Shown in pieces: positions 1 through 64,000 of a stretch of DNA of 64,000 nucleotides. The notes beneath the pieces were generated by a model, which did not search any database, was not told where the DNA came from, and saw only the letters and a program-made list of their open reading frames with translations. The first letter of the stretch is position 1; every line of letters starts with the position of its first letter. The stretch is taken from contig CAZRCW010000002.1 of assembly GCA_964598725.1 (NCBI GenBank), forward strand, positions 226,282 to 290,281, given 5' to 3'. This DNA is from an uncultured Gammaproteobacteria bacterium (GTDB lineage Bacteria > Patescibacteriota > Patescibacteriia > 2-12-FULL-60-25). Both the position numbers and the translations under genes were made by a program.

Positions 1-191
1 TTGAACGAGGACTTCTCTTCAGCGGCAGCGGCACCACCAGCGGCGGCAGCGGCGACTGGAGCAGCAGCGGACACACCCCACTTGGCTTCGAGCAATTTGA
101 CGAGCTCAGCGACTTCGATGACCGAAAGCTTTTCGATCGACGAGACGATGCCCTGGTACTTCTCAGGGACTTCAACGATCTGGTTTTCCAT
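1..191 (-). CDS. rplL: 50S ribosomal protein L7/L12, N-terminal part (C-terminus runs off the window)
   Basis: Hand translation of the minus strand from the ATG at 191..189 gives [47 protein letters not shown]..., the L7/L12 dimerisation domain plus Ala-rich hinge. It lies immediately downstream of rplJ. Confidence 0.85.
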
Positions 192-231
192 AGAATAGAT
201 CTAATGAGAGATGAAAATGAGAGAAAAACGA

Positions 232-858
232 TTAGCTTGCGGCTTCGGCAGGCGCGGCCTCAGGGGCGGCGGCGACTTCAGCGGCTGGAGCTTCGGCAGC
301 AGGCGCAGCTTCCGGTGCAGCTGGGGCTGCTTCTTCGGCAGGCACTTCGGCTTTGACTTCGGCGACCGGCGCACCGCCCATCTGTTCGCTCTTCGCGTTG
401 ATGACGCGGACGAAGGCAGAGGCAGGAGCGTTGAAGACGCTGAGCAATTGGCCCAAGAGTTGCAACTTGGTTGGCAACTTGGACAAGGAGATCGCGTAGG
501 CGCCATCGACGACTTTGCCGTCGAAGATGCCACCAACCAATTTGATTGGTGCGTCTTTGCCGGCGTCTCCGATGAGCTTGGCGGCAGCCATCTCATCTTC
601 CTGGGTGAAGGCAGCGCCCAACATACCAGGCAGGTTTGTGCCCATGATGTCGAACCCGGCCTCTTTCGCAGCGAGACGAAGCAATGTCTTTTTCGCGACA
701 ATGTACTTCACCCCCTGTGCGTCCATTTTCTTGCGGAGCTCAGTCACTTTGGAGACCGTCATGCCCTGGTAGTCGGCGAACATCACCGATTTTCCGGACT
801 GGAAGGCCTCTTTGAGTGCCGTGAGCGCGTCTGTCTTTTGCTGACGAGACTTTGGCAT
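232..858 (-). CDS. rplJ: 50S ribosomal protein L10
   Basis: ORF 232..894. The likely start is MPKSRQQKTDALTALKEAF at 858. The L10-like core is VMFADYQGMTVSKVTELRKKM...KYIVAKKTL, followed by an Ala/Pro/Glu-rich C-terminal tail. It sits upstream of rplL. Confidence 0.9.
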   Translation of the reverse strand: MPKSRQQKTDALTALKEAFQSGKSVMFADYQGMTVSKVTELRKKMDAQGVKYIVAKKTLLRLAAKEAGFDIMGTNLPGMLGAAFTQEDEMAAAKLIGDAGKDAPIKLVGGIFDGKVVDGAYAISLSKLPTKLQLLGQLLSVFNAPASAFVRVINAKSEQMGGAPVAEVKAEVPAEEAAPAAPEAAPAAEAPAAEVAAAPEAAPAEAAS

Positions 859-1059
859 GGTAGGAGAGGAGTTATGAATGAAACAAACAACCACAGGCTC
901 TTGCCCGTGGTCGTTATGCGAGAAAAGCGCTTATTTTAGCGGTTTTTCTGACGTACGTCCTCGGCAAGGAAGATTTAACCCCGAGGAATCGAGGCCTTGC
1001 TGTCTTTGGAGTCTCTGGTTGTTCGAAGGAAGACTACCTAAAAGCCGAAAAACCGTCAA
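859..1059 (-). promoter_or_regulatory. Putative rplJL promoter (TTGACG-17-TAGTCT, 1059..1031) and about 170-nt structured leader (candidate L10 leader)
   Basis: The minus strand reads GTTGACGgtttttcggcttttaggTAGTCT, then a long untranslated leader with hairpins (ccttgccgagg/cctcggggttaaatcttccttgccgagg) before the rplJ ATG. L10 autoregulatory leaders are known at this position in many bacteria. Confidence 0.35.
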
Positions 1060-1410
1060 CTAAGCGGCGGATTGCTCACGGACCAGGGCGTTGGAGGCCC
1101 AGGAAATCACCCAGAAGACGATCGCCCCGATAAGCGCTGCACCAAACCCAGCGACCTGGAAACCTGGAACCAAGGCGGAAGCGAGCCAGAACATCAGGGC
1201 GTTGATAACCAGCGTAAACAATCCAAGCGTTAGAATATTGATCGGCAACGACAAGACCAGAAGCACCGGACGGATCACAGCGTTGATCAACCCCATCACA
1301 AACGCGGTGACAAGCGCAGTGAAGAATCCATCGACATGCACACCTGGCACGATATACGACACCAAGATCACGGCGAGCGCGTTCAACAGCAAACGAAGGA
1401 GAAGTGACAT
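1060..1410 (-). CDS. Small 4-TM membrane protein, phage-holin-4_2/DUF360-like (YvlD family)
   Basis: 116 aa and almost entirely hydrophobic. LLLNALAVILVSYIVPGVHVDGFFTALVTAFVMGLINAVIRPVL is the characteristic DUF360 pattern. Confidence 0.7.
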   Translation of the reverse strand: MSLLLRLLLNALAVILVSYIVPGVHVDGFFTALVTAFVMGLINAVIRPVLLVLSLPINILTLGLFTLVINALMFWLASALVPGFQVAGFGAALIGAIVFWVISWASNALVREQSAA

Positions 1411-1428
1411 AGAGAGAAAAGGGGCGAA

Positions 1429-1653
1429 TTATTCTTCCGACTCAACCCCCATACTATAGCGCACTTTGATCTCTTTGATCGTGTTTTCGGCTTCTTGAAG
1501 GCGTTCGCGAAGAGCGGCGGACAATTCCATCGCACGTTCGAAACGTTTCAAACCCTCATCCAAATCCGGTTCGGCCTGTTCGAACCAACTCGAGATTTCT
1601 TCGAGTTCCTTAAATGAGTGAGCGACATCGACGTCTGATTTGCGTTTTGCCAT
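1429..1653 (-). CDS. xseB: Exodeoxyribonuclease VII small subunit
   Basis: 74 aa. FKELEEISSWFEQAEPDLDEGLKRFERAMELSAALRERL is the XseB helical hairpin pattern. It lies directly downstream of xseA. Confidence 0.85.
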   Translation of the reverse strand: MAKRKSDVDVAHSFKELEEISSWFEQAEPDLDEGLKRFERAMELSAALRERLQEAENTIKEIKVRYSMGVESEE

Positions 1654-1658
1654 AAAGA

Positions 1659-2837
1659 TTAGCGTTTAGGAGAAACGATTGAGTGAACTGTACCATCTTT
1701 CACTTGAATCGACAGTGTGTCGCCTGCTTGGAGACCTTGAATCGATGATTGAACGGTTCCCGTCGCGTTTCGGACAATTGCGTAGCCTTTTCGAAGAATT
1801 GCTTCCGGTTGATGAGCCTTGATTAAGCGATCGATTACTTCTAGACGATCACGCGCACTCACCATCGTTCGTTCCAAACCGGTTTGAATCATCCGTTCGA
1901 GATGCGTGAAGCGCCAGGTGCACTGCTTGAGCCAGGCGTCGGTCCGCACCATGACACGCTCGATCCGATCACGCGCCTCTTCGATCCACGCATCAAGCGC
2001 TGAACTAACCGATGACTGCAATGTCGCCAACTCATACAGCACATCCATCCGATCTAAGACCAAGCGGCGAGCGCAGTCGGTCGGCGTCGAACCGCGGACA
2101 TCAGCAACTTCTTCGGCAAAAGTCAGATCACGTTCGTGACCAATTCCGACGAGGGTTGGAATGCGGCAAGAGAATAAGGCCCGGACTACCTGTTCATTGT
2201 TAAACGCCATAAGTTCTTCCAGCGATCCTCCACCGCGCGTCAGAACAAGCGCATCATAATTTCGCTCCGCCTGCAGCGATTGTGCTGTTTGAATCGCGGC
2301 CACGATCTGCGTCGGTGCTTGTTCACCCTGCACCATTACGTGGTAAAGGTCGATTTCGAGTCCGCCCCAACGTTCGGATAAGATGCGAACAAAGTCTCCG
2401 TAGGCAGCACTCTCGCGAGATGCGACAAGCGCGATCCGCTTCGGAAAGCGAGTCAGACTCCGTTTACGCGAAGCATCGAATAAGCCTTCTTTTTCAAGTT
2501 TTACGCGCAACATCTGGAGCGCTTTCTGCAGAGCACCCTCACCGATCAGTTCAACGCGATCGGCTGAGAACGAAAACTTTCCATACTTAGGATAAATGCG
2601 TGGCCAGCCATACAAGCGCACACGCATGCCATCTTGAATCGGCACATTCAACTTGGCCGCCGGCATAAAAATACTCACGAGCCCACCTTCGTCTTTGAGA
2701 TCGAAGTTCACCCACTGGCCCTGTGACAAACGATAGGACGTCACCTCGCCTTCAAGCGCCACCTGCTGACTATCCCAAATCGCCTTGAACGTATCGTTCA
2801 AGTACGCGATGAAGGCGGAGACAGTCATGATATGCAT
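1659..2837 (-). CDS. xseA: Exodeoxyribonuclease VII large subunit
   Basis: 392 aa. It has an N-terminal OB fold (VALEGEVTSYRLSQGQWVNFDLKD) and a catalytic core (IALVASRESAAYGDFV, VLTRGGGSLEELMAFNNE). The start may be M4 at 2828. Confidence 0.9.
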   Translation of the reverse strand: MHIMTVSAFIAYLNDTFKAIWDSQQVALEGEVTSYRLSQGQWVNFDLKDEGGLVSIFMPAAKLNVPIQDGMRVRLYGWPRIYPKYGKFSFSADRVELIGEGALQKALQMLRVKLEKEGLFDASRKRSLTRFPKRIALVASRESAAYGDFVRILSERWGGLEIDLYHVMVQGEQAPTQIVAAIQTAQSLQAERNYDALVLTRGGGSLEELMAFNNEQVVRALFSCRIPTLVGIGHERDLTFAEEVADVRGSTPTDCARRLVLDRMDVLYELATLQSSVSSALDAWIEEARDRIERVMVRTDAWLKQCTWRFTHLERMIQTGLERTMVSARDRLEVIDRLIKAHQPEAILRKGYAIVRNATGTVQSSIQGLQAGDTLSIQVKDGTVHSIVSPKR

Positions 2838-2839
2838 AC

Positions 2840-3361
2840 TCAGAGCATGGGGGTTGGGAGGAGCGGACGATAGGCTTCAATATCTACTCCCAACGTATGC
2901 GGTCCGACCGCACGTGGCAAGAGCTCACGAATGGTACCGACCACAATCTTGGTTTTATCTGTGTTACTACAGATCAAAATCGTGTCGCGACTGGCGACAT
3001 CGGCTAATTCGTAGATGTACTGGCGACAGATCCCGCAAGGTGTCAGCGGCTCAACGACACTCGACCCATGATGATGAGCAATTAATGCTAACGCCTCGAG
3101 CGCACGATCCCCCGCTGTATTCGCGGCAGCCAAGGCGGCCTGTTCGGCACAGATCGTTCCCGTTTCGGTTGCTTGCTCAATATTCGCACCGATGTACATT
3201 CGTTTATTGACCGAGCGTACGGCACACCCGACGTGACGGGTTGAATAAGGAGCATAGGCATTCGTCATCGCCCGTACCGCCTCATCGAGGAGAAACTGAT
3301 CTTCGAGGGTGAGATCTTGAAAGCGCATCGGCTGCATAGGAAGGGTTTTAGGGTAGCACAT
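2840..3361 (-). CDS. cdd: Cytidine deaminase
   Basis: The zinc motifs CAEQAA and PCGICRQ are present, together with the APYS..HVGCAV N-terminal motif. The start is uncertain (3361, 3337 or 3328). Confidence 0.8.
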   Translation of the reverse strand: MCYPKTLPMQPMRFQDLTLEDQFLLDEAVRAMTNAYAPYSTRHVGCAVRSVNKRMYIGANIEQATETGTICAEQAALAAANTAGDRALEALALIAHHHGSSVVEPLTPCGICRQYIYELADVASRDTILICSNTDKTKIVVGTIRELLPRAVGPHTLGVDIEAYRPLLPTPML

Positions 3362-3938
3362 GAGAAATGCGTTTGCCTGTCCACTGGTGATCCATTGCCG
3401 TCTTTAGGAAAACTTGATAGAACGTTGAGGCTACGAGAGTTGGCACACCTCTCAAGCGGACTACCAACGTCAACCCAGTGTGTCTCAGATCGGAGCCTTC
3501 TCGATGAAGCTTCAGTCGATTCGGCAGCAGCGCGCCCGCAAGGCCCAGCGTCCCGAGCGTTCGCTCATGTGGGGCGACCCGCGCCGGAAGTCTCGCTACA
3601 GCCCGCCGCGGCAGCCCGCCCGCGAGCAGCACAGGCGCCACCAGCAGAACGGCCGCGCCAAGGCCCAGGTCGCCCGCCACGTCCGCGGCGGCCGCAAGTT
3701 CGACCAGGGCGCCTCCCGCCGCCACTGATCCCCTCCGGTCGCCGGCATCCGCCGCGACCAAAATCCCCTCTCCAGCCCCGCCCCTCCGGTCCTCCCCGGT
3801 GGGGCGGACTGCTATATAAAGCATTATTTGACAGAAAAAGGCTCTGGGGAGTACAACTTGTCCCGCACGGCCCGTGCACACAGGCTGAAGCCGGCGAACT
3901 TCCTCTCCGGATAAGCACAGGGCGAACGAGGTAGCGCG

Positions 3939-4259
3939 ATGTCAGACAATGCGGGCGATACGCCCACCAACGAAGAAGGCACCGAAGGCTCCCCCAGCAA
4001 CCCGCCGACCGACGGCAGCGCCGCGACCGGCAACGAGGGCACCCCCTCGAACCCGCCGCGCGCGAGCAACCCGCCCGACGACGCCGACGAGAAGCCGGCC
4101 CGCGCGAGCAACCCGCCCGACGAGAAGCCCGCCGAGGACGAGCCCGCCCGCGCGAGCAACCCGCCCGCCGAGCCCGCGGCCGAGCCCGACGCCGCGGCCA
4201 CCCCCGAGGGCGGCACGCCCGTCGACGACGGCCAGGGCGACGCCCCGGTCAACCCGTAG
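3939..4259 (+). CDS. GC-rich orphan ORF encoding an acidic Pro-rich repeat protein with an (A)SNPP motif repeated five times
   Basis: The ATG is preceded by GAGGT 9 nt upstream. Third codon positions are almost all G/C in this frame. The protein reads MSDNAGDTPTNEEG...PSNPPTDG...PSNPPRASNPPDD...ARASNPPDE...ARASNPPAE. A strong terminator follows. Confidence 0.65.
   Translation: MSDNAGDTPTNEEGTEGSPSNPPTDGSAATGNEGTPSNPPRASNPPDDADEKPARASNPPDEKPAEDEPARASNPPAEPAAEPDAAATPEGGTPVDDGQGDAPVNP
4059..4166 (+). repeat. Three perfect copies of the 18-mer CGCGCGAGCAACCCGCCC (at 4059, 4101, 4149) inside the SNPP-repeat ORF
   Basis: Located by direct reading. The spacings are 42 and 48 nt, so the copies are in frame and encode RASNPP. 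Confidence 0.9.
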
Positions 4260-4348
4260 AGGGCTGAACCAGCCGCAAGAACAACACCCAGCGCGGAGGT
4301 AGACGCTGGAAGACCCTCAAACCTGTCCGCGTAACTCGCGGACACAGA

Positions 4349-4393
4349 AAACCACAGCGCTCACGGACTACCCCGGAGCGCTGGTTTCTTTTT
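4349..4393. terminator. Bidirectional rho-independent terminator shared by 3939..4259 (+) and capA (-)
   Basis: The sequence is aaaccacagcgctc-acggactacccc-ggagcgctggtttcttttt, with A-run and T-run flanks. A second hairpin, gtccgcgtaactcgcggac, lies at 4325..4343. Confidence 0.75.
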
Positions 4394-4407
4394 AAGAGGT
4401 TATTGGA

Positions 4408-5568
4408 TTATTTTATTCGTTGGAACACTAACACCTTTCCTTGTTCGATAGCTCCTTGGAGTGGTTCATCCGAAATCGATGCCAGCTTTTGTAGACGAGT
4501 GACCAACGTAGCGCCCGTCTCTAGCTTTGGCTGGCTCGCAATAATACTAAGCGGAACCGGTGCGATCTCGATTGTTTGAGGAGTGATATTCACTTTCAAT
4601 GCTAATCCTTGCTGTGTTTCTTTGGACCAATCTTGGTCGAAGATGAAATTGCCAAGCGACCACATGATCGGCTTGCCTTTGTATTCTGAAATGCCTTGGA
4701 CCCAGTGCGGATGGCCGCCGATCACGATATCGACACCTTGGTCGATCATCCAGTGTGCAAACTCAACGTTCCCTGCATCTGGATGGTCACGGTATTCCGT
4801 ACCCCAATGTAAGACACTGATCACCAGGGTTGCTTGCTCCTTTGCGAGCTTGATCGCTTTTGCTGCTTCCACGCGATCGATCGGATTATCCGTACTGTTC
4901 CAACCGAGGAACGCGATCGTCTCACCTTTGACCGTCGTCGTTGCCAGGGCAATGAGTCCATCATCCACTTGATGACCAAAGACCACGAAGCCAGCTTCAC
5001 GCAGACGCGAAACTGAGTTAGCATATCCCGCCGAGCCCTGATCTAGTGCATGATTGTTTGCCTGAGAGAATACGTCCCACCCCAGACCTTTCAGCAGCTT
5101 TGCCCAAGCCGGATCGAACTGAAAGTCGATCGACTTTACCGGTGGACGACGTACATCCGTCAACGAACCTTCAAGATTCGCGATCGCGAGATCCGGTTCA
5201 GAGATCCAGTTCTCCGGCAGCTGGCGAAAGGGATACAGCGAATCACCAGACTTCTTCGTCCGATCGGCGACGTTGCGATCGAGCATAATATCACCGACCA
5301 CTAACAGTGAGATATCAGAACTTGCCGCTGACGTTTCGGGCCTAGATGAAGGCGCAACGATCACCGGCGGGACAGACTCGGTAGATGTCGCTATCGAGTC
5401 AGAAGAGATGACATCGATCGAAGACGTTGGAGCAACCGAAACAGCCGGAAGAATCCTCGTCGGAGATACTGGGCTCTGCCATGAGAAATTCCAAGCGAGA
5501 TACAACGCGATACACAGCACAATCACTAACCCTCCGACCCACCACCAGATCTGGCTTTTTTGGTTCAT
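4408..5568 (-). CDS. CapA family protein (PGA_cap metallophosphatase-like), N-terminal membrane anchor
   Basis: Motifs present are LLVVGDIMLDRNV, NLEGSLTD, ANNHALDQG, HWGTEY and GGHPHWVQG. Confidence 0.8.
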   Translation of the reverse strand: MNQKSQIWWWVGGLVIVLCIALYLAWNFSWQSPVSPTRILPAVSVAPTSSIDVISSDSIATSTESVPPVIVAPSSRPETSAASSDISLLVVGDIMLDRNVADRTKKSGDSLYPFRQLPENWISEPDLAIANLEGSLTDVRRPPVKSIDFQFDPAWAKLLKGLGWDVFSQANNHALDQGSAGYANSVSRLREAGFVVFGHQVDDGLIALATTTVKGETIAFLGWNSTDNPIDRVEAAKAIKLAKEQATLVISVLHWGTEYRDHPDAGNVEFAHWMIDQGVDIVIGGHPHWVQGISEYKGKPIMWSLGNFIFDQDWSKETQQGLALKVNITPQTIEIAPVPLSIIASQPKLETGATLVTRLQKLASISDEPLQGAIEQGKVLVFQRIK

Positions 5569-5571
5569 AGG

Positions 5572-6414
5572 CTACTGCTTTGGCATCAGCACAAGAACAA
5601 CTTTGTCACCGTTCGGCACGTCTCCGCCATTCCAATCGTGGACCGCGTTAAATAATATATTCTCAGTATAGATGTATTCTTTTCCTTTGCGCGTCCCTGG
5701 ATCATTCGTCAAAAACGTTCCATCTTTTAAATATCCACGAACAACGAACATATGGTACGGCGGTCCTCCATTGCGGAAGTTCGGATTATTCAATTCTTTT
5801 CCCGAAGCCGGCAAAATCACCGGATACCCATTCGCAACCGCGTTACGCACCTGGTCCATCGAGGTCAGCGCCTGAATGACCGGCTTAAAGCCGTAACGCT
5901 CATTCGCGATCTGGCCGATACGCGCCAAGGTCACATCCGGTTGATCGCCCTGTGATTCTTCGTACGCCACAAGATCAAGAATCAACCGATCGGACTCATC
6001 CGCCGTGGGGTCACTCGTCCGGCCACTCAAGAACTGTTGAACCATTAAGAGCGACGTCTCTTCACAGGCTTCTTGGTACGGCATATCCCAGTTCTGTTTT
6101 GGTGCTTGCAACATGAAGGGCACGGCCAGATTCATCTCGGCTGGTCGTGTTCCTGCAAACGTAAATGGATTCGCTTCCGTTTTTATAGGCTCTGGCTCAG
6201 GGGTAGCTACCAGTTCTGAAGAGGTTGCTATTGGGAGCGCTGGCGTACTCGATGTCGGTCGAGTTGAAGACACCGGCTGATACGGTGTCGCAACCGGAAT
6301 ACTTGGTCGTCCCAGTTCTTCTACCATTGGCCGCCAGACGCCACGAGCGGCATAGGCGCCACCTGCGATCGCGAGTACCACAACAATAGCTGCTAGCTTT
6401 TTGAGTGAAGACAT
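5572..6414 (-). CDS. C39-like cysteine peptidase domain protein (Peptidase_C39_2), membrane anchored
   Basis: It has an N-terminal TM segment, a Pro/Thr/Ser linker, then VPFMLQAPKQNWDMPYQEACEETSLLMV and HMFVVRGY. Confidence 0.65.
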   Translation of the reverse strand: MSSLKKLAAIVVVLAIAGGAYAARGVWRPMVEELGRPSIPVATPYQPVSSTRPTSSTPALPIATSSELVATPEPEPIKTEANPFTFAGTRPAEMNLAVPFMLQAPKQNWDMPYQEACEETSLLMVQQFLSGRTSDPTADESDRLILDLVAYEESQGDQPDVTLARIGQIANERYGFKPVIQALTSMDQVRNAVANGYPVILPASGKELNNPNFRNGGPPYHMFVVRGYLKDGTFLTNDPGTRKGKEYIYTENILFNAVHDWNGGDVPNGDKVVLVLMPKQ

Positions 6415-6470
6415 ATCATTCCCAGGATACGAGGGATCAGCCGATTTGGCCAGCGAACGGCCGCTCCGCT

Positions 6471-7016
6471 CTACAGGAGCTTCTTTTGATAGACCCAGAT
6501 CCCCTCTTCTCGCTGGATCGGCTCCCAGCCAGGAAGTTCAAAGGTATTTGAAATAATTCTAGCACCAGCTGGCAGCTCGTCCGTGAATTTTTTCGCCAAA
6601 CGAATCATCGCCCGCGGCAGTTGATAGACAAAAACAACATCAGCCTCTGCAAAAGACACATCCCAAAATGATTGCCGAACAAATCGCGCGTTCGGTAATC
6701 GGAACAGCTTAGCAAACAAACGCGAGCGCCAAACCAAAAGCGGATGGATCTCATATCCAACCGCTTGCTTCACCCCAGCTCGTGCGGCACCGAATACGAG
6801 TCGCCCGTCCCCCGAGCCAAGATCGATCACGTGATCTTGATTCGTGAGCTTCGCGAGCTCGAGCATCCGCGCGAGTTTTTTACGTTGTGTTCCAACGAGT
6901 GGCGCATCCCCCCAGATCATCGGCACGAGCGTGTAGCTCACGTAAGCAACAATCACCGTGCAGGCACCCAGCGTGATCAAACCGAGCACGCCCAACAAGA
7001 GGAGATAGCCAATCAT
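6471..7016 (-). CDS. Class I SAM-dependent methyltransferase with N-terminal TM segment
   Basis: SAM motif I, VIDLGSGDGRLVFGAA, is present. 181 aa. Confidence 0.7.
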   Translation of the reverse strand: MIGYLLLLGVLGLITLGACTVIVAYVSYTLVPMIWGDAPLVGTQRKKLARMLELAKLTNQDHVIDLGSGDGRLVFGAARAGVKQAVGYEIHPLLVWRSRLFAKLFRLPNARFVRQSFWDVSFAEADVVFVYQLPRAMIRLAKKFTDELPAGARIISNTFELPGWEPIQREEGIWVYQKKLL

Positions 7017-7019
7017 CTT

Positions 7020-7724
7020 TTATTCTTGAACCGTCACCGACAACATCTTCACCTCTGTGCTTGGACGATCCTGACCGTTGCGTGGCAAGTTCGCGATTTT
7101 CTTCACAACATCCAAGCCTTCAACCACGCGACCAAAGATCGAGTAGTCCGGAGGAAGTGGGTAATCGTCGACCATCACGAAGAACTGTGAACCGTTCGTA
7201 TCGCGACCCGCATTCGCCATGGCGAGCGTCCCATCTGCGTAGTAAGGCGCATTGAACTGCTGGCCCTGCATGTTGAACTGCTTCTCTGGAAGACCGCTCA
7301 CCGCATCGTTTTCAAATTCATACCCTGGACCACCCATGCCGGTGCCGGTTGGATCGCCACCCTGGACCATGAAGCCTGGGATGACGCGGTGGAAAATCGT
7401 GCCATTGTAAAAGCCTGCCTTGACCAACGACAAGAAGTTCGACGCGGCGCGAGGACCTTTTGTGTGATCAAGTTCAATCAAGAAGTCGCCTTGATTCGTC
7501 TGGACACAGACACGCTTTTTATCGACCTGATCAGCGGGCAAGATGCCTGGGAATGTAAGTTTGGTGGAGGAAGACATAGAAGATTGAGGAGTTGTAGGAC
7601 CACAGGTGAACTGTTTCGGGGCACTCACCGTCGTTGGACTATTCGTCGCACAGCCAGCACCGAGCAAGGTCAGCGCTAGAAAGGAAGCAAAAATACGGTT
7701 TTTCATAAGTAGCCTTGGTAGCAT
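7020..7724 (-). CDS. Cyclophilin-type peptidyl-prolyl cis-trans isomerase, lipoprotein
   Basis: Lipobox LLGAGC, followed by FHRVIPGFMVQGGDP, TLAMANAGRDTNGSQFF and IFGRVVEGLDVV. The start is 7724 or 7706. Confidence 0.9.
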   Translation of the reverse strand: MLPRLLMKNRIFASFLALTLLGAGCATNSPTTVSAPKQFTCGPTTPQSSMSSSTKLTFPGILPADQVDKKRVCVQTNQGDFLIELDHTKGPRAASNFLSLVKAGFYNGTIFHRVIPGFMVQGGDPTGTGMGGPGYEFENDAVSGLPEKQFNMQGQQFNAPYYADGTLAMANAGRDTNGSQFFVMVDDYPLPPDYSIFGRVVEGLDVVKKIANLPRNGQDRPSTEVKMLSVTVQE

Positions 7725-7745
7725 GCCATAGTCTTTTCGGATTGA

Positions 7746-8747
7746 CTATCTCTCCCAAGGCAAGACGACGGATGGGTCCGTAGAGACTTTCACGAGCGCG
7801 CTCGCCATCTCCGGCGCCAGCCAATCTGGAGGCAAGTGATCTAGATCGAGATCGTCATCCGTCAATTGGTCAGACAGATCTTCTCCTCGCTCGTTCCAAA
7901 CACGCGCGAAGGCTGCCCGTGTTTCGAGTGGCAGCCAACTGGCACGAACAGCGATCGCTGAACCCTTGCCTGCTCGCACCAATCGACGCGCGATCGCGCG
8001 ACAAGCGATCGCTCCCGCCACACGTGGATGACGCAGTTGTAACCCCACTCCCGATGCCGACAACGGCACGTGCGTGACCGTATCAAAGAGATTTCTTCCT
8101 GATGAGCCGATACGCGTTGCGAGACCCGCCTGCGTCTCTTCACCGGCGGGATTAATGCGCAGATCCATTCCCGGAATGACCAACTCGCATGTTCGCTGTA
8201 CGAGCTCACGAACTCGCTCCAGAGCCTGGGTGTCCAAGTGCTCAACGCGAATCAAAACGAGCGGCTTGTCGGCAGTCGTTAGAAAAACGTTAATCTCATA
8301 ATCCGCTCCTAACCAATACCAATCCTGATCGGTCGTGCGGCGCATCTCAAGCAAGCGAGCCAGCTGGCGTGCGATCACGACGGATTTCGGTAGAAATTCC
8401 GGCGTCTCACTTGTCGCAAACCCTTGAACCGTGACCGATTCGCGACTCCCGATCGCTTTTGCCCAGGCGGCAGACATCGGCTCGAAGGCGATGAATGGCT
8501 CGATCGTTCCCAATACCCCGCAAGTCGCAAGCGTCTGTTTAATGGTCGCTGAGACATCGAAATCCGCTGACGAGGCGATCTCACCCGCCAAAAATAAGAC
8601 TCCTTTTCCTCCACAGGCACGGATGTTTAGACGCGATTCCGGATCACGGCGCAGATACTCTTCCACAACCGAAGCAACCACGAGATCGCAGGCCTGATCG
8701 GGATGTCCCGGACCGAGTACGGTGGCCGCTGACATAAGAGGCGACAA
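7746..8747 (-). CDS. Divergent S-adenosylmethionine-synthetase-fold protein with degenerate catalytic motifs
   Basis: By eye it is collinear with MetK. GPGHPDQACDLVVASVVEEYLRRDPESRLNIR aligns with GHPDKIADQISDAVLD..DP.ARVACE. GVLFLAGEIASSADFD aligns with G.V.VGGEITT. VQGFATSET aligns with LMFGYATNET. INPAGE aligns with INPTGRF. The GAGDQG and GGGAFSGKD motifs are not conserved. 333 aa. Confidence 0.6.
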   Translation of the reverse strand: MSPLMSAATVLGPGHPDQACDLVVASVVEEYLRRDPESRLNIRACGGKGVLFLAGEIASSADFDVSATIKQTLATCGVLGTIEPFIAFEPMSAAWAKAIGSRESVTVQGFATSETPEFLPKSVVIARQLARLLEMRRTTDQDWYWLGADYEINVFLTTADKPLVLIRVEHLDTQALERVRELVQRTCELVIPGMDLRINPAGEETQAGLATRIGSSGRNLFDTVTHVPLSASGVGLQLRHPRVAGAIACRAIARRLVRAGKGSAIAVRASWLPLETRAAFARVWNERGEDLSDQLTDDDLDLDHLPPDWLAPEMASALVKVSTDPSVVLPWER

Positions 8748-8792
8748 CCTTAGCGAGACCGCAGGCGCAGAACAAGCCGTAACTAAATCCTT

Positions 8793-11003
8793 TTAAAACG
8801 GGTCCGGAATATACATTGGCTCGTCGCTGTTAGTCGGTGGTTTCTTTTTAAACACTGTCGACGGTTTCTGCTTCCAAACTGACTTCGTTCCCAAACGTGG
8901 AGCGTAGTTCGGACGAATTGGCGTTTTCTGTTGGAAGACGGGCTGATCATCCCACGAAGCCTGCACCCCATTGTCCTCATTCCATTCCCAGGGTCGTTGC
9001 GGTCGATGCGCAAAACTTGGTCGACTCACCGTATCAATAATTTCCACCCGGTCAAACAAGCGTGGCGCGACTTCGTCGATGAATGTACTCACCTGGTTAA
9101 AGGCCAGCGCTTCGTAGCCCATTGTCATCGGATAACTCAGGACGAGATGACGACGCGCACGGGTAACCGCTACGTAAAACAAGCGACGCTCTTCTTCCAT
9201 TCCCCCTTCCTCCGTCATGGCGCGGCGATTCGGAAAGGCCGTATCCGCCAGATGAATGATAAACACCGAATCCCACTCAAGCCCCTTTGCTTGGTGAATG
9301 GTTGAAAGAATGACCCGTTCTTGATTCAAATCCACCGTCTCGCCTTTTCGTCCGCCCATGACTTCATCGTAGAGGGCGATGTCAGCCAGGAACTTGGAAA
9401 CCTCTTCGTAATTCTCTGCGAAGCGTGCGAGCTGTTCCAAATCTTCCAAGCGCTCCTTCCAGTTCGGGTACTCGCGTTCGAGCAAGGTACGATACGAAGA
9501 GTCGAGAACAGCGCGGATCATCCCCGAAGGAAGCGGGCTCCGAAGCACGATCGCTTCTCCGACCTCCATAAACTCCTGCCAGCCAACCCGACCACGACTC
9601 GCGAGCGCAGCCATCTCAGGCGCCTGAATCACTTCCGCTAGAGAACCAATGCGAACGGCACGTTTAGTGAGGTTCCCCGCCGTGGTTGCCCCAATACCCG
9701 TCTGCAAACCTAACACGCGAAACCAAGCGATCTCATCGACCGGATTGGCTGCCACACGTAGAAAAGCGATGACATCCTTTATATGGGCGCGCTCGAAGAA
9801 CTTCTGGCCACCTCGGTATTCATAGGGAATATCACGCTTCATCAACTCAAATTCCAACGCTTGAGAATGGGCACTCGAACGGAACAAAACCGCCATATTC
9901 TCAAGCGCCGTCCCGTCTGAGCGGAACTGAAGGATCTGTTCAGCGACGTAACGCGCCTCTTGAGCCGCAGAGGCGCACGGAACCAACTTCGGTTTTGGCC
10001 CTGGGTCACGCATCGCCACCAACTCTTTTTCAAACTGCTCAGTATTGTGGCTTAGCGATTCGTTCGCCAACTCTAAAATTTCCGGCACCGAACGATAGTT
10101 CGTGAGTAACTTAAAAATCCTTGCTTCAGGCCACTGTTTTGGGAACGATAATATATTCTTCACATCCGCTCCACGAAACGCATAAATCGACTGGGCGTCA
10201 TCCCCTACAACCAAGACATTTTGGTGCACAGCCGAAAAGCCCTTCACGATGCGCGCCTGGATGGTGTTCGTATCTTGATATTCATCTACCAAAACGTATT
10301 TGAACATCTGACTCAACCCTCGGCCAAGGGATGGATCCTCAAGAACCATCGCCATCAATGACAGGAGGTCATCGAAATCAAAGGCGTTCGAAGCCTTCTT
10401 ACGATCTTGATAGTTGATCGCGATCGTCGCGATATCTCCCGCGAACTGAATAAAGTGTGGATGCTTCGCTTTCAAAACATCCTCGATCGAGCGCTGCGTA
10501 TTCCGGGCATACGAAATAATGTTTTGGACAACCGATGGCGATGGAAAGCGCCGTGCCTTTGGATCGATCGACAGATCTTTCATGACCGCTTTCACCAAAT
10601 CATCGGCGTCATCTGCATCCAGGATCGTGAAGTTATTGGTATAACCAAGTGACTCTGCATAGGGGCGAAGTAAACGGCTCGCCACCGAGTGGAAGGTCCC
10701 GCCCCAGATCCGCGCCGCCTGCGGACCGACCAAGCCTCCCACGCGTTGTAACATCTCTTTGGCTGCCTTATTCGTGAAGGTCAGCAAGAGAATCGAGGAA
10801 GGATCGATGCCCTGCTCCAAAAGATAAGCCACTCGATACGTAATCGTGCGCGTCTTACCGGACCCGGCTCCAGCCAAAACCAAACAGGCGCCGTCACCAT
10901 GCAGAACAACGTCCAATTGCTCTTGGTTGAGCTCGCGTTGGTAGTCGATGCGGCCACTTGGAATCGCTCCTGCCGGGGTGGTTGAGAGAACAAAGGTAGA
11001 CAT
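8793..11003 (-). CDS. pcrA: ATP-dependent DNA helicase, UvrD/PcrA family
   Basis: Motifs present are LNQEQLDVV, Walker A AGAGSGKTRTITYR, VDEYQDTN, VGDDAQSIYAFRGA, TIHQAKGLEW and VAVTRAR. Confidence 0.9.
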   Translation of the reverse strand: MSTFVLSTTPAGAIPSGRIDYQRELNQEQLDVVLHGDGACLVLAGAGSGKTRTITYRVAYLLEQGIDPSSILLLTFTNKAAKEMLQRVGGLVGPQAARIWGGTFHSVASRLLRPYAESLGYTNNFTILDADDADDLVKAVMKDLSIDPKARRFPSPSVVQNIISYARNTQRSIEDVLKAKHPHFIQFAGDIATIAINYQDRKKASNAFDFDDLLSLMAMVLEDPSLGRGLSQMFKYVLVDEYQDTNTIQARIVKGFSAVHQNVLVVGDDAQSIYAFRGADVKNILSFPKQWPEARIFKLLTNYRSVPEILELANESLSHNTEQFEKELVAMRDPGPKPKLVPCASAAQEARYVAEQILQFRSDGTALENMAVLFRSSAHSQALEFELMKRDIPYEYRGGQKFFERAHIKDVIAFLRVAANPVDEIAWFRVLGLQTGIGATTAGNLTKRAVRIGSLAEVIQAPEMAALASRGRVGWQEFMEVGEAIVLRSPLPSGMIRAVLDSSYRTLLEREYPNWKERLEDLEQLARFAENYEEVSKFLADIALYDEVMGGRKGETVDLNQERVILSTIHQAKGLEWDSVFIIHLADTAFPNRRAMTEEGGMEEERRLFYVAVTRARRHLVLSYPMTMGYEALAFNQVSTFIDEVAPRLFDRVEIIDTVSRPSFAHRPQRPWEWNEDNGVQASWDDQPVFQQKTPIRPNYAPRLGTKSVWKQKPSTVFKKKPPTNSDEPMYIPDPF

Positions 11004-11116
11004 TGTCAGCAGAGTAGCGTTTTTGCATCCTGGACGAAAGAAGCTCGATTGTAAGGCTTGTAAATCTTCGCCTTTACAGAAAAAGTGCTTATTTTAAGCA
11101 AAATATGTTCCATTTC

Positions 11117-11145
11117 TTGACAGTTTTATTAAATTATGCCATACT
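11117..11145 (+). promoter_or_regulatory. Sigma70-like promoter TTGACA-17-CATACT with TGc extended -10
   Basis: It reads tcTTGACAgttttattaaattaTGcCATACTagg in an AT-rich stretch about 270 nt upstream of the lipoprotein ATG. Confidence 0.45.
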
Positions 11146-11416
11146 AGGGCGTTCTGAAAGTCGTAAACGAGCACTTCTGCCCGTCTGATTTTCTGGGAAC
11201 CAGAGCCGCGAAGCAATTCTTCAAGGCTTGAGAGTGAGGTCGCTCTTTCCCAACTCGACCTACCACACAACGTTTAATCACCTCGACGTCGCAACATACG
11301 TCCCGGTGTCAATGGATTTCGAGGCCGTCAGTCAAGGACGGTCTGCCTTCATCTCGTTCGGCCACGGTGGCCAGCGAGCGTCTTCTCCACGCCTTGAGTT
11401 CACGGAGAGTCATCCC

Positions 11417-12814
11417 ATGAAGCGTTTCGCCCTCAAGTCCCTCGTTCTCATTCTCTCGATCGTCGCTGGCAGCACCCTCACGGGCTGCAGCCAGCAGTCC
11501 GAGCGCTCCGCCGCCTTCGACCGCCGCATCGGCGCCCTCGAGGACGCGGGCCCCCGCGTCATCGCGGCGCCCACGCCGGCCCCCGCGCCCACGCCGGCCC
11601 CCGCGCCGGCCCCCGGCGCGGCGCTCACAGACGAGCAGTCGCGCAACTTGGCGACCCTGGCGTACTGCACGCCCGGGCTGCCCAACTACTGCACGGCCGA
11701 CTGCGACGGCGACGACATCGCCAACTGCGTCGACGCCTGCCCCGCGCAGAGCGAGGGCACGGAGGCGCTGATGAAGGACGCGCGCTACGCCCGGCGCGGC
11801 TGCCTCGACACCGACGGCGACCACGACGGCGTGGGTGACACCCAGGACATCTGCCCCACCATCAAGCGGGGAGACCACGAGGACCTGGCGCGGCGCGGCT
11901 GCCCGAGCCCCGACAGCGACAACGACGGCGTGTTCGACAACAACGACGAGTGCCGGCTCATCCCGGTCCACTCGCCCGCCACGCCGACCGCCCCCGCGGC
12001 CGACGCCCAGCACGCCGGGTGCCCCGTCGACGCGGTCCGCGACCCGGACAGCGACGGCGACGGCGTCCGCGACGAGCGCGACGAGTGCCCGCACGAGGTC
12101 GCCGGCGACGATCCCCACCCCGCGCGGCTCGGCTGCCCCGACGTCGACACCGACCACGACGGCCGGCCCGACCGCTGGGACGGCTGCCCGCGCATCCCGG
12201 TCTGGTCGAACCTCACGCAGGGCGCGCCCGACGCGGGCGACTACCCCGGGTGCCCCGAGGGCATGACCCCGACCAACGACGCGCCGCCCGCCATCGCGGA
12301 TGCCGGCACGCCGACCCCCACCCCGACGACGGCCGACGCCGGCAACGCGCCCAACGCGCAGCCCGCCAGCGTCGCGGTGGTCCCGACCCCCGTCGCACCG
12401 CCCGCCCCGGCACCCGCGCCCACGACGACCACCCGGTCGATCGACGGCGCGGACCTGGTGACCGAGCTCACCCGGCTCATGCGCCTCAACGGCGGCGGTG
12501 ACGTCGCTGCGCAGGCCTTCTGCGAGGAGGCGATCGCCAGCGACATCGCGGCGCACAACCCCAACGACGAGTGCCCGGCGGGCGCCCTCTACTGCTTCCG
12601 ACCGGTGACGGCGGGGCGGCAGGTGGCGAACTGCACCGGCACGAGCGTGGACCTCGCGGGCTGCACCCTCGAGGGCAACGGCCACGTCCGCAACGTCTGC
12701 GTCCCCAACACGGGCGTCCAGATCCGCTGCGGCGCGTCGATCCTGACGTGCGACGTGCCGACGCTCGCCGGCGCCATCGCGGCCCGGCCGCGCTCGCGCC
12801 GCCACCACCGCTGA
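11417..12814 (+). CDS. GC-rich lipoprotein with thrombospondin type-3-like calcium-binding repeats and a Cys-rich C-terminal domain
   Basis: GGAGAG lies 8 nt before the ATG at 11417. The signal peptide plus lipobox is MKRFALKSLVLILSIVAGSTLTGC, followed by a PAPAPT linker. The repeats are DTDGDHDGVGDTQDICP, DSDNDGVFDNNDECR, DPDSDGDGVRDERDECP and DVDTDHDGRPDRWDGCP. GC3 is close to saturation. Confidence 0.8.
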   Translation: MKRFALKSLVLILSIVAGSTLTGCSQQSERSAAFDRRIGALEDAGPRVIAAPTPAPAPTPAPAPAPGAALTDEQSRNLATLAYCTPGLPNYCTADCDGDDIANCVDACPAQSEGTEALMKDARYARRGCLDTDGDHDGVGDTQDICPTIKRGDHEDLARRGCPSPDSDNDGVFDNNDECRLIPVHSPATPTAPAADAQHAGCPVDAVRDPDSDGDGVRDERDECPHEVAGDDPHPARLGCPDVDTDHDGRPDRWDGCPRIPVWSNLTQGAPDAGDYPGCPEGMTPTNDAPPAIADAGTPTPTPTTADAGNAPNAQPASVAVVPTPVAPPAPAPAPTTTTRSIDGADLVTELTRLMRLNGGGDVAAQAFCEEAIASDIAAHNPNDECPAGALYCFRPVTAGRQVANCTGTSVDLAGCTLEGNGHVRNVCVPNTGVQIRCGASILTCDVPTLAGAIAARPRSRRHHR

Positions 12815-12877
12815 CGAAGCGGCGGTTCTCCCCCAAAGCGTTTGGGAGCGACGTCTGACGGCTCCCCCTCTCACACT

Positions 12878-12928
12878 TCACAAGTGATCGATGGGGGATG
12901 CCAGTCAACTCCCCCATCTCTTGTGTGA
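12878..12928 (+). terminator. GC-rich hairpin after the TSP3 lipoprotein gene (no clear U tract)
   Basis: The sequence is tcacaagtgatcGATGGGGGAtgccagtcaacTCCCCCATCtcttgtgtga. Confidence 0.45.
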
Positions 12929-12962
12929 TAGGTCACCTTCCCCGAAGTATCACTTCGGCCTA

Positions 12963-13017
12963 CGCCCGACGGTTCCCCGCTTAATAGCGGACTTGAACCT
13001 CGGGCGTTTGTCGTTTT
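12963..13017 (+). terminator. Second hairpin, with U-rich tail
   Basis: CGCCCGA...(inner ccgcttaatagcgg)...TCGGGCG is followed by tttgtcgtttta. Confidence 0.5.
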
Positions 13018-13054
13018 ATACGCAGAACAAGATGAGCAATTTTCTTTTAAAACA

Positions 13055-13082
13055 TTGACTTTTTGCTAATTATCCGTAGAAT
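13055..13082 (+). promoter_or_regulatory. Sigma70-like promoter TTGACT-16-TAGAAT
   Basis: It reads aacaTTGACTttttgctaattatccgTAGAATaat in a short AT-rich gap between two GC-rich ORFs. AGAAGAGG is the SD before the ATG at 13177. Confidence 0.55.
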
Positions 13083-13176
13083 AATAAAAGGCTCGTGATG
13101 CGTTCTGATGTAAAAGATCAGACGTGAACACAGCTAGAGTTCTACAACCCGAGCAAGAGAAAGAAGAGGTGCGTCC

Positions 13177-14553
13177 ATGACGGATGCGACTGAGAAACCT
13201 GCAGGACAAACCCCCGATCCCGACAGTGACGAAGCGTGGGGCTTCGACAACACCCCGCCACCGGACGTGGCGGCGGCACACCCGCCGCTCGGATCAGCGC
13301 CGCTGAACACAACTGGTCTACGACCGATATCGGCCGGGATCGCCGCCGCTCTCGAGCAGTGTGGTCCGCCGGTAGCAGTAGTACCCGCCACCCTCCCCCC
13401 GAGGGAATCGCAGCTGCTCATGAACGAAGAGCCGCTTCGTCGTCAGACGATAGAGGGTCTCGGCATGGAGCAGCCTGGAGCACCTGAGCGCCTCGATACG
13501 GTCCCCGCAGGGGGAACGGTATCGATCAACGGCGAACCAGGGAATGCGCTCCTGACGATTCGACCTACGGAGTTGGTGCCCGGCACTCAGCTGGGCTACC
13601 AAGAGTTCGCAGCAGCAGCCTCCCAACCTACTGCTGAAGGTAATCAGGAAGTAGACCTGACAGCCGTAACCCTGCCCCTGTCTCCCCGGGTACCGAGCCT
13701 CGACCACCGGACGGCCTACCGGCCGCCTCCGATGCCACGGGCTCTTGCGGGAGATGACACAGATCATGAAGTGGACCTGAGCCGACTGGTCGCGATGGTT
13801 CCCAGAGGCGTCATCCGCGATCACACGGCTCAGGAGCCACCGAGGGTCGCCGATACTCCTTCGCCCGAGCTCACACCGCCGCCCTCGGTCGAGCTCTTCC
13901 CAGAGCTCGCTGCCGCAAGCGGCGACATGTTCGACATCCCTGGAGCGAGCGCGACCAATGATCGATCATCGGCGACACCCGTAGACGCCGCCGCAGGCAA
14001 CTTCTTCCTGGATGATCTGGATCGAGGCCAGGCGGACCTACCTGAACAAGGCTTCCATGAGAGCGGATCATCACCCATCAATCCCGATGGATCGAAGCCG
14101 CCTACTGGCGACGACGAGCTTCTAGCAGAAGTGGGCGACCTCGCCTTCGCTCTCGCCTACCTCACCCTCTCCTCTCGGCTACCGACGGCTGGCCCACCCC
14201 CAGCTGCCACCGATGACGGACCGAGTCGAGCTCCGACACCTGCACCGCCCGTCGAGGAGCCGCTTCCATCGGTACTACCCCCTGAGCCGCCCACGTACGC
14301 AACTCAGGTGAGCGTTCCACCGCTCGCAAACTTCGTGGTCGATCCACCGACCAATGAGGAGACCGTCACCGCGCAGCGCGACGTTCCCACCCTCATCCTG
14401 CCCAGCCCGCCTCACCCCTGGTGGCGCTTCCGCTGGACTCATCGAGGCTGGTGGACCATCCGCAAGATGATGGTCGCCGTGATGATCACGGGCTTCATCA
14501 GCCTGGCGGTCGTCCTGATCCAGCGCTACCTCGAGTGGTACTACGGGGTCTAG
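13177..14553 (+). CDS. Pro-rich, largely low-complexity protein with a single C-terminal transmembrane anchor (tail-anchored topology)
   Basis: 458 aa with a good SD. The body has no recognisable domain and is rich in P/A/E/D. The C-terminus is PHPWWRFRWTHRGWWTIRKMMVAVMITGFISLAVVLIQRYLEWYYGV. Confidence 0.65.
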   Translation: MTDATEKPAGQTPDPDSDEAWGFDNTPPPDVAAAHPPLGSAPLNTTGLRPISAGIAAALEQCGPPVAVVPATLPPRESQLLMNEEPLRRQTIEGLGMEQPGAPERLDTVPAGGTVSINGEPGNALLTIRPTELVPGTQLGYQEFAAAASQPTAEGNQEVDLTAVTLPLSPRVPSLDHRTAYRPPPMPRALAGDDTDHEVDLSRLVAMVPRGVIRDHTAQEPPRVADTPSPELTPPPSVELFPELAAASGDMFDIPGASATNDRSSATPVDAAAGNFFLDDLDRGQADLPEQGFHESGSSPINPDGSKPPTGDDELLAEVGDLAFALAYLTLSSRLPTAGPPPAATDDGPSRAPTPAPPVEEPLPSVLPPEPPTYATQVSVPPLANFVVDPPTNEETVTAQRDVPTLILPSPPHPWWRFRWTHRGWWTIRKMMVAVMITGFISLAVVLIQRYLEWYYGV

Positions 14554-14614
14554 CCAACCCCATCCCTCCCCGTTCCCCGCTCCACGGAAGAGCGTCGAAC
14601 GTCTCCCTCCCCCA

Positions 14615-14663
14615 TCTCTCCCCAGCTTCCGTCCAAACCGGCTGGGGAGAGATTCTGATTTTA
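14615..14663 (+). terminator. Rho-independent terminator
   Basis: The sequence is TCTCTCCCCAGC-ttccgtccaaacc-GCTGGGGAGAGA-ttctgatttta. Confidence 0.75.
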
Positions 14664-14667
14664 TGGC

Positions 14668-14696
14668 TTGCTGAATGACTCCGAAGTTGGTAGATT
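14668..14696 (+). promoter_or_regulatory. Candidate tRNA-Pro promoter TTGCTG-17-TAGATT
   Basis: The spacing was counted by hand. It lies about 60 nt upstream of the tRNA 5' end and has the same TTGCTG -35 as the tRNA-Ala candidate promoter. Confidence 0.35.
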
Positions 14697-14758
14697 TTTG
14701 ACGGTTTATCAATAGATTGAGTTGTGCCTCGAGGTACCGAAGCAATGAACTATCGCGT

Positions 14759-14831
<73 letters not shown>

Positions 14832-14876
14832 CATGGTAGTTCATCGTAGATAATCGCACATTTTTCTTTACATCCT

Positions 14877-15803
14877 ATGCGCTCACGTGAAGCCGTTCCT
14901 TCTCTCGCCAGCAAAACGCCGGATCGACGTTTATTAAGCGCCGCCTCGTTCGCCTTCTTATTCGCTCCGAGTATTACCGGCTGCGAAGCGGTGCATCACG
15001 CCATGCCGGGCTCACCAGAACGTCCACGGTCCGAAATCACACGCATCCAGCAAGAGGGTATGCCCCGAACGATGGAACGGGTTTTGGCGTTGGCCGTTCC
15101 AACTCCGGCCGAGCAAACGAGACATCCCGCGTTTGAATTCTCAACGCTGCGTATCAATGGCGACTGGGAAAATATCAGCAGTCCCGCCCATAGCATGATG
15201 CAGGCATTCGAAGGCACCTATCCGGTCGTCGCAATGAACAAAAAGCCACTGCAGACCGATCACATCGTGACCCGTGGAAACCAAGAAACGAATGATCAGC
15301 TCGTCCTCCATACGGTTGAACTAAGCTATCGAGCCACACGCACCGTGGTACGGAACGTGCACGAACCACGAGGCACCTCCGCCGCACGAACTCAAGCGGT
15401 TGGGCAACAAGTGTTAGCTCGACCGGTGGGCGAGCGACTTCCGGGTCGAGGCCCTGGGCCGGAACTGCAAGAACGACACTGGACAGCCGTTACCTATGGC
15501 GCCGCGCTTGGTGAAATCTTGTATCAAATGGGACACCCAACCGATACCGGCGCCGTCGATGCGCACATGCATGCCGATCAGGCACGAAGCATTCGGAACC
15601 ATCAACGCTTTCAAGGAGAGATTTGTGGACCCGTGACCGGTATCGATAACACGATTTACTGCACTCGAGTCGTGAACCAGCCAACGGTACGCGTGGTGAT
15701 CGATGATATTCGACAGGAGATAGACCCAAGCGGCTTAGTCCGCGTCAGTGTGCTCTATCATGGCCTCACCCAGGTTAGCGAGCCTCCCAAACCTGATAGG
15801 TAG
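14877..15803 (+). CDS. Hypothetical lipoprotein
   Basis: 308 aa. Signal plus lipobox is LLSAASFAFLFAPSITGC. I recognise no domain. The 3' end overlaps the convergent methyltransferase gene by 29 nt. Confidence 0.55.
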   Translation: MRSREAVPSLASKTPDRRLLSAASFAFLFAPSITGCEAVHHAMPGSPERPRSEITRIQQEGMPRTMERVLALAVPTPAEQTRHPAFEFSTLRINGDWENISSPAHSMMQAFEGTYPVVAMNKKPLQTDHIVTRGNQETNDQLVLHTVELSYRATRTVVRNVHEPRGTSAARTQAVGQQVLARPVGERLPGRGPGPELQERHWTAVTYGAALGEILYQMGHPTDTGAVDAHMHADQARSIRNHQRFQGEICGPVTGIDNTIYCTRVVNQPTVRVVIDDIRQEIDPSGLVRVSVLYHGLTQVSEPPKPDR

Positions 15804-16767
15804 TATCTTCCGCGATTAAAGAGGATCGCAAGCCTGCACGATCAAAATACTTCTTGACCGGAATCGTGCCCTGAACCACAAGTGTCACCAAACCACTTAC
15901 TGCCAAGTGGGTTTTGGCTTTTGAAATGAAGTATTCCAACGTCTGCGTCGTCAGGATCGCCCCTTGATGCACCGGTGGATTGCTGATGATCAGATCGTAT
16001 TTCGCGTCGGCTGGAAGCGCGTTCCAACTATCACCCCAAAGCGCGTTTATCCCCGGGACGTTGCGCTTAGTTGATTCGACGGAAAAGGCGTTCACATCAA
16101 CCGCGTCGATCGAAACAGTTGCAGTTTTTTGCTGAACAGCCAATGCCAGAATCCCTGTTCCCGAGCCCATATCAAGCACCTTGGCGTTCGCTTGAACTTC
16201 TGGAAGATGATTCAAAAGTAAGCGTGTTCCTTCATCCAACTGACCGTGGGCGAACATCCCAGGATAAGAAACGAGGCTGCGCTCTTTCCCCGCCCAATTC
16301 GCGGTAAACGTCTTTTCCCAAGCGTTGAGCGTTGGACGAATCCCTTGTCGTTCTTCGGTACGTACGGCTTTGATAACACGCTCTCGATGTTTGTAGATCA
16401 CCACCTCTGCGTCTTCAAACCAAGGAGCAAAATGATCTTGAATCGATTTGATCCCTTGATGATTCGCTCCGTACACCAAAATGCGTCCGTTCGGCGCTAA
16501 GCGATCAGCAGCGACTTCGACGCTCAGCGTAGTGAGATCGCGGCTCACGGGAAGGTGTAGAATCACCGCATCGAATGAGCCTATCGGCGGCCAGGTAACC
16601 ACTTCACGCCCGGACCAAATCCAGCTCCACTCGATCACTTCACAGCCGCGCGTACGTAACGTCTCCCCAACCAGAGCGGATACGGGGTCGATCAACAGAA
16701 CTCGGCCCGTGACGGGCTCAAGCTCGAGTCCTAACAGTAAGATGTCCCCCGGGTCGGTGAATTCCAT
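15775..16767 (-). CDS. RsmC/RlmG-like rRNA (guanine-N2) methyltransferase (MTS domain)
   Basis: VLDMGSGTGILALAV is SAM motif I, and DLIISNPPVHQG is the N-methyltransferase NPPxH motif. 330 aa with a two-domain layout. Confidence 0.75.
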   Translation of the reverse strand: MEFTDPGDILLLGLELEPVTGRVLLIDPVSALVGETLRTRGCEVIEWSWIWSGREVVTWPPIGSFDAVILHLPVSRDLTTLSVEVAADRLAPNGRILVYGANHQGIKSIQDHFAPWFEDAEVVIYKHRERVIKAVRTEERQGIRPTLNAWEKTFTANWAGKERSLVSYPGMFAHGQLDEGTRLLLNHLPEVQANAKVLDMGSGTGILALAVQQKTATVSIDAVDVNAFSVESTKRNVPGINALWGDSWNALPADAKYDLIISNPPVHQGAILTTQTLEYFISKAKTHLAVSGLVTLVVQGTIPVKKYFDRAGLRSSLIAEDTTYQVWEAR

Positions 16768-16770
16768 AGA

Positions 16771-18030
16771 TTAGTGGGTATGGGTATGACCATGTCCGCC
16801 ATGACTGCCGCCGCTTGTAACCTGCAGCACCTCTTCTTGGGTCATATTCCGTTTCTGGAAGACCCAGGCGGTCAACAAGGCGGTGATTGGAACGGTGAAG
16901 ACCAGACCAATCGTACCGGACAAAGAACGAATGACCTCATCAACCACACTGTCAAAGTTCACGAATTTCAACCAGGAGCCACCGAACTGGGTGTACAACA
17001 ACAACGTTGAAAGCGAGCCCCCGACGTAGGCATAAACGAGGGTGTTCGCGAGCGCACTCATATGATCGTTCCCGATCGTCATGCCCGCCTTGAAGAGCTG
17101 TCGGAATCCCAAGCGTGGATTCGCGCGTTTTACTTCGGCGATGCCAGAGGCGATCGAAACGGCGACGTCCTCGACCACACCGGCTGAAGCGATAATGATT
17201 CCAGCAAACAACAAACCCCGTGGATTTAAATTCGGATTCTTATCGAAAAACAACCGATCCTCTTCCGTCGACAACCCGTTCAAGTGCGCCCAATCAGCGA
17301 AAATCCACGAGATAAGATAGGCCATGAGCGCTCCACCCATCGTGCCGATCGCTGTCACGTAGGTCTTGCGATTCCAACCGATACTTAAACCGCCTGATAC
17401 CAACGTGAAGATTCCACTCAAAATGATCGCCACCGGAATCGGATTCACTCCACGCAAGAAGGCCGGGATGAGCACATATCCGATCAAAGCGATCGATACC
17501 AAAATCGAAACAGCGACCTTCAAACCCTGCCAACCCGCCAAGAGCACGAGCGCTGCCACAAACAGGATAACCAACCAAATGATCGCCGAGCGACGATCAT
17601 AGCCCTCGATGTAAAAACTCTGCCCAGCATCCGCTGATGATTGAATGAACACGACCACCTTATCGCCCAAACGAGGCTGGACACCGTAGGGGTTCGAGCC
17701 GACACTATTCACAATGTCGCGGGTCTGCCCATCAAGTGGTCCTGACAAGAACCGAACGGTATAGGCTTCGACCTGCTGTCCACCATTCGCGGTCTGCTCT
17801 TCTTTACGTTTTACTTGCTCGATGATGGCACGTTCGTACGAACCGTCGCTGCCGCCCTCCCCCGTCTCAACGGTGGCGGGCGTGTTGGTGGTGGCCACAA
17901 TCGTCGGCGTACTCGTTGTGGCAACGATATCAGGCACCGTTCCAGTCGTGGACTGCGCCTGAACCAATCCAGCGCTCATTAAGAGAACGCCGGCCATCGC
18001 TCCAAACAACGATAAGAGAAAACGCTTCAT
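16771..18030 (-). CDS. YibE/F family membrane protein with signal peptide and His-rich C-terminal tail
   Basis: The start is MKRFLLSLFGAMAGVLLMSAGLVQA at 18030. There is a soluble N-domain, then multiple TM helices typical of YibE/F. It ends in GGSHGGHGHTHTH. Confidence 0.7.
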   Translation of the reverse strand: MKRFLLSLFGAMAGVLLMSAGLVQAQSTTGTVPDIVATTSTPTIVATTNTPATVETGEGGSDGSYERAIIEQVKRKEEQTANGGQQVEAYTVRFLSGPLDGQTRDIVNSVGSNPYGVQPRLGDKVVVFIQSSADAGQSFYIEGYDRRSAIIWLVILFVAALVLLAGWQGLKVAVSILVSIALIGYVLIPAFLRGVNPIPVAIILSGIFTLVSGGLSIGWNRKTYVTAIGTMGGALMAYLISWIFADWAHLNGLSTEEDRLFFDKNPNLNPRGLLFAGIIIASAGVVEDVAVSIASGIAEVKRANPRLGFRQLFKAGMTIGNDHMSALANTLVYAYVGGSLSTLLLYTQFGGSWLKFVNFDSVVDEVIRSLSGTIGLVFTVPITALLTAWVFQKRNMTQEEVLQVTSGGSHGGHGHTHTH

Positions 18031-18044
18031 AGGTACGATCAAGC

Positions 18045-19517
18045 TTAGCCGATTTTCGCTTCCCACGGAAACGGACGTGAATAAACTGCCTCTTGCTTGG
18101 CATAGGTCGTGAGCCAATCCACAGCCTTCGCTGTCGCCTGTACGTCCTCTTCGTTGTAGGCGATAAGCGCTTTCAAATCAGCCGGATCCTTGGCATCAAG
18201 CCAACGTTCATATACACCAACCGAATCCGCGCCGTGCGAAACCGCCCCCTCCCAACTTGCCCCGAGCAATTTTCCGATGTTTTTCAGGCTATAGATATAC
18301 AATGGGAAAACCGCATGGTCCTTTATGACCTCGTTTAGATCCACCATCGCCCCGAGAAAGCGCTTCAGCCCCGTATGCTCGCCCGTCTGATAACGCAACG
18401 CTAAGACACCCAGTCGTTCGTACTCGTACATCGAGTAATGATAGACAATGTACTTTTCTGGCAACGTCTCAGTCCAAGCCAGGAACTTTTCCCAGAGTTT
18501 TTTCTCGCTGCTTAAGCGCTTTGCCACGAACGAAACATACTTATCTTTCTTTCGACCGCTATTCCGTACCAGGCAGCCAAACAGATAATCCGTATCCGTC
18601 GGTGGATGGCTTTCGATATCAAAATGAATCTCACAGGCAACATCCGATGGCGTAAACGGGGCACGCACAATCACTACATCCTCCTTCAAACTGCGTGCTT
18701 GGCGCTGGATTGATTGAAGACTCTTCAATGTTAAGCGTGGATCGAGACCCGATAGCTGACTCGGGTCCATTTCAACCGCTTGATCGACCGTCAGAATCCC
18801 AATCTGGCGCAACGCTTCACGCTGACGACGGTTCACTTGAAACAATAAGGCGATATCCTGTGTGCGCTCTGCGAGCTCAAGACAGCACGCACCCCACGGC
18901 GATACATCAAGACAGGCTTTCCGAAGCGTTGGCTCAGGACATTCCCCTGCCTGGATCCGCTCTAATTCGCCCACAACATCTTGAACCTCAAGCTCAGCGT
19001 CCCGAGGATCGCTTAGCAATAACTCTTGATCGGGACCAAGTACATACGCCTCCGTTGGCAGTACACCTTGGATCTTGGCGAGCAAGCGTCCGTGCCAACC
19101 GAGCTGGAGATGATCTTCTTTTCGCAAAACATGTTTTCGCTTCACAACCACCGGAATATACGACCACGCACCAAAATCGCTCGGCTGTTCTTTCCGGATC
19201 AAGAGCGTCGGGTGACCACTCACTTGTTCAGATTGGAGGCAGCCTTGATAAATCGCTGACACGCCTCGTTTCATCAAACTGAGCGTCTTCTTGGCACGCT
19301 CTTCAGGTGTCGCACCTTTGACCGAAGACAGCTTCCCGTAGACCGCTTGAGCGAGCTTTTTCTCTTTCAAAAGTGTCCCTTGCATAAGCACTTCCCGCGA
19401 CTCCATCCCCTGCTTCTTGAGCTCGGGCCGTCCATACATCTCCCAGTAAATCCAATGGGGACATTGGAGATACCGGAGTAAATCGCGGTCAGACAACGTG
19501 ACTGGAGGGACGGACAT
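18045..19517 (-). CDS. RecB-family nuclease, TM0106-like (PD-(D/E)xK N-domain plus RNase-H-like C-domain)
   Basis: 490 aa. Motifs are LRYLQCPHWIYW, the PD-(D/E)xK-type run GHPTLLIRKE...YIPVVVKRKH, and in the C-terminal part HFDIESHP...YLFG...AYNEEDV. Confidence 0.6.
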   Translation of the reverse strand: MSVPPVTLSDRDLLRYLQCPHWIYWEMYGRPELKKQGMESREVLMQGTLLKEKKLAQAVYGKLSSVKGATPEERAKKTLSLMKRGVSAIYQGCLQSEQVSGHPTLLIRKEQPSDFGAWSYIPVVVKRKHVLRKEDHLQLGWHGRLLAKIQGVLPTEAYVLGPDQELLLSDPRDAELEVQDVVGELERIQAGECPEPTLRKACLDVSPWGACCLELAERTQDIALLFQVNRRQREALRQIGILTVDQAVEMDPSQLSGLDPRLTLKSLQSIQRQARSLKEDVVIVRAPFTPSDVACEIHFDIESHPPTDTDYLFGCLVRNSGRKKDKYVSFVAKRLSSEKKLWEKFLAWTETLPEKYIVYHYSMYEYERLGVLALRYQTGEHTGLKRFLGAMVDLNEVIKDHAVFPLYIYSLKNIGKLLGASWEGAVSHGADSVGVYERWLDAKDPADLKALIAYNEEDVQATAKAVDWLTTYAKQEAVYSRPFPWEAKIG

Positions 19518-19520
19518 AGA

Positions 19521-20453
19521 TTAGGCACGAACCGCCTTCACAAAGAACTCATATGTCTCCAGGAGACCATCTTCAAAGGTCGTTGCCGGAGACCACCCCA
19601 ACTCGTTACGTAACCGTGAGGCATCCAAAGAGCTCGTGCGTTGCTCGCCGAGCTTCGCTGGAGCATGCTGTTCAACGAAACGTCCGCCGAACAAGGCGTT
19701 CAATCCCTGAAATACCTGGTTAACCGTAATCTCTCGTCCCAAGCCGATGTTGTAAGTCCCGTTTGCCTGAGTCTGCTCCAACGCCAAAATATTTGCTACA
19801 GCAACATCTTTCACAAAGACAAAATCGCGTGTCTGCAGACCATCCCCATTGATCACCGGCGGAACTCCGGCCAGCATCTTATCCAAGAAAATTGCGATCA
19901 CCCCTGCCTCACCTTTCGCATTCTGTCGTGGACCGTAAACATTCCCGTAACGTAACGAGACCGTGCGCATACCGTAAGTTAGTCGATAGAAATCGAGATA
20001 TCGATCGATCGCGAGCTTCGCGATACCATACGGAGATTGAGGACGCTCCGACTGCTGCTCAGTCGTTGGACGCTGATCCGTATCTCCATAGATCGCTCCA
20101 CCGCTCGAAGAAAAAATGAAGTGCCTCACCCCCACTTTTCGTGCCGCTTCAAGCAGATTGAGTGAACCAAGAATATTCTGGCGCGCGTCTTCCGTCGGAT
20201 CTTCCACCGACTTACGCACGTCGATCTGAGCCGCTAGATGAAAAATCGCTTCGGGTCGAATTTCTTCTAAAACGCGTGTAACACCTTCCGCATCATCTAG
20301 ACTCAGCTCATACAGAGTAGCTTCCGCGGCTACGTTACTCTTTTTTCCGGTCGATAAATTATCGATCACGTAGACCCGATGTCCGCGCTCTACAAGACCC
20401 TCGCAGATATGGGAACCGATAAAACCTGCACCACCGGTAACGAGTACGTTCAT
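19521..20453 (-). CDS. galE: NAD-dependent epimerase/dehydratase (UDP-glucose 4-epimerase-like)
   Basis: The Rossmann motif is MNVLVTGGAGFIGSH and the catalytic YxxxK is SPYGIAKLA. 310 aa. Confidence 0.8.
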   Translation of the reverse strand: MNVLVTGGAGFIGSHICEGLVERGHRVYVIDNLSTGKKSNVAAEATLYELSLDDAEGVTRVLEEIRPEAIFHLAAQIDVRKSVEDPTEDARQNILGSLNLLEAARKVGVRHFIFSSSGGAIYGDTDQRPTTEQQSERPQSPYGIAKLAIDRYLDFYRLTYGMRTVSLRYGNVYGPRQNAKGEAGVIAIFLDKMLAGVPPVINGDGLQTRDFVFVKDVAVANILALEQTQANGTYNIGLGREITVNQVFQGLNALFGGRFVEQHAPAKLGEQRTSSLDASRLRNELGWSPATTFEDGLLETYEFFVKAVRA

Positions 20454-20521
20454 AAATATTTGGAGCTGTTGATTCAGTGTATACCGTCATCCTACCTTTC
20501 GGAACCCTAATTTTGGAGACC

Positions 20522-20544
20522 AAAAAAGGGCCGAAGCCCTTTTT
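20522..20544. terminator. Bidirectional terminator after rpmG
   Basis: The sequence is aaaaaaGGGCcgaaGCCCttttt. Confidence 0.8.
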
Positions 20545-20559
20545 CAACCAGAACCAAAT

Positions 20560-20715
20560 TTATTTGGTTTCTTTGTGTGCGTTGTGCGCTTTGCAGTGGG
20601 CGCAGAACTTATTCAACTCAAGACGAGCTTTGATCGTCTTCTTGTTCTTCGTGGATTGGTAGTTGACCTTCTGGCACGTGGTGCAGGCCAACTTGATCAA
20701 GTAGTCTTGGGACAT
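20560..20715 (-). CDS. rpmG: 50S ribosomal protein L33 (below the 60-aa cutoff of the ORF track)
   Basis: Hand translation of the minus strand gives MSQDYLIKLACTTCQKVNYQSTKNKKTIKARLELNKFCAHCKAHNAHKETK. It has the two CxxC pairs and the length typical of L33. Confidence 0.9.
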   Translation of the reverse strand: MSQDYLIKLACTTCQKVNYQSTKNKKTIKARLELNKFCAHCKAHNAHKETK

Positions 20716-20772
20716 ACGTTTAGGATGGGGGGAGAATACGCGTAAAACCTGCTTTTGGCAAGTTTCTCACGA

Positions 20773-20848
20773 TGGAGCCGAAGACCGGGTTTGAACCGGT
20801 GACCTACGGTTTACAAAACCGTTGCTCTACCAGCTGAGCTACTTCGGC
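20773..20848 (-). tRNA. tRNA-Thr (anticodon UGU), CCA encoded
   Basis: The reverse complement is GCCGAAGTAGCTCAGCTGGTAGAGCAACGGTTTTGTAAACCGTAGGTCACCGGTTCAAACCCGGTCTTCGGCTCCA. The cloverleaf was folded by hand. Confidence 0.9.
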
Positions 20849-20872
20849 AAGAATAAAACCTAAAGCAGGGCT

Positions 20873-20901
20873 AGAATACGGGGTTTTATTGAGGAAGTCA
20901 A
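20873..20901 (-). promoter_or_regulatory. Candidate promoter for tRNA-Thr/rpmG: TTGACT-17-TATTCT
   Basis: The minus strand reads ccgTTGACTtcctcaataaaaccccgTATTCTagc, about 25 nt upstream of the tRNA 5' end. Confidence 0.5.
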
Positions 20902-20925
20902 CGGAGCGACCGAAGCTCCGTTTTA

Positions 20926-20954
20926 TTGACTTTTTGGCTAATTTATGCTAAACT
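20926..20954 (+). promoter_or_regulatory. Sigma70-like promoter TTGACT-17-TAAACT with TGc extended -10
   Basis: It reads ttaTTGACTttttggctaatttaTGcTAAACTccc. By hand alignment, 21 of 29 positions are identical to the promoter at 11117. Confidence 0.5.
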
Positions 20955-21466
20955 CCCCTGTTCTGGACGCCTGCCTGTGGCTAAATCTTGGCCATACACA
21001 GGCGACCGGAACCGCTCTTTTACCCCACCCTCCGGACGCACGGAATCCCGTGAACGAGATTATCGACGGCCTAGTCCAGCGTTTTGCGCCTTTCATCGAG
21101 GCGCTTATCCAGCGCATTCTGCGCTTCTACAACGAGAAGCTCGTCGAGCTCACCCAGCTCTACGAAGCGCAGATCTCAAGAATCCGCCAAGAGACCGAGC
21201 ATGCCGGCGAACGGCTCGTCATGAGCGGGATCAACGCCATCGGGCACGGCTTCTGGCAGCTCGTGCTCGCCAACCTCGTGATCTCGATCATCCTCGGCAT
21301 CCTCCTCGTTGTCGCGCTCTTCTTCTACGTACGCTACAAGTGGCGGCGCTGGCGCTGGGAGCCGCGGATGCTCCAGGCAACGCTCGATCAGAACGAGCTT
21401 ATCCGAGAGAGCAACCGGCTGGCGGCAGAAGCGCTCAAGCAGCGCTCAAAGCAGCCCGAACCGTAA
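20945..21466 (+). CDS. Moderately GC-rich orphan ORF: coiled-coil protein with one TM helix (start uncertain)
   Basis: This is the maximal ORF. The ATG at 20945 lies inside the predicted promoter spacer, so the real start may be the in-frame GTG at 21050 (VNEIIDGLVQRF...). The TM helix is FWQLVLANLVISIILGILLVVALFFYV, followed by RYKWRRWRW. Confidence 0.5.
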   Translation: MLNSPVLDACLWLNLGHTQATGTALLPHPPDARNPVNEIIDGLVQRFAPFIEALIQRILRFYNEKLVELTQLYEAQISRIRQETEHAGERLVMSGINAIGHGFWQLVLANLVISIILGILLVVALFFYVRYKWRRWRWEPRMLQATLDQNELIRESNRLAAEALKQRSKQPEP

Positions 21467-21579
21467 CTCCGAACCTTCACCTCCTCGATACGCGCGGCAC
21501 TCCTCGTGCGCGTCCAGGAACCAGATCACCGATTCCCATAATCGACGATGCGGTTCCTGAAAACCAAAACTTAAAGACT

Positions 21580-22998
21580 CTATTTCAACGTTTGTAGCTT
21601 TTTCACCTCCGCCTTGAACTGATCACCTCGGACTTTATAGTTTGGGAATAATCCAAAACTTGCACAGGCTGGTGAGAGTAAAACAACATCTCCTGACTGA
21701 GCAGCCCCTTTCGCCACCTTCACGATCGATGGCATGTCTTTCAATCCCTCAATCACCGGGATGTGTTTTGCGTTTGGAAAATTCGCAAGCGCTTCCTTGA
21801 TACGCGACCACTCATCACCGATCCCAATAATGCAGCGGATATTTTTTGCGTCCTCAATCGTGTGCGCTAATTCGGTGAAATCGCTCGCTTTATGCGAACC
21901 TCCTAAAATCAACACTTTGGGAGCAGTAAAAGCTTGAATCGCAGCGACTGCCGTTTCTGGTGTAGTTGAAAATGAGTCATCGTAATATTTTACCCCGTTC
22001 ACTTCGCCAGCGAGCTCCAAGCGATGCTCAAGTCCTTGGAAGGTTGAGAGTGTCTCACGAATCACGTCGGTTGAAACGCCTGACAGAGATGCGGCTAATG
22101 AAGCAGCGCAGATATTCTCAAGATTATGCTTCCCCGGCAAAAGAACCTTATTCGTATCGATAATCTTCTCCTCTCTCCCTTTCAAGCGCAGCCAAATAGC
22201 CCTCTCTCTCACGAAACAACCATCACTTTGCTCGATGGTATTCTGGCTCACGAAATATACCCGACCCTGAGTAAATGCTTGCGAATCTGCCGTCGCCGAA
22301 TAATCACGATTAAGAATCGTGATGTCTTGCTCCGTTTGGAATCTCACAATATTTCGCTTCGCAGAAATGTAGTCTTCTAAAGAATCATGATAATTCCCCG
22401 CTCCGTTCGTGCTCGTCCCTAAATGCTCGGACGTCACCATTAGCATCACGGCGATGTGTGGACTCTTGGTAAGATCTTCAAGTTGAAAGCTGGAGAGCTC
22501 GAGGACTACTTTGGAGTCTGGCGAGAGCTGATCTAGAAACGTGAAGGGTGGTTTCCCAATGTTCCCGCCGAGATACGTGTCCTGACCGGCCGCTTTCAGC
22601 ATCCTATAAATCAATGTCGACGTCGTTCCCTTGCCTTTTGTGCCCGTAACTCCAATGATCTTCGCTACGCAGAAGTCGAAAAATAGCTGTGTTTGCGAAG
22701 TGATCACGACACCCGCTTTTTCTGCTGCCAGAATTTCAGGCAGCGAACGCCGAATGCCCGGAGTACGGATGATCACGTCCATTCCCTGCCAATGTGAAAA
22801 CGCGTCTGGTCCAAATATAAATGCAGCACCTGCCTGCTTTAGTTCTTGAATCAACTGCTGATCGATGTCTTGCGCTATTTTTTGATCAAACACGGTCACA
22901 ACAGCTCCGTACTTCAGCAAAAACCGAGCACTTGCCTCGCCCTCTACGGCCAAGCCAAACACAGCGATCTTTTTTCCTTTCAGTTGGTCTTTAGTCAT
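21580..22998 (-). CDS. murD: UDP-N-acetylmuramoylalanine--D-glutamate ligase
   Basis: KIAVFGLAVEGEASARFL is the N-terminal Rossmann-like domain and GVTGTKGKGTTSTLIYRML is the Mur ligase P-loop. The start overlaps the murI stop (ATGA). Confidence 0.9.
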   Translation of the reverse strand: MTKDQLKGKKIAVFGLAVEGEASARFLLKYGAVVTVFDQKIAQDIDQQLIQELKQAGAAFIFGPDAFSHWQGMDVIIRTPGIRRSLPEILAAEKAGVVITSQTQLFFDFCVAKIIGVTGTKGKGTTSTLIYRMLKAAGQDTYLGGNIGKPPFTFLDQLSPDSKVVLELSSFQLEDLTKSPHIAVMLMVTSEHLGTSTNGAGNYHDSLEDYISAKRNIVRFQTEQDITILNRDYSATADSQAFTQGRVYFVSQNTIEQSDGCFVRERAIWLRLKGREEKIIDTNKVLLPGKHNLENICAASLAASLSGVSTDVIRETLSTFQGLEHRLELAGEVNGVKYYDDSFSTTPETAVAAIQAFTAPKVLILGGSHKASDFTELAHTIEDAKNIRCIIGIGDEWSRIKEALANFPNAKHIPVIEGLKDMPSIVKVAKGAAQSGDVVLLSPACASFGLFPNYKVRGDQFKAEVKKLQTLK

Positions 22999-23774
22999 AA
23001 CGATTGGATATCTTGGATGGTAACAGAGTCGTCCAATGTCTGCAGCAAACGGTGCATTTGCTCACGCTCGCCACTCGTGAAAAATCGATGTTTTCCAGAT
23101 AGATCTGTAGGGATCTGCTTTTCTTCAAGCACTCGTTTCACTTGGCGTGCGATCGCTTGACCCGAATCCAAGATCCGCACCTCGGAGCCCAATAAACTTT
23201 GCATTGGTTCTTTTAAGAAAGGGAAATGCGTACAACCCAAGACCAATGTATCAACCTCTTTTTCAATAAATGGTTGTACTACTTCCTTGAGGACCTGTGT
23301 CGCCCGATCTCCTACCAGCTCTCCCTGCTCAACAAGCGGCACGAGACGATCTGTTCCCAGATTCAGTACTTCACAATCTATCGCGAACTGCTTGATCAAC
23401 GCTTGTTGATAGGCACTCTCCGCTGTCCGTGGCGTCGATAAGATCCCAATCCGCCGCTTCTTCGATTCAGCGACCGCCAGCTTGATGGCGGGAACAGTTC
23501 CAATAAATAGCATGTCGGGATATGTGACTCGTAACCGCTCAAGCGTGATAACACTGATCGTATTACAAGCGATAACGATCAATGACACGTTCTGCGTCAG
23601 TAGGAACTGAACGAGTTTTTGAGTCAGCTTCCAAATCTCCTCTTCCGTTTTCGTTCCATAGGGGCAGTTCTTGGAATCGCCGACATAGATCGTTGAGACC
23701 GTCGGTAACAACGTCACCATTTCTCCCCAAACAGTTAAGCCGCCGACGCCAGAATCAAGAATACCGATCGACAT
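22995..23774 (-). CDS. murI: Glutamate racemase
   Basis: Motifs are IGILDSGVGGLTV, IACNT and LGCTHFP. The start MSIGILDSG at 23774 is preferred over the extended ORF. Confidence 0.9.
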   Translation of the reverse strand: MSIGILDSGVGGLTVWGEMVTLLPTVSTIYVGDSKNCPYGTKTEEEIWKLTQKLVQFLLTQNVSLIVIACNTISVITLERLRVTYPDMLFIGTVPAIKLAVAESKKRRIGILSTPRTAESAYQQALIKQFAIDCEVLNLGTDRLVPLVEQGELVGDRATQVLKEVVQPFIEKEVDTLVLGCTHFPFLKEPMQSLLGSEVRILDSGQAIARQVKRVLEEKQIPTDLSGKHRFFTSGEREQMHRLLQTLDDSVTIQDIQSL

Positions 23775-23820
23775 AAGGGTTTTGTTCAGAATAATACGCC
23801 AACCAGCCCCCGACAAACGA

Positions 23821-25134
23821 TCAAACCTGTTCTACAACATCGACACCAACCGTTTTCCGGAACCCGATTCGATCCGGGGCCTCATCTCCAAGATTGAGCA
23901 TAGAAGCGAATTGAATCGATTCATCGCCGTAGCGATTCCGGATATTATCCATGGCATGCGAGACCCGTTTCCAAGGCGCGCCTGTATCGATTGAAGTTAA
24001 GAGCGATGAACCATCAAAACGCAATTGGTCACCCGGCGTGACAAGCCCCCAAAAGGTAACGGCTAGAAATGAGACCTCCTCACTCAACGACCAAATACGA
24101 TGCAGAAGCTCAGCGCCATCATGAATGAGGGTAAACGAATCATCGGACGGCTCATGGAAAACGTGATTCAGCGACTTCGTAAAACGATAAGGAAAGCCCC
24201 AGCCATGAATCTCGTCCCCATCGTCTTGCTTGCGAAGACCGACGGTGACGCTCATGCCTGAAGCGCTCTTCCCGAGCGAACGCATGCGACGAGCAGCTCT
24301 CTCCAGCAATCTCAAGAACACCGGAAAGACCAAACCCCGTTCATTCACATGCCGTGGCACGCAATACGAATGACCAACTGATTTCGCATCCGCATGTCCA
24401 TCCGTGAAATTCGCATCAACGTCCAAGCCTGAAAGAGCGGCCCACAAAAAGAACCCCGCTTTCCCGAACAAGCGTAATAGCTCAAGTGGAGGCGAACGAC
24501 GAACGTCTAAAAGTGTATACATCGCCGCCTTATTGAGACGTCGACGAAGACGAGGTCCAATACCACACAAGGCATCGACTCGGAGTCGTCCCAACGTTTC
24601 GTCTAACGTTGCTGGATCAAAGATCGTCAGTCCATTCGGCTTTTTCAGATCCGACGCCAGCTTTGCCAATCGTCGATTCGGTGCAATTCCAACCGAACAT
24701 TTTAACCACTCTCCTACTTCTTGTTGAATGCGCCATTGAACCTTCGACAATAACCAAGCCGCTTCGGCTGTATCTCGACAAAAACCCGTCAGATCCACGA
24801 ACGCTTCATCAATCGAATAGTATTCTACTTGGTCCGAAATCTGACGCAGGATCGCAAATACCCGTGAAATCACGCTGCGATATTTTGCTGGTTCATTTTG
24901 GATAAAAACGGCGTCCGGAACTTTTTCGCGCGCGTCCTCCACCCGCATCCCAACCTTCATCCCGCGCTGCTTTGCTTCAACCGAGGCCGCGATAATACAA
25001 CCTCGTTCGTGCAAGTAGGCACAGACACCCAACGGTCGGCCGCGCAGCCGCGGGTTCGCTTGCTGCTCAACGGTCGCAAAGAACGAGTTCATGTCGATGT
25101 GCGCGATGATGCGCGTGGAAGGTTTGAGATTCAT
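23821..25134 (-). CDS. dinB: DNA polymerase IV (Y-family)
   Basis: The ATG at 25134 has an AGGAGG-complement SD. Motifs are IIAHIDMNSFFATVEQ, GCIIAASVEAKQRGMKVGM and YSIDEAFVDLTG. Confidence 0.9.
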   Translation of the reverse strand: MNLKPSTRIIAHIDMNSFFATVEQQANPRLRGRPLGVCAYLHERGCIIAASVEAKQRGMKVGMRVEDAREKVPDAVFIQNEPAKYRSVISRVFAILRQISDQVEYYSIDEAFVDLTGFCRDTAEAAWLLSKVQWRIQQEVGEWLKCSVGIAPNRRLAKLASDLKKPNGLTIFDPATLDETLGRLRVDALCGIGPRLRRRLNKAAMYTLLDVRRSPPLELLRLFGKAGFFLWAALSGLDVDANFTDGHADAKSVGHSYCVPRHVNERGLVFPVFLRLLERAARRMRSLGKSASGMSVTVGLRKQDDGDEIHGWGFPYRFTKSLNHVFHEPSDDSFTLIHDGAELLHRIWSLSEEVSFLAVTFWGLVTPGDQLRFDGSSLLTSIDTGAPWKRVSHAMDNIRNRYGDESIQFASMLNLGDEAPDRIGFRKTVGVDVVEQV

Positions 25135-25225
25135 AGGAGGGACGTTCTTCAAACCCGTGGGAATCCCCGCCCGACATACCCAGGAGCTAGTCGGCGGGAT
25201 ACCCACGGCTGCAAACAACCAACCC

Positions 25226-25480
25226 TTACAACATCGGAACCTGCTCAATAAACCACGTGCCTTGAAGCGGGAAGAACACCAAACGGAAGGGGTTCCCGGA
25301 CACATCCGTCACCGAGAAAAATCGTACCTGCTCACGCCCTTCGCGACGTTCATGCCCGAGATGCACCGCCTTCACCGCATATGACCGTGTCTTCCAACGA
25401 AAACGAAGTGGCCTAATGGTTCCGCGGACGAAGACCACGATCACATCAATCGCCTCTCGTTCTTGCGTTCGCGTCTCCAT
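25226..25480 (-). CDS. Small hypothetical protein immediately upstream of dinB
   Basis: 84 aa, METRTQEREAIDVIVVFVRGTIRPLRFRWKTRSYAV...FRLVFFPLQGTWFIEQV. It is on the same strand as dinB and ends 92 nt before it. I recognise no motif. Confidence 0.45.
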   Translation of the reverse strand: METRTQEREAIDVIVVFVRGTIRPLRFRWKTRSYAVKAVHLGHERREGREQVRFFSVTDVSGNPFRLVFFPLQGTWFIEQVPML

Positions 25481-25618
25481 ATAGAACAAAAATAGAACAG
25501 ACGGAATTCTCTGTCAAGAACCGTCGATTTATTTACAAATTATGGGAAATCTGCTACTCTCCTCGGTCCCACAACAATTGGGAACACACGCTTACTATTC
25601 GCCGGCAGAAGGAGGACG

Positions 25619-25918
25619 GTGCTACAGGTAAATGAGAAGGTACTCGACGAGGTACTGAAGATCTACAAAGCTCGCCAGGGAGAAGAACATTCTCTCCCCT
25701 GGGACATGATCGTCGCCCGGGCACGCGCCGAAATCGCGTGTCTGGTCGAGGACGACGTGGAACGCATCTTGAGCCAGGAAGAGCTCCCGGAACTTCGGGC
25801 CGCTTGGCGCAAACGCGACGAACATATCGCCGCGCAGCCTCATCTGTCGCTCATTCAGCGGTTCGTCCGCAAGTACTGCCAGATTCGGCAGGACCGGATC
25901 CGCGACAGCAGAATCTGA
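25619..25918 (+). CDS. GC-rich orphan ORF, 99 aa, helical and charged
   Basis: GTG start just after GAAGGAGGA. The protein reads VLDEVLKIYKARQGEEHSLPWDMIVARARAEIACLVEDD... It is followed 7 nt later by the repeated hairpin module. Confidence 0.55.
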   Translation: MLQVNEKVLDEVLKIYKARQGEEHSLPWDMIVARARAEIACLVEDDVERILSQEELPELRAAWRKRDEHIAAQPHLSLIQRFVRKYCQIRQDRIRDSRI

Positions 25919-25924
25919 CTTACT

Positions 25925-26003
25925 TCTTCGACGCCGCCCATGGCTCCCCGGGCGGCGTCGAATTCGTTCACCACTTTCAGCTTGCATCTTATCCCTAAGC
26001 GAG
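25925..26003 (+). repeat. Hairpin module copy A (44 nt matches copy B at 43/44, plus a downstream CCTAAGCGAG box)
   Basis: TCTTCGACGCCGCCCatggctccccGGGCGGCGTCGAAtTCGTT has a 13-bp stem. ATCCCTAAGCGAG follows at 25991..26003. Confidence 0.85.
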
Positions 26004-26060
26004 TATCGTACCTGTGGGCGTTTCTTGATAAAAAATTGATCCATTCGCTGGAGAACTCCC

Positions 26061-26480
26061 ATGGGGCACAACGCGACGCCTCCTTCCATTCGGCGCTTCG
26101 TCACCTACCACCACCCTCTTCAGTGTGGCATCGATCCAACCGCATTTGACGAGGCTCTTCACTGGATCGAACACCTCGAGATGCTCGACGTGAGCAGCAA
26201 GGAGGCCTGGGAGAGGAACTACGGAACGTGGACCAATGCGGTGAGGCGAGCGATCGCTGCGATCAACGAGCACATCCGACAGCAGCTCGATCCTGAGCTG
26301 ATCCTGCAGGCGATGACGTCTCCCGCCGCAACTGCTGCGCTTAGAGTGGTTGTAGAGATGTCAGACAGCTACGCCAGTGAGGACCTGGTCATGGCCATGA
26401 TCGTACGTGCCTATTACCTCATCCTGCTGAAGAAGGCACCGGACTATCCGCCCACGAGGCGGATCTCTCGCAATCCCTGA
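26061..26480 (+). CDS. GC-rich orphan ORF, 139 aa
   Basis: The ATG is preceded by GGAGA. The protein reads MGHNATPPSIRRFVTYHHPLQCGIDPTAFDEALHWIEHLEMLD... It is followed 12 nt later by hairpin module copy B. Confidence 0.55.
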   Translation: MGHNATPPSIRRFVTYHHPLQCGIDPTAFDEALHWIEHLEMLDVSSKEAWERNYGTWTNAVRRAIAAINEHIRQQLDPELILQAMTSPAATAALRVVVEMSDSYASEDLVMAMIVRAYYLILLKKAPDYPPTRRISRNP

Positions 26481-26491
26481 TCGCACACATC

Positions 26492-26574
26492 TCTTCGACG
26501 CCGCCCATGGCTCCCCGGGCGGCGTCGAACTCGTTTTCTTGACCCGAGCGTCGTTCTCCGTCATCCTAAGCGAG
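26492..26574 (+). repeat. Hairpin module copy B
   Basis: TCTTCGACGCCGCCCatggctccccGGGCGGCGTCGAAcTCGTT, then TCATCCTAAGCGAG at 26561..26574. It ends 15 nt before tRNA-Leu. Confidence 0.85.
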
Positions 26575-26588
26575 CAAAACAATTCCTT

Positions 26589-26675
<87 letters not shown>

Positions 26676-26677
26676 AT

Positions 26678-26712
26678 AAAATAACCACCGAATTGGTGGT
26701 TATTTTGTTTTA
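26678..26712. terminator. Bidirectional terminator (tRNA-Leu and the nitroreductase gene)
   Basis: The sequence is aaATAACCACCgaatTGGTGGTTATtttgtttta. Confidence 0.8.
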
Positions 26713-26729
26713 TCTCTTTTTTTAGTTCG

Positions 26730-27335
26730 TTATGTTCGATACTCAACAATCGTCTCGATCGGCAGACGAATCTTCTTGAACCCTGGCTCGGCTGCATACC
26801 CGATAGGTAAGAGCGCCGTCGGTAGCTTATCGGTGAATCCAAGAATCTCCGCATACTTTGCCGGATCGAAGCCGCCCATTGGACAACTATCGATTCCACG
26901 ATCAGCCGCCGCTAAGATCATCGCCTGAAGCGCAAGATACGTCTGACCCTGCAACCAGTACAAACGCTCGTCCTCTGACTTCGAGAGTAGTGTGCCCATC
27001 GCCATCTTGTTGTAACTCTCTGCAGAAGCAGCACCCGCCGCCTGCTCGATAAGAGTCGTTGTGGTCTTAATGCCCGGAACAGCATCCTTTACGCAAGACA
27101 ACACGAGCAGATGACTCGCATCCGTCACCTGAGGTTGGCCATAGCTCACCTCTCGCAGCTTGCTGCGCAGTTCTGGATTGGTGATAACGGTAATATGCCA
27201 AGGCTGAACGTTAGAGCTAGAGCAAGACAAGCGAGCCGCCTCCAAAATATAGGTAAGGTCCGCGTCAGATACTTTCTTCGTAGGGTCGAATTTCTTGGTC
27301 GCGAAGCGTTTCAGAAGGAGTTCGTGGATCGTCAT
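26730..27335 (-). CDS. Nitroreductase family protein (NfsB-like)
   Basis: MTIHELLLKRFATKKFDP...LEAARLSCSSSNVQPW, plus a C-terminal GFD...LPIGY pattern. Confidence 0.8.
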   Translation of the reverse strand: MTIHELLLKRFATKKFDPTKKVSDADLTYILEAARLSCSSSNVQPWHITVITNPELRSKLREVSYGQPQVTDASHLLVLSCVKDAVPGIKTTTTLIEQAAGAASAESYNKMAMGTLLSKSEDERLYWLQGQTYLALQAMILAAADRGIDSCPMGGFDPAKYAEILGFTDKLPTALLPIGYAAEPGFKKIRLPIETIVEYRT

Positions 27336-27427
27336 AGACGGTGAGCATAGCATGAATAAATAACCTTGCCAACTACTAGGAAATAGTTTATAAATGGCTT
27401 ATTACAGCTAAATTTAGTAAAAACTCG

Positions 27428-27456
27428 CTTGACGTGTTGATAGAAGACTGCTATGG
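27428..27456 (+). promoter_or_regulatory. Candidate rnj promoter TTGACG-17-TATGGT, implying a leader of about 180 nt
   Basis: It reads ctcgcTTGACGtgttgatagaagactgcTATGGTctt. Confidence 0.4.
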
Positions 27457-27639
27457 TCTTCCCATCCTTCGACGCCTCTCAGTGTGGTCTTGGTGACAGG
27501 AATTCACTGAAAGTCGTCGCAACAACTAGCCGCGTAGGCAACGTTCAACCGCCGATCTGGAACAGCTTTTGACACGGCCGCTCCGACCTCGCTGTTTTTG
27601 TCTTTGATTTCTGACATTTTGAATCTCCTTAAAAATTCT

Positions 27640-29796
27640 ATGAATCCTCCCATTCCTCCAAGCGTTCCACCTTCAGGCTCCGGTTCCGGGCTTTCCCCGT
27701 TCCGACCAGGAGTGAATCGCCCAGGACCAGGCTCAGGACGCCCAATGCGTTCTCGCTTCCCAAAACCAGCGCCTTTCTTGCGCTCAAATACGCCCCCACA
27801 ATTTCCAACGCCACCACCGCTCCCTCCGACGAACAATTCCCCACGAATCGTTCCGGCTAGCACCCCCGCCTCTACCGGCGCTTCTTTTAGCGCGCCCGGC
27901 GCCCCTCGCCCACTCGTTCCAGGTCATGGTGGTCCTCGCCCTCAACAGCCAGGTTCCCGACCTCAGGGTCACGGCGGCCCACGTCCAGGCGGACGCGGCG
28001 GCAAACCAGGTCGTGGCGGCAAGCGTGGCGGTCCCCCAGGTGGCGACCTCCCGAACGTCCGCATGACGACCTTCAAGAACAAGCCAACCCACAAGACTGG
28101 GAGTGATGAGGATACCCTCAGCACGACCGGTGAACAGCGCCTCAAGGTTGTGGTGGTTGGTGGGAACGAAGAAGTCGGTCGCAACATGTCGATGCTTGAG
28201 TATGGCAACGACATCATCATTATCGACATGGGTCTTCAATTCCCAGATGAAGACATGCCGGGTGTTGATTACATCATTCCAAACGTTAGCTACTTAAAGG
28301 GCAAAGAGAAGAACATCCGTGGTGTCATCATCACGCACGCCCACATGGACCACATCGGTGGCATCCCTCATATCATGCCGCAGATCGGCAACCCACCGCT
28401 CTTCAGCTCTGATTTGACCTGCGCGATTATCAAAAAGCGTCAGGAAGATTTCCGTCAGTGTCCCCCGCTCAATTTGCATGCCGTCAAATACGATGACGTG
28501 ATTCAACTTGGCTCGTTCAAGGTGGAATTCTTCGGTGTAGCGCACTCCGTGCCAACCTCGATGGGTATCATTATCACGACCCCTTGTGGCATCGTCGTTC
28601 ATACCGGTGACTTCAAACTCGAATCGGGTGAAAAAGCCGGATCCGTCCAGGAAACTGAGAAGTTAAAGGCGCTTGGCGACAAGAACGTTCTCGCGCTCAT
28701 GATCGACTCAACGAACGCGACTCAAACAGGTCGTCAATTGACCGAAGTCGACATTCAGCACAATCTCGACGAGATCATTCAGAACTCGAAAGGCAAGGTC
28801 ATTATCAGCACCTTCGCTTCCATGTTGTCGCGTATCCAGCAGATCATTTTTGCTTGTGAACGCATGGGTCGCAAAGTTGCCATTCTCGGCTTCTCGATGA
28901 GCTCGAACGTTGCCATCGCGCAACAACTTGGCTACATCAAGATGCAGAAAGGCACGCAGATCGAAGCTCGTGATATCCATAAGTATCCAAAGGAGAAAGT
29001 GGCGATCATCTGTACCGGTGCCCAAGCTCAGGAAGGGTCGGCGCTTATTCGCATCGCGAACCATGAGCACCCGATTGTGACGTTGGAGCCAGGCGATAGC
29101 ATCGTCTTCTCGTCTTCGGTTATTCCAGGCAACGAACGTACCGTTCAGCGCTTGAAAGATACCTTGTACCGTGAAGGTGCGAACGTCGTGCACTACCAGA
29201 TGATGGACGTTCACGCCGGTGGTCACGCGCGTCAGGAAGACTTGATCGAAACCCACCAGATGATCAAGCCAAAGTACCTGATTCCAATCGAAGGCAACTA
29301 CTCGTTCTTGTGTGAACACGCCAACGCCGCCGTCCGCGGAGGCTTCAAGCGTGAAAACATCATCATTGCTGACAACGGCCAGATCGCCGAGTTCGACAAA
29401 GAAGGTAACGGCATGTTGACCAACAAGAAGATCACGACCGACTACGTGTTCGTCGATGGTCTCGGCGTTGGAAACACCAACGAGATCGTGCTCCGCGACC
29501 GCCAGCAATTGGCGCAAGACGGCGTCGTCCTCGTGGTAGCCGTCATCGATTCACACACGGGTGCTCCACAGGCCTTACCGGATATCATTTCACGTGGCTT
29601 CGTCTACATGAAAGAACACCAAGAACTGATCACCCACGCCCGCAACAAGGTTGCTTCGATCTTGCGTGACATGGATCCACGTTCGCGTGCCCAAACCAAC
29701 TACTTGAAAGACAAATTACGTGATGAACTCGGCCAATTCCTCTTCGTCAAAACCGAACAGCGTCCGATGATCATTCCCGTGATTATTGAAGTGTAG
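27640..29796 (+). CDS. rnj: Ribonuclease J with an N-terminal Pro/Gly/Arg-rich extension of about 170 aa
   Basis: The beta-lactamase/beta-CASP core has LKVVVVGGNEEVGRNMSMLEYGNDIIIIDMG, GVIITHAHMDHIGG, VHTGDFK and HAGGHARQEDL. The start is ATG 27640 or TTG 27598 (uncertain). Confidence 0.85.
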   Translation: MNPPIPPSVPPSGSGSGLSPFRPGVNRPGPGSGRPMRSRFPKPAPFLRSNTPPQFPTPPPLPPTNNSPRIVPASTPASTGASFSAPGAPRPLVPGHGGPRPQQPGSRPQGHGGPRPGGRGGKPGRGGKRGGPPGGDLPNVRMTTFKNKPTHKTGSDEDTLSTTGEQRLKVVVVGGNEEVGRNMSMLEYGNDIIIIDMGLQFPDEDMPGVDYIIPNVSYLKGKEKNIRGVIITHAHMDHIGGIPHIMPQIGNPPLFSSDLTCAIIKKRQEDFRQCPPLNLHAVKYDDVIQLGSFKVEFFGVAHSVPTSMGIIITTPCGIVVHTGDFKLESGEKAGSVQETEKLKALGDKNVLALMIDSTNATQTGRQLTEVDIQHNLDEIIQNSKGKVIISTFASMLSRIQQIIFACERMGRKVAILGFSMSSNVAIAQQLGYIKMQKGTQIEARDIHKYPKEKVAIICTGAQAQEGSALIRIANHEHPIVTLEPGDSIVFSSSVIPGNERTVQRLKDTLYREGANVVHYQMMDVHAGGHARQEDLIETHQMIKPKYLIPIEGNYSFLCEHANAAVRGGFKRENIIIADNGQIAEFDKEGNGMLTNKKITTDYVFVDGLGVGNTNEIVLRDRQQLAQDGVVLVVAVIDSHTGAPQALPDIISRGFVYMKEHQELITHARNKVASILRDMDPRSRAQTNYLKDKLRDELGQFLFVKTEQRPMIIPVIIEV

Positions 29797-29818
29797 AGAG
29801 GAGAAAGAACAATGGAGC

Positions 29819-29935
29819 TTTTTCAGAAGACGTACTCCTCTTCAGGGTACGCCTCCGCTTTTGCTAAAGCTCCGGCTCTTGCATCTACGCCGTCGCTTCG
29901 ATGAGCCCCTTACGAGGAGTACGTCTTCTGAAAAA
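29819..29935. repeat. Perfect 22-bp inverted repeat (29819..29840 and 29914..29935) with a 73-nt loop
   Basis: The left arm TTTTTCAGAAGACGTACTCCTC and the right arm GAGGAGTACGTCTTCTGAAAAA were verified base by base as exact reverse complements. Confidence 0.9.
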
Positions 29936-30014
29936 TCCTTGTTCTTAAAGGAGCAAGGGGAAGAGTAGGGCTCAAAAAAAATAAGGAAATACCTCTTAAT
30001 TAGTCTAATTGTAT

Positions 30015-31820
30015 ATGTCTTCAGATTCTGGCTTAGCGCAAGCTAAGGTTAAAGTTACCTCGAAACATGTGTTCGCCGTGTACTGGCAGCACATCAAACG
30101 TCATCCCCTTCCCTGGGCTATTCTTGTCGGTTTTCTGGGGTTAGCGGAAGTTGGTCGGATCCTCATTCCGATCATCGATAAACGACTTATCGACGCAGCC
30201 GCCACCAGCTTTGTCCTGGAAGGTCGGCCGCTTGGACCTCTCTGGCAGGCACTTATCCTGATTATCGGGATTCGCGTCATCGCTTGGACCTTTGAACGTA
30301 TCTACGGATTCACCGCCGTTCAGATCATCAGTAAGACAACGATGGAACTCCTCATGACCGGCTTCGAAGGGGTCATGAAACACTCCTATGAATTCTTTGC
30401 GAGCAACTTCGCTGGAGCTCTGATCCGTAAAGCGCAGCGACTGGAACTCAGTTTCCGCTCGCTGACCGAAACGATCCTCTGGCGCTTGTTTCCAACCGCG
30501 ATCCTCTTGATCGGTATTTTCTTCGTGCTTGTCAGCTACTATCCGATCTTCGGTCTTTTCATGGGACTTTGGTCCGTACTTGTCATCGGTGAGAGTTTCG
30601 TCTTCCTTCGTTGGAAGCTCCCAATGGACCAACACCGTGCCGAACAGGATTCGCTCCAAACCGCGACTGTTTCGGACACGATCACAAACGCCCTCAACGT
30701 TCTTCAATTCAACGGACACCTCCAAGAGAAATCACTCTACAAAACTGTTCTCAACGGAAACCTTCGTGCTTGGATTCGTTCCTGGCGTGCCAGTGAAATC
30801 AATGGCAGCGTCCAAGGGATTGCGAACATCGTTCTTGAAGCTGGTCTGATCGCCCTCGCCATTTGGCAGTGGCGCCTTGGCAGCCTCACAATCGGTGACT
30901 TCGCCCTTCTTCAAGGCTACGCCTACACGCTCACAAACCAGCTCCACGACACCGGGCGCACACTCCGCACCCTGTTTGAATCGCTCGCCGACGCCAAAGA
31001 AATGGTTGAAATCCTTCACGAACCAGTCGAAATCAAAGATGCCGCACAGGCAACGACACTGGTCATCAAACAAGGACAGATCAATTTCACTGACGTGGGC
31101 TTCCAGTATCAAACACAAGCAGCGGGTGTAAAAAATCTGAGCTTCCAGATCAACGGTGGCGAAAAGGTCGCGCTTGTCGGACCTTCCGGCGCCGGAAAAT
31201 CGACTCTCACCAAACTCCTCTTCCGCTTTTACGACCTCACACACGGCTCAATCAGTATTGATAGCCAAGATATTCGTGACGTAACGCAAGGGAGTCTCCG
31301 TGAGAGCATTTCGCTGGTCCCACAGGAGCCGGTCCTCTTCCACCGAACCATCCTGGAAAACATCCGCTACGGACGTCCCGACGCCAGCGATGACGAGGTT
31401 GTTGCCGCCGCTAAACAAGCGCGCTGCCACGACTTTATCTCCCGCCTCGCCGAAGGCTACAACACGTATGTGGGTGAACGTGGAATCAAACTCTCGGGCG
31501 GCGAACGCCAACGCGTCGCCATCGCCCGCGCGATCCTCAAAAATGCCCCAATCCTTGTTCTCGATGAAGCCACATCCAGCCTCGATTCCGAGTCTGAAGC
31601 TCTCATTCAAGAAGCGCTCACGGAACTGATGAAAGGGAAAACAACCATTGTCATCGCCCACCGCTTGTCTACGGTGATGCAGATGGATCGCATTCTGGTG
31701 TTAGAAAAAGGTCACGTTATCGACGAGGGAACCCATGCGGACCTCATCGAACGCGACGGACTCTACCAATCGCTCTGGAACATCCAGGCGGGTGGATTCA
31801 CCCAAACATCCTCGGCTTAA
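30015..31820 (+). CDS. ABC transporter, fused permease/ATP-binding protein (type I exporter, MsbA-like)
   Basis: It has a six-TM N-domain, Walker A GPSGAGKST, signature LSGGERQRVAIARA, Walker B ILVLDEATS and an H-loop IAHRLS. Confidence 0.9.
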   Translation: MSSDSGLAQAKVKVTSKHVFAVYWQHIKRHPLPWAILVGFLGLAEVGRILIPIIDKRLIDAAATSFVLEGRPLGPLWQALILIIGIRVIAWTFERIYGFTAVQIISKTTMELLMTGFEGVMKHSYEFFASNFAGALIRKAQRLELSFRSLTETILWRLFPTAILLIGIFFVLVSYYPIFGLFMGLWSVLVIGESFVFLRWKLPMDQHRAEQDSLQTATVSDTITNALNVLQFNGHLQEKSLYKTVLNGNLRAWIRSWRASEINGSVQGIANIVLEAGLIALAIWQWRLGSLTIGDFALLQGYAYTLTNQLHDTGRTLRTLFESLADAKEMVEILHEPVEIKDAAQATTLVIKQGQINFTDVGFQYQTQAAGVKNLSFQINGGEKVALVGPSGAGKSTLTKLLFRFYDLTHGSISIDSQDIRDVTQGSLRESISLVPQEPVLFHRTILENIRYGRPDASDDEVVAAAKQARCHDFISRLAEGYNTYVGERGIKLSGGERQRVAIARAILKNAPILVLDEATSSLDSESEALIQEALTELMKGKTTIVIAHRLSTVMQMDRILVLEKGHVIDEGTHADLIERDGLYQSLWNIQAGGFTQTSSA

Positions 31821-31862
31821 TCGCCGGGGGTGTTTTGTGTTAGACTGAGTCCATTCCTCTCT

Positions 31863-32015
31863 ATGCCTATGCCCCTTCCCACCCCTCTTAAGGAGCTCAA
31901 ACTTGCCGTGAAAGAACTTGAATCAAGCCTGGCTGCACTTAAACGCGCGGTCGCCAAAGAAGAAGACAGCCGTGAACACAAGAAGATTCAGTTGAAATTA
32001 AAGAAATCAAACTAA
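31863..32015 (+). CDS. Small coiled-coil hypothetical protein (50 aa)
   Basis: MPMPLPTPLKELKLAVKELESSLAALKRAVAKEEDSREHKKIQLKLKKSN. It is tightly packed between the ABC gene and the next ORF. Confidence 0.35.
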   Translation: MPMPLPTPLKELKLAVKELESSLAALKRAVAKEEDSREHKKIQLKLKKSN

Positions 32016-32019
32016 TTAT

Positions 32020-33279
32020 ATGGCCTCACGCACAGAACGCGCATCAAGCGGCGGTGAAGAAAAGAAAAAGACTCCTACGGTTAAGAAAGCTAAACCGACC
32101 ACTCCTGCAAAAGCCGCATCTGAGAGTCGCCGAAAACCGAACGACGCGGAAGTCACCGAACCATTACAGAGCCTGCAAGAGCACGCGCCGGTTGTTGTGG
32201 TTGAGAAACAGGGCATGTCGCCTGCTGAAATGAAGAAGGTTTTTAAAGAAGGATTACGCGAATTCATGGAAGAGGCACGTGGGCCCATTAAAGAGAGTGG
32301 CGTCGTTGTCGAAAAAGCACTTGCTTTAAACGAACAGCAGCCTGCACCGGAACTCGCTATCGCAGCAGAACGCGTTCGTGAAGCAAAAACGAGCTTATTC
32401 GATCGCTATCATAAAGCGCTCGGTTTCATGACCGCTTTAAGCATTGGTGCGCTAAGCGGTACCGGGATTACGAGCGATCGGCACGAACAGCCTGCGATCG
32501 TCCATGAGCAGGGCGCGCAAGAACGCGTTACACGTGCCGCACTTAAAGAAATAATGACTGACTTACATAGCGCTGTCCCGAGCAGTCAAACGGGATTCGA
32601 GGCACTCCTCGAGCGAAAACTGGGCGCAGCCCTCAATAAGGCTGATGTTCATCCGGATCAATCAGGCATGCATTTGTACATGGCCATTTTGCAGAACTAT
32701 GTCGCAGACGAGCTCCGTTTAGCTGCAGAGGATCATGACTTTGAGTTCGCGAGCCGCGTCAATAGAGTCTTGAGTCATAACGCCGCCATCCCTCAGATGG
32801 AACTTTGCGCCTTAGCCGGACGAGCAGATATCGCTGTCGCCACTCTTACCGAATTATCCCGCTCAAGTAACAATCCAATCGAACGCCATAATAGCATCGC
32901 TTATGCGTTAGACGATCTATCTGAAACGACGACTTCGGATGGACGCAGTCCTTATCTCGGTTTTACCCGTCAGATCGTTCATCGGATGCAACAGATGGAA
33001 GGGGCCTCAGCCGGCGGACAACGTGCCATGCACACTCTCGGTGCTGAACTTGAGGCGGGAATGCATACGCAAGAACGGATGGCGCTGAACTGGCAGAGAC
33101 ACGAGGAAGAAAATCCAATCAGCCATCTCGAGTCAGTTCGTCACGAACTAGAACGCATTCATCAGGCAGAACGTATTTTAGGGACAAACCCAGTTGTCCC
33201 CCTTTCAACCATCGACGAGCAAATTCGACGAGCAGAGCAAACAGAAGATCGTGAGAGTAATTCCAACGATCACATATAA
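32020..33279 (+). CDS. Hypothetical protein with Lys-rich N-terminus
   Basis: 419-aa ORF with backbone-like composition. I recognise no motif. Confidence 0.55.
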   Translation: MASRTERASSGGEEKKKTPTVKKAKPTTPAKAASESRRKPNDAEVTEPLQSLQEHAPVVVVEKQGMSPAEMKKVFKEGLREFMEEARGPIKESGVVVEKALALNEQQPAPELAIAAERVREAKTSLFDRYHKALGFMTALSIGALSGTGITSDRHEQPAIVHEQGAQERVTRAALKEIMTDLHSAVPSSQTGFEALLERKLGAALNKADVHPDQSGMHLYMAILQNYVADELRLAAEDHDFEFASRVNRVLSHNAAIPQMELCALAGRADIAVATLTELSRSSNNPIERHNSIAYALDDLSETTTSDGRSPYLGFTRQIVHRMQQMEGASAGGQRAMHTLGAELEAGMHTQERMALNWQRHEEENPISHLESVRHELERIHQAERILGTNPVVPLSTIDEQIRRAEQTEDRESNSNDHI

Positions 33280-33345
33280 CCAAATCACCAGGCCACCCGC
33301 CTGGTGATTGTCTATTTCAGCCCCCTTCGCTACCCTACTTCCATT

Positions 33346-34335
33346 ATGCAAGACCTCCTCGTTTCAGGCGTCCAGCCGACCAACAATCTCCACATCGGAA
33401 ACTACATTGGCGCCCTGAAGCAGTGGCTCACATTGCAACATCAGCATCGCTGTTTGTTCATGGTAGTCGACTTGCATGCGATTACGGTTCCTCAAGATCC
33501 AAAGAAGCTCCGCTCAAACATCCTCGATATCGTTGCGACCTACCTCGCCCTCGGCCTTGATCCAAAACGGTGTACATTGTTCATCCAAAGCGAAGTTCCG
33601 GAACACACGGAGCTCGGTTGGTTGCTGATGACGATCGCGAAAATGGGTGAGCTCGAACGCATGACCCAGTACAAAGACAAGTCGGCTAAGCAGGGCGAAT
33701 CGACGAGTCTTGGCCTCTTTGGCTACCCGGTGCTCATGGCGGCTGACATCTTGCTCTACAACGCGAGCGCCGTTCCCGTTGGCGAAGATCAGGTCCAACA
33801 CCTAGAACTTACACGCGATCTCGCTCAACGCTTCAACAGCACGTTTGGTGAGACGTTCCGTATCCCTCAACCACTCATTCAAGCTCAGGGCGCGCGCATC
33901 ATGTCGCTCGACGAACCAACCAAGAAAATGAGTAAGAGCGCCGACTCAATGTACAACTACATTGCGCTTTCGGATGAAGTAGATGTGATTCGGAAGAAAA
34001 TTATGAAAGCCGTGACGGATACGGAGGGAGTAGTGAGATACGACGTCGCAAACAAACCAGCGATCTCAAACTTGTTGACCATTTTCCATCACATGACGGG
34101 TGAAGCGATTCCGACGATTGAGGCGCGTTATGCAGGGCAAGGCTATGGTGCATTCAAGAAAGACCTAGCCGAAGCAACCGTCGCTCACCTCCTCCCTGTT
34201 CAGGAACGCTTGAAGACCTTCCAGCAGGATCCAGCGGAACTTATGAAGATCTTAGATGAAGCACGGGATACGGCGCGAGGGATTGCGAGTGAGACGATGA
34301 AAATGGTGCGGGATCGGATGGGATTGGGACGATAA
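33346..34335 (+). CDS. trpS: Tryptophan--tRNA ligase
   Basis: HIGH motif LHIGNYIGA, KMSKS motif KKMSKS, and GEDQVQHLELTRD. Confidence 0.92.
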   Translation: MQDLLVSGVQPTNNLHIGNYIGALKQWLTLQHQHRCLFMVVDLHAITVPQDPKKLRSNILDIVATYLALGLDPKRCTLFIQSEVPEHTELGWLLMTIAKMGELERMTQYKDKSAKQGESTSLGLFGYPVLMAADILLYNASAVPVGEDQVQHLELTRDLAQRFNSTFGETFRIPQPLIQAQGARIMSLDEPTKKMSKSADSMYNYIALSDEVDVIRKKIMKAVTDTEGVVRYDVANKPAISNLLTIFHHMTGEAIPTIEARYAGQGYGAFKKDLAEATVAHLLPVQERLKTFQQDPAELMKILDEARDTARGIASETMKMVRDRMGLGR

Positions 34336-34358
34336 CTATCGCTTTCCTTTCCTTCCAT

Positions 34359-35297
34359 ATGTTAGGTCGGTCTGAAATTTCTTCCCACACGCATAGAGAA
34401 TCTACAGCCGACTCCATCGTTCATCTGCAAACAGGTTCTGTTCAAATTTCAAAGAAGCAAAGTCTTGTTGAGCAACGTGGGGAATCGTTTGAAGAAATAA
34501 CCGCCATCCAGATAAAAGGCGAGAAAGGAACAGCGGACATCCTTGATCTTATCGAGAAGTCCAAGATACGCGTTTTACTGAGAAGAATTCGAAAACCGGA
34601 TTGTGCGACCGATAAAAAAAGCTATATCCGAGCTAATTGGGTTGAAACAGAACTAGATATCGTCGCGATTCTTCATGAGATTGGACATATAAAACAAACA
34701 TCCGACCCTAAGACAAAAGAAGTGTTTGAACTTGAAGAAAAGACAAAGCGCATTAGCGCAGTTGAGCCATGGCAACGCATTGAGCCGTACATACACAAAA
34801 TCCTTGCACTATTCCCAGAGAAGGCTGATCTTCTTGGACTCGATCCTCAAATCCAGACGTTGCTTGTAGAACTCAAACAACACGAATGGTCTCGCTTCAG
34901 GCAGGATGAAATATTATCTCTCCTGAACATTACCAAAAACGAGCAGGAGGCTACACATCTAACAGAAGAATATGAGCGTCTCTTAGAAGTTCCGCTTAAT
35001 CAGAATCGAATGATCGAGCTTCGCTTAGAGCTCGCCCCCTTCTTTCAACGAGTACAAAGCGTATTACATATTCCAGAAAACGAGATGGAAAAAGATGCGA
35101 CTCGACGAGCATTTCGTTGGATGCGTGAAATCAAAGAACGGACCGGGGTCGATTTATTTGCCGTTCTGAAGATTAAGAACTATCAACGTATTGCTCCGAA
35201 AAAAGGGGTGGATCTTGATGAAGAACAGGCCATATCTGCAATTCAAGATTTAGCAGATGCTTTGTGTACCTACTCAGACCGTAGTAAAGCGAATTGA
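34359..35297 (+). CDS. Low-GC hypothetical protein containing an HEIGH (HExxH) motif
   Basis: 312 aa. ILHEIGHIKQ is the only recognisable motif. The composition is visibly more AT-rich than the neighbours. Confidence 0.55.
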   Translation: MLGRSEISSHTHRESTADSIVHLQTGSVQISKKQSLVEQRGESFEEITAIQIKGEKGTADILDLIEKSKIRVLLRRIRKPDCATDKKSYIRANWVETELDIVAILHEIGHIKQTSDPKTKEVFELEEKTKRISAVEPWQRIEPYIHKILALFPEKADLLGLDPQIQTLLVELKQHEWSRFRQDEILSLLNITKNEQEATHLTEEYERLLEVPLNQNRMIELRLELAPFFQRVQSVLHIPENEMEKDATRRAFRWMREIKERTGVDLFAVLKIKNYQRIAPKKGVDLDEEQAISAIQDLADALCTYSDRSKAN

Positions 35298-35371
35298 GTT
35301 TATAGAGAAAAACTTGCAACTCTCTTCAAGATAAAGTCGACAACTCAACAGAAGAATGCTATCCTCCGCCC

Positions 35372-35780
35372 GGCGAAACAGATGACCGCGCTGGTCGCAA
35401 GACTGGTGAGGAAAGTCCGAGCACCGAACCCGTCGTAAGGCGGGCTGACAGCGAGAGCAGCTAACGACTGCCAGGATATACCTTTGAGTCGCAAGATTCA
35501 GAAGAAACCTAGGGAAAGTGCCACAGAGACAATACTAGCCAGGCGTAAGTCTGGTGAAAGGTGAAAAGTGAGTGGAGGTGTCGCGTCGCAAGATGCGGTG
35601 CTACCTCTCTCGCTGCGTGGTAACACGCAGTGTGGTAAACCCTCTCCGGTGCAAGAGCAAATCCTCGCAAGAGGAATGGTCGCTCGCTCGAGGTGACTGG
35701 CGACAGTCATCCCAGAGAGATGGTCATCGCTTGCTGTCGCAAGACCGCAAGTACAGAACTCGGCTTATCGTTTCGCCACC
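35372..35780 (+). ncRNA. rnpB: RNase P RNA, bacterial type A
   Basis: P4 halves GAGGAAAGTCCGAGC and ACAGAACTCGGCTTA are present. P1 pairs GGCGAAAC with GTTTCGCC. Conserved blocks AGTGCCACAGAGACAA, GGTGAAAGGTGAAAAGTG and GGTAAACCCTCTCCGGTGCAAGAGCAAATCC are also present. Confidence 0.92.
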
Positions 35781-35894
35781 AAAACCGCTCCGAACTATGG
35801 GGCGTTTTTGTATCCAAAAAACCTAATCGATTTGGGGAGCGATTCCTTAAAGTGCTATACTTTTAGCGTTATCTATTCATTTGATCTTTTCCCT

Positions 35895-36485
35895 ATGAAA
35901 GAATCCCCTCTTCTTTTACCTGGCGTTATCCTCTTAACCGGGGTCATGGTCAGCGCCGCGCTCGTATTTCATGGTCGTCCGATTCAGATCATGCAGCCCG
36001 CGTACCAGTCAGCAACCGCACCCCAACAGATGATGCCATCACAACCGATGGACGGACGCATGATGGGAACAGAAATGACTTCGCCTACTTCTTCAGCCGG
36101 GAGCATGAAGCCTGCCACTTCCCCAGCAGCAACCACGACTCGAACGGCATCGACCGCCGCCCAACAGACCTTGTGCGTTGAATCAGGCGGAACCTACACG
36201 AATACACGCTGTAATTGCCCGACGGGTTACACTTTCTCCGGCGGAGAATGCTTTGACTCGTTCGGCCTTCAGGGAGGACGTACCGGAGCGAAGGTGAAGG
36301 CTCGTCAAGAACTCCTCATTCAAAAGGACACATGTGAGTATTCTGGCGGTGTGATGCGCGGATCAAGCTGCAGCTGTCCAACCGATTACACACTCAGCTC
36401 AGAAGGCGTCTGTACCGATGCGTTCGGACTTCCAGGTGGTCAGAATGGAAAGGATATCCAAGCCTCCTACCCAACAAATAACTAA
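35895..36485 (+). CDS. Membrane-anchored secreted protein with two copies of a Cys-rich module
   Basis: The start is MKESPLLLPGVILLTGVMVSAALVF at 35895. The modules are CVESGGTYTNTRCNCPTGYTFSGGECFDSFGLQGGRTG and CEYSGGVMRGSSCSCPTDYTLSSEGVCTDAFGLPGGQNG. Confidence 0.65.
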   Translation: MKESPLLLPGVILLTGVMVSAALVFHGRPIQIMQPAYQSATAPQQMMPSQPMDGRMMGTEMTSPTSSAGSMKPATSPAATTTRTASTAAQQTLCVESGGTYTNTRCNCPTGYTFSGGECFDSFGLQGGRTGAKVKARQELLIQKDTCEYSGGVMRGSSCSCPTDYTLSSEGVCTDAFGLPGGQNGKDIQASYPTNN

Positions 36486-36554
36486 GACAAGTTATCGTAA
36501 ACAAACGAGCTCCTATATGTGGAGCTCGTTTGTTCTTTATACGAATCGATAAGA

Positions 36555-38234
36555 TTACCAGCTTCCTCCCCCACCGCCACCGAAGCCGCCCCCGGAAGAA
36601 CCACCCGAGAAACCGGAGCCACCGCTTCCGCCACGTGTCTGATGGGTCATACCGGTCGAAACTGAATGGGAGACATGTGTCACAGCATGGATATACGCCA
36701 TACTCGTCCAGTTGACCCCAGCCCCCTGGATATAGGATGGCGGCGGAACAAAGATCCCTTCAAATTGCTTTGCCCACTCCTTCTCAACCCCAAGAGCGAC
36801 GGCGGCTGGCAAGAATTCAGCGAATTGCTCCGGCCGTTTCGCAGGCGCATCCGAAAAGGCTAATCGGTCTTTTTCGGTCACCATCAAGAACCGCTTGAAC
36901 CCGATTACCCGCTCATGCATCTCCGCGCCTGCCTGTGTCACCTTCGGCATCTGCCAACCAAAGAGACCAACAACAATGCCGAGCAGTACATATAACGGTG
37001 ATCCAACAAAGAACGAGAAGGCGACGATTCCAAAAGCTAAGCCCAACCAACCCCCACGCACCGTTGCGGGATTCTTGAGGAACCAGCCACGTGTAACCAT
37101 ATCGTCGGTCACAAGCTTCACCACTTTTTGATAGGCCATCCACTGAGAATTAGATGAACGAGCCGTCAGATCGGCTTGGGTTTGGCCACTGAAAACAGCA
37201 TTCAAACTCTCTTCTTCGTATGGCTGTAACGCACCTGCTGCTGGCAGTGTGAGGCGCGTATACAAAATCTGATCTGGATCTTCTGGGTTCTCTCCTTTCA
37301 GCTCAACCTTCGCGTACCCGCGCTTCGCTAGATCTAGCAACGTCGAGGTCATCGCTCGAGTTGACACCTCTTCATCAACCAAGCTTGCCATTAGCCCTGG
37401 TGTGAGACCATCAGGTGGTTCGTACTGCGGGATGATCACTCCACGACCGCGTGGATCACGTCCCCAGACGTACCAAATACCAACCATGACGAAACACAGT
37501 AGAATCGGTAATACGTCGAACAGATTATCCTGTAAGAGATACCCCAGCTTCGTCAGCAATGACTCTTGATGAATGGCTCCTTTTGGAAATTCTAAAACCA
37601 CCGTGAAGCCCTCGAGTGGACTCAAGCGGGCGGGCGATTCAGCGATCAAGGCACCACCTGTGGTATCGTTGCGAAAAGAACAGGCCGTTTCCTCTGAGCC
37701 TACAGAGCCGGTAAAGCACTTCTGACGGATAGTAGCCGGGCCAAAAAAGGTGAAACTCGCCTTTTGAATAGCGACCGGCCATTCATTACCCGTCACATTC
37801 CAGTACAACTCACTCGTATCCGAAAAGAAGTTGATCGCTCGATCGGTTCGGTAGCGGATGACGTACCGATGCGTGCCCGTAATCGTCGTGTTCGCATCGC
37901 CAATCTTTAAACCGACATCCGGCCCTCGATCTGCCGCCTCCCAAGGGACTGTTTGACCATCCATCGTCACCGACTCGATCGTGTAATCAAGATCATATTT
38001 GAGCAATGAACGGGAGTAGCGCTCCGGAATGTTCCGCAAAATACCATGACGCTCTGTCGCACCAAAATCATAATCGATCGTTTCTTGAAGCGTCAGTCGT
38101 CGCTCAGGTGTGAGCGTGGCTTGAACGTCAAAGCGCTTGATCACTTCGGCGGCTAACGCACCTCGTCCCAGTCCGAAGACAACAGCAGACAGGAAGAGCG
38201 CTACGCCGATTTTTTGGAACCACGAAAGAGTCAT
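36555..38234 (-). CDS. DUF2207 domain membrane protein with Gly-rich C-terminal tail
   Basis: Signal/TM at the N-terminus, a large extracytoplasmic domain, TM helices, and the tail GGSGGSGFSGGSSGGGFGGGGGGSW typical of DUF2207 proteins. The start is 38234 (MTLSWFQKIG) or 38258. Confidence 0.75.
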   Translation of the reverse strand: MTLSWFQKIGVALFLSAVVFGLGRGALAAEVIKRFDVQATLTPERRLTLQETIDYDFGATERHGILRNIPERYSRSLLKYDLDYTIESVTMDGQTVPWEAADRGPDVGLKIGDANTTITGTHRYVIRYRTDRAINFFSDTSELYWNVTGNEWPVAIQKASFTFFGPATIRQKCFTGSVGSEETACSFRNDTTGGALIAESPARLSPLEGFTVVLEFPKGAIHQESLLTKLGYLLQDNLFDVLPILLCFVMVGIWYVWGRDPRGRGVIIPQYEPPDGLTPGLMASLVDEEVSTRAMTSTLLDLAKRGYAKVELKGENPEDPDQILYTRLTLPAAGALQPYEEESLNAVFSGQTQADLTARSSNSQWMAYQKVVKLVTDDMVTRGWFLKNPATVRGGWLGLAFGIVAFSFFVGSPLYVLLGIVVGLFGWQMPKVTQAGAEMHERVIGFKRFLMVTEKDRLAFSDAPAKRPEQFAEFLPAAVALGVEKEWAKQFEGIFVPPPSYIQGAGVNWTSMAYIHAVTHVSHSVSTGMTHQTRGGSGGSGFSGGSSGGGFGGGGGGSW

Positions 38235-38256
38235 ACGAGTAGTGTACAATATCTGC

Positions 38257-39216
38257 ATGACCTTGGGGTTGTTTCGTACGCACCTTCAACATTGGATCGC
38301 CGAGAATCAGATCGTTGCCGTTCTGATTGGCTTAGTATTCGGCCTCGTCTGGCCAGGGGCATTCGCTTGGATCAACAAGTTCTCGACCCCACTCCTCATG
38401 GCCGTGTTCTTCACGTCCAGTTTACGTTTATCCGTCCCCGATCTGCTCAAATACGCTAAGGATTGGCGGATGCTGACCATCGCGAACGTCTTCATGCTGG
38501 TTGTGATCCCGCTCGCCTTGTTCGTTCCTCTCCACTTCTTATCGCATGATTGGGCCCTCGCCTTCTTGATTGCGGGCGCCATGCCGACCGGCATGACGAT
38601 CGCGCTGGTTGCAGAATTCTTCGGTGGCACACCTCCGCTTGCGCTCCTGATCACAGTTACTACCTCGCTCCTCGCACCGCTCGTCATTCCTCTCATCTTT
38701 CAAACCGCCATCGGTCAATCCATCCCGATCCCGGTTGGCTCGATGATGTGGTCCTTGTTCATCAGCATCGTCGTCCCCTTTCTCATCGCTGTGATCGTTC
38801 AGCGCCAGGTACCAAAGCTCATTCAACGCAACGACAGCCGATTACGCGTCCTGTCGGTTATCCTTTTCGGCCTACTTGTGACCGGGATCACTGCCGATAC
38901 AACCGGATCATCTCTTCCCGCCTTCCATCTCCAAGACATTCTTCTCGTTCTCGCTGGAACCGTTTGGATGGGGCTCCTCACCTGGGCCGCCTACCACCTC
39001 ATCTCGTGGCGGACGAAAGGTGAACGCCTGACGGTTGCGCTCTGTATGGTGTATATTAACAACACTCTCGCTTTGTTCATTGCCAATCGCTATTTCAAAG
39101 ACCATGGCGCCGTAGCGCGTGTCGTTATCATCTTGCTCGTCCTAAACCTGCTCCTTCTTCCGATCAAAGCAGCCGCACATTCGTTCCTTAAACCGTCCCG
39201 TCACGCCCTTTCTTGA
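38257..39216 (+). CDS. Bile acid:sodium symporter (BASS/SBF) family transporter
   Basis: About 320 aa and polytopic. TACAAT ends 6 nt before the ATG at 38257, which suggests a leaderless or near-leaderless mRNA. Confidence 0.65.
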   Translation: MTLGLFRTHLQHWIAENQIVAVLIGLVFGLVWPGAFAWINKFSTPLLMAVFFTSSLRLSVPDLLKYAKDWRMLTIANVFMLVVIPLALFVPLHFLSHDWALAFLIAGAMPTGMTIALVAEFFGGTPPLALLITVTTSLLAPLVIPLIFQTAIGQSIPIPVGSMMWSLFISIVVPFLIAVIVQRQVPKLIQRNDSRLRVLSVILFGLLVTGITADTTGSSLPAFHLQDILLVLAGTVWMGLLTWAAYHLISWRTKGERLTVALCMVYINNTLALFIANRYFKDHGAVARVVIILLVLNLLLLPIKAAAHSFLKPSRHALS

Positions 39217-39217
39217 T

Positions 39218-40222
39218 ATGCCCCGCACCACTTCCAAAGCTCCTATCGTGTTTGTCACACGCCGTATTCCGGATGAAGGGTTGAATCTCCTCAAGGAACA
39301 AGGTTACACCGTAAAAGTCTATGGCAAGAATCAAGCGATCACGCGTAGCGAGCTCCTGACTCAAGTAAAGGGTGTTGATGCACTACTCCCCCTGTTAACC
39401 GATAAGATCGATGCAGCTGTCCTGAAGGCAGCCGGACCATCGCTCAAGATCATTGCAAATTACGCGGTTGGGTTCGATAACATCGATCTCGCTGCCGCTA
39501 AACAAGCGAATATTCCGGTTACGAACGCTCCAGCGCCAGAAGTGAGTGAAAGTGTAGCTGAACACACCATCGCGCTTATGCTCGCCCTCGCGCATCGTGT
39601 AGTTGAGTCGGATGTGTTTGCGCGCTCCGGGAAGTACAAGGGTTGGTCGCCTGATCTTTACGTTGGAACGGATCTTCGCAACAAAACGCTCGGTATCATT
39701 GGCTTAGGCCGCATTGGGTATGCCGTCGGACGTCGAGCGGTACTGGGTCTTGGCATGAAATGTGTCTACAACACGCCTCGTCGTGATTCCGGCTTTGAAC
39801 AAGAAGTTGGCGGAAAGCTCGTACCCCTCGATCGCTTACTCGAAGAGGCGGACGTCATCAGCGTTCACGTTCCCCTCCTCCCCTCTACCCGACACCTGCT
39901 TTCGACCGACGCCTTTAGCTTGATGAAAAAGACGGCGTTCGTCGTGAACACCGCCCGCGGGCCAATCATTGATGAAAAAGCCTTGCTCCGTGCGTTAAAA
40001 ACCCAGCGGATCGCCGGGGCCGCCCTGGACGTCTTTGAATGCGAGCCAGCGATCGACTGTGACCTGACGGACAAGCTCTCGCTCGCCAAGTTCCCGAACG
40101 TGATCATGACCCCGCATACCGCCTCGGGCACGATTGAAGCCCGCCAAGCCATGGGACGCTTAGCAGCTCAGAATATCATCGCTGTTTTGTCAGGCAGAGC
40201 TCCATTGACCCCCGCAGCCTAA
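39218..40222 (+). CDS. D-isomer-specific 2-hydroxyacid dehydrogenase (glyoxylate/hydroxypyruvate reductase-like)
   Basis: The NAD-binding motif is LGIIGLGRIGYAVGRRA. ARGPIID, DVFE.EP and the catalytic MTPHTAS region are also present. Confidence 0.85.
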   Translation: MPRTTSKAPIVFVTRRIPDEGLNLLKEQGYTVKVYGKNQAITRSELLTQVKGVDALLPLLTDKIDAAVLKAAGPSLKIIANYAVGFDNIDLAAAKQANIPVTNAPAPEVSESVAEHTIALMLALAHRVVESDVFARSGKYKGWSPDLYVGTDLRNKTLGIIGLGRIGYAVGRRAVLGLGMKCVYNTPRRDSGFEQEVGGKLVPLDRLLEEADVISVHVPLLPSTRHLLSTDAFSLMKKTAFVVNTARGPIIDEKALLRALKTQRIAGAALDVFECEPAIDCDLTDKLSLAKFPNVIMTPHTASGTIEARQAMGRLAAQNIIAVLSGRAPLTPAA

Positions 40223-40236
40223 GAAGGAATGGAGGA

Positions 40237-41265
40237 TTACGCGGCCTCGTTCGCCGATGGAGCCGATGGCCACTGAGTACGACGAACTGCCTGTAAGGCT
40301 CGCTGTGCAGCTTCAATTTGCGCACGTTTATCTGGTGTTATTAAACGTTCACGAGCACCCTGCGCGATCAAATGACCAAGTTCCTCCTCTTGTCGATCCT
40401 GGATCTCACGGTGCTTAGCCTGATCCATTGTCATGGTATTTCTTGCGATTGTTGTTACTTGAGGCGGTCGACTGATTGTCTGAGCTGGAATTTCCTCAAT
40501 ATCCCCATCGTCTAAATCAAGGTACGGGATATCTTCCTCGCTCACGTCCGCTGGTCGCTGTGCCGCTTCCATGAGTTGGGCTAATGGAATCGGCCGAGGC
40601 GCTTCACCGGTTACGACTACACGCGGACGATTGGTCGTTTTTGCTTGAGCTTCTTGCGCTTCACGCTCCTCGCGAGCCCGAATCTGTTGTTCGAGCGGAT
40701 GACGGAGCGCTGGATTTGCCTTGAGACGCGCTTCTTGTTCTGCGCGACGAACGTCATCCGCTCTCTTCTGCTGAAGTCTGTAGGTATTGATGACACTCGC
40801 TTCCGTCTGCATCCGTTCACGTTCCGCCTGTTGTGCCATCGTTAACCGCGGAGGCAAGGGACTTAAAGAACGAGGCACCTCTCTTGGAGCAACTTCTCTT
40901 GAGGGCGATTCCCAAGCTGGAGTCGACGTCTGTGACTGAACGGACACCGATACCGTTGGATCATTCTCTAGCCCTCGTCGGTAGGCTTGATTCACTTCTT
41001 CAACATCGTGTTTCATGTGCTCACCCGGACGCGCCGCTGCTTTCGCACGTAATGCGCTCTCTGAAAAAACAACTGTTTTGTCATTTGAATGTGACCTTCC
41101 TTCCGCAAGTGACTCCCTCTCTCTCGGTTCCGCTTGAAGAAAATCCGAATCAAATGGCACTTCTGGCGGTCGATCATTCGCCGGCCTAGAGCGCACAGCT
41201 GACTCATCAGGCGACGGCATGGAAGGAACGATCCTAGGCTGTGTCGCCTCAAACATGTTTCTCAT
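40237..41265 (-). CDS. Hypothetical charged, low-complexity protein (Arg/Glu/Gln/Pro-rich)
   Basis: 342-aa ORF with backbone composition. I recognise no domain. Confidence 0.5.
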   Translation of the reverse strand: MRNMFEATQPRIVPSMPSPDESAVRSRPANDRPPEVPFDSDFLQAEPRERESLAEGRSHSNDKTVVFSESALRAKAAARPGEHMKHDVEEVNQAYRRGLENDPTVSVSVQSQTSTPAWESPSREVAPREVPRSLSPLPPRLTMAQQAERERMQTEASVINTYRLQQKRADDVRRAEQEARLKANPALRHPLEQQIRAREEREAQEAQAKTTNRPRVVVTGEAPRPIPLAQLMEAAQRPADVSEEDIPYLDLDDGDIEEIPAQTISRPPQVTTIARNTMTMDQAKHREIQDRQEEELGHLIAQGARERLITPDKRAQIEAAQRALQAVRRTQWPSAPSANEAA

Positions 41266-41361
41266 AACTGGTTATAGAATAGCATTTTCCGGCTGATCCG
41301 CGGGCGGCTATTTATCCCCATCTCGATAAACATCATCTTCATTGAGGTTACCACAGAAGAG

Positions 41362-41390
41362 TTGCTGTTTTCTCGTCTATTTGTTACGCT
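41362..41390 (+). promoter_or_regulatory. Candidate tRNA-Ala promoter TTGCTG-17-TACGCT
   Basis: Counted by hand. It lies about 30 nt upstream of the tRNA. Confidence 0.35.
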
Positions 41391-41418
41391 TCGGCGCGTT
41401 AGTGATTCCACTTCAAGA

Positions 41419-41494
41419 GGGCCCTTAGCTCATTTGGTAGAGCACCTGCTTTGCAAGCAGGGGGTGGCCGGTTCGAGCCCGGCAGGGTCCACCA
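41419..41494 (+). tRNA. tRNA-Ala (anticodon UGC), G3:U70 present, CCA encoded
   Basis: GGGCCCTTAGCTCATTTGGTAGAGCACCTGCTTTGCAAGCAGGGGGTGGCCGGTTCGAGCCCGGCAGGGTCCACCA. Confidence 0.92.
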
Positions 41495-41496
41495 TT

Positions 41497-41525
41497 AAAA
41501 GACACTCCTCAGCGGAGTGTCTTTT
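41497..41525 (+). terminator. Terminator after tRNA-Ala
   Basis: The sequence is aaaaGACACTCCtcagcGGAGTGTCtttta. Confidence 0.8.
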
Positions 41526-41543
41526 ATATATACTAAGAACACT

Positions 41544-41882
41544 ATGCCAAAAGAACGTTTTGATGCTGCAAGTATCACGACTACACATTTTACTGAGCCC
41601 GGAGTCATCCTGGCCACTGAAGCTGAACGGGACTTTTCTGAAAAAGTCTCTGATTGTCAGAGCTTCGAAGCTTTATTTGCCCTTCTCCGAACAAAAGCAG
41701 ATGGCATTCAAGGGACTAGTCGGATATACCCACCGGAGGAAGTTATTACACGGATTGAGAGAGTCAGAAATGGGCACGATGTACTTCAACGTGTAACTCG
41801 TACTTTTGGCATTAACAGCAAGGTCGAAGAACTGCTACAGACAGATAAGACGTTTGCAAAGCGCGTCCTAAATCGGAAATAG
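41544..41882 (+). CDS. Small hypothetical protein (112 aa)
   Basis: MPKERFDAASITTTHFTEPGVILATEAERDF... The longer ORF start at 41517 falls inside the terminator hairpin, so 41544 is preferred. Confidence 0.5.
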   Translation: MPKERFDAASITTTHFTEPGVILATEAERDFSEKVSDCQSFEALFALLRTKADGIQGTSRIYPPEEVITRIERVRNGHDVLQRVTRTFGINSKVEELLQTDKTFAKRVLNRK

Positions 41883-41968
41883 AGCACTACAGCTATACGA
41901 CCATCGCTAGCTGCCTCGGCTCTAAAACAATCCGGTTCCAAAATTGGTCGGTGTGGTCCACCAGCATC

Positions 41969-41994
41969 AGACACTTCGATAAGAAGTGTCTTTT
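41969..41994 (+). terminator. Terminator related in sequence to the tRNA-Ala terminator
   Basis: The sequence is caGACACTTCgataaGAAGTGTCtttta. It is the same stem as 41497..41525, with a compensatory C-G to T-A change. Confidence 0.75.
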
Positions 41995-42082
41995 ATTATT
42001 TTCAATTCGTTACTAAAAGCAAAGCGCGCACCCGTGGGCGGCTGAACGAGTGCGTTCTTTGCCGTCCCGCGGATGCGCGAGA

Positions 42083-42406
42083 TCACCTCCTCTTTCTCGG
42101 CTCCCTGAGAACCGCGTCATGAGCGACGAGCTGCCCAGTCTGCAGACGCATGATGGCGATATCTGCCTGGAAGGCGTAGTACTCGCAACAGACGCGCCCG
42201 AGACCGTCGTAACCGGCGCTGGGCGTGATGCCGATACGCATGTCTCCGACCTGCACCGGCGTAGACTCGTCGCCAACGACCAGCGGCAGGCCCAGACGAG
42301 CCGTCTCCGCTCGAATCAGCTCCTCCTCCGGAAGGCTAGCCTTGATGACGACGCGTTGTACGATCGTCTTCCTATACCCAATCTCGATCCGTACTCTTAC
42401 ACTCAC
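42083..42406 (-). CDS. GC-rich orphan ORF, 107 aa
   Basis: GGAGGG lies 5 nt before the GTG at 42406. The protein reads SVRVRIEIGYRKTIVQRVVIKASLPEEELIRAETARLGLPLVVGDESTPVQVGDMRIGITPSAGYDGLGRVCCEYYAFQ... I recognise no family. Confidence 0.55.
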   Translation of the reverse strand: MSVRVRIEIGYRKTIVQRVVIKASLPEEELIRAETARLGLPLVVGDESTPVQVGDMRIGITPSAGYDGLGRVCCEYYAFQADIAIMRLQTGQLVAHDAVLREPRKRR

Positions 42407-42466
42407 ACGTTTACCCTCCAATCAGAGAAGTGGCATTCTGCCACAGAACGTCGTTTCCGACATAAT

Positions 42467-42494
42467 ATGATACTAAAAACCCTCTGGTAGTCAA
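42467..42494 (-). promoter_or_regulatory. Candidate promoter TTGACT-16-TATCAT for the 107-aa ORF
   Basis: The minus strand reads gcTTGACTaccagagggtttttagTATCATatt. Confidence 0.4.
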
Positions 42495-42525
42495 GCAATG
42501 TAGCGCGGATGCGTGCCCAGAAAAG

Positions 42526-42557
42526 AAAAGAAGCTTACGCTTTTGTAAGCTTCTTTT
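42526..42557. terminator. Bidirectional terminator after the Ig-repeat surface protein gene
   Basis: The sequence is aaaagAAGCTTACgcttttGTAAGCTTcttttc. Confidence 0.8.
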
Positions 42558-42582
42558 CCACACACCGTTTGTTTCTTTATAA

Positions 42583-44241
42583 CTAGCGTGGCAACACATC
42601 GCTTGGGAACACTGCTGTACTCTGCGCTCCATTCACACTGTAATCCCCTGACCGATCGACATCCGCTCCAAAGCGATAATCCATGTAGAAGGCATCGGAA
42701 ACATCATCCGTCTGGCGGGCCCAGAATGGTCCGTAGAGCGCTTGGGCCACCGCTTCGGTCTTCACCCAACGTAGACGACGATCCGAATCAACAGCGTAGA
42801 CACGAGGGTCGGTCGCGAACTTCACCAATCGTGAGCCTGGGCGGTAGGTCAGGTTCGCACCGAGCGGAATATCGGCCAATTCACGTGGAGCAACGATGCG
42901 GACGCGCGAGAAGTCAGGGAACCAAGTGAAGTAAACCTTTGGATTCGGAAAAGAATGACGACGACCATCAGCACCGACGTAATACACTGTGGTGTCGAAC
43001 TGCGTATCTGGGTTCCCATCATCCTGCAATTTGATCAGATCGTGTACTTGCACGCCAATCAAGTCGATGCGGCGCAGACGATTCGAGAGATCTGGATCAA
43101 TCGAGGCCGAGACAACTGGCTGAGCTGGACGAATGTTGATGGTACGTTCCGCGCGAACCAAGCGATTGGATTGATCACGCACTTGAACGGTGAACGTGAA
43201 GATTCCGTATTGATTAGCGTAACCGGACAATTGACCGCTTGAAGAGAAGCTCAACCCTGTAGGGATATTTCCCGAGGCGATACTCCATTCAAATGGCGAT
43301 TGACCACCGGACAAACTCAGCGGGCCGGCTGAGTAGTAACTCCCGATCGTTCCATCTGGGAAACCGCTCGTAATCGCAAACGGCGTCGTAGCCGGCGGTG
43401 CAATGACCTCGTCCTTTGGAAGAATCTGTAGTTTGAACAAGTTTGTGTACTGAAGCCCAGCGACATCACGGACACGGACCGTAGCTTGCACTAAATAGAC
43501 TCCGGCCGCTGTCGGCGTTCCCCGAACCGCTCCATTCTCATTTGCTGTTAGTCCGTTCGGGAGCTGAGAGATTTCCCACACATAGCGCGCTCCCGCTGGC
43601 CCGCCAATTGCGCCAAAATCTTGTTGGTAACTCGTCCCAACACGACCCGATGGCAGGTCTTGGGCGGTTGTAATTCCAAGCGTCATCGCCGTAGTCGTTG
43701 CCGGCTGTTCGGGTGGCTTCACACCATCCCCAACAATATTCAACGTAAACTGACTGACTCCGTTTAGACCATCTTTGCCAAAGTTCAAACGGAAAAGCGA
43801 AGAACCAATCGCCGTCGGGACACCTCGAATAATGCCTTGTGCTTCATCCAGCGTTAAGCCGGGAGGTAACGTTCCCTGCTCCAACACCCAACGCGTTCCC
43901 GCACCGGTACTGGCGTACAGCATCGTTTTATATTCTCGTCCAACGTAACCATCAGGCAGACGTGGATCCATCGTCAGAGTTGCCGCTGGAGCCTGAACGA
44001 TTACTGGCGTTTCTGGTTGAGTAGGAACAACTTGCTGCTGAACCTGTTCTGGCGGCAGATTCCAAACACGCCAATCGTAGTCGTAATAACCGAGCGCATA
44101 AGCGGCGAGGCCGGTTGCAAGCGCGGCGGATGACACGAGGAAGACTTTCGTCTGGGTGGAGATGGAAGTTTGGACCATAGAGAATCCAGAAAGGACCAAG
44201 AGGGAATGAGGTTGCAGGAAGTATACCAAAGAACGTACCAT
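42583..44241 (-). CDS. Membrane-anchored surface protein with putative Ig-like (He_PIG-type) repeats and a conserved C-terminal domain
   Basis: The N-terminal anchor is VFLVSSAALATGLAAYALGYY. Repeats of the form LP.G..G..Y...L.A.GG...W....G.LP.GL.L...G.I.G.PT follow. The C-terminal roughly 110 aa are shared with ORF 49781..51460. Confidence 0.7.
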   Translation of the reverse strand: MVRSLVYFLQPHSLLVLSGFSMVQTSISTQTKVFLVSSAALATGLAAYALGYYDYDWRVWNLPPEQVQQQVVPTQPETPVIVQAPAATLTMDPRLPDGYVGREYKTMLYASTGAGTRWVLEQGTLPPGLTLDEAQGIIRGVPTAIGSSLFRLNFGKDGLNGVSQFTLNIVGDGVKPPEQPATTTAMTLGITTAQDLPSGRVGTSYQQDFGAIGGPAGARYVWEISQLPNGLTANENGAVRGTPTAAGVYLVQATVRVRDVAGLQYTNLFKLQILPKDEVIAPPATTPFAITSGFPDGTIGSYYSAGPLSLSGGQSPFEWSIASGNIPTGLSFSSSGQLSGYANQYGIFTFTVQVRDQSNRLVRAERTINIRPAQPVVSASIDPDLSNRLRRIDLIGVQVHDLIKLQDDGNPDTQFDTTVYYVGADGRRHSFPNPKVYFTWFPDFSRVRIVAPRELADIPLGANLTYRPGSRLVKFATDPRVYAVDSDRRLRWVKTEAVAQALYGPFWARQTDDVSDAFYMDYRFGADVDRSGDYSVNGAQSTAVFPSDVLPR

Positions 44242-44249
44242 ATGGGCAT

Positions 44250-44750
44250 ATGAATACCTCCTTCAAGTGTTGTGGTTCAGCCCGCGATATCGGTTTACTT
44301 GCCCTTCGCGTTGGCGTCGGTGCAATTCTTATCATGCACGGGTACGGTAAATTGTTTGGGGGCGCGCCTGGCATGGACATGTTCACCGGCATGGTGACCG
44401 GTCTCGGCTTCCCAGCTCCAGCCCTCTTCGCCTACGCCGCTGCATTAACGGAGTTTGTTGGTGGCATCGCGATCTTGCTCGGTCTTTTCACCAGCGTCGC
44501 TTCCGTCTTGGCAGCGATCGTCATGTTGGTCGCCTTGTTCATGGTCAAGAAGTTCAGCTTCCCAGCTGCGGATATTGACCTCTCGCTCCTCCTCTCACTC
44601 GTCGCCATCTTCTGCTTGGGCGCCGGCCGCTACAGCCTCGCCGCTGCATTCAAAATGAATGACGGTGGCTGCTGCGGGAACGGAACCTGCTGCGGTTCGG
44701 ATAAAGACGACGCGCTCGTTGAGGAAAAGCTGCACAACCACAAGAAATAA
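44250..44750 (+). CDS. DoxX family membrane protein with Cys-rich C-terminal tail
   Basis: DIGLLALRVGVGAILIMHGYGKLFGG is the DoxX signature. The tail is NDGGCCGNGTCCGSDKDD. Confidence 0.8.
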   Translation: MNTSFKCCGSARDIGLLALRVGVGAILIMHGYGKLFGGAPGMDMFTGMVTGLGFPAPALFAYAAALTEFVGGIAILLGLFTSVASVLAAIVMLVALFMVKKFSFPAADIDLSLLLSLVAIFCLGAGRYSLAAAFKMNDGGCCGNGTCCGSDKDDALVEEKLHNHKK

Positions 44751-44764
44751 GATCCTTTACGGAT

Positions 44765-44797
44765 AGAAAAACAGCGAGCTTGGCTCGCTGTTTTTCT
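44765..44797. terminator. Bidirectional terminator (DoxX and FemAB genes)
   Basis: The sequence is agaaaaACAGCGAGCttggCTCGCTGTttttct. Confidence 0.85.
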
Positions 44798-44817
44798 ATT
44801 TCCCTTGAAGGATGATT

Positions 44818-45840
44818 TTACGCTCGCCACAATAATTTCGGGAACGCCATGTAATACAACAGCTTATTGGTTGGCAAATCCCACGTTCCGATCATATCGA
44901 TATCCTTTCCACCCCAGCCGCGCTTAAAGCGTGTAATCCCTTCCCAAGAAGGTTTATAGTATACGTTTGATTTCAATACTGGGTTCGTTCCATACAGATC
45001 GTAATACTTTGCTCCTTCGGCTTTCGCTGTCTTCATCGCCTCCCAATGGAGTAAGTACGGCGCCATCACCTGACGTTCTTTCGACGATGAAGAGCCGTGA
45101 AGATAGGTCACTGTTTCGCCGTAGGCCATTTCCATGTTGGCCGCGAGCGTGTTTCCCTGCCATTCTGCGAACCGTAAACGAGCAAAACCAGACGGAAGAA
45201 GAGCCTCACAGGTCGCGCGCAGGTAGGCATCATCATGTGATGAAAAGCCATCCCGCTCTGCCGTTTCTTTTGTCAGATCGAGGAAAAGCTGAATGTCTTT
45301 GTCAGACGAACCACGACGGATCGTCACGCCATGTCGTTCAGCGACGCGAATGTTGTAGCGCGTCTTCGGATGCATGGCAGCGAGCAGCTCGGCTTCGGAT
45401 TGCTCCAAGTCAACTAAAATCGTTGCCGCCGGTTCAAGCGCATGGGTACGCTGCATCCGCAGCGGCATCATTCCACGACCTTCCTGGAGCGTCAGTGGCG
45501 GTTCAACTCGGAAAAAGAGGGGTTTGTGTGGAAATTTGAACTTCAGTACTTCTTCTAAAAACGTACAAAAAACTTCACGCGGCTCCGTCACGTGCTGCGC
45601 AAAGACCGGACCGCGTGGAAAGAGCCAATACCCCGTCCCATAGCGTTTCGGATACCAAATACACTGCCCGGCAACCAACCAATGGCCACGTTCGTCGACC
45701 AAGGCTAAACGCAAGACCGTTCGTCCACGTGATTGTTGAAATTCTCCCCAAGCCCAGGCCTGTAAAAAGGCATTCCAAGGATCCGCCTGGATAAAATGAT
45801 CCCAGACCTTCGCGTCGCTTACCTGAATCAACTGAGGCAT
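44818..45840 (-). CDS. FemAB-family peptidoglycan interpeptide-bridge aminoacyltransferase
   Basis: 340 aa with a double GNAT-like layout. FLQAWAWGEFQ, YLHGSSS and APYLLHWEAM resemble FemX/lipid II:glycine glycyltransferases. Confidence 0.75.
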   Translation of the reverse strand: MPQLIQVSDAKVWDHFIQADPWNAFLQAWAWGEFQQSRGRTVLRLALVDERGHWLVAGQCIWYPKRYGTGYWLFPRGPVFAQHVTEPREVFCTFLEEVLKFKFPHKPLFFRVEPPLTLQEGRGMMPLRMQRTHALEPAATILVDLEQSEAELLAAMHPKTRYNIRVAERHGVTIRRGSSDKDIQLFLDLTKETAERDGFSSHDDAYLRATCEALLPSGFARLRFAEWQGNTLAANMEMAYGETVTYLHGSSSSKERQVMAPYLLHWEAMKTAKAEGAKYYDLYGTNPVLKSNVYYKPSWEGITRFKRGWGGKDIDMIGTWDLPTNKLLYYMAFPKLLWRA

Positions 45841-45843
45841 AAG

Positions 45844-46398
45844 CTAGGACAAAGCTCGGAGCGCTGCTCGGATTCGTTCTGAAGGATCGGTGATATCGGT
45901 CGAAATCTGTTTTAACGCATCGCGAACTTGAACGGAGGTATAACCCATCCCCTGTAAGGCATCTGCCACATCTCGGTCGACTGATGGAATCTGTTCCGCT
46001 TCAACCAACTGCCCCTTCAATTCCAAGATAATTTTCTGAGCTGTTTTCTTCCCGACACCCGGCAACGAGGTGAGCGATTCGAGATCCCCCGACATGACCG
46101 CACGCTGGACGGTCTCCGCCGAACCCATCGAAAGCAGCGTCATCGCCACCTTTGGACCGACACCGGACACACTGAGCAATTTCGTGAACAAGCCCAGATC
46201 TTGAGACGACAAAAAGCCGTACAGCTCATGCGTATCTTCCCGTAGTTGTTCATGAATATACACGAACTGCTCTTGCCCTTGTTTGATCAGAGTTAAGAGT
46301 GATGTTGGTAACTGCACCCGATAGCCAACACCTGCCACCTCTAACAGGATGCCCGTCGGGAGCATCTCGATCACTTCCCCGCGCAAAGAGCCGATCAT
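45844..46398 (-). CDS. ruvA: Holliday junction DNA helicase subunit RuvA
   Basis: MIGSLRGEVIE....GILLEVAGVGYRVQLP is the OB domain, and LLSVSGVGPKVAMTLL / LPGVGKKTAQKIILELK are the tandem HhH motifs. Confidence 0.92.
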   Translation of the reverse strand: MIGSLRGEVIEMLPTGILLEVAGVGYRVQLPTSLLTLIKQGQEQFVYIHEQLREDTHELYGFLSSQDLGLFTKLLSVSGVGPKVAMTLLSMGSAETVQRAVMSGDLESLTSLPGVGKKTAQKIILELKGQLVEAEQIPSVDRDVADALQGMGYTSVQVRDALKQISTDITDPSERIRAALRALS

Positions 46399-46406
46399 AG
46401 ATAGCC

Positions 46407-46820
46407 TCAGGATAACACATTCGCCTGCTTCAACAGGTCAACCAAACGAGTGAAGTCCCCTTTCATTGCTTGGATATCCTCAGCACCGGCTAGGATCGTG
46501 AAGTTTTTTCCTTGGCGCTTCAAGATAATTGGTAATTCAGGGTCGTAGGACAACAAAAAGGAACGAACCTGGTCCGGGATCTCGTCCTGATGGTAACTCT
46601 GGATCGGTACGAGCGCGGTTTTGCGTAACGCCTTCCAGGCGGCGCGCTCACCTAAACGGCTGTAGAGCAAGGCATGCAGTTCACAGGCTTCCGTTGCCGG
46701 AAATAAGGTCTTTACACGTTCGACTGGCGATAGATGCTTGGGACTATTCGACCGAAAAATCAAGAGAAGTTCATCCATAGGCACCGATGGTAGCACATCG
46801 GATGTGATATGGTAGACCAT
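46407..46820 (-). CDS. Hypothetical protein (start 46820 or 46778)
   Basis: 137-aa ORF directly upstream of ruvA on the same strand. I recognise no motif. Confidence 0.5.
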   Translation of the reverse strand: MVYHITSDVLPSVPMDELLLIFRSNSPKHLSPVERVKTLFPATEACELHALLYSRLGERAAWKALRKTALVPIQSYHQDEIPDQVRSFLLSYDPELPIILKRQGKNFTILAGAEDIQAMKGDFTRLVDLLKQANVLS

Positions 46821-47552
46821 ATGAAACCGGCTATTCCAACCCTTAAACAGCTTCGTCTCGAGTTAAAAAAACTAGCCACACCCACCAAAGCCAAGAACTC
46901 GGCTGGGTTCTTCAAAACCGGCCCAGGTGAATACGCAGAAGGCGACCAGTTCCTGGGAATTACCGTACCCGAACTACGCACCATCGCCCGATATTACAAA
47001 TTGATCCCAAAAGACGAAATCCTCCTCCTGCTACGCTCGCCCTTGCATGAAGAGCGACTCTTAGCCCTGTTTCTCCTCATCCAACGCTTCGAACACGCCG
47101 CCAGCCATGAACAAGATGAGATTTATAAGGACTATCTTCGCCATACTACTCACATCAACAACTGGGATTTAGTCGATGCGAGCGCCGCCCAGATCTTAGG
47201 CGCCTATCTTGCAACACAATCACCAGCCATCATCCGAAAAACACTGACAACACTGGCAGCCTCAGAACTACTTTGGGAACGGCGGATCGCGATAGTCTCC
47301 ACGTTTCATTGGATTAAAGAAGGTGATGCTACGTATGCACTCCTTATAGCCAAGAAGTTGCTTTCAGATAAACAGGATCTCATCCAAAAAGCGGTTGGCT
47401 GGATGTTACGCGAAGTTGGAAAACGCTGTTCGGAAGGCACCCTGCGCACTTTTCTAGATGAACATCTCAAGACCATGGGACGAACAACGCTGCGCTACGC
47501 CATCGAGCGGTTCCCAGAAGAGATGCGACGGGACTACCTGCGAAAAACCTAA
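46809..47552 (+). CDS. DNA alkylation repair protein (AlkD-like HEAT-repeat glycosylase family)
   Basis: KNSAGFFKTGPGEYAEGDQFLGITVPELR, NNWDLVD, WERRIAIVSTF and KAVGWMLREVGKR match the DNA_alkylation family pattern. The start is 46809 or 46821. Confidence 0.75.
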   Translation: MVDHMKPAIPTLKQLRLELKKLATPTKAKNSAGFFKTGPGEYAEGDQFLGITVPELRTIARYYKLIPKDEILLLLRSPLHEERLLALFLLIQRFEHAASHEQDEIYKDYLRHTTHINNWDLVDASAAQILGAYLATQSPAIIRKTLTTLAASELLWERRIAIVSTFHWIKEGDATYALLIAKKLLSDKQDLIQKAVGWMLREVGKRCSEGTLRTFLDEHLKTMGRTTLRYAIERFPEEMRRDYLRKT

Positions 47553-47594
47553 ACCTAGCTGAGACATTCTTGGACCTAACAATCGCTTGTTATT

Positions 47595-47626
47595 TATTCG
47601 CATTTAGACTAACGTACTTGCGAATA
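47595..47626. promoter_or_regulatory. 8-bp inverted repeat TATTCGCA-N16-TGCGAATA abutting the fur-family start codon (candidate auto-operator)
   Basis: The arms at 47595..47602 and 47619..47626 were verified as exact reverse complements. The ATG is at 47628. Confidence 0.35.
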
Positions 47627-47627
47627 T

Positions 47628-48065
47628 ATGGTCTCCCCTGTTCTCAAAGAACGTATCCGTGTCGCTGGCTTTCGGGCAACACCGAGCCGGTTAGCGGTAG
47701 CTGAATTGCTTGAAAAAGCCCACCAGCCGATCGGCACACCGACCCTGGCCGAAGCGCTCGTCCCAAATCAGCTCGACCTCGCGACCCTCTACCGTACCCT
47801 CAACTCGTTCGAGGAGAAGGGTTTAGTGCGCCATGTCGCCATCGATCAACGCTTTGCCTCCTATGAATGGATCGAGGATGAAGGACATCATCACCATCAC
47901 TTGGTGTGTAAAACCTGCGGTTTGATTGAAGAAATTTCGGATTGTGAACTGGAAACATTAGAGAAATCTGTCCTGAATGACGCCAAACAGTTCTTTGAGA
48001 TCAGCTCACATTCGTTGGAGTTCTTTGGGGTCTGTAAAACGTGTTCAAAGAAAAAGACGAAATAA
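47628..48065 (+). CDS. Fur family transcriptional regulator (Fur/Zur/PerR)
   Basis: A winged helix (RATPSRLAVAELL...TLYRTLNSFEEKGLV), a His cluster HHHHL, and CKTCG...CKTC zinc motifs are present. Confidence 0.85.
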   Translation: MVSPVLKERIRVAGFRATPSRLAVAELLEKAHQPIGTPTLAEALVPNQLDLATLYRTLNSFEEKGLVRHVAIDQRFASYEWIEDEGHHHHHLVCKTCGLIEEISDCELETLEKSVLNDAKQFFEISSHSLEFFGVCKTCSKKKTK

Positions 48066-48083
48066 CAAACTCGATCTGGATCA

Positions 48084-48116
48084 GCAAAACCCTCACTTCT
48101 TGAGGGTTTTGCTTTT
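48084..48116 (+). terminator. Rho-independent terminator after the fur-family gene
   Basis: The sequence is GCAAAACCCTCActtcTTGAGGGTTTTGCtttt. Confidence 0.85.
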
Positions 48117-48197
48117 CCTGGAACCTTTTATTACACTCGCCCACGATCGTAGCTGGGATGGATCCCAGGCTCGTTCCGCCCAGGAGGGGCGCATATC

Positions 48198-48887
48198 ATG
48201 GAACGTCCTTTTGAAATGCCGATAACGGTGCCTCCGCCTCGTGAGGCCATCCTCGCGCTCCTGGACGATCTCCGGGTCCTACGTGAGAACGGCCACTTCG
48301 TGTACGTGTCGGGGGTCCACGCCGACAACTACTTCCAGAAGAACCTGGCTCTCGCGAACGCGTTCGCGGCCGCTGGGATCGCGTTCCACATCGCCCGGAG
48401 CATCGTGGACCAGTTCCCCGGAGCAGTTCTGCTCGCGCCTGCCTCCGGCGGGATCGGCCTCGTCCAGCTCGTGGCCGACGCGGCTACGCGCATGTGGCCT
48501 GACGGACGGTACGTCGCGCTCTACGCCGAGAAGGTGACAGATGGCGGGTTCGAGATGAAGCGGAACGCGGATTTGCTCGACCTCAACCTGCCGCTCATCG
48601 GCATCGAGGACGTTGTCACGACGGGCAAGTCCATCCGCGATGTCGAGACGGCCGCGACGCGACACAACGGTCGACGCTTCGATGCCGTCCGCTGCATCTG
48701 CGATCGGGGCGTGGACGTCACCACGTTTACCACATCGAACTTCTGGGCCTTCCTGGAGCTCCTCCGCCCGGTCTACCAGCCGGACACCTGTCCGATGTGC
48801 GCGGAGGGGAAACGGATCGACACGGACCTCGGTCACGGCAAGGACTACGTGGCCAAGCACGGCCAGCCGCAACGCACGACCGCCTGA
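48198..48887 (+). CDS. GC-rich type I phosphoribosyltransferase-domain protein (OPRT-like) with C-terminal CxxC
   Basis: SD AGGAGGGG. The PRPP-binding loop is PLIGIEDVVTTGKSI. The N-terminal hood region is GHFVYVSGVHADNYF. The C-terminus has DTCPMCAEG. Confidence 0.75.
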   Translation: MERPFEMPITVPPPREAILALLDDLRVLRENGHFVYVSGVHADNYFQKNLALANAFAAAGIAFHIARSIVDQFPGAVLLAPASGGIGLVQLVADAATRMWPDGRYVALYAEKVTDGGFEMKRNADLLDLNLPLIGIEDVVTTGKSIRDVETAATRHNGRRFDAVRCICDRGVDVTTFTTSNFWAFLELLRPVYQPDTCPMCAEGKRIDTDLGHGKDYVAKHGQPQRTTA

Positions 48888-48955
48888 CGACGAAGATCAT
48901 CTGCACCGGAACTTGGTCCGATGAACACGCGGCGCTGCCAAGTATCAGCCCGCCC

Positions 48956-49010
48956 TCACACCCCTATCGAGCGCATCTCTCAAGCTCGGTCGGGGTGCGT
49001 TTCGTTTTTA
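48956..49010 (+). terminator. Imperfect hairpin plus T tract after the PRTase gene
   Basis: The sequence is CACACCCCtatCGAGC-gcatctctcaa-GCTCGgtcGGGGTGcg-tttcgttttta. Confidence 0.5.
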
Positions 49011-49739
49011 GGCGACTTCTGGACTATTCAAAATCACGGTTTCACCAGCGCGTGTCGCTGGATCGAAGACAATTCCCATCACACTCAAACGTAGATCCTC
49101 TTTTCCCTCTTTTGGCGCGAGCGCGTCGTAGACCGATTGAACGAATGCAGCAAGATTGGTTTCTGTAAATTCCACTTCAACCGGTGAGCCTTGGAACGAG
49201 GGCGTAGGTCGCACGTTTTCTCCACGATAGGTGGTGATCAACGAACCTTGGCCAGATGCTAAAGGGCAAGTGAAAACAGCACGTCCGGCCGTTCCAATCT
49301 CATTGGAACGAATGATATGCAAGGCAGCCGATGGCGTGCCGTTATTCAAGGTAAACAACCCCGTAATCCGTGGCGTACGATAGGCATCATCTTCATAGGA
49401 CCAGCCACCCAAATCAAGCGTCAGACGATCCTGCGCCGCGCCTTCCGAAACGAGATCAACCGCGTCTACCTGGCGTCCGTTCCCGATCACAAACCCCTGC
49501 TGACCAATGCGAAGCGAAGTGTACTGTAATAAATCCAACTTACCGCGAGCCATCACCTTGAGATTCGTCGTCTGCACGCTGATTGCGGTTCTGTCGGCAT
49601 TTAAGACGTATTTCTTTGCCTTACTTGAAGCGCTGCGTACCGTGACAAAATAGACACCAACGATCTGTTCCCCCATTTTTCCCAGCACAATGCCACGTCC
49701 TGGATAATCGAGGCTGGAAAGATGATCTGTGAGTTGCAT
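49008..49739 (-). CDS. IMP cyclohydrolase-like protein (PurO family)
   Basis: YPGRGIVLGKMGEQIVGVYFVTVRSASSKAKKY resembles the N-terminal PurO/IMP_cyclohyd pattern. 243 aa. The call rests on recollection of the family only. Confidence 0.55.
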   Translation of the reverse strand: MQLTDHLSSLDYPGRGIVLGKMGEQIVGVYFVTVRSASSKAKKYVLNADRTAISVQTTNLKVMARGKLDLLQYTSLRIGQQGFVIGNGRQVDAVDLVSEGAAQDRLTLDLGGWSYEDDAYRTPRITGLFTLNNGTPSAALHIIRSNEIGTAGRAVFTCPLASGQGSLITTYRGENVRPTPSFQGSPVEVEFTETNLAAFVQSVYDALAPKEGKEDLRLSVMGIVFDPATRAGETVILNSPEVA

Positions 49740-49780
49740 ACACCTAAGAATGCCTTGCCCGCAGGCTTTTGCCTATATTC

Positions 49781-51460
49781 TTAGAAGTTCAACAAGCTCA
49801 TCGCTTGATCGTAGGTCGTGGGGCGGGTGTCCACGATGCCAGGATTGCGTATGATTGCACCGGATTCCGTGCCAGCGGTAAAGCCGCAACTCGTCGTGGA
49901 TGGAATTGCTGAAGCCCCGTTCCAATAGATCGTTCCGCTCGCTGTCACACCGGTCAGGCCATGATTCAACCGTTCGCAAACGATTGGCATCCGGCCGTTC
50001 GTATCAACGATCGTATTATTCCGAAGCGTTACTCCATCGGTCGAAGCGCGCGGCCCGTTTCCGGCTCGGGACTGCACGACCACCTGCGCATTATTCAAGA
50101 ACAGGTTTCGTTCAACTAAGGTGTTCTTTGCATCGAAGAGAGCGAGTCCGCCATACGCTCCATGCGCAATCACATTGTGACGGAAGATGGTATCGATTGC
50201 TTCATATTGTTCACCGCCCAGCAATTCGACATCCGTTGACCCACCGATCCCCCAGATCGGGTTTCCATCAATCCCCCCACGTTGGTTATCGATCACGTTA
50301 TCCTCAATTAAGGCGCGTTTTGAGCCACCTTTCACGTAACCCGCCATATTTCCTACATCGTGGATGAAGTTGCGACGGATAATCGCGTCATCAACATCGA
50401 CCAAGTCGAGCGCTTCCTGCCAGACCGATTCGTCGCCGTTCGTTCGACGACCGGGACGCGCCAATTCACAACCCTCGATCGTGATGTGATGAGCCTGGTT
50501 TACTTTGAGTACATCTCCATCATCCCCTGCGTCGTGCAAATAGAGGTTGCGTAACGTAATGTGGTGCGCTCCATCTTGCACGTGAAAAACATCGTTGCTC
50601 GTATGATGAACTTCCAAGCCTTCGAAAACGATGTACGCGGCACCGTCGCCAACATTGAACGACTCGTCGCCGGTAGAGGTGAACTTCGCAGAGCTGCGTA
50701 CTCCGTCCGCGATGATGTAGATCGGATTCGTCGCCGTCCCCTGTTTATCGATCCAGAGCTGCTGAGTGAGGGCGTACGAACCTGGCGCGATACGAATCAG
50801 ATCACCCGGACGAGCATCTCCAATAGCCGCACGTAAGGCGCTCACGCTGCTCACCCGAACCGTTCGGAGAACGCCTGGGTACGTAACCGGAGTCGAAGTC
50901 GGTGGAGCTGGCAGATCACGATCCGCTTCGATACTGCTCGCCTGAGCACGTTCAGCCGCTGGATTATAGTCGCTCACCTGCGAGATCGGCTGACCAACCG
51001 TGTAGTTTGTAAAGAATGCGTCTGGAAGATCCTCGACCTGACGAGCCCAGCTCGCTCCATAGAGCGCCCGTGCAATCTCTTCCGTTTGAACCCAACGTAA
51101 GACCGCTCCATGGCTGACCGCGTAGACTTTTGGATCGGTCGTGACTTTGACGAGCTTCACACCCGGTCGATACGTCACGTTCGCTCGAAGACGGAGCGCG
51201 GCGAGCGCCTGATCGGAGATCGACTGCACTCCGGCGAAATCGCTAAACCAAGTGAAATAGGTCTTCTCATTCGGAAACGCGTAACGATCACCATCAGCTG
51301 TGGCGTAATAGACAGCCGGCGTCGAAGCCTTGACCAAGCCTGGTACAGCCGCGTGGCTCGCAAGTGGCAGACCGAGTGCGATCGTTACAGCAGAGAGACC
51401 AAGAATGCGTAAAAAGAGGTATTTCATAGAAGCTGTCTTCAGCATAGACCGATTCGGCAT
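49781..51460 (-). CDS. Secreted right-handed parallel beta-helix repeat protein (pectate-lyase fold) with a conserved N-terminal domain
   Basis: The signal peptide is MKYLFLRILGLSAVTIALGLPLASHA (start 51427 or 51460). There are repeated hydrophobic-x-N/D turns (ITLRNLYLHD, ITIEGCEL, IIRRNFIHD, LIEDNVIDN, IFRHNVIAH, LVERNLFLNN, TLRNNTIVD). Confidence 0.75.
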   Translation of the reverse strand: MPNRSMLKTASMKYLFLRILGLSAVTIALGLPLASHAAVPGLVKASTPAVYYATADGDRYAFPNEKTYFTWFSDFAGVQSISDQALAALRLRANVTYRPGVKLVKVTTDPKVYAVSHGAVLRWVQTEEIARALYGASWARQVEDLPDAFFTNYTVGQPISQVSDYNPAAERAQASSIEADRDLPAPPTSTPVTYPGVLRTVRVSSVSALRAAIGDARPGDLIRIAPGSYALTQQLWIDKQGTATNPIYIIADGVRSSAKFTSTGDESFNVGDGAAYIVFEGLEVHHTSNDVFHVQDGAHHITLRNLYLHDAGDDGDVLKVNQAHHITIEGCELARPGRRTNGDESVWQEALDLVDVDDAIIRRNFIHDVGNMAGYVKGGSKRALIEDNVIDNQRGGIDGNPIWGIGGSTDVELLGGEQYEAIDTIFRHNVIAHGAYGGLALFDAKNTLVERNLFLNNAQVVVQSRAGNGPRASTDGVTLRNNTIVDTNGRMPIVCERLNHGLTGVTASGTIYWNGASAIPSTTSCGFTAGTESGAIIRNPGIVDTRPTTYDQAMSLLNF

Positions 51461-51496
51461 CGGTTGCTACCCTCGAACAAACCTCTTTTCTTTCGT

Positions 51497-51946
51497 ATGC
51501 AAGAACCCATCAACTTCATCGAGACACGTTTTCACTATCTCTCGCCCTTTTCTGCTCATCGCATCGAGATCTGGGGCGAAGTCTTTCCTACGGCTGAACA
51601 CGCCTACCAAGCCTCACGCATCATTCCTGGGCCAGAACGAGAGCTCATAAAATCTGCAGCGAGTCCGAAGGACGCTTGGCGCGAAGGGCAGAAATACTAC
51701 AAAGATCTGCCTGGATATGCCGTTCCGAATTTTGATAAAGCGGCTGTCATGGAGGAGATTTTTCGCGCCAAGCTCGCTCAACACCCTGAGATCGCTGAAA
51801 TCTTAAAAGAATCCGGCGAACGTGAATTACTCAAAGTTTGGCCAACCGATTTCTATTGGGGTACCGGCCACGATAATTCCGGACAGAATGTCATGGGCAA
51901 ACTCTGGATGAAACTCCGAGCCGAATTGAATCAAACAACAAACTAG
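51497..51946 (+). CDS. NADAR (YbiA/DUF1768) family protein
   Basis: FLSPFSAHRIEIWGEVFPTAEHAYQASR and WGTGHDNSGQNVMGKLWMKLR are present. Confidence 0.75.
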   Translation: MQEPINFIETRFHYLSPFSAHRIEIWGEVFPTAEHAYQASRIIPGPERELIKSAASPKDAWREGQKYYKDLPGYAVPNFDKAAVMEEIFRAKLAQHPEIAEILKESGERELLKVWPTDFYWGTGHDNSGQNVMGKLWMKLRAELNQTTN

Positions 51947-52554
51947 TTTTTCTGTTTTGCAAGGTAGCGATCGTACATCTTTCCAAAGAAAATACAGGCG
52001 ATCAACCCACCGATCAGCGCAAACAACATGTCGGTTTGGGTATCCCAGATATAGCCCTGCGTTCCCAAGAAAGCGTCTGCTGAACCACCGAGCAGTTCTG
52101 AAGCACTCCACTCAATCAATTCGTAGGTAACGGTCACAAGTGCAACTACCCCCATCACGTACGAGCTGATCCAGCCTTTCTTAGCAAACACGTTTTTCCG
52201 AATTACGAGCTCACGCACCAAGAACGCCGGGAAAAAGCCCTGAATAAAATGGCCCAGCTTATCGTAGTTATTTCGTTCCCAATGGAAGATCTCGCCTAGC
52301 CAAGCGAAGAGCGGATTTTCTGCGTAGGTGTATTTCCCGCCGTAAAACAGAATCAGACTGTGGATCAGAATCAAGACGTAGGCGGCTCGCGAGAACTTGA
52401 ACCAACGATACGAAATAATCAGCGCTGCCACTCCGATCAAGCTTGGTGCTACCTCCATCCACCAGGTCGCATAATCATGCGGCGAGATCGCCGACCAGCC
52501 GAGTCCAACAAGGTAGATCGCTCCGACGATGAGAAAGAAGGTTCTTTGTGACAT
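51943..52554 (-). CDS. DUF2238 (YjdF-like) inner membrane protein
   Basis: 203 aa and polytopic. The NYDKLGHFIQGFFPAFLVRE motif is characteristic of YjdF-like proteins. Confidence 0.6.
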   Translation of the reverse strand: MSQRTFFLIVGAIYLVGLGWSAISPHDYATWWMEVAPSLIGVAALIISYRWFKFSRAAYVLILIHSLILFYGGKYTYAENPLFAWLGEIFHWERNNYDKLGHFIQGFFPAFLVRELVIRKNVFAKKGWISSYVMGVVALVTVTYELIEWSASELLGGSADAFLGTQGYIWDTQTDMLFALIGGLIACIFFGKMYDRYLAKQKN

Positions 52555-52588
52555 AAAGACATCATACCAAAGACGTCTCGTTTTCGCT

Positions 52589-55060
52589 CTAGGCTCGGAT
52601 CTTCACCCAATGAAGATAAATTTTCTTCGCGAGATCGGTCAGTAAGAAATACAGAATCACGAGACCAGCCGTGATCAGCAGGAGCGGCATGGTTGGCCTT
52701 GGAAACGAGAACCACCTTGTAAACGGTGAAACGTAGGTAAAGATAAACGCACAAACGGCTGCACCAAGCGTCGCAAACCATAACGCCCGTGGTGGTTTAG
52801 ATGCCTGGAAAAACCAGCCTGACGAGCGGATCGAGAAGATCAACACGAGCTCGGTTAGTACCGAGGCGAGGAACCACATCACCTGTAAATGCGAGGGCGT
52901 GACAGTTTGATAGATACGGAAGAACAAAAAGTCGAAGATCGTACTCACCCCGCCGAGCGCGAGACAAAAGAATAGAAGTGGCTTGATCGAGAAACGCACA
53001 GGGACCTTTGTGTCATTCGACTGAATTGTGTCCAAGCAGATGGCTGTCATTGGAAAGTCTGAAAGCAGATTCAAAAGCAAAATCTGAATCGGTAGCATCG
53101 GCAAAGTCGGAATAAAGAACAGTGATACTACGACCGCAAAGAAGTTCCCGAAGTTGGAAATTAGCGTGGCCCGAATGTATTTGCTGATGTTCACAAAAAC
53201 AGTTCTTCCTGTGACCATTCCCTGTGCAATTACATCCAAGCCCTTGTCCAACAGGATGATGTCCGCCGCTTCGCGCGCAATATCCGATGCCTCCTTCACC
53301 GCGATTCCCACATTCGCAAGCTTTAAAGCGGGCGCATCGTTGATCCCCTCCCCCATAAAGCCAACGCTGCCATGACGCTGTAATTCTTGAATAATGATGT
53401 ACTTCTGTTTTGGATCAACGCGTGCAAAGACGGCGCAGGTTTTCGCTTGTTTTCGCCGTTCAGCCGGAGTCAGCTGAAGAAAAGCCTCGCCTGTCAGAAC
53501 TTCGCTCGCGTCTCTGATCAATCCGACTCGCTTTGCAATCGCGGTCGCAACCTCAGGACTATCCCCGGTCAGCATTTTCACTTTTACCCCTAAATCTCGG
53601 ATCTGCTGCAGTGCCGAAGCGGCTGAAGCTTTGAGCGGATCTTCAAACGACACACCGCCCGCTAGCGTCAGTCCGATCTCCTCCGTCTCTACATCAGCCC
53701 GCACAGAATGCGAGATCTCTTTCTTTGCGACAGCCAAAACCCGACGGCCAAGGAGCCCTTGTACCTTCATCCAAGCTTTGAAGCTTACTGGGACGTTTTT
53801 ACAGAGCTTCAATATTTCTTCAGGCGCCCCACAGGAAACGATCATCCCACCTGCCTTGTCTACAACATACGCCGTGACCCGCTTGCGGCGTGGATCGAAT
53901 GGAAGATGAGCTTTCAGCGAGAATCCGTTCAACGTACGGAGATCCACCTTGTCCAAACCCTGCAGCAACGCTTGATTGAATGGATCGAGGTCTTCCGGCG
54001 TCTTCAAGCGGTGGGTCTCGACACAGTGAAGCGCCAGAAGCCGCGCATTTCCGACATATTCACGCACCTCGGCGACTCGCAAACGATTCTCGGTCAGCGT
54101 GCCAGTCTTATCGGTACAGAGGATCTCGATTGAGCCAAGGTCCTCAATCGAACTCAGACGCTTCACAACAACCTGACGACGCGCCATAAGCAACGCGCCA
54201 CGCGATAAACAGATCGTGACAACCAATGGCAACGTCTCAGGAACGACACTCACCGCCAAAGCGACGGAAAAAATGGCGAACTGGACCCAGGTCAGCGTCG
54301 AATCTCCTTGAAAGACCAAGCGAAGAACAAACGTCACCGCGACCGCGATCACCACAAACCACAAAATCGCTGTACTCAGGTGACGGATCGAGCGCTGATA
54401 GGAGCCTTCAGCTGTTGTTTCAGAAGTGAGCTTCGCGATCGTGCCTAACGCTGTCGCCCTGCCGGTATGAACGATGCATATCTTCGCCCAACCCTGTGTC
54501 ACTTTCGTTCCAGCACGTAACGGCTCTGTCATTTCTTTCGTTGCGGGGAAGCTCTCACCCGTCAGGACCGACTCGTCGCATAGACACGCTTCGGCTTCGA
54601 TCGCGATCCCATCCGCCGGCACGATATCCCCGACTTCAACCAAACATACATCACCAGGAACAATCTCATTACACGCCACCCGTTCTTGCTTGCCATTGCG
54701 AATCACTTTGCACGACGGACGCAGAATCGCCTGCAACATCGCAACCGCTTTTTCGGCATGGAATTCTTGAAAGAAGCCTAAACCCGCATTCACGATAATA
54801 AACGCAACAATCATCAAACCACCGATCAGATCCTGAAACACGAATGACAGAATAGCCGAGGCAAACAACAAATAGACGAAGGGCGATTTGAACTGATTCA
54901 ACAACAAGCGCCACCACGTGACCTCTGCTCGTTCGATCTGATTTGGTCCGTACTCTTTGAGACGCGAACTCGCCTCGCGTGAGGTGAGACCTTTGACACT
55001 ACTTTTCAAGGTTGAAAAGACTTCTTTCGGCGTGTGAACGCCAAGCGTTGGAAGGTCCAT
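52589..55060 (-). CDS. Cation-translocating P-type ATPase (P2/P3-like, Mg2+/Ca2+/H+ type)
   Basis: TGES actuator motif (LTGESFP), phosphorylation site CTDKTGTLTEN, MLTGDSP, and GEGINDAPALKLANVGIAV. Confidence 0.9.
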   Translation of the reverse strand: MDLPTLGVHTPKEVFSTLKSSVKGLTSREASSRLKEYGPNQIERAEVTWWRLLLNQFKSPFVYLLFASAILSFVFQDLIGGLMIVAFIIVNAGLGFFQEFHAEKAVAMLQAILRPSCKVIRNGKQERVACNEIVPGDVCLVEVGDIVPADGIAIEAEACLCDESVLTGESFPATKEMTEPLRAGTKVTQGWAKICIVHTGRATALGTIAKLTSETTAEGSYQRSIRHLSTAILWFVVIAVAVTFVLRLVFQGDSTLTWVQFAIFSVALAVSVVPETLPLVVTICLSRGALLMARRQVVVKRLSSIEDLGSIEILCTDKTGTLTENRLRVAEVREYVGNARLLALHCVETHRLKTPEDLDPFNQALLQGLDKVDLRTLNGFSLKAHLPFDPRRKRVTAYVVDKAGGMIVSCGAPEEILKLCKNVPVSFKAWMKVQGLLGRRVLAVAKKEISHSVRADVETEEIGLTLAGGVSFEDPLKASAASALQQIRDLGVKVKMLTGDSPEVATAIAKRVGLIRDASEVLTGEAFLQLTPAERRKQAKTCAVFARVDPKQKYIIIQELQRHGSVGFMGEGINDAPALKLANVGIAVKEASDIAREAADIILLDKGLDVIAQGMVTGRTVFVNISKYIRATLISNFGNFFAVVVSLFFIPTLPMLPIQILLLNLLSDFPMTAICLDTIQSNDTKVPVRFSIKPLLFFCLALGGVSTIFDFLFFRIYQTVTPSHLQVMWFLASVLTELVLIFSIRSSGWFFQASKPPRALWFATLGAAVCAFIFTYVSPFTRWFSFPRPTMPLLLITAGLVILYFLLTDLAKKIYLHWVKIRA

Positions 55061-55108
55061 ACAAAGAACAAGCTAGGCCTAGTCTAGCACATCCGACCCA
55101 AGAAAAGA

Positions 55109-55597
55109 CTACCGATTTAGCACCAAGAAACCTGCATTCAAATAGGTGGCGAATGTCACCCAGAGCAAATAAGGAATGAGGAGAAGTGCCGCGAGCTGCG
55201 AAACACGATAAAAGACTCGGATCGTAACCACAATCGCAATCCAAAGGGCAACGATGCCGATCAAAGCCAGTGTGAGATTTTGCAAGCCAAAGAAGAGTGG
55301 GGTCCAGATCGCATTCAAGACGAGTTGGATCGCAAAGCAGATGAGAGCTGGCTTCACCGTTTCACGTCGTTGACCACTCCCCTTCTTCCAGACAAGAAAG
55401 GCAGCGATTCCCATTAAGGCATACAACACCGTCCAGACAGGACCAAAGATCCAAGACGGGGGTGTTAACGGTGGTCGCTGCAACACGGCGTACCAGGTTG
55501 GGATTGCTTTGATCGTGAACAGCGTACCGATTGCACCCGCTAGCTCACAGACAACAATCGCCAACACAACACCGATAATTGTTTGTTTTTTGCTCAT
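55109..55597 (-). CDS. tspO: TspO/MBR family tryptophan-rich sensory protein
   Basis: 162 aa with five TM helices. WYAVLQRPPLTPPSWIFGPVWTVLYALMGIA and LNAIWTPLFFG are present. Confidence 0.85.
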   Translation of the reverse strand: MSKKQTIIGVVLAIVVCELAGAIGTLFTIKAIPTWYAVLQRPPLTPPSWIFGPVWTVLYALMGIAAFLVWKKGSGQRRETVKPALICFAIQLVLNAIWTPLFFGLQNLTLALIGIVALWIAIVVTIRVFYRVSQLAALLLIPYLLWVTFATYLNAGFLVLNR

Positions 55598-55677
55598 AGA
55601 GACAGTATACAGTGGTTTTCACTTTCTGTTCAGATAAAGCTGCTTGACCCATTTTCTAAGGGGGACTACGGTAAAGG

Positions 55678-55920
55678 ATGAGGATCACTCCTCATTCCAT
55701 TTACTCCTTAAACCATCTTCGAGAGATGAAGCAACCACTGACACTGAGTGATGCATCGCAAGAAGACCTGGATAAAGAAGCTCACGCCAAAAAAGAGTTG
55801 AGCATGGAAGAGAGTCGAACTATCCGGGAACGGAAGGCGATGAAAGCCGAAGACGCCGCAGAAAAGGCGGCAGGCCAAACGTTCGCACAACCCGAGTCCC
55901 TTTATAAAAACGCCTTGTAA
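55678..55920 (+). CDS. Small hydrophilic hypothetical protein
   Basis: 80-aa ORF, Lys/Glu-rich. An alternative start is at 55726. Confidence 0.4.
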   Translation: MRITPHSIYSLNHLREMKQPLTLSDASQEDLDKEAHAKKELSMEESRTIRERKAMKAEDAAEKAAGQTFAQPESLYKNAL

Positions 55921-55931
55921 CCAACATCCAT

Positions 55932-56111
55932 ATGACAAACAACTCCAACGACAAAAAGACGACCTCGAATAGCGGCATTCAAAATACAACCGATCAGCAC
56001 ACACAGCCTACAGGTCAAGGAAACGGTGTTCTCGGCGCACGTGAAGGGAAAGAAGGAAATCGTGCCCAACAGAACCCAGACAAAGGACACGATCAGCAGC
56101 GTTCTTCGTAG
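55932..56111 (+). CDS. Small hydrophilic protein, 59 aa (below the ORF-track cutoff)
   Basis: Hand translation gives MTNNSNDKKTTSNSGIQNTTDQHTQPTGQGNGVLGAREGKEGNRAQQNPDKGHDQQRSS. It sits 11 nt after the previous stop, and a strong terminator follows 13 nt after its own stop. Confidence 0.4.
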   Translation: MTNNSNDKKTTSNSGIQNTTDQHTQPTGQGNGVLGAREGKEGNRAQQNPDKGHDQQRSS

Positions 56112-56124
56112 AATTGATGGATAC

Positions 56125-56152
56125 AGAAAAACGGCCCTCGGGCCGTTTTTCT
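56125..56152. terminator. Bidirectional terminator
   Basis: The sequence is agaaaaACGGCCCtcGGGCCGTttttct. Confidence 0.85.
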
Positions 56153-56163
56153 TATTGGCTCAA

Positions 56164-56679
56164 CTACGGCTGGAAGAGATCTTCAGGCAAAATAAGAACG
56201 TCATTCACCTCTGGAAACTGATAAGCCGTAGACCGTATCTGTTGACGTAAAATCGTTGTCCGACAGGAACCACCACTGGTGGCATGCTCAGGATCACGGA
56301 AGGTGAGCGTCAACTTCCCTGTCTCAAGCAACGTCGATTCAAGTGTCAGACCCGATAACGGGAAACCCGTCGAAAGACCCGCCAGCCGCTCCTGCTCTGT
56401 CAGCTCACCCTTCATAAGCTCCGTAAGCGCATCCCGAATCGGAGTCGATGTGTGAGGAATCGTTCGATTGATCTTCGCCAGACCAACATCGGAATCCGAA
56501 CAGAGAACGTTTCCTCGCTCATCCGTATCTTGTTTTGCATCGTAGAGATACAGGACAATGGAACGAGGCTCAGGTGAAGGTGCACTTACTGGTTTTTTAG
56601 CCGGCATCAACAAAAAGCCAATTCCGATCACAAGCGCAATCAGGACAACGAACAACACCGGTTTATTGTAAGGCGCCAT
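56164..56679 (-). CDS. GerMN domain protein, membrane anchored
   Basis: The N-terminal TM segment is followed by PIRDALTELMKGELTEQERLAGLSTGFP...LTLESTLLETGKLTLTF, typical of GerMN domains. Confidence 0.6.
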   Translation of the reverse strand: MAPYNKPVLFVVLIALVIGIGFLLMPAKKPVSAPSPEPRSIVLYLYDAKQDTDERGNVLCSDSDVGLAKINRTIPHTSTPIRDALTELMKGELTEQERLAGLSTGFPLSGLTLESTLLETGKLTLTFRDPEHATSGGSCRTTILRQQIRSTAYQFPEVNDVLILPEDLFQP

Positions 56680-56700
56680 AGAATTGCCGAATAAACCGCC

Positions 56701-57135
56701 CTACTCAACCGCTACTTTTGAATGATCGGCTGGATCATAATACACCGTGACCGTGGTACCAGGCTGCACCTGTGGCAAATAGACCTGATTGATCACCATT
56801 TTCGTTTCCGCCGTGAAGTCATCCCCTTCTTTCGCATCGACGAGTAAGGTCAATTTCACTTGCGGTTGGCTATTGTAGAGATTGCCGGTTGGTTCGATGG
56901 CGGTGATCTTTGCCGTTGTTTTTGTACCGGTATTGCGAATCTTGCTCTGCTGATAGCTAGGCCACCAGAATTGGCCCAAACCGATGCCAACGATCACGAA
57001 CGGCAAAAGGATCATAAGCAACAGCGGAATCCAGCGAACTCTCACCTTTTTTGGTGGTTGGTTCGGATCTTGAGGTGGAACTTGGGGCGGATTTTGTGGA
57101 GATGGGTTCATACCGAAAAAGTATATACCCTTCAC
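56701..57135 (-). CDS. Hypothetical membrane protein with Pro/Gln-rich N-terminus and DUF3592-like beta domain
   Basis: One TM helix (WIPLLLMILLPFVIVGIGLG), then TAKITAIEPTG...VKLTLLV...TVTVYYDPADHSKV. Confidence 0.5.
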   Translation of the reverse strand: MKGIYFFGMNPSPQNPPQVPPQDPNQPPKKVRVRWIPLLLMILLPFVIVGIGLGQFWWPSYQQSKIRNTGTKTTAKITAIEPTGNLYNSQPQVKLTLLVDAKEGDDFTAETKMVINQVYLPQVQPGTTVTVYYDPADHSKVAVE

Positions 57136-57155
57136 CCAGACCTTCCTATTCGTGT

Positions 57156-57524
57156 CTAGTTCTCCAAGATTTTGCGTTCGGTTGCCACATCACGATTCTT
57201 ACACTGCTCATCCGTGTATTTCTCTGGATAGCGCTGACGGAGCTTGTTAATATTCTTCTCCCAGATATCTTCAAATGATACTCCCAGTTCATCGGCTAGG
57301 ATCGCCAAGTACCACATCGTATCCCCGATCTCTTCGATCAAGTTTACTCGATCGAGGACGCGACCATAGATCTTGGCTTTTTTAACGGCATCCATCAACT
57401 CACCCACTTCGGTGACCGCGCCCATCACCCCGTGCTCGATGCGCGGCGTAACGTCGCCGGTTGCCTGGAAACGGTAGGTTCCTTCAGTACGTAAGGCTTT
57501 TTGGATGTATTCAGCGGGGGTCAT
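57156..57524 (-). CDS. MazG-like nucleoside triphosphate pyrophosphohydrolase
   Basis: The all-alpha NTP-PPase EExxE/D motif region GAVTEVGELMDAVKK...EEIGDTMWYL is present. 122 aa. Confidence 0.75.
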   Translation of the reverse strand: MTPAEYIQKALRTEGTYRFQATGDVTPRIEHGVMGAVTEVGELMDAVKKAKIYGRVLDRVNLIEEIGDTMWYLAILADELGVSFEDIWEKNINKLRQRYPEKYTDEQCKNRDVATERKILEN

Positions 57525-57569
57525 AGGACAAGCAGAGGAATAGATACGAACAACGATAAACGAGGAACC

Positions 57570-58625
57570 TTAGTCGAGCAATCCGTGCCAAACTTTGTCC
57601 GCGATTGCCTTCCAATTGTAGGTCTGGAGACGGGCCCGTCCGGCGGTTATCAGCTGCGCTCTGAGCGCTTCATCCCCTACTAACCTCGATACACCGGCAG
57701 CGATCGAACTCGCCTCATGCGGTGAGACAGCCACACAAGCGCCTTGAGCGATCTCAAGTAACGGGGGGATGTCCGAAGCAACGACCGGCACCCCTGCGTA
57801 AAACGCTTCGAGCATCGGAAACGAGAAGCCCTCTTCTTTCGACGGAATTGTCATGATCGACGCGCCGCGCAACAAGCGCCACTTCTCTTCATTCGTAATA
57901 TAGCCGAGATGGGTCACGCCTGGCTCTTTCAGGTGTGGTTCAATCTCTTCAAAGCCATGACCAGACTTTCCCGCCAACACCAAACGCCACTCCGGATGAG
58001 TCCCTCGAAACAGCTGAAAAGCTTCCAATAAACGACGAACGTTCTTTTTTTCTTCAATGCGACCAATGAACAAGATGTAAGGGGAGGTTGTATCACGGAT
58101 TGAAAGATCGTCCGCTGGAATCGTCGATTCATCTAACGCCCAACCGGTGGCTACGATCTTGTCAGAAGAAAAATCGGCTAATTCAATGAGATCACGTTTC
58201 ACCGCTTCGCTCGGAACAATAACCATTCTGCAGGCTGTACGAGCACGCCGCGTGTCACGTGCAATGAGCCAACGCTCTTTCGGTGCGTAGGCCTCTGGTG
58301 TGCGGAACGACGAAATGTCGTGGATGATTCGCACGACACGCTTCGGTAACCACGTTGGAAGATTGTGTACCGGCACAAACAACGCATCCGGCTTATCTCT
58401 CCAAAGCGCCCAAGAAAGATGAATCACTGTCCAAAAACGACCGTATGGGAGAATGCGCTGCTTCTCACGCGGCAGCCAAGAAATCAGCTCAGGCGTGTAA
58501 TACGTAAGTTCAACGCCTTTTGGACAGGTTGCTTCAAGCGTCTTCAAGAGCGCATCGCTCACGACTTCAACACCGGTCTTTTGGACGCGGTCGATGCTGC
58601 GTGAGGCATCAATCGCGATTTTCAT
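57570..58625 (-). CDS. Glycosyltransferase family 4 (GT-B, Glycos_transf_1)
   Basis: ILFIGRIEEKKN, PSKEEGFSFPMLEAFYAGVPVV (the E-x7-E region). Confidence 0.8.
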   Translation of the reverse strand: MKIAIDASRSIDRVQKTGVEVVSDALLKTLEATCPKGVELTYYTPELISWLPREKQRILPYGRFWTVIHLSWALWRDKPDALFVPVHNLPTWLPKRVVRIIHDISSFRTPEAYAPKERWLIARDTRRARTACRMVIVPSEAVKRDLIELADFSSDKIVATGWALDESTIPADDLSIRDTTSPYILFIGRIEEKKNVRRLLEAFQLFRGTHPEWRLVLAGKSGHGFEEIEPHLKEPGVTHLGYITNEEKWRLLRGASIMTIPSKEEGFSFPMLEAFYAGVPVVASDIPPLLEIAQGACVAVSPHEASSIAAGVSRLVGDEALRAQLITAGRARLQTYNWKAIADKVWHGLLD

Positions 58626-59712
58626 AGACCAAGGCTCGCATTTTTTCTGCGAACAAGCTCACATCAAACCGCTTGGCCTGCGCTTCGCATTGCGCGCGCA
58701 TCGCCAACGCTTTTTCGGGTGTCAGTTCATTAATGGCAGCCACCAGACTCGTTACCTCGCACGCCACAGGAATGAGTACGCCGGTCTTTCCGGGAATAAT
58801 CGTCTCGCGCAATCCCCCTTCGTCCACGCCAATACAGGGTTTCCCGGCGGACATTCCCTCAAGCGGCGACATCCCGAAGTCTTCGTTGATCGGGATGTAG
58901 AGAGTAGCGATACAAGATCCAACCAACTCTTTGAGCTTCGCATCTTCGACACGCCCAAGAATCGTAATATTTGGATAGCCTTTCGCAAGTTCGCGTAATT
59001 CTTGCTCCGCTGGACCACTTGAAGCAATTACCACTTGTTTGTCAGGGAGCTGCTGAAAGGCGCGTACGATGCGGTCGATACGCTTCAATGGATCAAGACG
59101 CGCGAATGACAGATAGTATAGTTCTTGTGTTTGCCAGGTAAAAACATCCGTACGAATCGGTGGGTAAATGATGTCAGACTCACGATTACAAAATGTCTTC
59201 AAGCGATCATGCACCGCCTGCGAGTTGGTGACGACCGTTGGCATCCGTGATAAACCTAGATTGTAGATCGTTCGAATCAGCCATTTCCCAACATCATAAT
59301 AAAAGAACTGCTTAAGACGCGATCGCTCTTCGCCTCGACGATGCGCTAACAGGTCGTAGACGTAGCGGACCGGTGTGTGGCAATAATAAATCCGCTTCTG
59401 TTTTTTCGGCAGCGGACGCAAGGCGGCTGAAAGACAATTATTTCCGGAGAAAATCACCACATCATACTCACGAATGATCTTGCGTGCTTTCCACCAGAAG
59501 TTCCATTGAGCACGGAAATAACGCCAAACGATCATCGGGGCCTCGCCCTCATCCAAGACAAAGACTTTGCCCGGTGCCTCTGAACGATCGAAGGTCGCCG
59601 CGGTCCAATATTCGGTCAAAATGTCCGCCTTGAGGGCATTCGCCAAATCTAAGACCAGGCGTTCACCGCCACCCCGAAACTGGAACCGATCTTGAATCAC
59701 CAATATCTTCAT
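58609..59712 (-). CDS. Glycosyltransferase family 4
   Basis: YIPINEDFGMSPLEGMSAGKPCIG and GKTGVL are present. It overlaps the downstream GT gene by 17 nt. Confidence 0.8.
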   Translation of the reverse strand: MKILVIQDRFQFRGGGERLVLDLANALKADILTEYWTAATFDRSEAPGKVFVLDEGEAPMIVWRYFRAQWNFWWKARKIIREYDVVIFSGNNCLSAALRPLPKKQKRIYYCHTPVRYVYDLLAHRRGEERSRLKQFFYYDVGKWLIRTIYNLGLSRMPTVVTNSQAVHDRLKTFCNRESDIIYPPIRTDVFTWQTQELYYLSFARLDPLKRIDRIVRAFQQLPDKQVVIASSGPAEQELRELAKGYPNITILGRVEDAKLKELVGSCIATLYIPINEDFGMSPLEGMSAGKPCIGVDEGGLRETIIPGKTGVLIPVACEVTSLVAAINELTPEKALAMRAQCEAQAKRFDVSLFAEKMRALVYENRD

Positions 59713-59827
59713 AGGTCAGGCATAGCCTAGCAATCCTGGAGGGAAAAAGCATCCTTCAATTGCAGGAGAGTAATCTCCTAGGTAAGATCAAAGACCAAGA
59801 TCCGACCACTCTTCTTTTCCTCAAAAT

Positions 59828-61642
59828 ATGAAAAAAATTATCCTTTTTCTTCTCATACTCAGTCTGCTTGTCATCGGTGGCTGGGTTTTTGCTGTTTCCA
59901 CTAAAGGCACGACCAACCCAACACCCGGCGAAGAACGTTGCCATCCGCGAAACGCTCCATTCCAAGATGCCACTTTGCCGATCGAAGCGCGTATAGACGA
60001 TCTCCTGGGACGTATGACGCTCGAAGAGAAGATCGGCCAACTGGCGCTGGTTGAGAAGAATGGCTTGCAGAAGACCGAAGACATCAGTACCTATCACTTG
60101 GGGGCGCTACTCAGCGGATCCGGTTCTCGCCCTGCAACCAACACCCCGCTCGCCTGGCTCGAAATGGTTCAGGACTTCCAAAACCAAGCGAAGGAGACCT
60201 GTTTGGGTATTCCTGTTCTCTACGGCATCGATGCCGTTCACGGAAATGCGGGTGTGTATGGTGCTACTGTCTTTCCGCACGCAATTGGTTTAGCCGCGAG
60301 TCATGACGCGAACCTTGTAGGACGTGTCGCGCATGCAACAGCAGAAGAGATGGCTGCGACCGGAATCTATTGGAATTTCTCACCCTCGCTCGATGTCACA
60401 ACCGATCAACGCTGGGGACGGGTGTATGAAACATTTGGATCGAATACGACCACAATTTCTGATTTAGGCGCCGCTGCCATTGAAGGCCTTCAAACATCGA
60501 CTGAACCGTATCTCAACGCGTTAGCGACTCCAAAACATTTTGTCGGTAACGGCGCGACGACTTGGAGAAGTTCGGTTAATGCAGACTACTCACTGGATCA
60601 AGGGAATACGGAACTCCCAGAAGCGGCACTCCGACGTGACCACATTGAGGCCTTCAAGCACGCGATCGATGTCGGAGCATTATCAATTATGGCTGGCTTG
60701 AATAGCTGGCAAGGCACACCGATCGCCGCTCAACGCCATTTGCTGACGGACGTACTAAAACACGATCTCGGATTTCAGGGCTTCGTCGTCTCCGATTGGT
60801 ATGGCGTTTACGCCATCTCCAAGGATCGTTACACCGCGACCGTCACCGGCATCAATGCCGGGATCGATATGGTCATGCTTCCATTCGATTATCAATTGTT
60901 CGCAACCGACATGCAGCAAGCGATCGCAGCGGGCGATATTTCTCAGGACCGTTTGAACGATGCAGTGCGACGCATTCTCCGTGCCAAGTTTCGTGTTGGA
61001 TTATTCGATCGACCCGCGGCAAGCGAAAATGGTCTTGCAACGATTGGCAGCACGGAACATCGAGCTTTGGCACGAGAAGCGGTTCAGAAATCCCTAACAG
61101 TTCTCAAAACCAAACCGGGCGTTCTTCCCCTCTCAAAGAATGGCCAACGTATTCTTGTAGCAGGCTCTGGAGCCGATAACTTAGGAATCCAAGCCGGTGG
61201 CTGGACGCTCGAATGGCAAGGAGTAGACGGAAATCTCTTTCCTGGAACAACTATCTTGAATGGAATTCAAAACACAGTCGGGCCAAATACAGCCATTGAA
61301 TACGCCATCGATGGCGGCCTCCCCTCCCAAGTTGATAAAGCGGATGTAGGCATCGTCGTCGTTGGAGAACGACCGTACGCAGAAGGTGTGGGTGACCGTG
61401 CGAATCCAGAGTTTTCGAAAGAAGATCTGAAAGCGATTGCGAATGTACGAGCGAGATCAAAAAAGCTGATCGTCATCGTCCTCTCTGGTCGTGCGCTTGA
61501 GTTTCCCGAAGAAGCGAAGGGCTGGGATACGATCATCGCCGCTTGGCTGCCGGGAAGTGAAGGGCGGGGTGTTGCGGATGGATTATTCGGTGTTTCCCCT
61601 CTTGTAGCTACAACGCCCGTTTCTTGGAAGATTCCTGATTAA
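59828..61642 (+). CDS. Glycoside hydrolase family 3 (beta-glucosidase/BglX-like), secreted
   Basis: Signal/TM at the N-terminus. MTLEEKIGQL, GIDAVHG, and the nucleophile region GFVVSDW are present, plus a C-terminal alpha/beta sandwich domain. Confidence 0.85.
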   Translation: MKKIILFLLILSLLVIGGWVFAVSTKGTTNPTPGEERCHPRNAPFQDATLPIEARIDDLLGRMTLEEKIGQLALVEKNGLQKTEDISTYHLGALLSGSGSRPATNTPLAWLEMVQDFQNQAKETCLGIPVLYGIDAVHGNAGVYGATVFPHAIGLAASHDANLVGRVAHATAEEMAATGIYWNFSPSLDVTTDQRWGRVYETFGSNTTTISDLGAAAIEGLQTSTEPYLNALATPKHFVGNGATTWRSSVNADYSLDQGNTELPEAALRRDHIEAFKHAIDVGALSIMAGLNSWQGTPIAAQRHLLTDVLKHDLGFQGFVVSDWYGVYAISKDRYTATVTGINAGIDMVMLPFDYQLFATDMQQAIAAGDISQDRLNDAVRRILRAKFRVGLFDRPAASENGLATIGSTEHRALAREAVQKSLTVLKTKPGVLPLSKNGQRILVAGSGADNLGIQAGGWTLEWQGVDGNLFPGTTILNGIQNTVGPNTAIEYAIDGGLPSQVDKADVGIVVVGERPYAEGVGDRANPEFSKEDLKAIANVRARSKKLIVIVLSGRALEFPEEAKGWDTIIAAWLPGSEGRGVADGLFGVSPLVATTPVSWKIPD

Positions 61643-61833
61643 CCTAAAATATACTGTACCCGCCCCACCTCCCCCGTATCCAAGCGGACCTTGATTCCGC
61701 GTGGGTGAACCGGTGCGCTCGTTAAAATATCCTGAACAAACCCCTGGGTCAGTTTCCCCGTTGGTTGATCGTGTTTTTGGACAATCGCCACCATTAAACC
61801 TGGCTGAATGTCTTTTCGCAGGGTACCGTCCAT
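61639..61833 (-). CDS. ywbE: YwbE family protein
   Basis: MDGTLRKDIQPGLMVAIVQKHDQPTGKLTQGFVQDILTSAPVHPRGIKVRLDTGEVGRVQYILG closely parallels B. subtilis YwbE as I recall it. The longer ORF to 62073 is rejected. Confidence 0.8.
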   Translation of the reverse strand: MDGTLRKDIQPGLMVAIVQKHDQPTGKLTQGFVQDILTSAPVHPRGIKVRLDTGEVGRVQYILG

Positions 61834-61837
61834 ACGT

Positions 61838-62287
61838 ATGAAACGGTACACGTTAGGCTTCATTTTTGCCAAAGACCTGAGGAAGGTCTTGCTCATGCGA
61901 AAAACCAAACCCGCTTGGCAAGCCGGGAGATTGAACGGCGTCGGTGGAAAGATCGAGCCCGGAGAAGATGCAGTAACTTGCATCGCTCGAGAGGTCGAAG
62001 AAGAAACAAGCCTCCAAATCGCGAAAGACGCGTTTCGGCTTGTCGGGCGTTTCCATGGGCAAGAGTGGACCATGGATGTGTTCTCCCATGCGTATCAGGG
62101 AAATGAGCAGGATGCGGCTAGTCGAGAAGCTGAACCGGTCGATTGGTTCAGCGCCGAAACTCTCCCAGCTACCGTTATCCCAAACTTGCACTGGATGATT
62201 CCGTTCGCTTTGGAGCAACTGAGCTCTGACCAAGGCCAGATACTCGAAAGTGGCCAGCTTGGTTCTTTTGAGATAGAAATCCTCTAA
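61838..62287 (+). CDS. NUDIX hydrolase
   Basis: The Nudix box is GVGGKIEPGEDAVTCIAREVEEETSL. The ATG lies 4 nt from the divergent ywbE start. Confidence 0.8.
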   Translation: MKRYTLGFIFAKDLRKVLLMRKTKPAWQAGRLNGVGGKIEPGEDAVTCIAREVEEETSLQIAKDAFRLVGRFHGQEWTMDVFSHAYQGNEQDAASREAEPVDWFSAETLPATVIPNLHWMIPFALEQLSSDQGQILESGQLGSFEIEIL

Positions 62288-62292
62288 AACCC

Positions 62293-62814
62293 ATGTCTGT
62301 ACTGATTATTGGAAATTTCGACGGCGTTCACCGCGGCCACCAGGCATTGATTAAGCGAGCGGTTGAAATTGCTGATACGCACAACGGGCAAACAATCGCC
62401 CTAACCTTTGACCCACATCCGGTGCAACTCCTCAGACCCGAATCAGCCCCGACGCTCCTCACCTCACTCGAAGAAAAAAGCCATCTATTGCAGGTGGCGG
62501 GCGTGGATCGAGTGATTGTTGAGACTTTCAACCGCGATTTCTCTGAACTCAGCCCAAGAGCATTTGTAGAACGCATCATCGCGCCATTGAATGTCCGCGT
62601 CATCTTAATTGGTCAGGACTTTCGCTTCGGCAAACAACGGGGAGGAACCATCGAAACGCTGAGCGAACTAGGTCAGGCATTCGGATATACGGTTGAGGTC
62701 GTGCAACCGGTACGCGAAGATGGATCGATCATCTCTTCGAGTCGGATTCGACAAGCGCTCGCCGATGGAGATACGGCGACGGCTGGGATGCTCCTTGGAC
62801 GCGAAATCTTGTAG
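62293..62814 (+). CDS. FMN adenylyltransferase (FAD synthetase domain only, no riboflavin kinase domain)
   Basis: IGNFDGVHRGHQALI is the nucleotidyltransferase motif. At 173 aa the protein ends where bifunctional RibF would continue into its kinase domain. Confidence 0.75.
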   Translation: MSVLIIGNFDGVHRGHQALIKRAVEIADTHNGQTIALTFDPHPVQLLRPESAPTLLTSLEEKSHLLQVAGVDRVIVETFNRDFSELSPRAFVERIIAPLNVRVILIGQDFRFGKQRGGTIETLSELGQAFGYTVEVVQPVREDGSIISSSRIRQALADGDTATAGMLLGREIL

Positions 62815-62819
62815 ACGCC

Positions 62820-63398
62820 TTATCTCTTCACCCGTTCAAGCCAGTCCGGTACTGGCCCAAACGCAATCGACGGACATGCATCGAACTCTTCTTCCGTAAT
62901 CGCGTAATGCCGTTGATAGACGTTTTCGACGCTTCCGAAGAGAGCGTCGTTCCAATCAAAGCCAAGCGCAGCGGCCACTTCACGCACCACTTCTTCGGTT
63001 GGTCCTTCGATTTCCATAAACGATGGGATCCAAGGCCAGGTATCAATCGTGAGGGAACAGTCTTTCCACTCCCAAGTTTCACGCTTCGTTTCTTGCAGGG
63101 CTTTGCCGCTTAGTCCCATCGCCTCCAGTAACTCTACCGCACGCGCAAAGTCATCAACGATCACTTCGATCTCTTTTGTTCCGTGAAGCGTCCGTTCGAA
63201 TGTGCGCTTGTACGTCATGGTGACGCGGTCACCTTCATCTCGGACGCGTAACCATGCGTTATCACCTGTCGGGCCGTTGAAATTAATACGTTTCATGAGA
63301 CGCTCAGGCTGAACACACATCGCGCCCACCTCTCGCAAAAGCTTACGTAGCTGCTCCGTATCGATATCAGGAAACTTCGCTTCAATTTCGGTTTGCAT
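62820..63398 (-). CDS. CYTH domain protein (class IV adenylate cyclase / triphosphatase fold)
   Basis: The N-terminal EIEAKF motif (MQTEIEAKFPDID) is present. 192 aa. Confidence 0.7.
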   Translation of the reverse strand: MQTEIEAKFPDIDTEQLRKLLREVGAMCVQPERLMKRINFNGPTGDNAWLRVRDEGDRVTMTYKRTFERTLHGTKEIEVIVDDFARAVELLEAMGLSGKALQETKRETWEWKDCSLTIDTWPWIPSFMEIEGPTEEVVREVAAALGFDWNDALFGSVENVYQRHYAITEEEFDACPSIAFGPVPDWLERVKR

Positions 63399-63403
63399 AG
63401 AAG

Positions 63404-63916
63404 TTATTTATTTTGAGCCAAATACACTTCAAGAAATGCGAGGGTTGTCTGTGTATTGAAGAGGGCGGACTGATAGGCATCAGTTTCTGGATGCTGGTTC
63501 CCCGTTTGCTCGATCTGCCGAATCTCCGCCTGCAATAACTGGATCGCTTCTGAAATCGGCGTCCAGGCTTTTGTTCTTTGGCGTTCACTCGCACTTTTTG
63601 TGATCGGATCACTCACTTGCTCAACGAAATTGGCAAAAAATCCATGGATTTCATAGCGTTTTTTGTAGACATCGCGAAACTGAACAACCTGACCCAAAGG
63701 ATGTAGCTCGCCGATCGTTACCCCAGCCTCTTCTAGACATTCACGACGAACTCCCTCCTCGATGGATTCGTGTTCTTCGATTCCTCCACCAAGCAATAGC
63801 CCTCCAAATAATAGAACCTCGCCTGCTTCATTCAACACAATCACTTTACCGGTGAGTCGTGTCGCATAATCTGTCGGTTCTTCTTCTTGTGATTTCAGAA
63901 TGCGTAGTGGATGCAT
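63404..63916 (-). CDS. NUDIX hydrolase
   Basis: The Nudix box is GGGIEEHESIEEGVRRECLEEAG. Confidence 0.8.
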   Translation of the reverse strand: MHPLRILKSQEEEPTDYATRLTGKVIVLNEAGEVLLFGGLLLGGGIEEHESIEEGVRRECLEEAGVTIGELHPLGQVVQFRDVYKKRYEIHGFFANFVEQVSDPITKSASERQRTKAWTPISEAIQLLQAEIRQIEQTGNQHPETDAYQSALFNTQTTLAFLEVYLAQNK

Positions 63917-64000
63917 AACGCGCTTTACTATACTCTGCGAGCTCTCAGAATCCCAACCAGGACAAGGGATAAGCGAAGAGCAGCGTGATCAAACTTCCCA

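Follow-up and report, generated by a model that had tools for sequence, protein, structure and literature searches.

REP elements are GC-rich palindromes located immediately after stop codons. The sites of tyrosine recombinases typically have an overlap of 6-8 bp. To our knowledge, almost nothing is known about the formation of transcript 3' ends in CPR/Patescibacteria.

The cassettes of integrons carry attC sites, which span 57-141 bp and have the core sites RYYYAAC (R'') and GTTRRRY (R') at their ends (PMC5027507). The attC hairpin is imperfect: some bases are extrahelical, the central spacer is unpaired, and the terminal structure varies (PMC5027507). Orphan-gene arrays can also arise by homology-facilitated illegitimate recombination, e.g., the T6SS orphan immunity genes of Vibrio cholerae (PMC5361080) and the displaced 3' ends of rhs/CDI.

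The locus described here lies in a window of 64 kb (the whole stretch of DNA that was analyzed) from the genome of a Candidatus Uhrbacteria bacterium, labeled W. Related loci are given L-numbers, and L001 is a Logan contig. The apparent cassette array with att-like sites is interpreted as a dispensable small gene with a terminator-like stem-loop, a tRNA-Leu promoter, and one lineage-specific insertion that duplicated the stem-loop. In this main reading, the 44-nt module is a conserved terminator-like 3' stem-loop of a small gene unit and was duplicated when ORF2 was inserted by recombination; its probability is put at roughly 0.55.

Layout of the locus

The features are listed with their window coordinates and strand.

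25482..25517, minus strand: promoter of the divergent operon of an 84-aa protein and DinB, left boundary of the island (TTGACA-N17-TATTTT; promoter scan)
25519..25618, plus strand: predicted ORF1 promoter and 5' UTR (TTTACA 25532-25537, 17-nt spacer, TACTCT 25555-25560, AGGAGG 25610-25615)
25619..25918, plus strand: ORF1, 99 aa, predicted all-helical
25925..25968, plus strand: hairpin module A (stem 25927-25939 / 25950-25962, loop AUGGCUCCCC, tail UUCGUU without a U run)
25982..26009, plus strand: region after hairpin A with box A, ATCCCTAAGCGAG (25991-26003), a collinear 10-mer match to 26565-26574
26042..26059, plus strand: segment before ORF2, CATTCGCTGGAGAACTCC, including the ORF2 ribosome-binding site GGAGAA
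26061..26480, plus strand: ORF2, 139 aa, predicted all-helical, looks coding
26492..26540, plus strand: hairpin module B (stem 26494-26506 / 26517-26529) with the U-rich tail CUCGUUUUCUU (26530-40)
26539..26574, plus strand: predicted tRNA-Leu promoter (TTGACC 26539-44, 17-nt spacer, CATCCT 26562-67)
26589..26675, plus strand: tRNA-Leu(CAG) (ARAGORN; Rfam RF00005, 54.1 bits)
26675..26709, plus strand: native intrinsic terminator of tRNA-Leu, A/U-flanked (internal comparison)

The direct repeat at 25925-25968 and 26492-26535 is identical at 43 of 44 positions when compared within the window. Its sole mismatch, T/C at 25963/26530, lies immediately 3' of the stem. The stem, TTCGACGCCGCCC with GGGCGGCGTCGAA, is composed of 13 bp with 100% complementarity and encloses a loop of 10 nt, giving the pattern TTCRACGCCGCCC-N10-GGGCGGCGTYGAA. 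The sequence-only reading had described a 44-nt repeat with a 13-bp stem after each ORF, and all of its counts and positions were reproduced. The order it gave is also correct: one module follows ORF1, one follows ORF2, and tRNA-Leu(CAG) comes next.

In W, the modules begin 7 nt (ORF1) and 12 nt (ORF2) past the stop codons; in relatives, this distance is about 20 nt. Module A is the positional equivalent of the single post-ORF1 hairpin of L002, L082, and L083. The isolated hairpin has a folding energy of about -27.6 kcal/mol. It shares the sense of ORF1, ORF2, and the tRNA, and a U tail is missing on the minus strand. Copy A has the tail UUCGUUCACC, and the tail of copy B, CTCGTTTT, is the same as that of L002. 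The earlier doubt that the stem is simply a canonical terminator is upheld by the lack of a U run in copy A and by the other copies, where UUUU begins 4 nt past the stem.

The 64 kb contain the 36-mer exactly twice, and 0 of 100 dinucleotide-preserving shuffles contain it. The identity of the two copies over 36/36 positions is also compatible with a recent site-specific integration.

Comparison with described systems

The locus resembles integron cassettes in its tandem ORF-hairpin units, the variable number of units among relatives, and orphan genes with atypical GC3. However, the element has only 36 nt (44 with its flanks), below the size of attC, and its stem is perfect, with no bulge, internal loop, or extrahelical bases. 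RYYYAAC and GTTRRRY are absent; no AAC lies 5' of either copy, and the 3' GTT is followed by CACC (A) or TTCT (B), not RRRY. The hairpins here are identical in sequence, not just similar in structure, and the units carry their own predicted promoters. IntI, a tyrosine recombinase, and attI, which adjoin the array in integrons, are absent here (for IntI, ORFs were scanned across the 64 kb), and the left neighbor is the promoter of the DinB operon. The size, the bulge-free stem, and the missing core sites speak against an integron-type array, to which the layout had been likened.

The hairpin shares several properties with intrinsic terminators and 3' stabilizing stem-loops. The stem-loop is stable, rich in GC, and sense-oriented, lies 7-20 nt past a stop codon, and has a U-rich tail in 4/5 copies, the next promoter directly downstream, and pairing kept through G-C, G-U, and A-U. 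In contrast to intrinsic terminators, the loop has 10 nt, the U run starts only after a gap of 4 nt and does not occur in copy A, and a consensus scan gives no call. The native terminators of the genome are A/U-flanked with AT-rich stems, and the hairpin is unlike them. Unlike ordinary terminators, its primary sequence, including the loop, is conserved at a tRNA-like level despite saturated synonymous divergence.

The T6SS and rhs/CDI orphan arrays are similar in that small genes accrue at one anchored slot with no dedicated recombinase, junctions are repeated, and the number of units varies. Here, however, there are only two units, and the anchor is the hairpin-promoter-tRNA segment rather than a conserved coding region; the mechanism at this locus is one that we infer.

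Conservation of the hairpin

Lineages differ from one another at 3-5 positions of the 44-mer, compared with 52-67% at four-fold degenerate sites of the flanking genes (binomial P 1e-11 to 1e-15). The hairpin is about 90% conserved, whereas ORF1 is 37% conserved. Twelve of the 13 stem pairs are invariant, and the remaining one is G-C in W, G-U in L083, and A-U in L002 and L082. This series pairs only in plus-strand RNA and therefore points to an RNA element. As covariation, the five sequences offer one variable pair (GC twice, GU once, AU twice) that is paired in all of them, with a score reached by 147/500 shuffles, which by itself is not significant.

In the loop, 9/10 positions are conserved, and loop and tail are as conserved as the stem; YUYRUUUU follows the stem in 4/5 copies. 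Conservation beyond that of structure-only selection may reflect a specific binding partner or a role at the DNA level. Since loop and tail are kept like the stem, some factor probably recognizes the sequence of the hairpin besides its shape.

A coding cause of this conservation was considered, with a minus-strand gene called across the hairpin in L002. It was rejected, as the two W copies are read in different frames (TSSTPPGEPWAA and RRRPGSHGRRRR) and the ATG of the W loop is ACG in relatives.

By sequence comparison, the hairpin is a strongly conserved and evidently vertically inherited 3' element of ORF1 in four lineages. It had been proposed as a mobile module, and this inheritance with ORF1 shows no tie to moving cassettes.

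ORF1 and ORF2

ORF1 belongs to a family for which a profile search found just 3 other clusters. A TTTACA-N16/17-TAGACT layout upstream of the gene is retained in L002, L082, and L083, and blastn aligns the window with L002 as far as 25583. ORF1 matches L002 8617-8958 at 37% identity (E 8e-19) and is missing the 14-codon C-terminal tail of its homologues. These homologues share a conserved basic C-terminal helix, YCxIRQ(D/E)RxRDS, and have a dN/dS of 0.26-0.28 (L002, L082, L083). In W, GC3 of the gene is 0.71 and frame 0 is the top-scoring frame. Judged from these sequence measures, ORF1 is a genuine, fast-evolving gene of a tiny family that appears limited to Uhrbacteria. No family match was found in Pfam, PHROG, or PADLOC, and the structure prediction (AF2 pLDDT 63) gave no fold match.

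ORF2 is a true orphan present in this genome only. It has no counterpart in any of 89 related loci, and among 5.8 billion proteins it matches itself alone. A HMMER search of 1.84 billion representatives yielded just weak, repeat-boosted matches (E ~4e-4) to proteins with Y.RRFGSW..AL repeats, one of which has an HNH motif at its end. The match of ORF2 to a PHROG HNH endonuclease has an E of 0.05, and PADLOC gave sub-threshold noise alone. The AF2 pLDDT is 48; searches of the predicted ORF1 and ORF2 structures against the PDB by fold and by sequence returned no meaningful match, with low model confidence.

ORF2 has a coding-type GC periodicity by codon position (0.59/0.44/0.73), and its own frame scores best. 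The ribosome-binding site GGAGAA is 5 nt upstream of the ATG. The codon-usage score is weak, at 0.036 bits per codon versus ~0.2 for core genes. GC3 of ORF1 and ORF2 is 0.71-0.73, compared with 0.55 for the genome.

The segment before ORF2, CATTCGCTGGAGAACTCC, resembles the stop-to-hairpin spacer of ORF1 homologues in L083 and L002. The local alignment score of 26 was reached by 1/300 shuffles (L083) and 8/300 (L002), and the window-wide nhmmer E is 7.6. This resemblance is suggestive only, and 26042-26059 may be a relic of ORF1 tail or spacer sequence.

Promoters and the second shared box

The DinB-operon promoter has an embedded repeat, TAGAACA-AAAA-TAGAACA (25482-25499), and its sequence is identical across W, L002-L004, L082, and L083. 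L002, L082, and L083 and the empty sites of L003 and L004 also have the architecture of the tRNA-Leu promoter, which is sigma-70-type in sequence. Many Uhrbacteria loci have TTGAC(C)-N17-CATnnT ahead of tRNA-Leu(CAG). Downstream of the tRNA, the stem core of the terminator varies by lineage, i.e., ACCACC (W), ATCCC (L003), and CTCCGCG (L002), in contrast to the ORF-linked hairpin.

A second box, CCTAAGCGAG, is found at 25994-26003 and 26565-26574, 69 and 73 nt past the module starts. Its similarity exceeds chance only marginally, at an estimated ~0.002 when the two boxes must be collinear. When the flanks past the hairpins are aligned locally with gaps, 191/1000 shuffles reach the score, which is not significant. 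Box B (26563-26574) consists of the -10 hexamer of the tRNA-Leu promoter with its discriminator and coincides with a conserved promoter-like motif, present even in genomes that lack the island. The view of this box as a separate shared module is therefore abandoned, as its tRNA-side copy is the ancestral tRNA-Leu promoter.

The region of box A is possibly a decayed duplicate of that promoter (CTTGCA ... ATCCCT). TTGCAT-N16-TATCGT after hairpin A may act as a weak promoter of ORF2.

A second helix was considered for copy B, formed by the 3' end of the 44-mer (CUCGUUU) and the box (AAGCGAG). It can form in W and is not conserved in L002, L082, and L083. The helix was rejected as a conserved feature, as the box is part of the promoter, where these relatives have a different sequence.

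Unit number among relatives

L003 and L004 are empty sites without ORF1 and the hairpin. In these genomes, the DinB-operon promoter abuts the tRNA-Leu promoter, and both promoters are kept. Homology of the window to them ends at 25518 (L003) or 25501 (L004) and resumes at 26538. The lineages L002, L082, and L083 have a single unit, an ORF1 homologue with one hairpin. In each of these, including L084-L088 with L002, the hairpin is followed by TTGACC-N17-CATTCT and then tRNA-Leu. Two units, the second being ORF2 with hairpin B, are found in this genome only.

Related loci thus carry 0, 1, or 2 units, a polymorphism foreseen from the sequence. A simple local duplication had been expected to show two copies in every sibling and no polymorphism, and the siblings do not display that arrangement. 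ORF2 has a hairpin at both sides and is bracketed by duplicated sequence in the way an insertion would be, again as anticipated. The predicted form of the empty site, one module upstream of tRNA-Leu and no ORF, was not observed: empty sites have no hairpin, and single-module sites always have ORF1.

In a tree of DinB and the 84-aa protein, L003 falls inside the ORF1-bearing genomes. The ORF1-hairpin unit was probably lost in L003, and it is absent from L004. The boundaries of its presence and absence are the two promoters, not the hairpin. In L006, a further Uhrbacteria locus, an ordinary terminator takes the place of the hairpin ahead of the tRNA-Leu promoter.

Searches for further copies and recombinases

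No further copies of the hairpin were found in the window or, beyond the orthologous position, in 1.4 Mb of related Uhrbacteria loci. The exact 36-mer in its window version has 0 matches in GTDB representative genomes. The stem-only pattern with a free loop has 0 matches in viral contigs and in JGI metagenome contigs, and viral contigs also have 0 matches to a degenerate R/Y version of the hairpin. The island (blastn) and ORF2 (tblastn) are unmatched in a phage database, and no metagenome locus anchored on the 84-aa neighbor was confirmed. At gathering thresholds, Rfam identifies only the tRNA in the whole window. At E <= 10 on 25300-26800, the tRNA is again the only match, the hit to the hairpin (hvt-mir-H, 19 bits versus a gathering score of 96) being noise.

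The reported lack of a nearby recombinase is confirmed among the ~35 large ORFs checked across the 64-kb window. None is called within +/-6 kb of the L002 and L082 loci, and no RAYT, transposase, or reverse transcriptase was found in the window.

A DGR target was also considered, in which a TR/VR repeat of ~100 nt with adenine-specific mismatches would lie upstream of the hairpin and a reverse transcriptase would be present. It was rejected, as the similarity does not continue into the 150 nt before the two hairpins, which align with a score of 14 that is reached by 867/1000 shuffles; as noted, the window yielded no reverse transcriptase.

Proposed origin

The main reading combines the observed repeat, its structure, its conservation, and the variation in unit number with a terminator or stabilizer function, action at the RNA level, and a recombination route that we infer. 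One Candidatus Uhrbacteria clade would have had a small self-contained unit, i.e., its own promoter, ORF1, and the hairpin, between the DinB-operon and tRNA-Leu(CAG) promoters. This unit is presumed to be ancestral and dispensable. The element would work as plus-strand RNA, a very stable hairpin (~ -27 kcal/mol) with a U-rich tail. Its most likely role is to end and/or protect the transcript of the ORF, and it may also shield the adjacent downstream tRNA-Leu promoter from read-through.

In this genome alone, ORF2, a foreign or young gene of ~490-570 bp, would have been inserted downstream of the hairpin and ahead of the tRNA promoter. Entry may have occurred by homology-dependent or illegitimate recombination, namely a Campbell-type single crossover, unequal exchange, or homology-facilitated illegitimate recombination. 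The hairpin-promoter-tRNA segment would have served as the anchor. With the insertion, the hairpin would have been copied, probably along with part of the promoter, and for this reason ORF2 would end with the same hairpin.

On this reading, the hairpin is a cis element of constrained sequence, so far undescribed, from the little-studied CPR/Patescibacteria, and it has been kept while the gene it follows drifted to 37% identity. The two promoters upstream of tRNA-Leu would delimit a slot at which whole promoter-ORF-hairpin units are gained or lost, with no recombinase found in the window. Such a slot is a small, clean example of orphan genes entering and leaving a reduced genome.

Alternative explanations

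ORF2 lies between two directly oriented sites identical at 36/36 positions, and two direct copies around a small segment are also a feature of loxP/FRT. The 36-bp element could accordingly be a double-stranded site-specific recombination site, with the recombinase encoded elsewhere and ORF2 as a circular mini-cassette in a slot without its own integrase. The 13-bp perfect inverted arms and the asymmetric spacer fit loxP/FRT, and both are strongly conserved, as for a protein-recognized site where spacer identity matters. The variable number of units (0, 1, 2) is in agreement, and a crossover inside the hairpin would fit a copy B tail equal to the chromosomal tail of L002 and a different copy A tail. 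However, the spacer has 10 bp rather than the 8 of loxP/FRT or the 6-8 typical of tyrosine recombinase overlaps, and the ORF and neighborhood searches of the window, L002, and L082 gave no recombinase. The limits of presence and absence of the ORF1 unit fall at the two promoters and not at the hairpin, four lineages have just one site, in every case linked to ORF1, and the L083 variant pairs only as RNA, by G-U. No other cassette with the 36-mer was seen in the collections scanned (GTDB representatives, JGI metagenome, viral), and such a site is considered improbable. If it were one, the locus would represent a new, very simple cassette system in which small orphan genes with one site each are captured and lost. 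A proposal of similarly low likelihood is that the element is the recombination site of a minimal trans-serviced cassette slot that recently captured ORF2, or else a new RNA motif bound by the ORF1 family. The least probable origin, by a wide distance from even odds, is a dispersed repeat family (REP/BIME-like or MITE) with two copies here by chance. A GC-rich, perfect intergenic palindrome immediately past stop codons is REP-like and could stabilize the mRNA 3' end, and L001 breaks within the hairpin, as assemblies do at repeats. Two local copies suffice to explain that break, though, and the window has 2 copies in 64 kb, with only the orthologous copy in ~1.4 Mb of related loci and no match in the GTDB (exact window version), JGI metagenome, and viral collections. 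In contrast to REP/BIME, all copies are at one locus, the stem is perfect and long, the element is a single orthologous one, and the window has neither a RAYT nor a transposase.

Strict co-occurrence of the hairpin and ORF1, both missing from empty sites, would suit a hairpin that is mainly a sequence-specific regulatory target, as RNA stem-loop or DNA palindrome, of the ORF1 protein, a host RNA-binding protein, or an RNase, with termination secondary or absent. Loop and tail conserved as strongly as the stem, far beyond neutral expectation, and the basic C-terminal helix of ORF1 are consistent with this role, and a duplicate would place ORF2 under ORF1-type control. No nucleic-acid-binding domain or structural match was detected for ORF1, though, and 37% conservation of ORF1 against ~90% for the hairpin is unusual for a co-evolving protein-site pair. 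A regulatory role of this kind is unlikely, if somewhat less so than the other alternatives; it overlaps the main reading, and both could hold together. It is also improbable that the hairpin-promoter segment was only duplicated locally in tandem, without the gain of a gene, ORF2 being a chance or de novo frame in duplicated or filler DNA and the second hairpin a neutral relic. The lack of an ORF2 homologue anywhere searched, the weak codon usage of ORF2, the possible decayed promoter copy in box A, and the possible ORF1-tail or spacer relic upstream of ORF2 are in favor of such a duplication. However, the 420-nt body of ORF2 is dissimilar to ORF1, the flanks, and the rest of the window, and is therefore not duplicated local DNA. 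Moreover, ORF2 has its coding-type periodicity, best own frame, and ribosome-binding site, and a neutral relic would keep 43/44 identity only if it were very recent or maintained. Tandem duplication of the ORF1-hairpin unit was rejected because ORF1 and ORF2 are unrelated at the protein and DNA levels.

Further observations

The 13-nt filler of L003 has matches resembling the foot and tail of the hairpin, too short for significance and kept as a hint. Exact-protein look-ups identified the W strain in just one other sample, SRR12404947, where contigs break at the repeat and the tRNA. At a distance of 2 kb from the locus, W has MurD/MurI, whereas all relatives have a Mur-ligase/MurL pair. Recombinational gene replacement therefore occurs in this lineage.

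Organization of the island

The island lies between the promoter of the DinB operon and that of tRNA-Leu in a Candidatus Uhrbacteria genome (W), and is made up of two open reading frames, each followed by a hairpin module.

25619-25918, ORF1, 99 aa
25925-25968, hairpin module A
26061-26480, ORF2, 139 aa
26492-26535, hairpin module B
26589-26675, tRNA-Leu(CAG)

To the left are tRNA-Thr, a 173-aa ORF, MurD, MurI, DinB, and an 84-aa ORF; of these, only the 173-aa ORF does not point leftward. To the right, tRNA-Leu is followed by a leftward nitroreductase and by RNase J, 1 kb from the island, whose closest relatives are from Candidatus Uhrbacteria and Patescibacteria MAGs. The exact proteins are recorded from one NCBI contig (399,919 bp) and one Logan sample, SRR12404947, whose contig breaks within hairpin A, as is expected at a repeat. 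The sequence-only reading had noted no recombinase nearby. Domain searches of ~35 large ORFs throughout the window found no recombinase, transposase, or reverse-transcriptase domain in any of them.

The two 44-nt modules are identical at 43/44 positions, and both contain a perfect 13-bp inverted repeat, TTCGACGCCGCCC / GGGCGGCGTCGAA, with a 10-nt loop between the arms. The near-identical pair and the 13-bp stem described earlier are thus real. The 36-mer occurs exactly twice in 64 kb and in 0/100 shuffles. Each copy has a predicted RNA fold of about -27.6 kcal/mol, with module A beginning 6 nt past the end of ORF1 and module B 11 nt past that of ORF2. At 25940-25972 and 26507-26542, an ATG inside the loop of W starts an ORF, which runs for 69 codons in copy A and for 11 in copy B (MAPRAASNSFS). 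These are not conserved, since the codon is ACG in relatives, and are probably meaningless.

ORF1 and ORF2

ORF1 and its homologue in L002, a syntenic Uhrbacteria locus, are 37% identical (E 8e-19). Coding-type GC periodicity, a dN/dS of 0.26-0.28 among L-type ORF1 copies, and a conserved putative promoter of its own (TTTACA-N17-TAnnCT) indicate that ORF1 is a real gene. No known domains were found in it. The predicted structure is a low-confidence fold of four helices, without fold matches.

ORF2 is unrelated to ORF1. It also has coding-type GC periodicity, with a GC3 of 0.73 vs 0.55 in core genes, and GGAGAA stands 5 nt ahead of its ATG. The search for homologues returned none, only weak, repeat-boosted matches (E ~4e-4) to proteins with Y.RRFGSW..AL repeats, one of them with an HNH motif at its end. 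The match to a PHROG HNH endonuclease family has an E of 0.05.

Three states of the slot among relatives

The window was compared with syntenic loci by blastn and by reading of the locus sequences, and the slot was found empty, with one unit (promoter, ORF, and hairpin), or with two. A profile built from ORF1 and its L002 homologue, run against 5.8 billion proteins, found only 3 other protein clusters, located on the contigs of L002 with L084-L088, L082, and L083. All have one unit, in the order DinB, 84-aa ORF, ORF1 homologue (112-113 aa), one hairpin, TTGACC-N17-CATTCT, and tRNA-Leu. W alone has two.

The sequence-only reading had envisaged an empty site in siblings as one module directly upstream of tRNA-Leu. 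Empty sites do exist, but in them the tRNA-Leu and DinB-operon promoters nearly abut: L003 joins window position 25518 to 26538 with 13 nt between, and L004 does likewise with ~24-40 nt. In a neighbour-joining tree of DinB and the 84-aa protein, L003 is placed between (L002, L082) and L083, with W and L004 on the opposite side. L003 is nested among ORF1-bearing genomes, and therefore the unit was lost there.

Relatives differ in gene content on the right of tRNA-Leu as well. W, L003, and L082 carry the nitroreductase (26730-27353, - strand), with nothing at that place in L004; in L002 its place is taken by a gene that weakly matches DUF3592, and L082 carries two additional ORFs. On both sides, then, tRNA-Leu adjoins a gene-flux hotspot that lacks any integrase.

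The putative tRNA-Leu promoter

A shared box, CCTAAGCGAG, follows each hairpin (25994-26003 and 26565-26574) and had been noted in the sequence-only reading. Homology to empty-site genomes resumes at 26538, and 6/6 lineages conserve TTGACC (26539-44) and CATCCT (26562-67) with a spacer of 17 nt between them. The TTGAC(C)-N17-CATnnT layout is also found upstream of tRNA-Leu(CAG) at many further Uhrbacteria loci. Because this layout is conserved, empty-site genomes included, box B (26563-74) is read as belonging to the tRNA-Leu promoter, as its -10 hexamer plus discriminator, and not to a mobile module. Box A (25991-26003) matches box B collinearly over 10-12 nt, and together with a CTTGCA upstream it may be a decayed duplicate of this promoter; taken whole, the similarity of the post-hairpin flanks is not significant.

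L002 (9080-9103) and L082 (5690-5713) have an insertion between the -10 hexamer and the tRNA-Leu start, a 10-bp hairpin with the sequence TCACGTCATT-TGCG-AATGACGTGA. Other hairpins occupy this position in L083, and none is found in W, L003, or L004; the pre-tRNA leader is therefore variable between close relatives.

Selection on the hairpin

Four-fold degenerate sites in flanking genes are 52-67% different between W and relatives, whereas the 44-mer has changes at 3-5 positions (binomial P 1e-11 to 1e-15). By this comparison, the hairpin sequence is under strong selection. Twelve of 13 stem pairs are invariant, 9/10 loop positions are constant, and the tail GAAYUYRUUUU is present in 4/5 copies. 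The native tRNA-Leu terminator, by contrast, has had its stem core replaced between lineages. At the 13th stem pair, W has G-C, L083 has G-U, and both L002 and L082 have A-U. Pairing of the G-U intermediate is possible only in RNA of the + strand, a hint that is statistically not strong, being one site in five sequences. Loop conservation argues for sequence-specific recognition. With the element so conserved across lineages, the 43/44 identity in W need not reflect a very recent event.

Origin and likely role

The most economical reading makes the hairpin the stem-loop at the 3' end of the ORF1 gene unit, where it would terminate and/or stabilize the transcript and insulate the tRNA-Leu promoter 10-35 nt downstream; L006, another Uhrbacteria locus, has an ordinary terminator at the same place. 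As noted before, it is not simply a canonical terminator: the U run is 4 nt off and missing in copy A, the loop is 10 nt, and a terminator scan did not call it. In the W lineage, ORF2 would have been inserted between hairpin and tRNA promoter in an event that duplicated the hairpin. Possible routes are a single crossover involving a circular molecule, an unequal exchange, and homology-facilitated illegitimate recombination with the conserved hairpin-promoter-tRNA segment as its anchor; none of these needs a dedicated recombinase. Comparable orphan-gene arrays without a recombinase have been explained by such recombination (PMC5361080).

The earlier view of a small cassette array or att-bracketed insertion stands in part: the locus is polymorphic, and ORF2 appears inserted with a duplicated hairpin. 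Box B falls to the tRNA-Leu promoter, and the length, core sites, and unpaired features that define attC rule out such a site (PMC5027507). A loxP/FRT-type site served by a trans-acting recombinase is improbable. Its geometry is matched by 13-bp arms around an asymmetric core in two direct copies flanking a small insert, and the recombinase search covered only 64 kb of the genome. Against such a site stand a spacer of 10 nt, indel boundaries of the ORF1 unit that fall at the promoters and not at the hairpin, and, in single-copy genomes, a strict tie between hairpin and ORF1. Copies in other contexts, searched for in collections and related loci, were not found. A diversity-generating retroelement (DGR), a REP/MITE, and - strand coding were each tested and rejected. 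The element is best placed among the terminator-like 3' stem-loops, as a new, lineage-specific member that is unusually sequence-constrained and was duplicated by one local gene insertion.

Recombinational gene replacement clearly happened near the island in the W lineage: MurD (472 aa) and MurI (Asp/Glu racemase; 21580-23816, - strand, 2 kb away) stand where 4/4 relatives checked have a 410-aa Mur ligase, 32% identical to W MurD, and a MurL epimerase (PF26299/PF26298). The loci compared were L002 4181-6783, L003 4674-7276, L004 5140-7739, and L082 792-3394. One route for adding D-glutamate to peptidoglycan thus seems to have been swapped in place for another.

Other features of the window

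The ORF directly upstream of the Y-family polymerase (25226-25489, - strand) is conserved at 84-87 aa with ~82% identity among relatives. Its sole family match is weak (DUF6504, E 0.088); it probably encodes a small accessory subunit and shares a transcript with DinB. A direct repeat, TAGAACA-AAAA-TAGAACA (25482-25499), overlaps the -10 of their promoter (25482-25517, TTGACA-N17-TATTTT, - strand) and is identical in 6/6 lineages compared. It could be an operator of the SOS/LexA type in Uhrbacteria, though a direct repeat and not a palindrome.

The 173-aa ORF (20945-21466) adjoins tRNA-Thr, is GC3-rich (0.78), and is without known domain. Unlike ORF2, it is matched at its position in L082 and L084 (L002) by called genes of similar size (176 aa). 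RNase J has a Pro/Gly-rich, low-complexity N-terminal extension of ~150 aa (27598-28050, GC up to 0.66) that aligns only with closest relatives. A very GC-rich gene (11228-12814, up to 74%) encodes thrombospondin type-3 repeats (calcium-binding DxDxDG), which account for the tandem direct-repeat families there.
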